Source of the DNA: Eledone cirrhosa
Taxonomy: Eukaryota
Direction: 5' to 3'
Length of the DNA: 64,000 nt
NCBI GenBank assembly: GCA_964016885.1
Contig: OZ024742.1
Location: 137,950,001-138,014,000 of the forward strand
How positions within the stretch are numbered: the stretch's first letter is position 1; each line of letters opens with the position of its first letter. The notes beneath the pieces are model-generated. The model did not search any database and was not told where the DNA came from. It was given only the letters and a program-made list of their open reading frames with translations. Shown here in pieces: positions 1 through 64,000 of the stretch. The position numbers and the translations under genes are program-made.

Positions 1-2850
1 ACTTTCAAATGTTGTATGGACTGATGTTAGGCCTCTGCCTCCCTGCTTACGTTTCAAGTAAAGGCGGTCTATGTCACTGTTGATGTGGATGTTTCCGGTG
101 TTGTTTAGTATTTTTCGAGTTCCAACATCAACTGCTCGGATTTCGTCTATCCTCCAATTGAGTATTCAAACATTGGTGTTAGGACAGACACAGCAAACGC
201 ATTGTGAACCACAGTTTTGTTTTGCACAGAGAATTCCGATGACCAGATCTTTCTTAATCGGGTGTAGTATTCCCTGGTTACGCGTTCTTTATTACAGATA
301 CCATTATAGGATATGGTCTCAGCTATCCCCAGGTATCTTTAGCAGTCCTCATCAGATATCGGTGAAAGAGTTAGGCCATTGATGACAATGTTGCTAGATT
401 GGGTTGTTGTTTGTCCCCCGCTTTACAGTCATGTATGAACATTTATCTTGGCCAAACTCCATTCCTATATCCTTTGAGAACGCTGTAATCAGGTCAAGAT
501 TTTTCTTCATCCCATCCATGTTCTTGGCATAGAGTTTCAGATCGTCCACAAAGAAATTATGGGTTAGGTTCCTATTTCTGTCCTCCTGTGAGCCAATGAT
601 GTATCCCTCACACTTCTTGAGCAGAAATGACAAGGGGTTTAATAACAAGATGAATAATATCACAGAGAGACTGTTCCCCTTAAATATACCCCTGCAATAT
701 TTTATTTTATCAGTGAAAATAGAGTCCTCCCTCTCTGTATTTAAGCTTAGGATAGTAGCCCAAGAAGAAGACAGCCTCTCTACGTCTCTGACCATAATGT
801 CTGGGACTGTAGCAAGCTGGAGGGCCTCTATCATCCAAGAGTGGGGAACAGAATCGAAAGCTTTCCTGTAGACCGACCAGACTGTAGCCATATTTCTCCT
901 AAGTTGTCGCACCTTCGACATCGCAGTTTTGTTGATTAGGAATTGTTCTGCACATCCCCAAACCCCATTCTCTCCAGCTGCTTGTTCATCTGTGACAATG
1001 TTATTATTTTCACAGTGATCTTGGAGGAATGGGTTCAGGCTGGATGTATACATCTTATACATAAGGTTCTGGCATGCAATGGGTCGGTAGTTTTTTTCCA
1101 AGTGGGTGTTTTTGTTCTTGGGGACCAGTAATGTTTGTGCTAATGTCAACCATTCTGGCATATGTGTATCTCCCTTAAGAACTTGTTGGTAGAGGTCAGT
1201 AAGATACCTTCGATTGGATATCAGTTTTTTTGTACAAGTAGCCGACGATCATGTCTCTTCCTGGTGTTTTCTTATCTTGGAGTTTTCCTATCACAGTCTC
1301 AAGAGTACCCTCACTTATTTCGTATGTTTTTGATTTCTCTTAGCCACACTGCATCTTGGTTGAAATTCTTCTTTTCACCCCATATTTTGCTCCAAAAGGA
1401 ATCTATGTCTTTCTGGGATGGGCCCTCAGTGACACTTATTATTTTATTCTTCAATTCTCTATAGACTGATGTTTGGTTTCGTCTGAATATTTTATGAAGC
1501 ACTTTTCTCTCATCTACCTTCTTCAGGTATCGGTGTTTATCGCTAACAGCTCTCAATTGTTGTTTGAGGGTTATCAGCTTATATTGAAGAGTTCTGTTTC
1601 TACTGTTACCAAACATCGTCTCGATTTTATTTTTCACTCTTTGTTGGTGAGGAGTGAGGTTTTTTGCGTTTGTTTGCATGTAAGGAGCATTGTCACATAT
1701 CCTATGGTTTTTCGCAGGTCAGCAATCTTTTTTTTTCTATTTTCGTTATATATGATGGTATTTTTGGTGGTGTTCTGTTCTTGTTAATATCTCTGCTATC
1801 AAAAGATAATGCTTCACTGCCGTTGCCAAGGCATATAAACAGGCGTTGATTTGCCAAAATGTTTGGGTTTTTATCCGTCGTAAATATACATCCCATATTT
1901 CGTCAATAACACGTAATATTTCATTATTTATTTTTTTTTATTAAACATTGTCGTTTTAATACGTTTAGCAAGAGAGATATTTATACATGAATTAATTTCT
2001 CTCTGGAAAATTTCGTTGAGGGAAATTTTCAATTGTTTATACTTTTGATTATTATCTTTATCGATAGTATTTTCCACAACAGTCGAGGTAGACTCGGATG
2101 GTACACGTGGAGTCAACATTTCTTCGATTATTATTATTATTTCTTTGATTATTCTTATTATCGATAGTGTTTTCCCCAGCATTCGTGGTAGACTCAGATG
2201 GTACAGGTGGTGTCAAGTTTCTTACCACCTTAGTTGTTTGAAGGCGCTGTTCGACCTGGCTGCTAGGAAGTCTAGTAGCATGGCGTCCTGTAGCACGTGT
2301 TGTTGAGTTCATGTTTGTTGTGGAGGACTTACAATTAATACTATTTATCTTACTTTTACGTTCAACAAACGTCGCTTATTGGCGTAATTGTTTCGCTGTG
2401 AAATAATTTAGCTCTGGGTGTATTTCGTCCCAGTGTAGCTTCATTCTCTTCATATAGCCAATGGACGGATTATTTTTTGCCATTTTATAACATAAATCAT
2501 TATTAAGTTCGCAACTCCAAGAGAAATGCGATTTATAATTTCGGTTTCTTCTGTAGCTACATCTGAATAAAGTTTGTTTACCTTTCTTGTCTTCGATACT
2601 TCCTCAATTTTGATGTTGATGTTGTGTTCAGCCATGCTGTTCGTAGCAAATCCTTGTAAAATAAATTATGCATTTAGTCAGATATCTCTACGAATTCGAA
2701 TAAAAGATGTCTTCAGAAGATATACTGTAGTTAGAAGAATAACCAGTTATTCAACATGACTGTAGTTGTGGTATTACTGTCAGAGATAGTATTCATCTTA
2801 AAATAATAAATAGTCTCCCACGTCAAAATATGCGATTGATCGCGTTGACT
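1..2850 (-). mobile_element. R4/Dong-like non-LTR retrotransposon, decayed; its 3' part runs off the window start
   Basis: ORF 394-1161 has RT motifs YRPIACQNLMYK, YRKAFDSVPHSW, GIFKGNSLS, FFVDDLKLY and FSKDIGMEFGQDKC. The minus strand near 1-120 gives DIDRLYLKRKQGGRGL. N-terminal fragments lie at 1311-2450. It is colinear with the copy at 61.2-63.9 kb up to a (TATG)n tract. Confidence 0.9.
394..1161 (-). pseudogene. Reverse transcriptase domain fragment of the R4/Dong-like LINE
   Basis: Non-LTR RT motifs including FVDD; frameshifts and stops on both sides. Confidence 0.9.
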
Positions 2851-3799
2851 GTATGTATGTATGTATGTATGTACGCATGTACGTATGCGCGGGGACGTGG
2901 AAATAGTCCATTTAGTCCCCGAGCGCGTGATTAGCTAACCGGGAGTGATAAAACTCTAGTCCTCTTTACGACACCATTCTCTGGTGGAAAATTTGCGATT
3001 CAATGCCAGCTAATGATGTTGACCTATTCTTCAATTTAGATACCTAACACCGTTATTCAAAAAGTGAAATTGCTTCAGTGCAAGGCCTTTCTTCACGTAA
3101 AAAAAAAAATCGCATTAATCACAGGCATCGCCTGATCCAATCATCTTTCACGGGTGTTACTTAAGGATGGCTGGCCCCTGCCGAAATATTCTCATTTTCG
3201 CATCACCCTTATGGGCGAAGGCAACCATCATATGTGTGTGTGTGTGTGTGTGTTTGTTTGTGCGTGTATCTATGTATGTATGTAGGTGCATGCATGAGCA
3301 ATTATTTTCTAGATATAAACTATAGTTCTATGTGGGAATATATATTTTGTGGTTAAACTTTTGAGTCATATTTATACTTTGTGTGTGTACAAAGGCACAT
3401 CTGAATGAACTTACATTTGTATCTGTGCCCGTGTTTATGCGCCACAACGTAGCGATTCGACAAAAAGTATTCCGATAAATTAAAACTGTTGTAATTTTGA
3501 TCAACTAAATCAAGATGGTGCTCCAGCATGTCAGCAATCTAATTACTGAATTTGTTAAATTGTTCATTTGTTGGCTAAATATGAAATCTACTTCATATAT
3601 TTTTCATATTCTTTACAGCACATTTTTTTCAAAATGCCACACATCTTTCTTTTATATGTATTTCAACAGTCTAGAATTTCTAAATATTTTCTTCAGATTT
3701 CGCTTATTTTCTGGATGGGAAACTAACAGTGACATCGAAGATTCGACTTCTTTGCTTCACTTATGGCGTCTCTGTTTAGGTTATTATTTATGCAAATAA

Positions 3800-3944
3800 T
3801 TTGCGCTTTGCAGCATCGAGTTATGGCCATTTATGTTCTGAGTTCAAATCCCGCCGAGTTTAAATTTGCCTTTCATCCTTTACGAGATCGATAAAATAAC
3901 TCACTGGGGAGATTTGCTGGCCTTGTACCAAAAGTAGAAACAAT
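3800..3944 (+). mobile_element. tRNA-derived SINE, 5'-truncated, with probable target-site duplication
   Basis: B-box GAGTTCAAATCCC, body CGCCGAG..TTTGCCTTTCATCC, tail GGCCTTGTACCAAAAGTAGAAACAATT; TTTATGCAAAT occurs on both flanks. Confidence 0.8.
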
Positions 3945-5220
3945 TATTTATGCAAATTCTCAAGCTTTCTCATATATCTCATTGTACATTTATTTGGTGA
4001 TTTCCTCAACATCCCTTTAACAAATAAGTTAAAGTCATTGATGATATCTATTAATACTGAAACCTTCCTGGCATTATTTTACATACATGCTAAAACGAAT
4101 AAAAATGTATTCTTCATTGAGCTAGATATGTATTTTCTCCATCACAATTATTTTCAATTTTATATTGTATGCACACTGTTTAACATATGCCACTAGGTCT
4201 TGCTTTTCTGATGTATTTAACAGGTATTTTATAAATCAATCCCAGGATATAGCGCAAATTTAACACTTGAAAGATCACCTCAGAATTAATTGACCTAAGC
4301 AGGTCAACTCACAATATATTTACTGATGAAATAAATGTTTATTGAAACATGTAGCTTCTTGAATTAACGCTGAGACGAGTCAGCCGTTGAGAAACATTTA
4401 TCACGGTAACCGGACAGATAATACTAGTTTTTGTTTTGTTTCTATGCTAACACAATGGTAATCCTGGTCGCCATAATATATTTATAATACTAAAATTATT
4501 ATTCATCGATCCTAGGCTTGTTCTTTCTCACATCAAATCATATAAATTATAAGGTGCAATCTAATATTCCAGAGATGAGTTTCTATCTCATAATATTTCC
4601 TGAAGCATTGGCTAAGTGCAGTTGCCTATATGAAATATCTTAATACATTCAATATTAATATCATTCTAGCGAGAGTTTTGGTATGGGAGAATACAATTTC
4701 TAGTTTTTACATCAAATGTCCCTTAAGGAGACAAATAACACGTACATATATAATCACGCATATTTTCTGTCTATTTCTTTTACAAACTATCTCTTTATAC
4801 ATTTCTTCGTTCCATTTTCTCCATACCCATTTCCTAGTGATTTCATCAAATCCATCATATTTATTCTACTCCAGAATATATCACTATCAATGTAGAGAAA
4901 CTTAATTTTCACTTCTACATATATGTGTTTCTATCATCATTGTATCATCTTCAGAAGATATTTTTAGAATTTATCTATCTACATAATATTAGATATATTT
5001 CTTTGGGTCCATTTTGATTTTATTTTACACATGTCTTCAGAGATTTATCTGTTTTTATTCACGTTTAGTGACATTTCTTACCAAAGTCCAATTTTCTCTA
5101 TACAATATTAATTTTGCTTTTAATGAAAGATGTTTTATTTACAATTCAACTAAGAAATGATAATAATAATATTAATAATATTAATAATATTAATAATATT
5201 AAAAATAATAATAATAATAA

Positions 5221-5446
5221 TGATCCCGATTGTCATAGGCGCACTGGGGACTATCTCCAAAAGTTTCCAGGGATGGTTAAAGAAAATCGGCCCCTTCACG
5301 CTTTTTGGAACGCTTCAAAAGGCATGCTTGCTTGGAACAGCAAGAACCCTCCGATACGTCCTGAATATCTGAGGCTGCAGGTAGTGGCTTGATATTCAAT
5401 CCAACGGACTTTCCAGTTAACCAACATCAATGACTGAGATTCAAGG
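5221..5446 (+). mobile_element. 5'-truncated 3' end of an R4/Dong-like LINE inserted in (TAA)n
   Basis: Encodes the typical C-terminus IPIVIGALGTISK..LQKACLLGTARTLRYVL* followed by a short 3' UTR. It is flanked by TAA-rich repeats at about 5160-5220 and 5447-5512. Confidence 0.85.
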
Positions 5447-5455
5447 AATAACAAC

Positions 5456-5513
<58 letters not shown>

Positions 5514-6088
5514 GTCGTAATGGAATAGACCAATAATGTAGAAAATACAATTATAAATTGATGTCAAAATGTATTCTCTATTATTCATGGCAACATCTTA
5601 TTTTGTCGTTTCTTTGGAAACCTTTAGATTCTTCTTTAAGTATTTTTATGTTCATATATTTTCTCATACCTATATCAATCTACCATCAAGTGCATTCATA
5701 TTTAACTTTAAGTTGTTTGAGTAGGAAATATATTAAACGGATTAGACCCATTAAATTCTAAGAATCATCTGATATTGCAGTGAAAATGAGTCGGAGCTTT
5801 CCAGAATGTTGAACAATAGACCATTCTTTTATATTAAAAAATAAGAGAAAATGAAATATGATTATATTATATAGTCGAGATAGATTATACTTAAAATCCA
5901 TACTATTAGAATTATGATCTAAAAAACACCCTTAATTATAACACACATAAGCCACCCACATTTCAAACTTACATATACACACGCACATATACATCTTTGT
6001 GTGATTGCCTCAAACAACTCTATTAGTACGAGCTATATGGCAGCTACAACTTCGATTCATTATATATATATATATGTGTATATAATGA

Positions 6089-6278
6089 AGGGCGGCGGAT
6101 TGGCAGTTTCGGTAGAGGGTCGGAGGCTATGCTTTGACGCATGGAGTTACGGCCCTTGCCATTCTGAGTTGAAATCCCGCCGAGGTTAACTTTGCCTTTC
6201 ATCCTTACGGGGTCGACAAAATAAAGTGCCAGTAATACACTGGGTTATTGCTGGCCTTATGCCAAAAGTAGATACAAT
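6089..6278 (+). mobile_element. Full-length tRNA-derived SINE (~190 bp)
   Basis: A-box-like TGGCAGTTTCGGT, B-box GAGTTGAAATCCC, conserved body TTTGCCTTTCATCCTTACGGGGTCGACAAAATAAAGT; many paralogues in the window. Confidence 0.85.
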
Positions 6279-6356
<78 letters not shown>

Positions 6357-6531
6357 TTTAAGCAAAGAATCGCTGCTTTCACCCTGAATCGATGCTTTCA
6401 TCTTCTGAAACTAAAAATATAAATCTGTGAACGCAGAAGTAAATATTTCGAAAAACGTTGCAACCGAAAGAAGACAGGAAGACGATACTTTGGTTCGTGG
6501 AAACGTTCCCTGGCAAAGAATGGGAAAAAAT

Positions 6532-6760
6532 GAAGATAATACGTCATAATTAGGAGCAGTGAAAACAATTACACGCAAAGACAAAACCACGTTTATTGTA
6601 TAAATGAAGCCGTAGACTAATATTCTATTAGGTGGTTCGTGGCAATGAACGGAAAAAGACGAAGATAATACGTCATTATGCGCAGCGTGAGAACAAATAC
6701 ACGCCAAAACAAAACCACGCTTATGGTATAACTAAAGTCGTAGGCTAAAATTCTATTTAG
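6532..6760. repeat. Two diverged tandem units of about 129 bp
   Basis: GAAGATAATACGTCAT at 6532 and 6661, each followed by ACAAAACCACG..ATTCTATT. Confidence 0.7.
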
Positions 6761-7014
6761 GAAACCGAATGGTACTTGGCTTCAGAGTTAAGAATAATGT
6801 AAATAAATTACAGAGATAATTGAAATCAACAAAAATTAAATATATACATGCACGCATACACATGCATACGCCAAAACACCCGCCATGGGTATGCAAATAC
6901 AAGCACGTACACAAAAAACACACGCACACACATACAGAACTCACGCAAGGCCTGTATCCTCACACATACGAACGTATACACCAAATACACATAAAAATAT
7001 ATATATTAAAAAAA

Positions 7015-7047
<33 letters not shown>

Positions 7048-7901
7048 CGTGTATACAAATACTTATATAAACCTATATAAATATATACACATACATACGT
7101 ATATAACGCCCGCACACACATACCTACATGTAAATACACATATGTTCGCTAAACGAATGTCAACCAAAACACGAAGTACACATATACACACACCCTACAC
7201 ACGTACGAACCCGCATACTCACACAGACGCAAAACTCGAGTATGCACATAACCATATGCACATGTACCAGTATATATAAAATAATATACACGCCTATAAC
7301 ATATACAAGCAAATATACGTACCTTCACAAAACATACAGGTAATATATACTTGCCTATACAAATAAGTAATGGTATAAACATAACATATACTTAGCTACC
7401 ACATCAAGACGTAAAATATCCGCGTCTAGTTCGTACTATCCGTGAGGATATAATGTGGGGCTGTAATACAGACAGTCAACCTCTTTTCCTCTTTCGCCGA
7501 AAATAAGTAAGTGACATAGTCACTACTTTAAAACTGATAGCGTATGGTCTTCTAAATGTTTTGAATTAAACATACGGTATATTGCCCCAAATACTATACA
7601 TATATATATATTCGTAAACAGTAAACTAGGAAAACAATACCATCAATAAATGTGCATCTAGCGGTTAATATCGTCGGATCCCAAGCTGGTAATAGTTACA
7701 TTCGTAAAGACCGAGCCAATCATTAACTAAATGTCTATATTGGATCGAAGATACCCCCCCCCCCCCAATCCCTATCTGATACATCATCCATATATCCCAA
7801 CCCATAACCCGTTCAAAATATGAGATTGTGGTAGACGGAATATTTCAAACTGCAGCCATCAAATTCTGAAGTTTCTGTACAAGAATAGATATTAAATATC
7901 C

Positions 7902-7941
<40 letters not shown>

Positions 7942-7945
<4 letters not shown>

Positions 7946-8160
7946 GGAATAGAATGAAACGAAATTTCATTTCTCACTCTGATACGGCACTTACTTAAAT
8001 GTAAGTATGTATGTAAGTATACGTACATACATATATGTATACAGACGTATGTATATATATATACATACATGCACACATATATATATATGCACGTATCGGT
8101 TTACCGAACATTTATTATAATGCTCGGTTTGTTTGTAAACAAACAAACAGCCCGAATTAC
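7942..8160 (+). repeat. Dispersed repeat family L, circularly permuted relative to 34485-34965
   Basis: Shares GAATGAAACGAAATTTCATTTCTCACTCT and GGTTTACCGAACATTTAT..CGGTTTGTTTGTAAACAAAC with the 34.5-35.0 kb element, in a different order. Confidence 0.75.
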
Positions 8161-8164
8161 GTAA

Positions 8165-9102
8165 ACGTCTCTACCAACCTTCCTAGGGCTTTCTTCTCAC
8201 TACTAGATAAACACTTTCCATCCGGCCACAGGTACCACGGCCTTTTAAACAAAAACACTATTAAGATCTCATACTCTACTACGCCTAACTTAGCATACCA
8301 CATAGCTAGTACAAATAAAAGAAAAATTAATTCTTACTTCCAACAAACTAAATCACAACGGCCGATAAACCTTCAAAATAACATTCAAAATGACAGTCAA
8401 AGTAACATTATAACAAATAACCGTAATATCAATGGAAATAGTAGTAATAGCACTAGTGTAAACATTAACGCTGCGTACCACAACCCGCATAACCATAACC
8501 CTATAGCTAACCTCCAAACTTCTACACAGCATAGTAACCGGCAGACTAGCACCCAGAGTAATTGTAACTGTAGATCAAGTAGAACCTGCCCTTTAGATAA
8601 AAAATGCTTAACCAAGGATATCATATACTCATGTACAGTCACAACTAACAGCTCTTCTGAAACCTACATAGGCTCCACTTCTAACTGCTTCAAAACTAGA
8701 TACAATTCGCACCTCCACTCTTTCAAAAAACACAGTCTAGCCAACTCCACTTCACTATCTAGCTACATACACTATCTAAAAACTAAATATAAAATATATA
8801 CACTTAAATGGGAAGTGGTAGGTAGTGCAACATCGTACAAACCACCCGATAAATTTTGTAACCTCTGTCTACTAGAGACCCATACTATCATCTTCTCTAA
8901 ACATAATCTCCTTAATAAAAAATCAGAAGTGTTCGCAAATTGCCAACACCGCTTCCGACACTCGTTCCAAAACTTTAAACCTATATATAATAATGTCAGA
9001 CTGGAACCGGCACCACCCCTAGCAATTAACATCAGTAGCACACCTTACACCTCACATCCACACCCATCTCTATACTCTAAAGATAATACTGACAGCATTT
9101 GA
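8165..9102 (+). CDS. C-terminal part of a PLE polyprotein (linker + GIY-YIG endonuclease), open frame; the ATG at 8035 lies in upstream repeat sequence
   Basis: GIY-YIG motifs (DIIY..YIG..R..H), a Cys-rich linker and a C-terminal CxxC..CxH. Confidence 0.8.
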
Positions 9103-10533
9103 GTGCCACCTACCCTGGGAATACCCCCTTGTACCTCTAATACTGATATCCCGACCGTGGACTACTTATTATGCATTGCACAAATATAAGATTAGTATAA
9201 ACTGGGGACACGGTACAGGTTGTGATAGCATAGTCCTGTGCATTGACTACCACCAAGAGATAGATTGATGATTAGATAGATAATCCTATTGTTAAGTGAG
9301 TATATACTGTAAGCGATCAGTTCATTGAATTATGCACGTAATCATCTTGATGTGGACTCCTTTAATACCTATTAATAGACTCCACTCTAGATTGGAGATG
9401 TGATACATAATTGATTTATATTTGAGACGGGGGTTGTCTATTACCTGATGGCCAGACTAGTGCGTTTATATGAGAGATCGGGTCTCCGGACCATACCAAA
9501 GATTTACTGGAGATGCAGGCAAGCAATGACCCGGAGCCTACCGGGTGGCATATATAATAGTGGGACCATACCAGGTCCTACTGTTGTATTACATTTGCAT
9601 GGAGCAGTGACTTGAGAGTCCGACTCCTTTTATAGAACGTTCAGATATGACACCCCTTAATTATTGGTTGGCAATCATCCTAGTATATACACCCTTGTAC
9701 TTCTTAATGAACAACTCTCTAACTTATAAATGGGTACCATACTCTAGATATTAGTTATAACTTCACATGATAGGCACGTATTTGAATCACCATTAATGTA
9801 GTTTAGCATAGTAATGTAACTAAAATAACTAGCTAGTTACCTCCCCTTACGCATTAATTCCCCTTAATCATTCAGGCACTTCCGGAATTTGGACAGCATG
9901 ATATATTAATTAAGAACCGACTGGATACCGTTTATAGCTTGACTATATGCTGAACCACTGCGAATTATACGATAGACGCGTGTTCTCTCTATATATATAT
10001 TGCGTCTCATGGATTATGTGAGTGGTGGTGTGAGCAAGGACAGTGGTACGACCTTGCCTACGATACAATAAGGTTTATAGTATGTTGAAGGTTTTTGATA
10101 TGTTGGTGTCTCCCCGCATCCGAGACTGTATATCATACAGATGTATGGGAATAAATGACTTAATAATTCAGCCTATATTATAAGATCGATTGCCTGCTTC
10201 AACTGCCTGACCCTGCAAATATCATTCTGACGCACTCTAATCATGTATAGATAAGACAAGCGTGCATGCTACACGGGAGATTGCTTCATGCACTGACTAC
10301 TCTAAGCTTTCCTCTTGCTTTATATTCATAGACTGCCAACGCTTCATGTTTATCTTTATTTTCACTCTTGCTTTTATTTTATTTTATTTTATTTTATTTT
10401 TATCATGTAACACTTTATATGTAAATTGCCATGCTATTTCATTTGATGAATGTCACCCCACTGTTGATCAATATGCGCATATGTTTTATGTGTCTCTTGG
10501 GTTGAAAAGGAGGTCAAGTATGTTATAAATAGC

Positions 10534-10580
10534 TGCTCCGAAGAATCCAAACCTCGGTTTGGAGGAAACAATTGTAAGCA
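10534..10580 (+). ncRNA. Minimal type I hammerhead ribozyme, core variant CCGAAGA, at the PLE 3' end
   Basis: TGCT-CCGAAGA-aTCCAAACC tc GGTTTGGAg-GAAAC-AATT-GTA-AGCA; the same motif recurs at 40723. Confidence 0.7.
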
Positions 10581-10615
10581 AATAAATGACTTAAACTGAA
10601 CTTTGATTACTGTAA

Positions 10616-10657
<42 letters not shown>

Positions 10658-10812
10658 CTTTGTATTTTGAAAATTCGGATGTCACAGTATCTTTCTTGAT
10701 TGCCTATTATGACATAGTGTCGCAATAATGGACTGAAATTCTGATGAAACAATCGTTAATACGTGGATTAAATCTTTTTGTAACTGTTTACCTTCGTCCT
10801 ATTTCTCTTTTT

Positions 10813-10861
<49 letters not shown>

Positions 10862-10991
10862 AACATTCACACTATTTATCTAAATTGACCTATATCTATG
10901 TATGTATCTCTCTCGCTCCCTTTCTTTCTCTCTATTATACTATATATATATATATATAGATAGATAGATAGATGTGTGTGCGTGTGAGTGA

Positions 10992-10996
<5 letters not shown>

Positions 10997-11084
<88 letters not shown>

Positions 11085-11095
11085 TGTGTGTGTGT
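10997..11095. repeat. (TG)n microsatellite
   Basis: Near-perfect TG run. Confidence 0.95.
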
Positions 11096-11575
11096 TGTTA
11101 CAAAATGCGCTCTCCAACTACAATACGGCTCCAAAAGCCCAAAGTCTGCAGCTGGGAAACCACAAGCCTGGCCAGCTAGCCAACTTTGCTGAAAACCGAA
11201 GAAATAGATGCAACAAGCTGGATGTCCTGTGTAATATATTCTTCGTCACTTGGGTTCACGCCGAATATTCACATCACTAACTTTACGACGTGACTCTTTA
11301 TTTACCACACCTCAGACTGATTGCTCTCGTCCCCAACCACACACCAACTCGTTGCATTGGCAGCTCCACCGATTTAGATACTCCGCCTCCAGTAAAACGC
11401 TAAATAAGCCGTGTATCATGCGTCAAATCAGTCACGGGATCCATTGTTGGTTTTCTTCGCTTTCTTTTGTAGATCTGGGGAGCAGTGTTTCGGATTCAAG
11501 TGATGCCATTTGCTGATGATTGATTTTACAATCTCCATCATAACAATATATACAAACACTCACACTATTTCCCTA

Positions 11576-11606
<31 letters not shown>

Positions 11607-11609
<3 letters not shown>

Positions 11610-13940
11610 AAAGTTAAAGAAGGTTCAATGAATAAATCAAAGACTGTGCTTTACAATAGATTGGAAGCACTCAACAGTAAAAGTTTTCCCAGAGTTATTA
11701 ATATTAATTCAAAATATTAACAAAATAGATATTCTTGTGATCAATTATATTTTATTATACATATTTCAGAGGTACTGAGTTAAGTTCAACAGTACGTCCT
11801 CATCAGATAAAATAAAATGATACATGACATACCCTGACATAGTAGATGGTTAAGATTCAGTCATGGTAGTGAATAAATTATGACAAAACTCAATATTTAT
11901 ACCCTAATATTGAGAACATGAGATAACGTACTACAAACAATAGAGAGAGTGCGTGTAATAGAGTTTAAGATATACATGGCATCAATATAACAGTTATAAT
12001 ATTTTTTCAATTTTTAAAAACTACTGGAGAAAGAAATTTTGAGGAAGACCTGCCAGTTAGACTGATTGCTCCATCCAAATCGGGTACTGGGGTAATCAGT
12101 AAAAATATTATTGATAGAATTCTACCTATTTTGAAATTGAGGTCTAAATTGAGCTTGTGGAAGGATACAAATGAAATGATTGAATGGTATAAAAATATAG
12201 ATGATAAGAAAAAGCGTAAATTCATCCAGATGGACATAACAAGCTATTACTCTTCCATTGCGCCTAACCTACGAAATAAGGCTTTATCATACGCTTACAA
12301 ACATACTGATCTAACTACGGATTAAATTGATATCATATTGACTGTTAGAAGAAATCTAATTAACTTCAAGAATGAGTATTGGACCCGCTCAGATAGAAAT
12401 AGAAACTTCGACATTCACATGGATCATCTAATTCAGCGCAAATCACGGATCTTCTGCGGATTTTCATCTTAAATATGATAAATAGAAAACTGCCGGAGAT
12501 TACCGGTGGTTTATATAGGGACGATATTTTATTTACGGTTGTTAAACACAACAATATAGAACTAAATAGGGTAAGGAAAAATATAATTGAATCCTTTAAA
12601 AATTACGACCTTAAACTAGAGGTAGAAAGTGGTACCAAAATAGTTAATTTCCCTGATGTTACCCTTAACTTAAACTCTGGTTTTTATTACCCTTTCTATA
12701 AGCCCAATGAAAACTTAAATTACGTTAGTTATTACTCTAATCACCCCAAATCTGTGAAGAAAGCAATTGTAAATAGCGTACAAAAACGCATAAATAGAAT
12801 ATCTGACAATAAAACATTATTTGATGAAAATGCAGGATATTACAATGATGCGCTGAAAAAGGCAGGTTATAAAAATAATATAGAATATTTAGACAATAAT
12901 AATCCGAGTGTTAATCCTGATAAAAATAATGGAATATATAAACGAAATTCTATAAATTCTAATAATTGTAATTCAAACACCTGTACTGTGAATAAATCGG
13001 GGAAAAGAAACAGAACTAAATCAGTTATATGTCCCCCCCCCCCCCCCCACCCTCACCCCACCCTGCTTCTGTAGCAGTAAGAATATCAATAGCTAATCTA
13101 TTTTAAAGCTTTAGATAGTTCATTACCTAGTCAACATAAATACCACTCCATATTTAATAGACACACAATTAAACTGTCTTATTCTACAACTATGAATATG
13201 GCCCAAAATATCGCTAAAATAAACAGCATAATACTAAACCAAAATCAACATAATGCTATTAATATTAGTGTTAATATAAATAATAATAAATCAAAATGTA
13301 ATTGTAGAAATAAACCAGATTACCCTCTGCAAAATAATTGTCTGGATAGAAATCTGGTGTGTAAATGCACCGTAAAAACAAATAACAACACATACAACTA
13401 CATAGGAGCAACTTCTTCGACATTTAAATCGACATTTGCGGACATGTGTTGCATTTTGGACATGTGTTGCAAATATGGAAATCTGTGTATATAAACTTGA
13501 ACATAAATTACTCCCCTTTCTCTCTCTCTTTAATCATCTTTCATCTGTTTTTTCAAGCCACCTACTAAATATATTATCACATCAGCTGTTTCTTCCTCTA
13601 TGCTTTCCTTTTCCTCCTCTTTCTCCAGTAGTTTTTAAAAATTAAAAAAGTTATAACTGTTATATTGATGCCATGTATATCTTAAACTCTATTACACCCA
13701 CCCTCTCTATTGTTTGTATTATGTTATCTCATCTTCTCAATATTAGGGTATAAATATTGAGTTTTGTCATAGGTTATTCACTACCATGACTGAATCTTAA
13801 TCATCTACTATGTCAGGGTATGTCATGTTTCATTTTATTTTAACTGATGAGGACGTACTGTTGAACTTAACTCAGTACCTCTGAAATATGTATAATAAAA
13901 TATAATTGATCAGAAGAATATCTATTGTGTCAATATTTGA
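11607..13940 (+). mobile_element. Penelope-like element: inverted pseudo-LTR, RT, partial GIY-YIG and 3' pseudo-LTR
   Basis: RT motifs MDITSYYSSI, YRDDIL, VNFPDVTL and SNHP (12040-12900, disrupted); CNC..PL..CL..YIGATSSTFK (13192-13435). Segment 11710-12033 is the reverse complement of 13620-13940. Confidence 0.9.
13833..13900 (+). ncRNA. Hammerhead-like motif in the PLE pseudo-LTR (copies on the minus strand at ~11750-11815 and ~24545-24610)
   Basis: CTGATGA at 13844, stem II GTACTG/CAGTAC, then GAAATATGTA; stem I is weak (TTTTATT/AATAAAA with a bulge). Confidence 0.6.
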
Positions 13941-14154
13941 CAAACATCACGGACGCTCTATCTCAAAATTATTTTTGAAAAGCATTAGAAATGCGCAACC
14001 GGTAAAACTTAAAACCCAAACTGAATACTAACCAATACTATTACTAATTCTCACTTATTCCTAATTAAACTATTTTTCACTGTGAACAATTTGTCAGCAT
14101 ATTCTTTTCCGTTTACCAATATATCATAACTTGTGTGTTACACCTCTATTCTTT

Positions 14155-14193
<39 letters not shown>

Positions 14194-14303
14194 TTATATT
14201 TACCTATATGTATGTATGTACCTCTCTATCTATGTGTGTATCGCTCTCTCTCCTCTCTCTCTCTTTCTCTCTTTCTCTCTCTGTCTCTACATATATATAC
14301 ATA

Positions 14304-14442
14304 TCAGGGCTTACTTATGGTTTCTCCCGGATGAAACGGTTCTAGTCCTGTAGAAGCCTTTCTATATTAAATATTTATACTCTGGTTTGTATCGAATATG
14401 TTACTTACTGTCGTTACCGCCAATTGAATCCGAGATGAACTT
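14304..14442 (+). mobile_element. Short non-autonomous element, family D, with decayed HHR core
   Basis: Homologous to the reverse complement of 21728-21860; core CTTATGG..GAAACGGTT. Confidence 0.7.
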
Positions 14443-14499
14443 ATATATATCTATATATATATATAGAGAGAGAGAGGAAGAGATATATAGATATATATA

Positions 14500-14688
14500 A
14501 AACGAAGGAGGTGTGGTAAGGAACCAGATGGACCATAACGTACTCAATACTTAGGGTAGTAGAGTGGGTAATAGGGAAATGTTTAACCCAGACGGCAGAG
14601 CTCAAGCCGTTTCGACGGCTATTTCTGGAGACAAGAAATAACCGTCGAAACGGCTTGAGCTCTGCCATCGGGCGGGGTTAAACATTTT
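14500..14688 (-). mobile_element. Fold-back element, family A, with the 3' half of an HHR
   Basis: Hairpin at 14578-14686 with GAAACGGC-TTGAGCTCT-GCCRTC in both arms; paralogues at 21511-21702 and 45760-46011; flanked by (TA)n. Confidence 0.8.
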
Positions 14689-14717
14689 CATATATATATT
14701 TATATATATATAAATAA

Positions 14718-14792
<75 letters not shown>

Positions 14793-14983
14793 CATACTTA
14801 TATATATATGAGATTAAATTTGGCGATATATGGCTGCGCTTTCTAGCAGCATGCCTACCCGCCGTAAGCGACCAATCACACGCTTTCTCTCTGGCTGGTA
14901 CACAGCTACATAGCGATCCTAGCCATTTTTGAATCTAAATTTGGCGGGGTCTGTCCGAGAAATTAAATGTCTATTTCTGAGTT

Positions 14984-15064
14984 TGTCTCCTGAAGAAAAT
15001 CCTGACTCAGGACAGTCCATATTATTTGGATGTCCTAAACAAGGAAGAAACCATGGTCGAGATA
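14984..15064 (+). ncRNA. Type I hammerhead ribozyme within an element of about 540 bp (14810-15348) between (TA)n tracts
   Basis: TGTCTC-CTGAAGA-long stem II (TCCT/AGGA, AGGACA/TGTCCT, TCCA/TGGA)-GAAAC-CATG-GTC-GAGATA. Confidence 0.85.
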
Positions 15065-15347
15065 TAATTACGGTATGTGCGCATTTCTTCGAAGTTTAAT
15101 GTTACTACTAATTACGCGCGGTTGACGATGTGTTTGATCGGATTCTGCATGCTGCCGAAGTATTTGATAAATAATGGAACGGAGTTAACGCGAACTGGCT
15201 GCGGTCAATTATTTGTCGGAGATTTCCCAGTTAGAAAATTTACTCTTAAAGCTTGGTGGATTTGATTATGTATATGGTTAATTATGCTGATTAGAGGAAG
15301 AAATAGTATATATTTTAATATCTGATTGATTCTATAGACACGTTTTA

Positions 15348-15395
<48 letters not shown>

Positions 15396-15399
<4 letters not shown>

Positions 15400-15457
15400 A
15401 GTGAGCTGTACTGATGAAGGGTGATATCCTGAAACATTACTGTCTGCAGCTCTGTTT
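15396..15457 (+). ncRNA. Canonical type I hammerhead ribozyme starting directly at the (TA)n boundary
   Basis: AAACAGt-GAGCTGTA-CTGATGA-AGGgtgatatCCT-GAAACA ttac TGTC-TGCAGCTC-TGTTT; about 13 bp of stem I and a GUC cleavage triplet at 15442-15444. Confidence 0.92.
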
Positions 15458-15579
15458 ACCTGCCAACACAAGAGCAAGAATGAAGGGGTCATTTGTTTGT
15501 TTAATTGCAAACGAATCGAATGTTATTATTAATATTCGAAAAACTCAGATTACATTTATTATATATATATAAGTATATA

Positions 15580-15650
<71 letters not shown>

Positions 15651-15651
15651 A

Positions 15652-15858
15652 GTGGAGAACTCTGGAAGGTAATATCCGTAGTGGTAGAGCACTCAGTCCA
15701 TGGGACGAGTTAGGTAGAAGTGGTTACACAACAGTTAGTTCACCATAGCGAGAACGATTGTCTCACCTTAGTGTTTCCTCAGCTCGTAAGAGCTGAGGAT
15801 CCGCTAAGGTGAAACAATTGTTCTCGCTATGGTGAACTAACTGTTGTCTAACCACTTC
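15652..15858. mobile_element. Fold-back element, family B, with a minimal HHR at 15790-15825 (+)
   Basis: Hairpin at 15717-15858; GAG-CTGAGGA-tCCgctaaGGt-GAAAC-AATT-GTT-CTC; the opposite arm has GAGAC instead of GAAAC; paralogues at 21241 and 48484. Confidence 0.85.
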
Positions 15859-15860
15859 TA

Positions 15861-15895
<35 letters not shown>

Positions 15896-16843
15896 TTAGA
15901 GAGAGAGAGAGAGAGCGATAGAGCGACATTCATTTTATTATGGTTAAACTGTGAGTCTTGATACACTGGAATGTAACAAAATATGTATGCGTGTGTGTGT
16001 CTGTGTATGCAAAATCTTAACTGAAATATCACATCAAATGACACATATATCGTGTTATAGTCTGTGCGTAAGCAGGTTGTATATGGGAGAGCTTACCCGT
16101 GTCTGTAATTGTTTATATTTCATAAACTACCATTCAAAAAAAGCCGACAGGTTGAATTTATTTCCACGCTTGAAAGATAAGTATTCTCTCCTTGATATCT
16201 TCGACGTAACACATTCCACTCAGTACCTCATCAATGATGCAATGTAAAGATTGAAACCAGTAAAAGAAAGGAATATACTTACGGGTGATTTACTTGAAAA
16301 TTAAACTTAGGTATAAGTACAAACACCACTTCTATACCATCACATATTTTACTAACTTGTGAGTTACAACACTCAGAGTTTCCACATGCGGACAATAGAA
16401 GACTTATCTATTCCAATTAATTCCCAATAATATATCTTTGCTTTCTGGTTCATATATGTATTGCTTTGTCATTCGTATTCATGATATCTTATTCATAATA
16501 CATATTTCTTGTCATATTAATTCGTTATTTGCATGACAGTTGAAATACTTTTGTTAAGCTAGTGTTTCTATTACATATATTACATTCAAGTAAAATTGAT
16601 AATGCTTTTTAAATTGTATAACTTGCAATATATCAGTCTCTACACTGAAGTAACTTATATATGCTGCGCGAATTTCCGATAGTATGACTTCCGATTTTTT
16701 CATACATAATTACTCACTACAAAATTTCTACGTTTGATCTGTTGTGTAAATTTATATGAATGTATCGATGACTCTCTTTGTGTTCATGCACGTACATATT
16801 AGAAAGTCACACATACACAAACACACACATATATATGTAAATG

Positions 16844-16892
<49 letters not shown>

Positions 16893-17067
16893 GATATTAA
16901 TAAATGGAAATTATATTTATAAAACCATATTTATTTCATTGTACATATTTCAGGGATACCAAATTAAATTATGGTATGCCTTCATCCTGACAAAATACAA
17001 TATATAGCAGTTTTACAAATAAGCTTTGACGTACCCTTTTAAAATGCAACCATTTAAATAGAACTTT

Positions 17068-17166
<99 letters not shown>

Positions 17167-17595
17167 GTAGTAACTATGGCGACAGTGTGTTGACTCTAGC
17201 AACGCAGTGTCGCCACCTGTGGGTAACACAAAAAATAGCGAATTACTTCCCTTATCTCGGCGTTCTCTAAAAGAAGAGACGCCAATGTAAAACTCAAGAG
17301 ATTTGGTTTTATATTCCAGTCGCCTTTGTCCTGCCACGTGGATGTACTTTGTCAAAACGCCTGTTTTTGACCAAGAGATTTTCATATCTCTTCTTATAAT
17401 GTGAGAATTAAGCCATTACCGTTTAGCTTGCAGGGTATGTCCTGTGAATTTAATTATGTTGTGTTTTATTAAATGTGTCATTTAATAAAAAGATTACCCT
17501 TTTTATCGTTACAGCCCTTCTGTTTTAATTAATAATCTTAGAGAGATGAGATGTCGTTCACACACCTGAACGATATATCGTTCTTTCTTTATATA

Positions 17596-17644
<49 letters not shown>

Positions 17645-17645
17645 C

Positions 17646-17951
17646 TAATAAACAACATAATATAATTATTTCATTTACCAGTGGTTTCTTGAGGACAATG
17701 TTGTGTCTGTCTTCAGTCGTAAGAATGAATAACAAATATGGTGTATTTATTAAATATGGATTTGAAAACAAAATTTAGGGAATATGAAAGTGAGGCTAAA
17801 AAAATCGGGCGAAAAGGAAATAGGGGAAAAAATTAAAAAAGTATATATATATATATAAAAATATAAATATCCAGAACGTAAACATACACACACTCAACTA
17901 CGCGCATATACTTTGATTTGATTTTTACTTTCTTTATTCATTCTTCTCATG

Positions 17952-17996
<45 letters not shown>

Positions 17997-18549
17997 TTTG
18001 TATCTTTTGTTCTTATTTATTTATTTAGTTATTCCTGCTTCCTAACTACTCCGAATTCGTGTGTACATTTTTGAGTGCATATATATCTGTGTATATGTAT
18101 GTGTGTGTATTTATGTATATATCTCTGTAAATGTATGTGTATGTATTTATGTTCCCGTCCGTTTTTCTATGTAGATGCAAATACGCTTATGTGAGAAAGT
18201 ATACGTCAACGTACTTTTCAGTATATGCGTGTAGTTTAGCGTGTGTAAGTTTACGTTCTGGACATTTATATTTTTATATTTATATATATATTTTTTTTCC
18301 GCCTATTTCCTTTCCGCCCGTTTTTTTTCAGCCTCACATTCATATTTCCTAAATTTTCTTTTCAAATCCATATTTAATAAATACACCATGTTTATTATTC
18401 ATTCTGACGACTGAAGACAGACACAACATTGTCTTCAAGAAACCACTGGTAAATGAAATAATTATCTTATGTTGTTTATTACATAACTAATAAGCTATGT
18501 AGCCTACATAGAGCACTCTAGTTTTCCTGTATCTTTCTGACGGAAATAC

Positions 18550-18552
<3 letters not shown>
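17646..18552 (+). mobile_element. Inverted-arm element, family F
   Basis: 17646-17911 is the reverse complement of 18221-18481, with a unique tail to 18552; flanked by (TA)n; the 3' part is shared with 46460-46583. Confidence 0.85.
18398..18457 (+). ncRNA. Type I hammerhead ribozyme (family F)
   Basis: TTCATT-CTGACGA-cTGAAGACA..TGTCTTCAa-GAAACC act GGTA-AATGAA. Confidence 0.9.
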
Positions 18553-18622
<70 letters not shown>

Positions 18623-20241
18623 TAATAAAAACAATGAATAAAAACAAAGAAACAGTTCCTTATATTAAAAAATTCCTCATTTTACGATCGTTTCTAGGAT
18701 ATATATGTGTGTTGGTATGTATATCATATAGATCTATGTAAAAATTTACAAACTATCAGAGGGAATATACATACCTACACATATATATGCTGTCTTCAGA
18801 AATAATGATATTTGTTTATTGAAAAACACCAACAAAGATTTAATATAATAAGTCTGTTTGGGAACAGGTTTTGAATTGACCAATAGAAGAGTAGTAAGTG
18901 ATCAAGTTGATAGAATAGTAGTAGTAGAAATTTAATTTAGGGGTAGAGGAATGCAGACTTCAGTTTTGAATGGAAATAATACTTTGAATGAAAAGATTAC
19001 TTTGGGGGATGAAAAGTGGTCAAGCCGGTGAAAGGTACACGAAAATTTGATGTTATTAAAGAATAATGCTAATGTTAAAATCGAAGGAGAATAAAATTTT
19101 AGGATAAATGTGTTAGTGAGAAATACCAATCTTATTAAAAACATAAGGAATGCACCTTTCATAGCCCCCTACCCACCTAAGAACCACTGTAGTTATAACC
19201 CGGATAACTGGGACTTTAAAATAATTTTGGTCTATTTGCACTTTTCATTGGGTTGCTACCTTCGACTTGTATGGTGGCTTTTTCCCGGCTGCGCGCTGGG
19301 CACTCGGAGAGTTCAGCCTTCCTTTAGTGCTCGGAAAAATAAATTTCTCCTCTTTCGGTAAACGAAATTACTCGGAGCGGATGCTTTGCCCCGGTCCCAC
19401 CGCGCCGCCTGTTTTGGCCGCCACATTATACTTGTACCTACAAACTCCTGGTTTAGCATAACTATTAGCTGTATCATGCCTCTACTGGCACGTAAATAAA
19501 CCCCTCATGTGGAATTTAATAATATTCTTTTGGTATTGACGTTGGCCTGTCGAAATTGTGGAGTTTCTGCTAGCGCTCCCGGAGCCTAAGGTAGCTACGT
19601 TCCTAGAGTACTCGGATAAATTAATTTCCATTTCTTTCGCTGGACGATACCACTCGAGACTGGCTGACTCATGGTGGGGGGGGGGGGGCTGGGACTCTCA
19701 ATCGAAATCTTTACTCTATATCCCATCCTAATATCTTATCGAGATAAACAAATTTTCCTATAAGACCCTCTCCGTAAGTTCATTAAATAAATAAATCTTG
19801 CTACTTTAATCTTTAATTCTCTAATAACTTATTTTTCAATTAATCATTTTGCAATTTAATATTTTTAATTTAATTTAATTTCATCCTATAACTCGCAACA
19901 TAAGTTTAACGTTCCAATCTTCGGTTCACATTAGACCATACAGACACCCATTATAGATTCTTTGGGGTAGCATTTTTTCGCGGCATTTTCTAGCATGAAT
20001 GTAGTATGACCCTTACACTACACTGCTTTCTCCCTTTCTTTCTTTCTTCCCCTTCTTCTTTGACGGAGTGGTGGTAGTGCATTATAAGCCTTCGCCCCCT
20101 CACCAGATGTTCATTAGTAGCTTCAGTTGCCAACACTTTGAGGGCGACTGGCCGAGAAGCTAGTTGGTCAGTCGTCCTCTCTGTCTCTGTCTCTGATCTT
20201 TCGGACTCATGTTTTTTTACATATTCCTTTGTTATATTCCA

Positions 20242-20299
20242 ATACCTGATGATATCACTGGATTCATATGGAACCCGGTCATTGAAATGATCATAGTAT
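20242..20299 (+). ncRNA. Type I hammerhead ribozyme (family H; the element ends at ~20348; decayed minus-strand copy at 23677-23880)
   Basis: ATAC-CTGATGA-stem II (ACTGGATTC/GAACCCGGT)-GAAAT-GATC-ATA-GTAT; the copy at 23725-23782 has GAGA instead of GAAA. Confidence 0.8.
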
Positions 20300-20533
20300 A
20301 ATAAACCGTTCAAGGATTTACACATGTCCAGCCTCCTGTTATTTTATTTCATATATATATATATATAAAGAAAGAGAGAGAGATAGAGAGACAGACAGGA
20401 GATCAGAATTATACCAGTGTTTAAATATTAAGACCGTTATTCAACATATTGCTTGAAAGTTGGATTCAAGAGTATAAATATATTAGAGAGTTGGGGTCCA
20501 ACACCCGAGCTTTTGCCGCTTCGACAGCAAATT

Positions 20534-20594
<61 letters not shown>

Positions 20595-20623
20595 TAAATG
20601 ATTAAAATTTAGCTTCGTTTATT

Positions 20624-20678
20624 ACTGCTATATATATTTCAGTGACAGCCATCTTTGGCTGTGACCTCTTCAGGCAGT
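20624..20678 (-). ncRNA. Type I hammerhead ribozyme (family I) in an element of about 120 bp (20591-20710)
   Basis: Minus strand: ACTGC-CTGAAGA-ggtcACAGCCA aaga TGGCTGTcact-GAAAT-ATAT-ATA-GCAGT. Confidence 0.88.
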
Positions 20679-20710
20679 TTGAATTAGTATGGTAACATAA
20701 ACTCAAAATC

Positions 20711-21482
<772 letters not shown>

Positions 21483-21510
21483 GAGACAGACACACACATA
21501 TATATATATA

Positions 21511-21702
21511 GGAAAATGTTTGACCCCGAGGGCAGAGCTCAAACCGTTTTGACGGCAATTTCTGGACTACAGAAATAGCCGTCGAAACGGCTTGAGTTCT
21601 GCCGTCGGGGTCAAACAATTTCCTATTACCCCTCTACTAACCTAAGTATTGAATACTCTGGTACGTTATGATCCATCTGGTTACTTACCACACCTCCTTT
21701 GT
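21511..21702 (+). mobile_element. Fold-back element, family A
   Basis: Hairpin at 21511-21623 plus a tail homologous to 14500-14575 (reverse) and to 45930-46011. Confidence 0.8.
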
Positions 21703-21727
21703 TATATATATATATATATATATATAA

Positions 21728-22523
<796 letters not shown>

Positions 22524-22896
22524 AGATAAGCGGAGCAAGTAAGATTCACACACTTTTTAAAAATAAATTAACAAAATATATTTTAAATATTTACCTATTC
22601 CATTTGCTTTTACCGACAATTTCACCATACAACAGATTGGAGATCCTAGGGACCTCCAATGGAAATGATCAGATCATCAGAGACCATTTTCCTTACTTAG
22701 GACAAAAGTCCCAGGAACGGCAAAATATATTGCCACCTGCCAGCTGGCACAGGATCGAATGAGGCCATAAACTTGACCTGTGCATGAACCAGCCCTTAGT
22801 AGAAACAGGAAGTAAACATAGACGTGTTGTCTATCACGCCACTAAAAATATCAGCTAAATACAACAACGGATTTGTTCTCTACATAACGGAGGAAA

Positions 22897-23085
22897 TATA
22901 GAAGGAGATTAATATCCCCACATGTACTAAGTACCCGTGGAAATATATAGGGTGACCATGATACAGTGGTTGTTCCATGGTATTAATTTGACAAACCAGA
23001 ACATGGAACAACCACTGTATCATAGACACCGTACATATTTCCAGGGGTACTTAGTACCTCTGGGGATATTAATCTCCTTTTATAT
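22897..23085. repeat. Inverted repeat (~55 bp arms) inside an unclassified element at 22521-23440
   Basis: AAGGAGATTAATATCCCCA..GTACTAAGTACCC versus GGGTACTTAGTAC..TGGGGATATTAATCTCCTT. Confidence 0.75.
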
Positions 23086-23616
23086 ATATATTAGGCTGTT
23101 ATATTTTCTTAATATTGTATCACATTATTTGTAAAATAAAATAGATATATTGAATGGCGTAATTACATATATAGTGTGTTTGCATCTAAGTTGGTGGAAA
23201 TTACTATAATTCCTTTAATTGGAAATGGAATATTGTCATTGTGGAGAGGATTTCATCATCACTCTCTTCAGTCAGAGATTTCCTACGACTAAATAAACAC
23301 TTCTAAGTTATTTTTTGGATAGGCAACAGCATTCAATACTCACATTATGCATTTGATCTCTATCCATACATTTACAGGTGTGATTCTCTTGCTGAATGTA
23401 AACACAATTTATGTGCCTTGATCGTCTTTCATTCTAACTATATATATATATATACAGAGAGAGAGAGAGAGGGGGGGCGAGATGCGGTTGACTGAAGACC
23501 AGGAATAATGCGAAATTCGAAATGTGACTTTAGTAAAGTCGATTACAGCAATAATATATATAATTGATGAAATATAGGCAGACACATAATATATATATAT
23601 CCAGCGTCCTGTTATT

Positions 23617-23680
<64 letters not shown>

Positions 23681-23888
23681 AATAACAGGAGACTGGACTG
23701 GTGTAATTCCTTAAAAGGTTTATTATACTATGATCATCTCAGTGACCGGGTTCAGTATGAATCCGGTGACATCATCAGGTATTCAAAATATAACAAAGGA
23801 ATATAATAGACACAATCCATGGGGCTGAAAATCAGAGAAACGAGGGCGGCCGAACATTTAGCAGCTTCTAGCCCGGTCTATGTGTATG

Positions 23889-23968
<80 letters not shown>

Positions 23969-23970
23969 CA

Positions 23971-24456
23971 CAATATGTTGAAAAGGTAACACACCAGAGA
24001 GAGATATACAGTGCGTTATCAATAATACAGGGAAAAAACCACCAGTGTATGGAATCTATAACCTATGAAAGGCAGACTATAGACACGATAATTAAATTCT
24101 CTTAGTGTTGTCTGAAATGTATAGCCTTACACACGCTGATGAACCGAGATTAACCCATTTCTTTCAACAAATTATTGGTGAAACATATCTTTGGATTTGT
24201 ACGTGTGTTATATAGTTATAGGGGTATTTATTTACACTTTAATTTATATTTTAACTATCGTGTCTATAGTCTGCCTTTCATAGGTTATAGATTCCATACA
24301 CTGGTGGTTTTTTCCCTGTATTATTGATAACGCACTATATATCTCTCTGGCGTGTTACCTTTTCAACATATTGTATTTTAAAGAGCTCAGGATCTCTTCT
24401 CCTTTGAGCACATTATTTACAGGGAATAGCGAGGGCCTATGCCTCCGTTAATTTAT

Positions 24457-24460
<4 letters not shown>
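23971..24460 (+). mobile_element. Inverted-arm element, family E
   Basis: 23971-24095 is the reverse complement of 24252-24373; the body is homologous to 44380-44652. Confidence 0.85.
24129..24208 (+). ncRNA. Type I hammerhead ribozyme (family E)
   Basis: ACACACG-CTGATGA-ACC..GGT-GAAACAtATC..GATtTGTA-CGTGTGT; 7 bp stem I. Confidence 0.88.
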
Positions 24461-24498
<38 letters not shown>

Positions 24499-24501
<3 letters not shown>

Positions 24502-25895
24502 TTCAAAATATTAACAAAATAGATATTCTTGTGATGAAGTATATTTTATTATACATATTTCAGAGGTACGGAGTTAACTTCAACAGTACGTCCTCATCAG
24601 ATAAAATAAGATGATGCATGACATACCCTGATAGTAGATGGTTAAGATTCAGTCATGGTAGTGAGTAATATATGACAAAACTCAATATGTATATATCTTA
24701 ATATTGAGAACATGAGAAAAATATATAATACATACAATAGAGAGGGTGCGTGTGAGACAGTTAAAAAATACTTTGCATCAAATTTAAATTACTGAAGAAA
24801 AAGGAAAGAAAGGAAAGCATAGAGGAAGAAACAGCTGATGGGATAATATAGTTAGTAGGGGCCTCGAAAAACAAAAGAGAGTTGATTACAGAGAGAGACA
24901 CAAATAGGAAGCCTTATGTTCAAGTTTTTAGACAATTATCCATATATACAATATATATCTAAACTTATTTGGTTCACCGTTAATATTCAAAATATTTAAT
25001 TTAAGTTAGTTCAGAGTAATGAATAATATGTAATGTTTTAAGAGTTAATAGGTATCTGTATTAATATTAAAGTATACTATCAATTTAATTTCTAAAATCA
25101 AATTTTATGAAATCAAATTTAAAGGATTTTCAAACACGAGAAAGAAAACATAATGTTTTTACAACCTCACGAAACTTTACCAACATTTTTTATAATATTG
25201 ACAACAGTTTATATAATATAATTTAGAAAGTAATTACAGTTATAATTTTTAAAGAATTTATGATTAACAATTTGAGTGCCTAAAGGATCAACAGGGCCTT
25301 ATAATTAAACTTAAAGAGGTCTGAATTTTAAATTACATATATGTGTTTATGAAAAAAAAAACAAAGATTATATTGTCTAAAGACTTAAGATGATACCTTT
25401 CAAATATACATAACATAATACAATATAGTAAATAAGTTACTGAAAATATTGTTAAAAATTAATGTTTTAGATCAATTATTGTAAAAGGATCATTTAATAG
25501 ATATATACTATAAATATATAAGTCAAAACAACATGAGTCCTAAGAATAAGGGCTAGATACAAAATAAAAAGTGAAAAAATAATGAATTGTATGCGAAACA
25601 TAAAAATGCCCAATATTAAAAATATAGTTTAATATGCAAGAGGGTTTTAATATATAGTAGACAAACGATACTTCTAAAATGTCCAGCGAATGTGATAGAG
25701 AGAGGAGCTAAATATTTGAAAAAGCCGAAGGTAATCTAATTTTAATTAAAATAAAGTAAATTAAAATCATTTCTGTTGAGAAAACTATTACTGTTGAGTG
25801 CTTCCAATCTATTGTTGAGAAAACCTGCTGTTGAGTGCTTCCAATCTATTGTAAAACTCATTCTTTGATTTATCCATTGAACCTTGTTTAACTTT

Positions 25896-25900
<5 letters not shown>
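24499..25900. mobile_element. Rearranged relative of the 11.6-13.9 kb PLE (pseudo-LTR on the minus strand, terminal piece in the opposite orientation)
   Basis: 24499-24950 matches 11705-12030 and the reverse of 13480-13940; 25790-25900 is the reverse complement of 11607-11690 and includes a tandem duplication of about 37 bp. Confidence 0.75.
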
Positions 25901-25933
<33 letters not shown>

Positions 25934-25964
25934 ATATAGAAATGGCTTCCATGTATATGGTTTT

Positions 25965-26157
<193 letters not shown>

Positions 26158-26239
26158 AAATAGTAGAGGAAAAATATTTTTTTAGTAGAAATTCCCGTAA
26201 TAGAATCGATGAAGATGGCAGCCCGTGCTGAAGACAGAA

Positions 26240-29100
26240 TTAGTATTTCAGAATTAGTATTTCAGCAACTCTGAATCCTTTGTGGATCGACAGGTGGTCT
26301 TTTGCTCTTCGTCCTCTTATTCCTGAGAGCGTTCTGGGAGAAGAGTCCTGGGGAATACTCATTTCATGGGTCCTGTGAAAAGCAACCATTTCCAACTGAT
26401 CTGGCTGAATCCCCAAGTTAGAACAACTGAGGCTCATGGATATTATCCAACCATCTTGCTTAGGTTCTACCACTGCGTCTCCTGCCGGTAGGGTTTACCC
26501 GTAAAATCTGTCCAGCGCTCCTTTCCTGAGTTATTTTTATCCCATGCCCATAGTATCGGAGCTGCCAATTCTCAATTAGGAGAAGAAACACCACCTGGAA
26601 TGACTCTAATCTCCGAGCTACGCACACTGTCGAGTAACGTTCCTCTAAAGATTCTTTGGCGGAGCACCATTTATGCTTCTTGTATTCGCGATTGTATTAT
26701 GTTGATCATTGACCAAGGTTCATGACCATAGATAAGTGTTGGAACGAATATCGAATTGAAGGTAGTGAGTTTGGCTTTTAGACCTACATTCCTTCTTTTG
26801 ATTGCCGAATGCTGAATCTGGTGCTTTACTGCAACAACTCCTGTAATTATTGCACTTAATTCAGTCTTCGGGATTCCATCACCTGTGAACAGGGCCCCGA
26901 GATAATGAACTTCCTCACCTGCTTCAGTGGAACTCCATTCGCATGTAGAGTTAACAGAGCAGTGTTCCTTAAGAGGACGAGTGTCTCAGTTTTCGCAGCA
27001 TTGGTGGAGTCTGAATCCCATATTAAATGGTTTCGATTTAGCAGAATTTACCCGAACACAAATATCGGGCATCCCTATAGAAACATCAGGGCAACAAGCT
27101 TACCATCGATCCCTTATTGCAGCACAACCTTCCACAGCATCTTCATATACCTTTGTGAGTTCTACAAAGCAAGACCTGCGCAGTATGAATATTTGTCATC
27201 AGCTAGGTTGGGCTGACAATCTCCCTACATCTATTTACTAGACACGTGTTATAGACTTTACCGGGAGGCTCAACAAGGAGATCCCTCTCTAATTGAAGCA
27301 ATCTCTTTAGTCTTCTTTTTGAAATTGGGATTACCTACCCAGATTTCCGTTGCACAGATCTAGGCCACACGGCACGCAAGACACAACCAGAGAATACCTT
27401 CACTATTTAAGGCCTTTAATATCTCGTGCCGAATTTCATCTTCTCCGGCCTTGACACATTTGAGCTCTTTAATTGTTCTTGTGACCTCAGCGTCCGAGAG
27501 GTTAATTATCGATCCCAGATGCACCTCGTGTACATCGGATGATGTTGTGATCGGGTTTAGGAGATTAGCAAAAAATATTCTACCCAACTCGCCAGGATCC
27601 ACCTCTCTGAAGAGAGAAGAACCCCAAAGACGTCCCTGATAGCAGTTATGGAGGAGGACTTTTTATTACGATGTCGGTGGATGGTCTACCGGATCACTTT
27701 ATTTACTGATCCGACGTCGGATTCCGCCTCTACTGTCTCCGCTGCAATTCTTTGTATGAATGTTTGTACCGCAAGTGCATGAAGGAGGACTTATTTCCAA
27801 TCCCAAATATGTTCGCCTCTTTCTTTACTCGGATGGAATCTTTGAAACAAAGGGTCCTGCTGTCATCCGGCACCACATAAAGCCTCTTTCCCGTACAGCA
27901 CCTAGTAGCTGCAAGAACAACTGCTGAGATGAACAATCTCCAGTTTACACAGGGAGTCTCTGAATGTATATCTATACCTAGTCCCGACTTCCTTATCTAC
28001 TAACGCTTCTCACTTTATCCTGTAGGTTGACCTGTAGGTTGACCTGGACCTATTAGTTTTGTGGGTTTCTTTGAGATAAGGTAGTTCGAAGTTGCAGATA
28101 ACTAGATGATATTCAGTTGACAGCTCAACCTCTCTCTTATCACGTATATCCAAAACAGAATCGAAGAGATCAGAGGCAATAACAAATCAATTATTGATCT
28201 CTGTCCATGATTTTTCTTATACCATGTATATTTATCGATGTCTCTGTGCTGGAAGGTGTTCATCATAGCGTGTCCATTACTAGAACAGACATCTAATAAG
28301 GCCTCTCCATTCGTGTCTTGATTGGGATCACCGATTCTTCCAATCACTATGTTCTTGTCAGATTGTCAGTGCCAACATATGCATTGAAGATATATGACTC
28401 AGTCATATCAACATCTAACGCTACGGTGACGTCATCAAGGAAGGCTCTGTAAGCGGACTCCTTGTTTGGTACATAAATTTGCACCACCCACAGAGACATA
28501 TCCTTCAGACTAAGCTTCAAGTTTTAAATATTCCCACCTAATGGTATCCAGTCTATAACACATTCTGACAGCTGGGCGTTTGTCACTAACAACACTCCGA
28601 CTTGTGCAGTCAATTCTGGTGCCACACTTGAATGATGGAGTTTCCATCCTACATCCTAATCTACAGTACTAGAGACACGAAACTTTGTTGGGTAAACCCC
28701 GACAATATCTATACTGTAGCATCTAGCCTCTTCCACTAGTTCCTGCTCCTTATCTGTTAGGGTTGTGCTGTCCAGATGCAAATTCTCATGCTTTTCTCCC
28801 TTCCGAACCATCTTTGAATTCTTCGTGCGTCCATCTCACGCGTCCCAGAAGAGTTCGTATGCCCATCACCAGTTTTTTACGGCATGAGATGGAGACTGCA
28901 ATATATATTTTGAACGTGTCCCTCTAACTAAGGTCTGAACGTGTCCCTTGTTAACCCACGCGAAGTACGATGTAGTAGTATCCTTTTTCTTACCTATCAC
29001 CATATTGCAGTATTTGTGGTCATATTCGTGCCACTCACCAGTCTGGTGACCGAATCGCCCTCCATCGCCTGCGACCCGTTCTCTAGTAGAACTGCTCTTC
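26240..29100 (-). mobile_element. RTE-clade LINE (Rex3/Expander-like), decayed, APE + RT
   Basis: APE fragments NGEALLDVC..MNTFQHRDIDKYTW..RSIID; pre-RT GEDEIRHEILKAL..LWL; multiple stops and frameshifts. Confidence 0.85.
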
Positions 29101-29118
29101 CGCGAAGGATAGATAATA

Positions 29119-29165
<47 letters not shown>

Positions 29166-29248
29166 TATATACGTGTATGTGTGATTTTGTGTGTGTGTGT
29201 GTATTATATATATATATATTATTAATATATATATATAAATATATATAT

Positions 29249-29316
<68 letters not shown>

Positions 29317-29317
29317 T

Positions 29318-29456
<139 letters not shown>

Positions 29457-29946
29457 AAAGAAATGGTTAGATAGATACATATATACTTCACATGTCTATC
29501 TATGTGTGTTCTTCCATTATAATGGACTGCAATATGCATTTAGATGTAATTAACATAGATTAACGTAGCCAGAGGGGGAAGCTATTATGAGATAGTAAGT
29601 GAAAGTAGAATTAGTTCCGGTTACCAGCTGAATACTTAATTCTGTTTGGAGATAGTGTCGTAAAACAAGTCTTGAGAATCAATAATTTTTAACATCTATA
29701 TTGCAAGCTCAGAACATTCCACATCCATTATACAATTTCTAAACTAGTGATATACATTCTATACAATATTTATAAAAGGAAACCATAATTTAACACTGCT
29801 TTCCAACGAAAGTGCCAAAAACTGAATTTTTATTAGCTCCCCATTTCGTCGTTCTACACTCAATGTTACACGTATATATATTGTAATGGATTATGAATAC
29901 ACACACACATATATATATATATACACTTACACACATACAGACACAC

Positions 29947-30016
<70 letters not shown>

Positions 30017-30139
30017 GTATATATATATACGTATATATATATACGTATATATATACGTATATATATATATATATATATACGTACACACAGAAACAAGCAC
30101 ACATTCACACACATGCGCAAACAAATATATATCATTTTG

Positions 30140-33100
30140 TTGGAAGTAACCTAACTCTTTCAAGGCTGCATGCCCAGTTGCAGGTAGGTGTCCATGCAGT
30201 CGAGTTTCTGTCCTACAAGCACTTTCATAGACATGACACTTGAACTGTCTGAATCGTTGCACCCCCATCTAATTTGTGTCTTCATGCATTTTATCATTAC
30301 ACGATAGGCCACTTTGCAATTTAAGCCTTACCTAGTACAGCTGTATCACAGACGTAGCGAGAGAACTATCTCGCAAGCTGCTGGATATCTCCATTACTCA
30401 CGTGACTTTAATTGGAGATCGTCCATACACTTGGCACTTCAATTCCTGTTGGATTATTTATGGAGTGAACGCTACAAAGCAGCATGCTCCACATGTTGTG
30501 CTTCAAAGTCACCAACTTTATTATTGTCATGAGTCATGGGTCTCAGCCAATGCCTCTCAGCTATTCCCATCAATCACCAAAGCTTTAAAATCATCCTTTG
30601 GTTTTTATACTGTGGCATTTTCCCCACTGATAAGTTCCCATAAAATATCAGTTAACAAAGCAGTAAGAACACCGGACACATACAGTGCGAACTTTAATTT
30701 GACCAGACTCACTTCTTGTTCTTCCCAAAAGTAACTATATCGCAATCCTGGTATCTATTTCAGTATCAATTGTACCATCTTTACAAGCGTACTTCCGAGA
30801 TACACAAAGCGGTCAACCACGTCACGCATTTTTCTTCCAACAAAAATGTCAGCTTCTACCTATACTTCTGCAATTGGTGAAGAGAAGAATGGTTTCTTTC
30901 CCCTACAATGTAGATAGAAAACAGAGTAGGTGCTGGTTTTTCACATTGTTTGACACTTTTAACAAGTAAAATTGGTTCTGAATATGTCCTATCAAAGTAT
31001 AATTTTGCCTTGACGTTGCCATGAATATTTTTTAATATCCCGACTAATTCAGCAGGACATCCAATCTTCCCTAGTGTGAACGACAATGCTTTAGTAAGGT
31101 CCACAAATCCTTGATGTAATATCACTTGTTGCTCAACACACTTCTCTATGAGCTGGTGGTCTGAGAAAATCATGTCCATAATAACCTGCTCAGCTCTGAA
31201 ACCACACAAGGTCTTAATCATGACATCAGGGCAGATCCATTCTGTTAGTTGAATCAAACGTTGGATAGAAATTTCTCTAGTGATTTGAGCAGGGTTAGAC
31301 CAAGTTATTCACAATATACAGCATTAGAAACCTTGCATTTGTAAATGGAAAGCATAATTGCACCTACAAATCTTTCCTGACTCGCCATGTCGTACAAACT
31401 AGCTCATGAATGGCCATAACAATAATGCTTTCTCCTATGGAAATCAGTGCAACATGTATTCCATCCAAACATGAAATTTTCCCTACGTTCATTTCATTTA
31501 GGGTAGATCCCTATCTGATCCCGGGTTGGATCATTCATCATCTCTGACATAATCTCCCTTTGCGGCAGTCTGTTAATATTTTCAACTAAAGTTGCGTTAT
31601 TAAACAGATCTTCAAAATTTCAGTCCACAATTTCAAGATTTTTGCTTGATCTTTAATCGAGACGTGCTTATTTTCTTAATTCAATGGTGCCGTTTTTTAG
31701 GGCAGGGGACAAGTAACTAGCTTTGGTATGCTGTATAATGTATTTTGGTCTCTCCAGTTATAAAATATCTACATTTACCCTGGAATTACAAACCACGAGT
31801 TAATCTTCATCTTTCGAGTTTTACGTTGCAGTTTTGATTTTCCCTTTTTGAAAGACATTTCAAAAGTTATCACTCTTCAAGGTACTTCTTTTACAGTTTG
31901 TTTTTCTCGCCATTGAGCCGGGTTATAGCAGCATCATTATCCTCAAACCAATCTCGGGATTGTGCTTCCTGAAGGCAATATCAGCATTGTAAATCTGCCT
32001 TGAACCGATCCTAAATTTTATAAAAACTATGATGTCAAGTGCATTATGAAGCGTATCTAACATTTCTAAACTGTGCAGTTTGGATACATCTATGTGATTT
32101 AGCACTTGATCCCACGCTGCCCTCACTTTTCATCTATCTCGAATTTCCATCATGCCAAGCAGACGGTTGTGGACTGTGTCACATTGTTCACCACGGATTA
32201 TTCTTACAAAACATATATCTTATACAGTCCCTCTTTCCCGTGATGATATAATCCAAGATGTGTCCTAGCCTAGAAGTTGCGTATATACATATTGTTTTGT
32301 GAATATCTTTTTTTATGGAAAAATGTATTGTACACGACTAATTCAAACTCAATCCAGGGTTGCAAAAGTAGAAGGCCATTGACATCCATCTTCCAAATGC
32401 CCTCAACGTCTCAAATTACTTCAAGTATTGTGGTCTCTTCCCACATCTGCATTAAAATCTCTAAGCAGCAAAGTTTTATCTGCAAATGTAGTAATTGATG
32501 TTCTACACTCCAGGCGTCTATTGGTAATGGGAGCATACACTAAAATGACAGTTATGAAACTTCTATTTGGTAAAGGAAACCTCAAATGCATAATTCGATC
32601 AACAATGCCTAGCGATTTATCAGGCTGTTTACTAATCTCAATCTGAACAGCAAAATATATCCTCCATTCCATTCATTACCACTTGGTTTCCCTTTCGAGA
32701 AGAATATGTAGACAGTTCCTTTTCTGAAAGTTGATTTTCAGCACTAAGACGAGTTTCAGACAGTGCAGTTATATCAATATTATATTACTCAATTCTCTGA
32801 TTACAGTTCTGCGATCTAGATTTGAGAAGAATTCCCTATCTAAAATTGTTCTAGCATTCCATGTAGTAACATTCAATTTGCTTCTATTCTTTTAATAGTA
32901 TTCTTCTTGTTTGTCCTGCCGATATGGACGGCTATCAGCCGCTGGTCGCTAACCAGCTTGATAGTGAAACAAGCGATATTTAGGTCAACTTTTGTAACTC
33001 TTTCTCAAGATTTGGGTCAGCAGTCTTCTACCTTAGAACTGTTTTCTCAGCTTGAAAAGACTTCATCTAAGCCACAATCGATGTCTTGAAGGGAGAGAAA

Positions 33101-33200
33101 AACATACAATGCGGTCTTGGTTAAGCATTAAGAAGCCTATATGAAGATTACTGACTGTACAGTTTACCTCCAAATCATTATATATGAATACGTCACCGCT
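30140..33200 (-). mobile_element. RTE-BovB-like LINE, decayed, near full-length
   Basis: APE motifs TWNARTI, ALSETRL, RIMHLRFPL..VYAP and DFNADVG; RT motifs CGFRA..DMIFS..QLIEKCVEQ..FVDLTKA and PTLFSIY. Confidence 0.88.
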
Positions 33201-33618
33201 TCCCCAGTACCGCAGGAATTAGGAAAATATCTACACAAGTAGATCAAAGGAGGATGTCCTTGTGCTATACATATGCCAATTTCTAAGTATCAACAGACAA
33301 AATACATTGACAAGCAAGCGCAAGATGAGTGGTAGCTACATGAGCGCAGAAAGTTCTCAGTATCACACACACATCCAGAATAAATACAGTTGTACACACT
33401 CATCAGTTTCTCCACACTTTACCGATTTTTTTCCATCGTGCAGAATATTAAAATACGTCCACCTCACCAAGCAACCTTCGTTGTGTTACCGGTTTAGTCA
33501 CCGACAATGCGACCATGCGCATAGGTTAAACTGGTTTGTCTGTTACATGGCGCGCTCGAGAGTAATCTGACATATACACACATACAAACTCAGACACACA
33601 GACACAGACACTACACAT

Positions 33619-33950
<332 letters not shown>

Positions 33951-34427
33951 CAAAGTTGTTATTCAATATCCATCTATAAATTCTCCACTTGTTTCTATGG
34001 AGATACATGTAGTGCTGTGCCAGTACATAAAATAAATCAATTAATCAGTTAAACAATTAGTAATAAATAATTTAAATGGCACTCAAGCAGAAATCCCCAT
34101 TTCATCGGGAAAATAGATACACTGAGTTACATAGCATACCCATAAGAATGAAAATGTAAATGTAAAAGTAAGATTTCGAAAACGAAGTTATCACATATGG
34201 AATATTGAGCAAGTGATTTGCATAATCAAAAAACAGTTTATTGATATAAGTATTAAAGGTGAAATTGCACTGTACAGAAGTATATTGTTATAAAGTGGGT
34301 TACACGGATTTGAAATAAAAGATAATATTCAAATCACGTGTAAACATAAATATACAAAGGTATTGCTGAAATTCATAGAAAATATTAAATATTTTACTCA
34401 TATATATATAGATACAAGTATGTATAC

Positions 34428-34484
<57 letters not shown>

Positions 34485-34488
<4 letters not shown>

Positions 34489-34965
34489 CGTACAGTAGTA
34501 TGTATATATATACATACATGCAGACATATATACATAAGTACGTATGGGTTTACCGAACATTTATCATAATGTTCGGTTTGTTTGTAAACAAACAGCGCGA
34601 ATTTAACCGTACAGTGTTCGGCAACCATCGTTGCCCTTTTGTTCAAGACTGACAAAGGAACGATGAACTAGATTCAAGCTTATTAGCTATCGCCAATATC
34701 GTATACCTTCCTGTCAGATGACTGAACGTTTGAAAGTATATACTTTCCTTATGCATATTAACGGCTGAGCAGCCTAATTTACATATCGAGTGAGTTAATC
34801 GGCCGGGCGTACCGAAAACGCTAAATGGAAAAGAATGAAACGAAATTTCATTTCTCACTCTTAGTACGGCTGATACTTAAATATATGTATGTATACGTAC
34901 AGATATATATGTATACAGACGTACTAAGAGTGAGAAATGAAATTTCGTTTCATTCTTTTCCATTT
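34485..34965 (+). mobile_element. Family L element: terminally redundant unit of about 430 bp plus a short inverted arm
   Basis: TATACAGACGTAC at ~34482 and ~34912; 34920-34965 is the reverse complement of 34823-34867. Confidence 0.7.
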
Positions 34966-35044
34966 ATATATAGATAGATATATGAATACATATATACATA
35001 CATACGTATATGTATGTGTGTATCTGTGTGTATGTATGTATATT

Positions 35045-35165
35045 GTGGTTGAAACGTAGGTTAAATATTTTTGTGGTATTTGATCCGGTACTCTGTTCTC
35101 TGAGTTCAAATCCCGCCGAAGTCAGCTTTACTTATCATCCTTTCAGGTACCTAACTATGTACCAG
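35045..35165 (+). mobile_element. SINE fragment
   Basis: TGAGTTCAAATCCCGCCGAAGTCAGCTTTACTTATCATCC. Confidence 0.7.
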
Positions 35166-35380
35166 TCCCTTCCCAGTGTCGACTCCTCCTCTATATCTCT
35201 TTTCCACTTTCGCTCTTGTCTCTCTGTCCTCTCTCTCTCTCCCCCTCTCTCTCAATCTCTCCACCCCTCTCTCTCTCTCCCTCTCTATCGCTATCTATCG
35301 GCTGTGTTTACATTTGGAGAGGAGATAACCTCCACCAGGTTTTAAAATTGTCGAGAAAATACACATTGAAGCATACACTC

Positions 35381-35439
<59 letters not shown>

Positions 35440-38252
35440 AAATATCTACAACACTGATTATTGATAGAACTGTAGTTAAATAGATACATGCAATGGTAAA
35501 TTCTCAAGCAGTATTCAGATACATATTAAAAGAAACAATATGTGATATAGATACAAACCATTTATCTAGACATGCAAATAAATAGTTATAATGCAGTATG
35601 TACCCGGCTTTTAAAACTAACCTTCATTGACATCAACTAAAATTATTTCTTCGTCTGCAGCATTGAAAGAATATCTATATCATAATTATATAATCATCTT
35701 AATTATTTAATTAATTAATTAATTAATTAGTTAATTAATTAATTAATTATCTCTTATAATTGGATTTGATGATAATTGAATCGATGCAATTTACTGGAAT
35801 TCCAGATTGGTCATTTTGATAGAGATATGCGTTAAGATAAAAAAATTATTTTTCTGATGTGTGAAAGTTATATGTAATGTAAAATGTTAATGGTTTCTGT
35901 ATTCATGTTTATACGTTCACTATGTTCTGCGTTGTGTTATGATTTGATAGTGATATGTTTATATGACATAAACTTCCTTATATAAAATATGTCAGCTTTT
36001 GTTCTCATAAACTTACTGCACAAATATTGCTTCTCGGATATATGACCGTAATATAACATTATGTCAATGTATGGAATTATTGTAGAATCACCAGCGGAAA
36101 TATTTGGGCTGGAGATTTATCTCCTTAAAATTTAGTGCTGTGTCTGTTGTTGGTTTTGATGTCGTTGGATTATATATCTTATAATATCAGCAACAACCCA
36201 ATAGTTAAGAACACTATGCATCAGACTCAGTTGTTCTTCTGTATAAGATATTTAACCTACATCCAATGGTTTCATGTAGAGCTGCAATTCGTTGCCAGAA
36301 TATAAGAAAAAAAGCGTAGATGACTGGCTTAGTATTGTACCAGACGCAAACCGATGTTTCAAATGTTGGCTTTTCATCCCTTGTCTACAATATGCCTGGG
36401 CCTGTGTAACTTAAACCGTATTCTTCCAAGCATCAATTCATTTGAATAGTGCCATCAAATCCTTGTCATATTTTAAAACTTACGCTGCATATCGATGAAT
36501 TGTTGAATCGTCATATTGATTGCCGTGCGATTTTACTTTAGGCTTTTTCTGGATTATGAGTTCAAATTATGCTTGATAAAGAATGAAACCAGTAAAGAGG
36601 CAAATTCTTTACCCACTGAGTCTTTTCCATTCGTGTTTGTTTTTTTATTTCTCTCTTTCTTATTCTTTTGTATTCTATCCCAATATTTCTTTTGGCGTAA
36701 TCTGTTACGGTCATGCAGGGAGCAGGAGGTACAGACACGTCCTAAGAAATGTCACATGTCATGATGGCGACCAAGACACACTAGTATGGTACAAAAACAT
36801 ACAAACTGAAATTTAGTATCTTCGCATTCTATCTGTAGTCTACATTGTGCTGGGTTCCAAGTTACTTAACATTTTATACGCACAAGCCTCAGTGTATGCA
36901 TATAGTGCTATCCAAATGATTCTCAGATTTTGAAATCTACGTTGCAAGTTGAACAGTAAGCATTGAGCAGATGTGAGATGAATCTCAAATTAGACATATC
37001 GCATGCCTATTCAAAGTGCACATTTGAAAGTAAAGAATTAACATCAACACAGTTATACAAGGAATGTCTCACTTTCCTCAATAATGATATAGTAATTATA
37101 CAACAGTGAACTACGAAATGTATAGTACCTTTTGATAACTAGGTGGTCTAGTCCATTACGGGGAGACTAGTTACACTATGACACTCATGTAAATACTACT
37201 CCCTGTTTTCTGATATTAGACCTAGTTCGGGACATATGATCGTTCGGTGCTCCACCACATCTTCCTTTCCCGAGATGTCACCCCCCTAAAAAAAAAGAAA
37301 ACAAACAGAAATAAACCAACTATACCAATGCTAACTTCCATTTAATATCCGTAGACTTTGTCCCAATCTACATCTTACATAACAGATGTGGCATCGCAAA
37401 GTCTGTGAAAGCCATTGGCACTACACATTCCTCGAAATCTACCAATTAAAAATAAATAAGCCCTAAAAACCCACATTCGTGTAAATGCAATTAGTCTCAA
37501 ACTTAGATTTTGAAATGAAACCTATCGTGGACAAAATAGATATCTAAAATTGTGTAATTTATACACAAACAAATTAATAGAAGTAAGTTTATTGTCTTTT
37601 TGTCTGATCAACACGTTATTATGCACAAGATCAAATATCATTGATTTTAGAACAAAATTCAATAAAGTTTTGTAAAAATAGCTAACATGAGTGATCTTCA
37701 GTAGAATTACAAAATTTCAATTAAACATAAACCGCAAACGTTTTCAAACGTCTTCATGGGTAAGAAATCCTGAATGATCTAAGAAGAACGTGTCCACTCC
37801 TGCTCAGTATTCTTGTCAGATTGAAAAAAAAATTAAATTATTAAATTGTTTAAAGATTGGAAAATAACGTTAAATCAAAATAATAGGCGTAAACGGTTAA
37901 TGGCTTTTAAAACCTAAATAAAATTTACAAAATCTGTTTTGTACTTCTAAAGAAATAAAATAGAGTATGTGCTGTTTTGTTTGTTCATAATGGTGTGTGG
38001 AGATAAAAAAAAATCAGAAAAACGATTTATCGAGCGTAAGAAGTGGAAATAACATGGAACATTGATTACACATGATATAAAATGCCTAACCAAATATAGA
38101 CGAGGGATTCGTTAAAACAAATTTTTTTCCCGAAAATACATTTACGTGTGAGTACATAATACACAGATACACACACATGCACACACACGTGCGTACACAC
38201 ACATGCGCGTGCGTACACACACACACAAACACGCATCCACATATACACATAC

Positions 38253-38283
<31 letters not shown>

Positions 38284-38304
38284 CATATATATATGCAGAT
38301 ACCA

Positions 38305-38420
38305 GAGTTGGTGGTTACAGAATTGGATTCATAATCGTCAAGTCACTAGCTCGATTCCTGGACCGGGCAATACATCACGTCCTCGAGGAAACATTTTTTT
38401 CACGTTTCTCTTTCTGCCAG
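38305..38420 (+). mobile_element. tRNA-derived SINE head of a second family, decayed
   Basis: A-box-like TGGTGGTTACAG, B-box-like GCTCGATTCCT, then GTCCTCGAGGAAACATTTT. Confidence 0.5.
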
Positions 38421-38423
38421 GAA

Positions 38424-38482
<59 letters not shown>

Positions 38483-38647
38483 CACACATATATACATATA
38501 TACATACATATATATATACATACATACATACATACATACATACATAAATACATACATATATATATACACACACATATATATATAATTATATATACATATA
38601 TATATATGTATATACATGCATACATATATATATATATATTTATATAG

Positions 38648-40830
38648 AAATTACATGAATCAAAGTTGGATTTCTTCGGAGCAACTATTTAGTGATATTT
38701 CACATACTTGACCTCCTTATCGACACAAGATACATACAAAAACATACGCATATATTGACCCACAGAGGGTTGACATCCATCATAATGATATAGCATGGCA
38801 ATTTACATATAAAGGTTACATTCATATTAAAGGACAAAATTAAAGTTAAAATAAAAATAAAAATAAAACATTGGCAGTTTATGAAGATAAAGCAAGAGGA
38901 AAATTTAGAGTAGTCAGTGTATGAAACAGTCTCACGTGTGGCATGCACGCGTGTCTTATTTATACAGGATTATAGTGCAGCAGATTGTTACATGTAAAAA
39001 CAAGCAGTTAAAGCAGGCAATCAATAGTATCATGGGTGCTGTATTGTTAAAGCATTTTTCACACACGCCTGTACGATATATAAGCCCGTTTGTAGAGAAA
39101 CACCAAAAATATTTAAAATATTACAAATGAGAAGCAAAACAGCACCACTGTCCTCGCACACACCACCACTCACATAATCCAGGAAACGCAATTTATAGAC
39201 TATAAACCCAAAATATAACAATGTCAGACTTTAAACTCAAAATATAACAATGTCAGACTTGAACCCGACACCAACTCTAGCAACTAGCATCAGGGGCACA
39301 CCTTACACTTCATCTCCAGACCCATTAGTCCTCTTTAACCCTAATAGTACCTTTACCCTAGAGATTTCCCCATGTACTTCTACTTTTGGTATATTGAATT
39401 ACTTGGACTACATTGCACTAATATATAATTAATGTAAACTGTAGGCACTGAATTGGTTGTGCTAACATTGTCCTGTACATGGAGTGCCACCATAGGATAG
39501 ATAGATGATTAACTATTGAATTTATTAAAAGGGCTATATATTCTATATGCTGAGTACAATAAATTATATACAGGTGATATATGAGTTATGAGTATATGTA
39601 TGGCTTGATGGCCAGATTAGTGTCTTTATATGAGAGAATTGATCTCTGGACCACCCTGGTGATATTTAACTTTGCCATGCATTCAGACCTACAATGACCC
39701 AGAGCTTACCGGGAGTCATATATAGTAATAAGACCCTGCCAGGCTCTGCGGGGAACTACACTTACAAAGATCATTGATTTGGAGGTCTGACTCTTCTTGT
39801 AGATTGTTCGGTTGTGGCACTCCGTGATAGAAGGTAATCATACGGATATGAACACCTTTAGTACTTCTTAATAGACTACACTGTAATGTATAGATAAGAT
39901 ACTTAAATTTAGAAATTGTTTATAACGTTATATGATAGGGACTCGTTTGAAACACCATTAATGTACTTTAGGATAATTAATTTAACTATGATAATCAGCT
40001 AGTTACCTCCCCTTGCGCATTAACTCCCCTTACGCATTAACTCCCCTTAGTCACACACACACTTCCGGAATATAATTCAATGTCATCTCTCACAACAAAA
40101 ACAACCTGATCTGTGAATCAAATTAAGAAACGACAAGATATGATTTATATCATGATTCTCCAGACACCCAATGTCGAATCATCGTGGATTGAGTGATGGA
40201 CATGTAGTCTATAAATTGCGTTTCCTGGATTATGTGAGTGGTGGTGGGTACGAGGACAGTGGTGCTGTTTTGCTTCTCATTTGTAATATTTTAAATATTT
40301 TTGGTGTTTCTCTACAAACGGGCTTATATATCGTACAGGCGTGTATGAAAAATGCTTTAACAATACAGCACCCATTATGCTATTGATTGTCTGCTTTAAC
40401 TGCTTGTTTTTACATGTAACAATCTGCCGCACTATAATCCTGTATAAATAAGACACACGTGCATGCCACACGTGAGACTGTTTCATACACTGACTACTCT
40501 AAATTTTCCTCTTGCTTTATCTTCATAAACTGCCAATGTTTTATTTTAATTTTAATTTTAACTTTAATTTTTTCCTTTAATATGAATGTAACCTTTATAT
40601 GTAAATTGCCATGCTATATCATTATGATGAATGTCAACCCTCTGTGGGTCAATATATGCGTATGTTTTTGTATGTATCTTGTGTTGATAAGGAGGTCAAG
40701 TATATGAAAAATCACTAAATAGTTGCTCCGAAGAAATCCAAACCTCGGTTTGGAGGAAACAATTGTAAGCAAATAAATGATTTAAACTGAACTTTGATTC
40801 ATGTAATTTCTATACAACTGCTCTGTAAAA
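38648..40830 (+). mobile_element. 5'-truncated PLE copy (3' region only) preceded by an inverted copy of its 3' end
   Basis: 39249-40815 is homologous to 8992-10617; 38648-39203 is the reverse complement of 40206-40812 with an internal deletion; a duplication of about 29 bp lies at the junction (39209-39260). Confidence 0.9.
40723..40772 (+). ncRNA. Minimal type I hammerhead ribozyme, CCGAAGA variant
   Basis: TTGCT-CCGAAGA-aaTCCAAACC tc GGTTTGGAg-GAAAC-AATT-GTA-AGCAA. Confidence 0.72.
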
Positions 40831-40979
40831 CAACTAATGTTATTACATTGAGCTATTTATCTTACTGGTAATAAGATAGTAATGAATTACTGTCTTTCAC
40901 TATTTAGAGTTTAAATATATATAACCATAAAAGGTTTTATTATATACATAACCATAATTAGTATCCTTAGTACTATATA

Positions 40980-41021
<42 letters not shown>

Positions 41022-41022
41022 C

Positions 41023-41070
<48 letters not shown>

Positions 41071-41074
<4 letters not shown>

Positions 41075-41322
41075 TAAAAAAAAAGAAAAATCAGTGATGC
41101 ATCTGGACTCAGTTTATTGCGTGTTACAATTGTTTCGCCAGCAGGTAACTCGAACTCGAGCTACCTGCCGGCGAAACAATTGTAACACGCAATAAACTGA
41201 GTCCAGATGCATCACTGACTGTTCGTTTTTTTTTATACTATTCCCACTATGCTCTGTAAGAATATTGAGTGCTAATTTTGGCATACCGCCCATGGAAGCA
41301 CCATAGCTACCACTATACACAC
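41071..41322 (+). mobile_element. Fold-back element K: near-perfect hairpin carrying an HHR 3' half
   Basis: 41091-41156 pairs with 41162-41218 almost perfectly; contains GAAAC-AATT-GTA; unique tail to ~41320; (TA)n flanks. Confidence 0.8.
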
Positions 41323-41842
41323 GTATATATATATATACGCACACACATATATATATATTCACATTCATTTATGTATGTATATATTTGGTGTGAGGAGGCG
41401 AAGGGTTAATTGTCTCTGTGACTATGTGTACGAGATGATATAGTATGAACGCCAGGTTACATTTTACAACAATCTATATATTGATGGATTACGTATTAAT
41501 ATATCAACAAAACTGTTATTGCTCTATATCATTGATGTACATTATTTCAGGTGATAAAATAGATAAATCTATATTCAGTTTACAAGAACAATAACCTAGA
41601 TATAATGGATGCTCTAGCATGTTTTATGCTCTCCGTAGAACGCACATCACCTTTCCAGATATTTTATTTGCAAGACACCAATCACCTTAATTTTACAACT
41701 AAAATCAATTGTATCGTAAATCTCACACTAATAGATCCTTATCTTAAATCAAAGGCTATCTAAATGTGCGAAGTGAAATAAAGACAAAATGATGATAAAA
41801 ACAAATAGAAGCAACAACAAAAACAGCAGCGATAATAATAAT

Positions 41843-42290
41843 GATTTCTAACATAAGCAAAAGGACAGAACTTTAGTGAAAGGCTTGGCTGATTATATTG
41901 ATCCCAGTACTTGATTGTTACTTTAATTTATCGGCATCAGAAGAATGAGAGGCAAATTTCAGCTCAGTTAGATTTGAACTGAAAAAGTAAACTGCCGGAA
42001 CAAATACTGCTAAGAATTTGTCGGACGTTCTAAAGATCCTGCCATTGCAATCCTGATGACAATAATAATAAATGTAATTGTTTCTACTTTAGGCACAAAG
42101 CCAGCAATTTTTTCAGGGAGAGAAAAGCTGATTAAATCGAGCTCCGTGCATTAATAGTGCTTTATTTTATCGACCCTTTAAGGATGAAAGGTAAAGCTAA
42201 CCTCGGCGGGATTTGCACTCAGAATGCAAAGGGCCATAACTCTGTGCTGAAAAGCATGGAGTCTGACGCTTTACCAATACTGTCAAACCA
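41843..42290 (-). mobile_element. Two SINE copies (41843-42045 older; 42076-42290)
   Basis: Reverse complements of the SINE body (AGGATGAAAGG..AACCTCGGCGGGATTTG). Confidence 0.75.
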
Positions 42291-44105
42291 CTACCCTCAA
42301 ATAATCTTTTGGCTTTCAAATAGTCATAGTTTTGTTCACCTGAGAATATTACACTCTTGCGAGCTGTAGTAGAGATTTTGGTCTGTGCAATAAATGCCAA
42401 GTCTCTGCCCTCGTCATCTATCATTAATTTTCAGTAGCTTCCAATATATGGAATGTGATGGATTCATTATCAACTGCCTCTTTCAAATGCGCGAGTGACT
42501 GTTCTGACTATAAATACGGCATTAACATAGCGAGATCTTAAATATATTTTCTCCCCTATGTCGTAACATTATCCATGTCTACTATACCAGATATTATCGT
42601 GGCTCGTGCAGATGTAAATATTCTTTGTCCTATATTCTATCAAGTGATGAACTGTTCTGATCTGATTTGCCCGCAATAATATAACATTTCCACATTTCAA
42701 TTACATTCAGGGAAATCAACATCTACTCCTTATTCGCCCTTATCCTTCCACACTAAAACATCATCCGCATGTAATCTAGACCCCAATGCAAAATCTGCAC
42801 TGACTTCATGGATAAAGGCCTAAAAAGGTGTTCAAATAGATTCATGCTAACGCTCCAATTGTTAAAAGAGAAAAAGAGATTTGCTAGAGAACTCAGGGAA
42901 AGAATATATAATAGGTAGCATGGAATGGGATTAAAAAGGTGCACAAAAAACATGAAAATAGAAAGAGTGAAATAACAGGATAAATTTATAATTATACATG
43001 TATAATTAGAAGTATATATATTGTATATCTCTATGCCTGGATGTCATATGTATGTGTATGTATGCATACACGTATCCATGTGTGTATGTAATTTATGTTT
43101 GCAATGAAAGAAGTCAACGAATTCTATTTAAAGGACAAACTGCGCATCTTATATAATATATTTTATGTCGCCTTCCTTGTTAGTTAACAGAAACACTAAT
43201 TTATATTCTGGGCTATGGTATGCCCAATATATATATATCATGTATATTAATACCTAATCATGCATAGTTACACATGATTAGGTATTGATATACATAATAT
43301 AAGACCATTAAAAGTTCATAAATCATTTCAAGTTAGCAGGTTCGTATCTTATTTGAATCTTACAATGTATTATATGATATATATGTGTTTGACATACAAA
43401 CAAATTATGAAAATTTCAAAAGAACAAAATTGAATATGAATATATTTCGCTAGATTATATGGATTATGTGGGTGGGATATTTCATCCAAATATACGTGCA
43501 ACTAATAAACATTAGTTGCACAGATAGAATTACAACAAACAGCAGCATACAATAGCCCAAGATAAAATTTGGTGTTTCTGTTAACCAACAAGGAAGGCGA
43601 CGTAAAGATATTAAATAAGAAGCGCAGTTTTTCCTAAACTGAAAATAAATTACCAAGGTAACGAAAGAGAAGAAAATATGCTGAAAAAAAGAAAACATTA
43701 GCGACGAAGGAACATAGAAAAAATAGATTATAATAAATAATTTCTTTCGGACATCAGTCATTGACCTGAAACGAAAAACGGCAATAGAGACAAAACGATA
43801 TGTATTGATCTGCTAGGAGGTGAGTTGAAGAATGTGTCACATTGTGAGAAGGGTTAGTGTGGGTGTGAATGATGAAATTACGACAGTAGCTGCACAAAAC
43901 GGATATATATATATGTGTTTGTATACAGTATGTATGCATATGTGCATAATGTGTCTATGAATATATATATATATATATGTGTGTGTGTGGGGGGGGGGGG
44001 GTCTGTGTTTGTGTGTGATTGAAACTAGAAGCGAACAAACAAGATCAGTAACATAAAGTCGAAACGGTTTCACGCTTAAAAGAGACACACCCACACAGGC
44101 AGACA

Positions 44106-44173
<68 letters not shown>

Positions 44174-44215
44174 TATATATATATATATATATATTTGTAT
44201 ATATATATATATATT

Positions 44216-44280
44216 TAATATAGAAGAGTTTCTACTAGACTAGAACTGTTTCATTGGTGAGAAATCATCAGGAACCAGTT
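44216..44280 (-). mobile_element. Family D fragment with HHR core
   Basis: Minus strand CTGATGA-tttctcaccaat-GAAACAGTT-CTAG; the 5' arm of stem I is lost. Confidence 0.6.
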
Positions 44281-44413
44281 TATATATATAATAGCAGCTA
44301 GTCCCTCAGACACCACTGGTTCACTGCCCTAAACACGCTGTGACATATCTCTCCCGCGTGTAGCTGGACGGTCGCTTTAGATTCTCTTAGAGTTGTCTAA
44401 AATGTATAGCCTT

Positions 44414-44496
44414 GCACGCGTTGATGACCCATGGGCTATTCCCTTTCAGTCAACAACTTCCTGGCGAAACAGATCTCATTGGATTTGTACGCGTGT
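44414..44496 (+). ncRNA. Family E hammerhead with a C3U core change, in element 44290-44652
   Basis: GCACGCG-TTGATGA-cCCA..TGGc-GAAACAGATC..GATTTGTA-CGCGTGT; compensatory change in stem I relative to the 24129 copy. Confidence 0.75.
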
Positions 44497-44823
44497 GTTA
44501 TATAGTTATAGAGGTGCGTATATACATTTTAATTTATATTTTTAATTATTGCGTGTCTTTCATAGGTTATAGATTCCATACACTGGTGGTTTTTCCCTGT
44601 TTTATTGATGGCACACTATCTCTCTCTAGTGTGTTACCTTTTCAACATATTGTATATATATATATATACAAGTAGAATATATGTGTATATATATATATAT
44701 AAATTTTGAGTATATGTGGTTGTATATAAGTATATAAGTGCGCAGGTTGGTTTGGTTACTCCGGAGTAACGTAAAATAAAATAAAATAAATAAGTCAAAT
44801 GTTTAAATTTGGCTTCGTTTATT

Positions 44824-44878
44824 ACTGCTATATATATTTCGGTGACAGCCATCTTTGGCTATGACATCTTCAGGCAGT
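44824..44878 (-). ncRNA. Family I hammerhead ribozyme
   Basis: Minus strand ACTGC-CTGAAGA-tgtcATAGCCA aaga TGGCTGTcacc-GAAATATATATA-GCAGT. Confidence 0.85.
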
Positions 44879-44926
44879 CCGAATTAGTGTGGTAGAGACG
44901 AGTACACATGTTGTTGAGGTGTATAG

Positions 44927-45023
44927 CTTTGTCAATACTCTGATATGCCCAGTTACTGGTTGGGTTGTTATTTCACCGAGGAATAACAAACCAACCAGGA
45001 ACTGGGAATATCAGAGTATTGAC

Positions 45024-45091
<68 letters not shown>

Positions 45092-45115
45092 CTTTGTCAA
45101 TACTCTGATATTCCC
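44927..45115. repeat. Hairpin of about 100 bp plus a third partial arm across (TA)n
   Basis: TTTGTCAATACTCTGATAT..ATATCAGAGTATTGACAAA; the arm is repeated at 45091-45115. Confidence 0.75.
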
Positions 45116-45757
45116 AAAGCATGTATTGAGTTAGAAAGTCAAAATAGTCTCATTACAGTAAATTAGCTCTAAGATAAGAGCTTTCCGAGTCGTATATTAT
45201 AACTGTACAAAAAAGAAAAACGAACACAGACATTTATGCATATGTGTTCAAATCGTAATGGACCAGAATCGCTAAGTTGAAAAAATACTAACTACAGGCA
45301 ATATAGTTTGCCAAACTCAATTTAAGAATAAATCAAGAAAAATAAATATAAACCATAATTGTGGTAACAACAAAACACCCGGACAGTTTTGATAAAAACT
45401 GTTTTGCAATATTATTTGTGAAAAGGAATTTCCAAAGTCCTAAGCTCATCAGCGGGTGAAGAAATTAGTAACCTTATCACTTCTAAATCTAATTAGAAAC
45501 TGGATAATGTGTGTATATATGACGCATATGGTTCCCAAACTTAGCGTGTCTTGCAGACTCTCGAAACTGAAAATAGCAGCCGAGTTTACTAGACAATTGA
45601 ATTAATGGAGCCGAATATATCAAAGTATGTATTGAGTTAGAAACTCAAAATAGCCTCATTACAACTTAGGACTTTGGTAATTCCTTTTCACAAATAATAT
45701 TGCGAAACAGTTTTTATCAAAAATGTCCGGGCGTTTGGTTGTTACCACAATTATGGT
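45116..45757 (-). mobile_element. Family J: terminally redundant monomer of about 506 bp with an HHR (45376-45458 minus) and an inverted arm (45665-45757)
   Basis: Direct repeat 45116-45158 / 45622-45663. Minus strand CACCCG-CTGATGA-GC..GC-AAAA-CAGTTTTT atc AAAACTGTC-CGGGTG; the inverted arm retains GCGAAAC. Confidence 0.8.
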
Positions 45758-45759
45758 GG

Positions 45760-46010
45760 TAAATAAATAACCGAACTTTTCAAGGGGTACTTCCTTACAT
45801 GGGAATATTGTAGTTGTCGTACCCTTTAACAGTTCGGCTATTTATTTATCAGACTAAAAAAAATCTTACTTTAGTCCAGAAATAGCCGTCGAAACGGCTT
45901 GAGCTCTGCCGTCGGGGTCATACTTTCTCCTGTTACCCACTCTACTACCCTAAAGATTGAGTACTCTGGTGATTTATGGTCCATCTGGTTTCTTACCACA
46001 ACTCCTTCGT

Positions 46011-46011
<1 letters not shown>
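45760..46011 (+). mobile_element. Family A, longest copy, showing the complete (decayed) HHR
   Basis: ACCC-tttaaca (the inverted arm reads ACCCC-TTGAAAA)-CGGCTATTT..AAATAGCCG-tc-GAAACGGC..GCCGTC-GGGGT. Confidence 0.7.
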
Positions 46012-46041
<30 letters not shown>

Positions 46042-46222
46042 TTTTTTTTAAATTAGAATCTTAGTGGTACTTTTTAATACAGAATATATTCCAATAATAA
46101 CAACAGAACGTATAAGCCCCTACAACGGAAAAAAGTAAACGGTGAAATCACAATTCCAATTCAATTTAGAAAATTACACCACCGCTTTCTAATCACGTGA
46201 TGTTTATAAATAAGTAAATATA

Positions 46223-46267
<45 letters not shown>

Positions 46268-46423
46268 GAGGGGGGAGTGACATTTCGACAGTTCTTTATC
46301 TATCTAACTGAATTTCTGTTTGTGTACATCATGCTTATATTTCAGAAACATTTTTAGATTCAACATCCGTCCACTAGCAGTGCTAACTGATATTGGACAG
46401 TCCTTGCTGCAGTTAAAAAACAT

Positions 46424-46581
46424 TCCAATCTGATGACTGAAAGCAAATTTTGTTTACTTTCAAGAAACCACTGGTAAATGAAATAATTATCTTATGTTGT
46501 TTATTACATAACTAATAAGCTCTGTAACCTACATAGAGCACTCATTTTTCCTGGACCTTTCCTACGGAATTACTTCATTCC

Positions 46582-46583
<2 letters not shown>
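46424..46583 (+). mobile_element. Family F-related 3' end with an HHR core and a different stem II
   Basis: CTGATGA at 46430, TGAAAG..CTTTCA, then GAAACCACTGGTAAATGAAATAATTATCTTATG identical to 18439 onward. Confidence 0.7.
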
Positions 46584-46612
<29 letters not shown>

Positions 46613-46913
46613 CAAATTATAAATGTGAGGTAATAATAAACAAAAATATACTTGTATTTTCTTCAAAGTCCCGACTGCAGTTTCACCAACTGGTTTACAG
46701 CAGCCATGAAACAGAAATGTGCACCATCCCTGTGAAGCTAAAGGCTTATCAAGAGACCCCCTCAATTTAGTGGACTATTACTTGTCCCGACCGTTACAAA
46801 TGAATACTTAGCGGGAAATTATCAGGTGATATAGTGGTCACAGAAGGGAAGGAAATGTCAGACACATAGCAAGTAACAAGTTTGCTAAAAAGAATAAAAT
46901 GGTCAGCACTCGC

Positions 46914-46971
<58 letters not shown>

Positions 46972-47142
46972 TGTTATACTTGGGGAGGGTCATATTGTTG
47001 TAATAATATTGCCAGAAATTATAACAGAACACACTCACTGTTTGGTTGGTTTTTGCTTCTGCATCTTTTATATCTCCATATTTGGCAACCAATGCTTATC
47101 GCGACTGACCATCGGTTAAATATACAGATATATATATATATA

Positions 47143-48450
47143 TAGTCTAACAATGTTCTTTCGTTGCACATCTGCAACATCATCAGTGGTACTATTATCA
47201 TGTTTGGTGTGTATGTGTTTTGGTTTTTGTATTCTATCTTTGTTTACTAGTGAGCGTTTATATGTGTGTGTTGTTATTGTACTTGTGTATTTATTTATTT
47301 ATTTATTTATATTTCTTTTAAGTCAGTATTGTTTGTTTGGGTATGGTTGTTGTTGTTATTCCATTCGATTTTTCTGTTTAATTTTGGTTTTCTAAGCTCT
47401 ATTTCGCTCGCTTCTCTGATTTGCCTACTCGTTGGATCATTTCTATATTTAGATATTATTTTAATTTCTATGTTGTCTATGTTACAGTCATGTCTTCGTC
47501 TGGCGTGTTAGTATTGCACTGAAACGTTTTTTTTTTTGTCCATTTAATTCCCCCCAGTGTTGGTCTATTATTTCTCCTATGCTTCGAGCTGTCTCACCTA
47601 TGTATGTCGTTGTCATGTTTCTGCAAGTACCCTCTGTACATCTTATACTAAAGAATACATTTCTAGTTTTACAGTTTATCTTGGAGTTCACTTTACATAT
47701 AACACATTTCTTATTAGTACAGTGGGTTTTCTTAAAGGGGTATGTTTGGCTGATCAGGAATGTTATGGTAGTTCCTGGCTTTTCTACCACTTTAACCTAT
47801 AAATGGGTCTTTCTTAGGGCCTTTCTACATTGGTTAGCATATTTCTCCCCAGGAGTAGCATCCATGAACATGACACTCTGGTATCTCTGGTTGTCGTACC
47901 TTGAAGTGGCTTTCCCTATCTTATGTTTAGTCCTATCGAAGCTATTCCATAATTTGCTCCTGTATAATGGGCAAATTCCTTTCATGTCCATTTGTATGAG
48001 GGTCTTATACTTCGCCGTGGCTCCTTCGTATACTCTGATTCTGTCTCTTTGGTTGTAGCCAGAGAACTGGATTCGGTTGATGAAATGTTGGATATGTCTT
48101 TCCATTTCTGTTGGGTCGCACATGTGGGACACGTTCTTTCTCACTCCTACCAAGTCTGCGATCAGAATATTAAACTTAGCACTACTGGACATTGCATGGG
48201 TTTAGCATAGTGTGAGTGGAGAATTTGGGCCTCTCTTCTATAGTGTCAATCCAGAGTTTCGTGTCTAATACAGGTAGTCTATTGTTATGGTGTTTGGAAA
48301 GGTAGTCAACAGTTACCGGTATACTCAGGTGTATAGAGTTAGATATCTGCTGGATGCTTTCCATTGTGTTACGTTCTAAATAATGTACATTAGTACCCTC
48401 TTGAGGGAGTGTTCTTATTACTATATTAATATCGTCTAGGTATCGTCTAT
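47143..48450 (-). mobile_element. Penelope-like element (Neptune-like), 5'-truncated: RT C-terminus, Zn-finger linker, GIY-YIG and 3' HHR-like motif
   Basis: RYLDDI..LPVLDTKLW; CTNKKCVIC..NCKTRNVFFSIRC..YIGETARSI..H. The minus strand at 47143-47193 reads CTGATGA-tGTTGCA gatg TGCAAC-GAAA with a degenerate stem III. Confidence 0.85.
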
Positions 48451-48483
48451 ACATATATAAATATATACATGTGTATATATATA

Positions 48484-48783
<300 letters not shown>

Positions 48784-49346
48784 AATTATTATATCTACCA
48801 ACATATGTATACGGATGCATACCTATGCTAACAAATATATATGTTTTGTCTTAGTAACTTTGTGGTTCTATGCAAGGGGATGCAGAACAATTATATGAAA
48901 GACGTAAACAAGGAAATTATTAAAATCGACTTACTTACTAAAATTTCACTCCAACTAATTAGTAAGGGAATAAATATCGTTACGGAACGTACCCACAGAG
49001 AAACCTTACGTCATCAGGGAGTCTATTCTCAGCTAAGCTTCCAGGCAATGCGAGGACACTGGGAACTCATATAAAAATAATTCAGTGGATGGAAAAAAGC
49101 GAGCGGGGACTAAATTCCAAGACATTGAAACAATTCACTACCTACTTGGTCAGTGGCATTCCACTCCTCACCGATTAACCTCAGTGTCACGTGATTGATT
49201 CTTTTGAATTTGCCACTGACCAAGTAGGCAGTGAATTTTTTCAATGTCTTGGAATTTAGTTCCCGCTCGCTTTTTTCCATCCACTGAATTATTTTTATAT
49301 AAGTTCCCAGTGTCCTCGCATTGCCTGGAAGCTTAGCTGAGTATAG

Positions 49347-49427
49347 ACTCTCTGATGACGTAAGGTTTCTCTGTGGGTACGTTCCGTAACCATATTTATT
49401 CCCTTACAGAAACTAATTAGTTGGAGT
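49347..49427 (+). ncRNA. Type I hammerhead ribozyme (family G, unit 1)
   Basis: ACTCT-CTGATGA-cGTAAGG..CCTTACa-GAAAC-TAATTA-GTT-GGAGT. Confidence 0.85.
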
Positions 49428-49869
49428 GAAATTTTAGTAAGTCGATTTTCATAATTTCCTTATTTACGTCTTTCATATAATTGTTCTGCATCCCATTGCA
49501 TAGAACCACAAAGTTACTAAGACAAAACATATATATTTGCTAGCATAGGTATGCATCTGTATATATATATGTTGGTAGATATACTAATTCTTGATAATTT
49601 CCCCAAATTATTTGTTGAGCAAAACCTGCCGAAATTACTACTATGGTTCATGGTAGTGGCTAGGCCCTTATCTTATAAGCACTCCACTCCTCACTGATTA
49701 ACCTCAGTGTCACGTGATTGGTTCTTTTGAATTTGCCACTGACCAAGTAGGCAGTGAATGTTTTCAATGTCTTGGAATTTAGTCCCCGCTCGCTTTTTTC
49801 CATCCACTGAATTATTTTTATATAAGTTCCCAGTGTCCTCGCATTGCCTGGAAGTTTAGCTGAGAATAG

Positions 49870-49950
49870 ACTCCCTGATGACGTAAGGTTTCTCTGTGGG
49901 TACGTTCCGTAACCATATTTATTCCCTAACAGAAACTAATTAGTTGGAGT
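49870..49950 (+). ncRNA. Type I hammerhead ribozyme (family G, unit 2)
   Basis: ACTCC-CTGATGA-cGTAAGG..CCTAACa-GAAAC-TAATTA-GTT-GGAGT. Confidence 0.82.
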
Positions 49951-49997
49951 GAAATTTTAGTAAGTAAGTCTATTTTCATAACTTTCTTCTTTACGTC

Positions 49998-50086
<89 letters not shown>

Positions 50087-50615
50087 GAAGAATCCGATTG
50101 TACACAAAATGTATGTCCTGTTTAGTTGAGAAATGTGCATCATTGTAAGTTTGTTTTATTTTAGGTATGAATATGATAATGTGTAGTTTTTAATATGCAT
50201 GAATATTGGAAAGGGGATTGTGTACATACAATAACAATAACGACCCCATACTGCAAATTATTCTATCGGTACACACGTATACGAGGACATAGTTACTTAA
50301 CTTCTAACCTATTTACGTATATATATATATATATATATACGTATATAGGTTTGTAACTATATATATATACATATTTATCTCCCCATCCCGCCTCTCTCTC
50401 TCACTTAGTCTCTTTCTCCCTCTCTCTCTCTATATATATATATATGTGTGTACATACTTACATTAATATGTGTGCATATGTCTATATGCATATTCATATG
50501 CATATATACATAAATATACATATATAAATGCACGTGTGTGGCATGAAGAGTTAGGGAAAGAAAGGGAAAATATGTTTATATATGCCATCAGTTACCCATA
50601 TATTCATATATATCC

Positions 50616-50649
<34 letters not shown>

Positions 50650-50771
50650 CATACATATATGTGTGTATATATATATATACATATATGTGTGTGTATATAT
50701 ATATATATATATTCATTTATATATATGTGTATATATATAATAATATATATATATATACCTACATATACACA

Positions 50772-50867
<96 letters not shown>

Positions 50868-50901
50868 ACATATACATATATACATATATATATTTTATAT
50901 A

Positions 50902-50950
<49 letters not shown>

Positions 50951-51381
50951 ACATATATCTTTCTTTGCTTATTCAATTCTGTGATGTTTTAGGCGGTTGC
51001 TTCATTACTGATAACCTAAATATCTTTTTGTATACAGTAATTAAGGAATGGTTCCATTTGAATATGGCACAACAAACAGATGATGCCATCTTAAATTAGC
51101 CATCTACCACACTGTTGTGAATCTCTTAAATGAACACGCACACACATTTATATTGACACCCAGTACACATATTGACTCACATTTATACTCATTTTGATTC
51201 AAATATGTGTAAATGTGATCATCGAATACATACATGTACGTGTATGTATATAAGTGTGGATGCACGTATGTATATATGTATGTGAGTTTAATATGTGTAT
51301 GTAAGTATGTTTGTATTGGTGCACACACACACATACACACACGCACACCCATGCACACACGCACAGTCACCCACCCACCAC

Positions 51382-51460
<79 letters not shown>

Positions 51461-52762
51461 CAAACACACACGCACGCACACATATAGATATATCTCTGTA
51501 TGTGCTTGAAAAAAGTCATTGGTGCAGTAAAATACATTTCAAAAACATTAGGGATGTCTTATTAATTATTTGTATTCTTTAATGAACAACTGTTTTACAG
51601 TCACACTTATAATTGTTCAAGCACACACACAAGAACACACATACATACATATATATTTGTGTGTGTGTGTGTGTGTGTGAGTGTGTGTTTATAAACGTGC
51701 TGTAACAGGAGAAATATACTCAATACGTATCCTATAGTTCATTTAGGTCTCATGATGCACTCCTAGATACTGCAATATTCTCGTTGATTCTGATATTTCC
51801 CGCAACATAAACATGCATAGCTTGGTGCAGGAGTTCCTAATACACGAATGGCACCCATATAGTTTTTACACTGTGTCTCTGTGTAGACATTATCTCTAGA
51901 CGGTTCTTCACTACAAAGCTTGACATTCCCCAACTCTGCCCATATGCATTTGAAAGGAATAAAATGGAGTCGAAAGGAACTGCATCTCGCCTTCATTCGA
52001 TGATTAGTGTTTCACATATTGGTGTATAGGAACATTCTAGGCATGACATTAACATGCAGATGGCTGAACATTACACAGACACGTTTGCTTCTAACGTATA
52101 TTTCAGCGAGAGTCAGCATGTACCTGTAAGACAAAGCTAAAACATAAAATTGCAGAAGCTCATGCCCTACATAAAAGGAACAAAATGGTTTTCGCTTTGT
52201 ATTAGTGAGAAATATAGGATATTACACGTTTCTGTCTTCTACCAAATAACTGAACAGTAAACCGGAGATGTTCAGAAAATGCTCACACATGAACACTCAC
52301 CAGCTTGAGTTTCGGCTAGTAATATCATAAACCAACAGGATCCGTATTGTTACATACAAAGGTATATATAAATATACTAGGTTTAGCAAACAAACCTTAA
52401 TATAATAACAATACGCTTAATAAGCAATATTACTGTAGTGTTACACACCTACAGCCACCACAAGAAACTGCACACCAGGATACCTATGGATGCGTACAAA
52501 CACACACATATATATACTACGTCTCACATACACCCTTATATAATAATGTGCTGAATTACAAATAACAGAAATTTAAGAGACTTAGGGATTTCGCCCTCGC
52601 ATCGAACAAGAACTCATGTAGATAACGTGAGCCATCTTTATTTTATAGTTACCTGAAGGTAAACCACGCAAGTGGGATAGCTACTACATTATCTAAGCCA
52701 CATACGAGATTACAGACCAAAGGTAGCAACGAAAACGTGTTGGAGATAACTATACTATAATA

Positions 52763-52921
<159 letters not shown>

Positions 52922-54739
52922 ATTGACGCGTCGCACATTATTGTACAAAAAATCCTCTAATGTTTTGTTCACACTATGGATATTGGAGTTCAAATATCTT
53001 TCAGTCTTCCATTCTAAGGATAGGTTAATTTATTTGATATCCTTCTCTTCCAGAGAACAGATCACCAGGGATGTGTTGCTTTTCTTGTTGTTTGTCCACA
53101 AATCAACCTTCAAAGCATGGACTTATGTGCACAGATATTCCCGTCGTTTTGTTTGTCAGTGTCTAAACTATCAAATGAATCCTCTATTTTACGTCAAAGA
53201 AAATTGTGTAATATTTTTTGTAATTACCTCTGAATATCTCTCCCGATGGTTGGTTTTTAGTGAATGTAATGTAACTATTACATTCGGTGTTCTTATGTTA
53301 GAACTAGTGGTGGTCTTTTATGCTACCACTAGGGTTGCTGTTATGCAGGCTACCTCCGATTCTTTACTATTATTAGTGATGCTTTCAGCGATACTTTTCT
53401 TATTTTTCCGGAGGTCCATTGTCATGTCTAACCTGAATTCACCTTCATACTATGGGCTTAAAAACTACACTTGTTCTGTTGTGTCTGTGTCAATCCTGCT
53501 AGTGTCATTATTGTTGTGGAATTATGTCGATATCACATTTGTTACAATTTTTCATGTTTCAGCTGATGGTCGAATGTTGTTTTTTTTTCACATGTTGTTT
53601 GAGCTGATGGTGACTACTGGCTAAATACTTTATGATGTTATTGGTTACGTTGCACTTCCTGGTGGACGGTTAATTATACTTTTGCTGTTTAATCGCCGGT
53701 CATTTCTCATCGAACAGCTCCTTTATTAATGGCGTACTAGATGTTACATATATACAGCAAGTATACGTTGTTCAATGTATACTTGTTTATTTAAGTGTTG
53801 TGATTTCAAACTGAACTTACTACTGTTTGTCATATATATTCCTAAAACATTCACGTTTGGTACTTTCTCTCTCACTCACTTTCTCAGATTATTTCTTTCT
53901 CCCCTTCTCTTTCTCTATCTATTTCTATGCATCTCCCTCCTTTCTCTCTCTCTCTCTCTGTCTCTCTCTGTAATCTATTCTCGTAACCGTGGCCCATTAT
54001 GGACGTCGTTGGCTTTAGGGTTTTGAGAGATCTTAGTCGAAATAGACCTAATAAATTAGACAACATATCCCAGACACTGATGAGTAAAAGCTCAACAGGA
54101 AGAAATTGTCTTCTCAATTGGTAAAAAGACTGCATTATATCCCGTGAACAGAGAAATGAAAAGAACCTTTACGTATAGTCGCTAAATTTCCCTGGAAATA
54201 GAAGATTAATAGCAGACACATAACTGAGACGAAATTGCGAGAACACAAAATGAAATGGGAGATGTGCTTGATACATTCATCTCAGTAGTTGCAGTCGTTG
54301 AAATGAATGCCAAAATAATGACCCATTGAAAAACAAATCACCAGCCATTTTAACGATTGCTGTCGGTGCGTTTATCATGTAAGCAATTTGTGTACCCTAG
54401 ACACATCTCATGTGTCCTCTCGACCCATTTTCGCATTACTGCTGGAGGCTCTTCCTAAACTCAACCATTTTACATAGTGTGATGGTGAGGTTTATCGTAG
54501 CACTAGCACTGGAGAGTTTGTCGATCTTAAGATCGACGGAAGGATTCTCTTTACATTGCGGGCGGTTTGTAGGTTGGGAAACCGATGTGAAAATATTATA
54601 AATATATCATGAGAGTTTGTGGTGGTGGAGACATTTTCGATATCATGAGTGCATGAAGGATTTGTGGCGTTCAAAGTGTGGTATGAAGTAGATAAGGCCT
54701 GAGAAAGAATATCTCTGTAATACAACGGTAGTGGCCTTT

Positions 54740-55720
54740 AAAATGGTGATGGTGAGGATAGTTACTAAGCAACGAGGATGGATGATTGGTCAAATCAGAT
54801 TGTCATGCTGGCCGGTGGTCCATTCTCATCTCTGTTGAGTGAGATTCTGCCTTCAGTACCCCCATCGCAGTTTTTCACTTGCCTCTTCATTGGATTCCTT
54901 TCATGTAGGGTTCTGGTTTCGGCTCGCCCATGATACGCCAATCATGCACTTTAACACTAATAATTGTTTCTACTTTAGGCACAAGGCCAGCAATTACCCA
55001 GTGCATTACTGGTACTTTATTTTATCGACCCCGTAAGGATGAAAGGCAAAGTCAACCTCGGCGGGATTTGAACTCAGATCGTAAAGGGACGTAACTATGC
55101 TGGAAAGCATGGTGTCCGACCCTCTACCGATACTGCCAATCCACGTTTGCTTCACTTCTTTGTAGTTTTTTCTATGGTCTTCTGCAGTCGAGACCCACAT
55201 CTCCCTGATATGTATCATTGGTGTTTTTTTGCAATGGTCAATCTGAGAGAGAAGTCCTTTGTTTTCAGTAGAAGTACTAGCTCTTTAAACATCTCCCAGT
55301 CTAGTAGGCTTATTCAGGCTACTACACATTCAATACATTTTCCGCCTCTGCTATTTAGATGCTCTATGTATCAAAACCTGTCACCAAATTTTAATGAATC
55401 ATCCGAGTAATTGAAACAATCCGTTTTGTTTTATTTTACTGTTTTCTCATCCTGTGCGTCTGACGTACACAGAATCTATCTTCACTGTTAACTTTCTTTC
55501 ACTCCGATTACATCACTTGTGCGTCCATATATCTCCCAGTGTGTATTATGGAATTTCTCTTCCCACATTTTGCACATATCGAAGAAGGGCACTTGCCTGA
55601 TAGTGTCAGCTTCCAGCCTTCCGCCATGCTGATACGTGTACTCTGTATTACCTGTTCCGGTTCCCAGCGTTCTGATTTCAAATTTCGCGACATGTCCCCT
55701 CTTAACTCGATATGTGAGGA
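54740..55720 (-). mobile_element. Decayed RTE-like LINE 3' fragment interrupted by a SINE
   Basis: Minus-strand remnants resembling the post-RT region (FQLLG, EMWVSTAEDHRK, MIGVSWASRN, LRW); heavily mutated. Confidence 0.5.
54961..55142 (-). mobile_element. Full-length tRNA-derived SINE
   Basis: Reverse complement of the 6089-6278 family, well conserved. Confidence 0.88.
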
Positions 55721-55793
55721 GATGTATATCTAAATACAATATAGTTGCCTAGGGTTCATCCTAGATGTCCCGAAAACGCTTGGATAGAAGATA

Positions 55794-55829
<36 letters not shown>

Positions 55830-57019
55830 TGTATGTATGTATGTATGTATGTATGTTCTTCTGGTTTTATAATTTCAAAAATTGTTGCCAATAGAGAGAG
55901 AGTTGGTTTCTAACATAGACACAAGACTCTCTCATTGGAATGTACACAACATCAACTAGATAGATATGTCTGCATCGTCTGCATTCATGCACGTGTAGGT
56001 GTGGATGTTATTGTATGTGTGGATGTGTATGTTTTGAATTGTATGTGTTCATGTCGTATTTTCAGTTGTATGTGTATGTTTTTAGTTGTATGTGTGCTTT
56101 GTATCTGTACATGTGTATATGCAGTTATTAGATGCAACATTTTTGGAATGTTTTACATATTTTTACTGTTATATTAATGGATTGTACTTGTAATTTCCTA
56201 ACTAGTTGTGTTATGTAAGTATATATGTATACATATGCACACTCATTCGGTCGCAGTAATTGACTAGCAATTTATAATTTAGACGATGGACACTTACGGC
56301 AAATTATACAGGTAAAAAATGAAATCAACGTGTAAATTGTATTTAATTTCTACAATTACTGACACAGTAAATAATAATAATTTCTTAATTAACCACACGG
56401 TTGATATGAAGAAAACATTAAAGACGGCACAGGTCAGCACAGATCAATAACAAGGTGAGATATTTTCGTATGTAAAGTGATAAAAGAAAACAAAACATTC
56501 AAGAAATTTAAAGTAAATACTGCATTATGAGCCACATCCTAGGCCCACCCGGGACGAAAACTTGCAAAACGCCACGGTCAGCCTGACCGCTAGAACAAGT
56601 GCCTCATCTCAATTTTCCTCCTGTAAACATGAGAGTACTCAGAGCAGGCCGGTTCCCTCAGACCATGCATGCTACTCTAATTCATATTTCAACAAACCCT
56701 TAAGCACGTCCACCACATGATCTAGTTCACCATTGTTGCCAGGCTTAGAAAAACAGCTTGTCCTTCCCTACTAAAGAATGTATGGTGAGCTATATTCATG
56801 ATGGTCTCAGTTCGGATCCATCCTATACATGAAAGTAGGTGTTCGATATAAACCAACAACAAAGCAATGCTCGGCCACACTCACCTAGTTTCTTTCTTTG
56901 CTTGACCCAATACATCAAGGATATCTTTCGTGGGAAGACGTGTCTCAGGAAAGGCCACTTATCCGATTCGTCTATTTTTGAGGTGAGTGGAAATTTGATT
57001 AAACGAACAGCGTACGTGA

Positions 57020-57290
57020 CTTGCAAAGTTAGCCTTGATGGTGTTCGAACTCAGAAAGTAAAGATTAGAAACAAATACCGCAAACTTATTCTTCGACGAT
57101 GCAGCGGTTCTACTATTCTTAATTATGGTTTCTAATTTAGGCATAAAGCCAGTAATCTGCGAAATATGAGAGCCGATTATTTTTGTCTCAGTTTTATGCT
57201 GGCACTATATTTTATTGTCCACTTAATGATAAAAACGAGGTTGACCTTGACGCAATTTGAACTGAGAACGGACCGACCGAGCTAAAACAT
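57020..57290 (-). mobile_element. Decayed SINE copies
   Basis: GCAAAGTTAGCCTTGATGGTGTTCGAACTCAGAA; TTTCTAATTTAGGCATAAAGCCAG..ATTTGAACTGAGAACG. Confidence 0.6.
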
Positions 57291-58153
57291 ATCCTATGCT
57301 CTAAGGGTTCGATCACTTCACTACCTGTTGGTGTTATTTATAGTATTATGTCAGTTTGTAAACCCGAAAACGTAGCTCACCATGATTAAAAGCAGTTAAC
57401 CACCAGTGCACTGGTTTTACGTCAAGAATATTAAAGCACATGACTACATTAGTTAGTATGATTTATTATAACGTCGTTTCCCTAATTTCCTCGTGATATT
57501 TCAGGTTTTCTGTTGCTGCTACTTTTGGAACTGCTATTACATCTACGGCTGTTGCAGTTGTCGCTGCTTATGTGGTTGGACTTCTACTGCCTTGTTTGGA
57601 CTACTGCTACCACTGCTGTTAATGCTACACCAGCTGCTACTGTATTCATTTTTTGTATAGTAACAGCCGATATGTTGTCTTCTCAATGCTGTTTCAACCA
57701 AACTTGGCCCTATTTCAGTGCCACACTTTTTTCCTTACGTAATCCTTTTCATATTATTTCTATTTCTCAACCAACTCATTTACACTCGCGGCTGCTACGC
57801 CTTGTTCTATCCTTGCTTCTCACCTGCTTCAAATCACTACATCTATATCGGAAACTCACTTCTCCCTACTCTCTTTATAGCCCTATCTATTATTCTCTCA
57901 TTTCATTACATATTTGTCACAGTCTCTGTCTTGCATATGGAGTACCGTATATCTCATTTACAATAACATTTTCACTCGTTCATCCTCGCAATATATATAT
58001 ATATATATATCATTTCTAACACCCCAATAAGTGAACCTGACATTACACACTTCTATTTATTCTTCCACCTTTAGCTCTTGTTTTACACAAACGAAATATA
58101 CATGGATTGTTATATATATATGTGTGTATGTGAGCGTGTGTATGAGAGCGTGT

Positions 58154-58204
<51 letters not shown>

Positions 58205-58310
58205 TGTGTGTGCGTGTAAATGTGAGCAGACTTGGTTCATATAGTCAACAGTTATTTATGATTATTCGTTAGTTCGTTATTATAAATATCTCCACAACAG
58301 TGAATATATA

Positions 58311-58413
<103 letters not shown>

Positions 58414-58962
58414 ATATATATATATATAAGTAGATAGATAGATAAGTAGATAGAGCAAACGCATATATATGTCTGTGCTTTTGTGTGCATGTGTGTTAGT
58501 ATGTATATTTGTAGTACTCAAAATGTATTCCTTCTTTTGTATGTTAAGTTTTAACCGAACATATTTCAATATATATACAAATAAAATGTTTCTTGATAAA
58601 CACGATCACACACGTAATAGTCACCTACACTTTCAAACATTCATCTATAGTCTACATACATGCCACAAACCTTCATACAAATAAAACAAAATTATACGCT
58701 ACAAATAGGTTAAATATATTATTCCTTCTGTTTCACCTAATATCCTTTCTATACATTTAACTGTCTTTAAATATTCCGATATGTATATATTTATAACTGA
58801 CAGTAACATGAAATACATGTGCCTCTCTTTTCTATTTCTGGTTTATATATATATATATATATGGCTGTACTTTTTGTATATACACTTTCGCACACGCACT
58901 GTCATATTTCGCTGTGCATACGTGTGCTGTGAATCTGTGTATGTATATACATAGGTTTGAAT

Positions 58963-58999
<37 letters not shown>

Positions 59000-59214
59000 G
59001 ATAGATAGATAGATAGATAGATATACATATATATATACATGTATATATGTACTTGCCTGAAGGTGCACATATATATTGTGTGCGAGGGCTATAAATACTA
59101 ACGTATATTTATAGATCCCTGAATATCTTTTTGAGTATGTATAATTTTGCATATGTGTATTTAGGTTTCGAGTTGTATATGTGTGTGTGGAAGTATGTAT
59201 ATATATATATATAT

Positions 59215-59270
59215 ACTGCCTGATGAGGTCATAGCTATTCAATGGCTATCATCGAAATATATATAGCAGT
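59215..59270 (+). ncRNA. Family I-type hammerhead ribozyme forming most of an element of about 100 bp (59215-59315)
   Basis: ACTGC-CTGATGA-ggtcATAGCTA ttcaa TGGCTATcatc-GAAAT-ATAT-ATA-GCAGT; (TA)n on both sides. Confidence 0.9.
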
Positions 59271-59311
59271 AAATAAAGGATTATGAGTTCATGCAATTGA
59301 CTTATGTTTCG

Positions 59312-59415
<104 letters not shown>

Positions 59416-60600
59416 ATGTTTACATATGTTGGAAGAAAATCAATATAGCTAACTGTCTTACAGGTCAATCAATAAGCAATCTACTTGTTTACATAACCAG
59501 CTCATCACGAACTTCCCATGTGAGTAGGAAGGTGCATGAAGTTTTAAATCAGGTGTGAAGGTAAACGGTGCTACTATGTATATGTATATATAAGCATGTA
59601 TGTAAGGGAAGTTAGAGGCATATGTTATATACCTTTTGTTAACAGGTTCATTCATACAGCATGTCTTTATTTTGAATAAACATTGTCTCAATTCTCTCTA
59701 ATATTGTGACTATAAATCACGATCTATTTTTGGTATTAATCTATTCGTGAGAGTGAACTAGATGGTAAGTACGTCAAAATATATGTGTAGCTCTGATATC
59801 TGTATCACAAATTACTCAGGTTACCTGGTTTTCAGTGGATATGATATGCTTAGGTCCTTCACAACTACAAGTGGACAACCACCAATTGAATGTTGATGAT
59901 AGACGCTTTAGTATTTTAGGGTGAAATTATACTCAAATAAGTGTATTTTGTAAATGGTGGTGGTCTTTAGATAACTTTTTCTATACAGCAAAAACTGAGA
60001 ATTTCAAATTTGTTTCTACATGCCAACATTCCATAAGATTAAACACAAATCTTTTAGTACGTCAACTGTTAATAATGTACTCATTCATATACCAATATAT
60101 TTCTGTAGAGAATTTCATTAGAGCGATATAATATAGTTATCAACTTATTGACTGTGGAGTTTCCAGTTTTGTATCGTCATTCGTAATGTAACGTGAAAGA
60201 CACGTAATTCTGAATAATTTGTTCAATGTTAACTTTCCTACGATGCACAAACGCTTAAAGGTTAATGGACAGGAAATGCTTTTTGATTAACAAATATGTT
60301 ATTATTATATTTTACTATGTTTGAATCTTCTGACTTTAAAGTTTAAAAAAATATGTTACCAAGTTGATTTCTTCTCCATTAATTGTACAATAGTGGGTTT
60401 TTTTGTGAGAATTCTACGTTACAATAGTGTTTCAAAATAGTTCCGCTAATTATTTCACAGTGAAGAAATAGTAAATATATTTTCATTGATGAATTCTAAC
60501 ACCTAACACTGTCTCTATTTCAGATATTTACACGTCTTGATATTAGTATATCATCAATCAAACATGATATTTTCTAAAGACACTATGTCCTTGAATATAT

Positions 60601-61025
60601 TTGTTTCTACTTTAGGCTCAAGGCTAGCAATTATCGAGTGCATTACTGGTACTTTATTTTATCGACCCCGTAAGGATGAAAGGCAAAGTTAACCTTCAAT
60701 GTAGTACATAAACGTATATCACATTATGTTTCATTACTGTGCAAAATAAAATCGTTTCTTAAAACAAAGTCTGCCTTTTTTAATGTCTATTCCTCGAATT
60801 TATGTATAATGTTTACTTTTTATAATTGTTACAGTATAGCGAAAGTGTTGAAATAGTTCAGTTGTTAGGGCGTTGGACAAAATACTTTACAGTCTGGGTT
60901 CCAATAGTACCGGACTTAGATTTACCCTCCATCCTTCCAGGTCGATAAAATAATTACCATTGAGGAGTTGAGCTCGATATAATCGGCTTCCCAAATGTGC
61001 TGGCCTTGTACTTAAATTAGAAATC
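60601..61025. mobile_element. SINE fragments (60601-60697 minus; ~60850-61025 plus)
   Basis: TTTATCGACCCCGTAAGGATGAAAGGCAAAG; GGTCGATAAAATAATTACC..GGCCTTGTACTTAAATTAGAAA. Confidence 0.7.
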
Positions 61026-61214
61026 AATATTGTTAGGGTAGAGGTATAATAACCTAGTATGATGTGAATATAGCTTGCAAATTGTTCCTAGTTAAATCCC
61101 ACTGCATGTATAGTCTTGATTCTATAAGCAAGAAATGTAATACAAATTGCATTAAATAACTTAACTCTCAGAGGACAGTATTAGATCATTTGAGAATTGC
61201 GAATGCTGCCTGAA

Positions 61215-63885
61215 ACCGATTGTCCAGATCTCATCTCACGACCAGTCAAGTAGTCCAAACGTTTGAGTCAGAATAGGCACAGCAAACACATTGTTAGCCA
61301 TTTATTTATTATGTGCAGAGAGTTCGGAAGACCATATTTTTCATATTCGGGTGTTGTATTTCGTAGCTACGCGTTCTTTCTTACAAGTACCATCTTATAA
61401 TATATTTTCAGCTATCCATAAGTATCTGTAACAGTTCTCACCAGATACCGGTGCAACAGTCTGGTCATTGATTGGGTTGTTACTATATTGGCTGGAAGTT
61501 TTTCCTCGCTTTACTATCATATAGGAACATTTATCCTGGTCAAACTCCATTCTTATATCTTTCCTAACTTGGTCAATGTTTTTCTTCATACCATTTATAT
61601 TCTTGGCATAAAGTTTCATATCATCCACAAAGAAAGGATGTGTTAGGTTTGTTTACTTGCCTCGTGTAAACCAATTACACCTCCTTTATATTCCTTCTGC
61701 ATAAAGTTTTAACGATAGCATAAATAGCAACAAAGGGAGATAATCTCCTTGAAATAAATCCCTGCGATATTCTATTTTTCAGTAACAACATTGCTCTCTG
61801 TCTCTGCATTATACTTCAGGATAGTGACGGAGGAAGAATATAGGTTCTCCTTGGCTTTAATTATAGTATCTGGGACTTTAGTTAGTCAGAGTGTATCTAG
61901 CATCCCAGAGTAGAAACAGAATCGAATGCTTCCTGTAGTCTCCACATATTGTAACCAAGTTTCCTCTACGCCACCCCACCTCTGACATCGCTCTTTTGTG
62001 AGTTAGCAGTTGCTCAATACGCCACACTCAAATAAAAATCCTTTTTTCCCCAGTGGCTGGCTCATGGTGATGATTTTGCTCTCGTCACAGTGTTCAGGGA
62101 GAAAAAGGTTCCGCCAGGCTCTGGACAGGATCTTCTGGCAATAGCTCAGTATTTTTTGTCCAATGGTTTCTATGCTTGGTGGGGACCAAACATATTTCTG
62201 CTAATGTCCACTAGCTTGATATATGTGTATCTCCCTTGAGAGTTTGTTGTTAGAGGTTGATAAGATACATTCAATAGATAGTTAGTTTTTTTTTTCACTG
62301 TTAACCGACATTTATGTCTCTTCCTGGTGCTTTTATCTTGAAGTTTTTCTGTAATTGACACAATTGATGCTGTATGTCTTTGTTGCAATGCAGAGGCAAT
62401 AGTTGGTTCGGATCTGTTTCAACCACACTTCATCTTGATTGAAATTTTTTCCTGTACCAATATTTTTCTCAATAAGAAATCTACGTCTTTCTAGTACGGA
62501 GCATCAGTAATGTTTATGGGTTTGCTCCGCATATTACTCTAGATTGTATTAGGTTTCGGAGGAAATTGTTATTAATTATTTTCCTTTCAACCACACTCTT
62601 CTGATATCGGAGCGTCTTGCTGACAGCGCTCAATTCTTGTTTGAGTGTGATCAACTTTTATTGAAGAGTTCTGCTTGTACTGTCCCAACACACCATTTCT
62701 ATTTTATATTTTACTCTTTGTTGGTGAGCTGTGTAGTTTTATGATTTTGATTACATGTGATGAGTATTGTTACATGTCAAATAATTTTTAGTAGGTTAGC
62801 GATCTCTTCTATTTTTGAAATATGGGTTTGCATTGTTTGTGTTGACCTGTGTCTGTTAACATCTCTATTGTCGACAAGCTGTGTACTGTCGTTGATAGGG
62901 CATATAGATAGACTTATATTTGTCAAAATATAGGGATTTAATTTAACGTAAATATTCACTCCCATTTGCGTCTATAGTATACAGTATTTCTTTATTTGTG
63001 TTCTTATTTAATACTGTCATTTTTATGGCCTCTTCGAGAGAAAGTTTCATACATAAATTAATCTCATTTTGGAAAATTTCTCTAAGGCAGTATTTTAACT
63101 GTTTGTACTCATCACTTTCCCTGCTAATGGTAGACATTATCATTAACAGTACTTTGATGTTAATGATCAATGCAACTGTGAGATATAGCAGGAAAGAAAA
63201 TTTGACGGCGGCATGGCTGTTTCAAGAGATTGTTTCTGTATTGCTATAGTTTGTTGTCGCTGTTAAGACTGGCTACAAGAAAACAGAAAAATCGCAGCCT
63301 GTTGAGACAGGTGTTGATTACATGTTTGATCTAGAAAAATGCTCACTTAGTTTTGTTATTTGTAGAGATTTTACACGTTCATATTATTTTTACGTTCGGC
63401 AAATATTACTTGGCGTAATTATTGGGCTGTGAAATAATTTAACACTGGGCGAAATTCGTCCCAGTGTATCTTCATTTGATTTTTTTTTTTAGGCGGGGGA
63501 GGAATTTTATAACAATTACATAAATCATTATTGATTTCGTAACTACAAGAAAATGCGATTTATATTTTCGGTTCTTTTTGTATCTACAATATAAAGATTC
63601 TGATTACCTTTATCGTTGTTTTTCTTCGATTCTTCACTATTTTTGTTGATGTCGTGTCATGCTAGGTTTTCTGTGGCAAATCCTTGTAAGCTGAATTCAA
63701 TATTTAGACAGATATCTCTACGATTTCGAATAAAAGGAGTCTTCAATAAATATCACCAGGACAATATGCAGTTACAAAACAAGGTTGATAACTGACGCAT
63801 TGCAGTTAGAGATAGTATTAATAATAAATTTGATGGATAATGTCCCACGCCATATGATCGACTGCCCGCGTCGAAGGTTAAACTG
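61215..63885 (-). mobile_element. Second, more decayed R4/Dong-like LINE copy
   Basis: VDDMKLYAKN..FDQDKCSY; colinear DNA similarity with ~190-2850 (for example CAGATATCTCTACGA.TTCGAATAAAAG at 2679 and 63709); it ends at (TATG)n like copy 1. Confidence 0.88.
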
Positions 63886-64000
63886 TATGTATGTATGTAG
63901 GTTTGTAGGCAAGTAGTTAAGTATATCTTTTTCATAATACATCTTAATCTTTTTTATCTGATAACCTTTACCTTTTTAGGGGGTGAAGCAGTTCTGTATT

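Follow-up and report, generated by a model that had tools for sequence, protein, structure and literature searches.

The 165-bp hammerhead-bearing copy at 15396–15560 of the window, the whole 64,000-nucleotide stretch of Eledone cirrhosa DNA analysed here, is a 5′-truncated, partly decayed piece of a 439-bp hammerhead repeat, a non-LTR retrozyme. The first-pass annotation had taken these 165 bp, a ribozyme plus a tail, for the unit itself; they are instead a 3′ piece of the longer repeat. The classification follows from the insertion marks found on a non-coding hammerhead unit, and the element is a new non-LTR retrozyme that behaves like a non-autonomous Penelope-like element (PLE). In all likelihood the truncated copy was put into its (TA)n target by a PLE enzyme acting in trans, by TPRT. 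The window copy itself is ordinary and of little importance on its own; the family carries the significance. The features of the locus are:

About 11609–14157: broken PLE-like element with RT and GIY-YIG-like frames, between (TA)n runs, 1.2 kb upstream of the copy
15350–15396, no strand: left (TA)n target, whose final TA also begins the copy, a microhomology of 2 nt
15396–15410, plus strand: truncated 5′ arm of stem I, spanning unit positions of about 2–16; the family stem extends about 10 bp further outward, and these outer pairs are absent here
15411–15444, plus strand: type I hammerhead core, predicted cut at 15444/15445 (unit 50/51)
15411–15417, plus strand: catalytic core CUGAUGA (CTGATGA in DNA)
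15418–15430, plus strand: stem-loop II; T15430 forms A-U at the position that is A·A in the family
15431–15444, plus strand: GAAA, stem III (3 bp and a tetraloop) and GUC; C15440 disrupts the family palindrome
15445–15457, plus strand: stem I 3′ arm
15458–15560, plus strand: 3′ portion of the retrozyme (unit 64 to about 194), missing 28 bp near 15493 and finishing at the family's short 3′ end
15560–15651, no strand: right (TA)n target

We examined the hammerhead by pairing and by a descriptor scan. The complete type I motif claimed at first pass was borne out, with the core, three surrounding helices of 13, 5 and 3 bp and the GUC triplet all found; the claimed cut at 15444/15445 holds as a predicted site, with C17 at 15444, and the (TA)n runs described on both sides are present. 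Stem I pairs 15396–15410 with 15445–15457 over 13 bp with a 2-nt bulge (14 bp when T15395–A15458 is added), stem II pairs 15418–22 with 15426–30 over 5 bp with one G·U and a 3-nt loop, and GAAA (15431–34) is followed by a 3-bp stem III with a TTAC loop and by GTC. The copy has the CUGANGA and GAAA core, A15.1–U16.1, H17 and an open stem I. The usually conserved G10.1–C11.1 pair is absent, being A-U in the window copy and A·A in the family; natural hammerheads with a mismatch at 10.1/11.1 are described in parts of two reports (PMC3088659, PMC7229834). An Rfam search of the window gave zero matches at gathering score, and none of 37 matches at E ≤ 10 in 15000–16200 was a hammerhead family. The motif is nonetheless beyond chance: the window contains 7 instances of its core pattern where 0.27 would be expected, and it is kept in more than 1,400 genomic copies. 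T15430 is without backing in the sequencing runs, as contigs from X1 and X2 have only the family base, which is also found in 381 of 385 X21 reads; the base could represent an allele or, with lower probability, an error of assembly.

The 439-bp unit, which falls within the range of about 150–450 bp for non-LTR retrozymes, is non-coding and has no long reading frame, the longest being 62 aa on the plus strand and about 120 aa on the minus strand. Exact 29-mer matches in the 3.0-Gb genome identified at least 1,448 ribozyme cores and at least 3,748 3′ ends, plus 257 for a variant 29-mer, and the family is spread across many contigs; the first similarity search gave 41 matches among the 40 scored of 399 candidates. 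Copies diverge from the consensus by a median of about 5% (323 alignments). The window copy spans unit positions about 2–194, carries the 28-bp internal deletion and about ten substitutions, and is a partial monomer with no adjacent copy. Partial tandems reach about 1.8 units, and loci L028 and L024 hold head-to-tail copies with two complete hammerheads each. Core-to-core spacing was 404–444 bp among the matches listed, and no array exceeding about two units was seen among the copies examined. As a circular monomer the unit folds at z = −5.4 relative to 40 shuffles. Searches of an open-access library listed no paper that describes this family or treats breakpoints at the cut site of a retrozyme. 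Run X4, which has the same species label and whose kind is not on record, contains family pieces and one deep contig with broken core positions, and none of its pieces reaches 95% similarity to the window copy across the ribozyme. Nothing matching the unit was found in three presumed-RNA runs of other organisms. Neither result bears on expression. A candidate circle, proposed from a unit-boundary joint in run data, was rejected because ordinary genomic copies have the same joint.

The anatomy of the insertions was read from 200 arms anchored on the 3′-end 29-mer (the first 100 of 3,748 and the first 100 of the 257 variant matches). Family 3′ ends fall at two sites about 37 bp apart, at unit about 193 and about 230. 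Microsatellites adjoin 78 of 88 short 3′ ends (background 10–13%) and 74 of 94 long ones, and 18 of the 200 ends continue into the next unit. For 5′ ends we used 185 arms, leaving aside 12 with unresolved SINE insertions (158–160), 2 duplicates and 1 at a locus edge. An inverted partner arm was joined in 120 of the 185, and 16 reach at least one full unit upstream. The 5′ ends vary in position, whereas the 3′ ends are fixed against microsatellites; a microsatellite lies at the 5′ junction in 20 of 65 non-inverted copies. The family thus displays 5′ truncation, an inverted 5′ copy, partial tandems, a 30–40-bp tail and a microsatellite target, which correspond to the marks listed for PLEs in a section of one report (PMC8557442: the same four with a (TA)n bias); another attributes the PLE tail to RT initiation at two internal positions (PMC11167929). 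The claim that the copy starts exactly at a microsatellite edge is correct as an observation, but this is not a favoured end, since just 2 of the 185 arms terminate within unit 1–10, under the mean rate. We attribute the start to target preference and chance, with TA microhomology.

We then looked for a partner. The broken element at 11609–14157 has a hammerhead at 13844 and an inverted copy at 11806, a layout like that of the retrozyme copies, and it has at least 150 relatives. Motifs in this coding element look like those of RT and GIY-YIG. A 750-aa relative had GIY-YIG/RT clusters in Atlas as its nearest neighbours and no notable Pfam or PDB match. Further PLE-like frames lie at 8017–9102 and 47488–48529. 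The remnant shares no sequence with the unit, and it therefore establishes that the machinery exists without demonstrating a partnership. With PLE probes consisting of seven window-derived peptides, the examination of 247 loci and of 30 PLE RT loci (one PLE family) turned up no autonomous element with sequence in common with the unit, so the partner is inferred from the insertion marks alone.

These observations bear on the idea that the unit is the pseudo-LTR of a missed autonomous PLE and the copies its 5′-truncated ends, which we regard as unlikely. Every insertion mark of the family is a PLE mark, as that idea would have it, and Xenopus retrozymes look like pLTRs in the part of a preprint that treats them (bioRxiv 10.64898/2026.07.22.740005). 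However, long copies continue into the previous unit and never into coding sequence; PLE-like protein matches, present in 18 of 247 loci at 91–1,402 bp, never extend a copy's 5′ end; the 30 PLE RT loci have no similarity to the unit; and the unit, with frames of at most about 120 aa, lacks an RT plus GIY-YIG open frame.

We placed the 5′ ends by split alignment of each junction and found 23 at unit 51–60 compared with 4 at 41–50 (185 arms; p = 0.0007), that is, 22 and 4.6 per 1,000 nt at risk, with a mean of 5.6; the 10-nt bin width was chosen after inspecting the first sample. Excluding stem I 5′-arm partners and symmetric fold-backs left 17 versus 2 (p = 0.001), although L158 and L234 are poorly resolved among the 17 and some pairs contributed both arms. 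The second sample alone, fetched after the idea arose, gave 8 versus 1 (p = 0.036), or 6 versus 1 under an alternative microhomology assignment (p = 0.087), and non-inverted copies alone gave a non-significant 5 versus 1 (p = 0.15). A second high bin, the T-rich 221–230, equals 51–60 in rate, on 6 ends. Genome-wide, 51 breaks fall exactly at unit 51 against 15 at position 41 (p = 0.0002), many of the 51 being fold-backs or small lesions; without fold-backs and same-strand lesions the counts were 17 versus 5 (66 flanks read; p = 0.03).

The excess suggests, from the breakpoints in the assembly, that reverse transcription may have run off self-cleaved RNA in vivo. We treat this family-level signal as a lead with moderate support. 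Its main rival is TGCA microhomology, a motif that recurs within the unit. Simple stalling is disfavoured, as a stronger hairpin in the unit (−59 versus −32 kcal/mol) has no pile-up, its 3′ arm having 5 ends in about 2,600 nt. A broader alternative is that the family is a satellite spread at the DNA level by microsatellite recombination, with the 5′-end excess arising independently of RT through hairpin deletion or TGCA microhomology. The stem I arms are indeed inverted repeats and several junctions are fold-backs, but the combination of fixed 3′ and ragged 5′ ends is a signature of reverse transcription, the excess survives fold-back removal both in the sample and genome-wide, and 7–8 breaks versus 1 join straight to unrelated flank (p = 0.04–0.07). 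We consider DNA-level spread highly improbable.

Some copies are altered at the cut site. Seven carry insertions there (three are non-duplicated A runs), compared with 3 and 1 at two control sites, too few to weigh. Both pre-cut bases are replaced in seven copies (L317, L339, L346, L316, L338, L355 and L307; three by AA), and L311 duplicates unit 51–66. The L311 repeat and the seven replacements may be scars left where RT traversed a junction that had been cleaved or religated.

We next compared the form and predicted folding of the ribozyme in the family and in the window copy. The stem II base is A·A in 1,448 copies and has the T form in 12 of 1,460; the stem III loop is TTAG in 72 of 85 copies and TTAC in 5. 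Three of the features that give the window copy its 'textbook' look are rare variants of the family form. With the TTAG loop, stem III becomes a 10-nt palindrome, whose 10-bp self-duplex is predicted at −8.8 kcal/mol in the family and −1.0 kcal/mol in the window copy with its changed loop. The minimum-energy fold of the window copy is not the hammerhead; in it, the core is paired with the segment that would form stem III. Taken by itself, stem III is unstable, at +1.5 kcal/mol, and the active fold lies about 4 kcal/mol above the ensemble, a predicted active fraction of 0.2%. The family monomer is predicted to be locked in a rod, 7 kcal/mol from the active form. Relative to two singles, a double hammerhead gains 12.2 kcal/mol for the family sequence and 4.0 for the window copy. 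In the two genomic tandems the double form is preferred over singles yet lies 13–17 kcal/mol above the predicted ensemble, so these nearest-neighbour energies, which leave out the tertiary core, rank options and show no activity. Covariation is practically absent, subfamily changes being mostly one-sided G-C/G·U. A reduced core mutation rate (8/604 versus 94/3,279, p = 0.027) was discarded, as the copies had been found with a core-containing query.

Cleavage of the window copy as a monomer is plausible, and we see its success in vitro as about evenly balanced. Portions of two reports describe both dimer-dependent and monomer-active animal hammerheads (PMC4209133, PMC7229834), and monomer cleavage with a short stem III in some invertebrate retrozymes (PMC7229834). 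A role on host RNA is much less probable than monomer cleavage: cutting of a plus-strand host transcript at this locus by a functional monomeric ribozyme is hypothetical, and we doubt it strongly. Such a ribozyme would draw on an intact core, a closed stem II, a stem I G-C in place of G·U and an inhibitory helix weaker than that of the family (about 4 versus 7 kcal/mol), and monomer cleavage is reported for the retrozyme hammerheads of coral and mussel, at 0.8 and 0.1 per min (PMC7229834). Against this, the improving changes come to roughly the 5% by which the median copy diverges, the T form is rare, the predicted active fraction is small, and 8 of 9 predicted Xenopus retrozymes were without cleavage in the portion of the preprint concerned (bioRxiv 10.64898/2026.07.22.740005). 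A Pfam scan of 171 ORFs of the window (21 plus 150 of 170 filtered ORFs) gave no host exon above the cut-off; the sole ORF above it was a LINE RT at 394–1245, within a broken LINE at 394–2375 (PF00078, E = 7e-19).

We propose that the retrozyme is mobilised as follows. Tandem family copies would be transcribed, and their hammerheads would cut at unit 50/51, probably with two copies joined by the palindromic stem III into a double hammerhead, giving linear and possibly circular monomers. A borrowed PLE reverse transcriptase/endonuclease would nick AT-rich DNA, and cDNA would start at the internal site at about 193 or about 230 and stop randomly or at the cleaved 5′ end. The window copy extends 50 nt beyond the cut site, which points to a template that was uncleaved, multimeric or circular; the copy would have joined the target through the TA microhomology. 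The copy is now likely a passive fossil, which may still cleave slowly if transcribed from the plus strand.

In several respects the family resembles the metazoan non-LTR retrozymes described in part by PMC7229834, with units of 350–390 bp in mussel and 330/350 bp in axolotl: a non-coding, low-GC unit of a few hundred bp with one type I hammerhead, a short palindromic stem III, head-to-tail repeats, PLEs in the same genome and a strongly folded predicted circle. The A·A mismatch at the stem II base is like that of axolotl HHR_Amex2, which has U·U (PMC7229834). It differs from the retrozymes in those accounts in that its copies are mostly dispersed, truncated and inverted and not in long arrays, in its (TA)n target without a visible TSD, in A·A at the stem II base and, relative to most of them (PMC7229834), in a monomer predicted to be locked by core pairing with stem III. 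With EN+ PLEs, as partly described (PMC8557442, PMC4209133, PMC11167929), it shares 5′ truncation, partial tandems, an inverted 5′ copy, (TA)n bias, an optional 30–40-bp tail from two RT start sites and a hammerhead upstream of the 3′ end; unlike them it has no RT or GIY-YIG frame and no sequence in common with the PLEs tested, and, unlike the minimal PLE hammerhead of those descriptions, it has a real stem III and a long stem I. The palindromic stem III and 10-bp intercopy duplex recall the newt and axolotl double hammerheads in the relevant parts of PMC7229834 and PMC4209133, whereas the window copy has a duplex of only −1.0 kcal/mol and no neighbouring copy.

If correct, the proposal would provide sequence-level evidence that PLE machinery mobilises animal retrozymes, and that retrozyme hammerheads cleave during mobilisation, two points that the papers cited here leave open. 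In the portion of Cervera 2020 that addresses mobilisation, PLEs are only 'a strong candidate' (PMC7229834), and a passage of a 2020 review presents retrozyme repeats without a motif naming the partner (PMC7761336). The tail, inversion and (TA)n marks of PLEs are countable in the 439-bp family and bear on this question. We lean slightly towards the view that the breakpoints are a germline record of ribozyme action, in which PLE-type RT often ended at the cut and self-cleaved retrozyme RNA, kept inactive in the monomeric state and cleaved in the dimer, would be a real transposition template. Parts of one study (PMC11167929) report hammerhead cleavage as dispensable in vitro for a PLE and no RNA reads at the hammerhead cut site of the anole PLE; the breakpoint excess, in contrast to the in vitro dispensability, suggests use of cleaved RNA in vivo. 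The same breakpoint test is applicable to any long-read animal assembly.

Other elements occur in the window and in the unit. A second short element lies in the same (TA)n run at 15652–15860, and also at 21245–21452 and 48482–48680; the first has a minimal hammerhead at 15793 whose stem III is palindromic, plus an inverted 5′ arm that forms the hairpin 15715–15860, and copies resembling it lie near the retrozyme in L008, L047, L061 and L040. About 15 more hammerhead-like cores in the window form five recurring families, mostly of minimal PLE type (for example, 11806/13844/24600, 20673/44873/59220, 21856/44271 and 17716/18411/46430). One ATTATTA site of the retrozyme (unit 159/160) has repeatedly received a SINE-like element of up to about 185 bp, with differing 5′ truncation (for example, L059, L060, L089, L130 and L252) and a 3′ junction visible in 30 loci. 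Unit 270–385 is a long internal hairpin of 33-bp subrepeats, expanded to about 18 in L003:811–1450; it contains two exact ATGCAAAT octamers, at unit 296 and 362, a possible enhancer.
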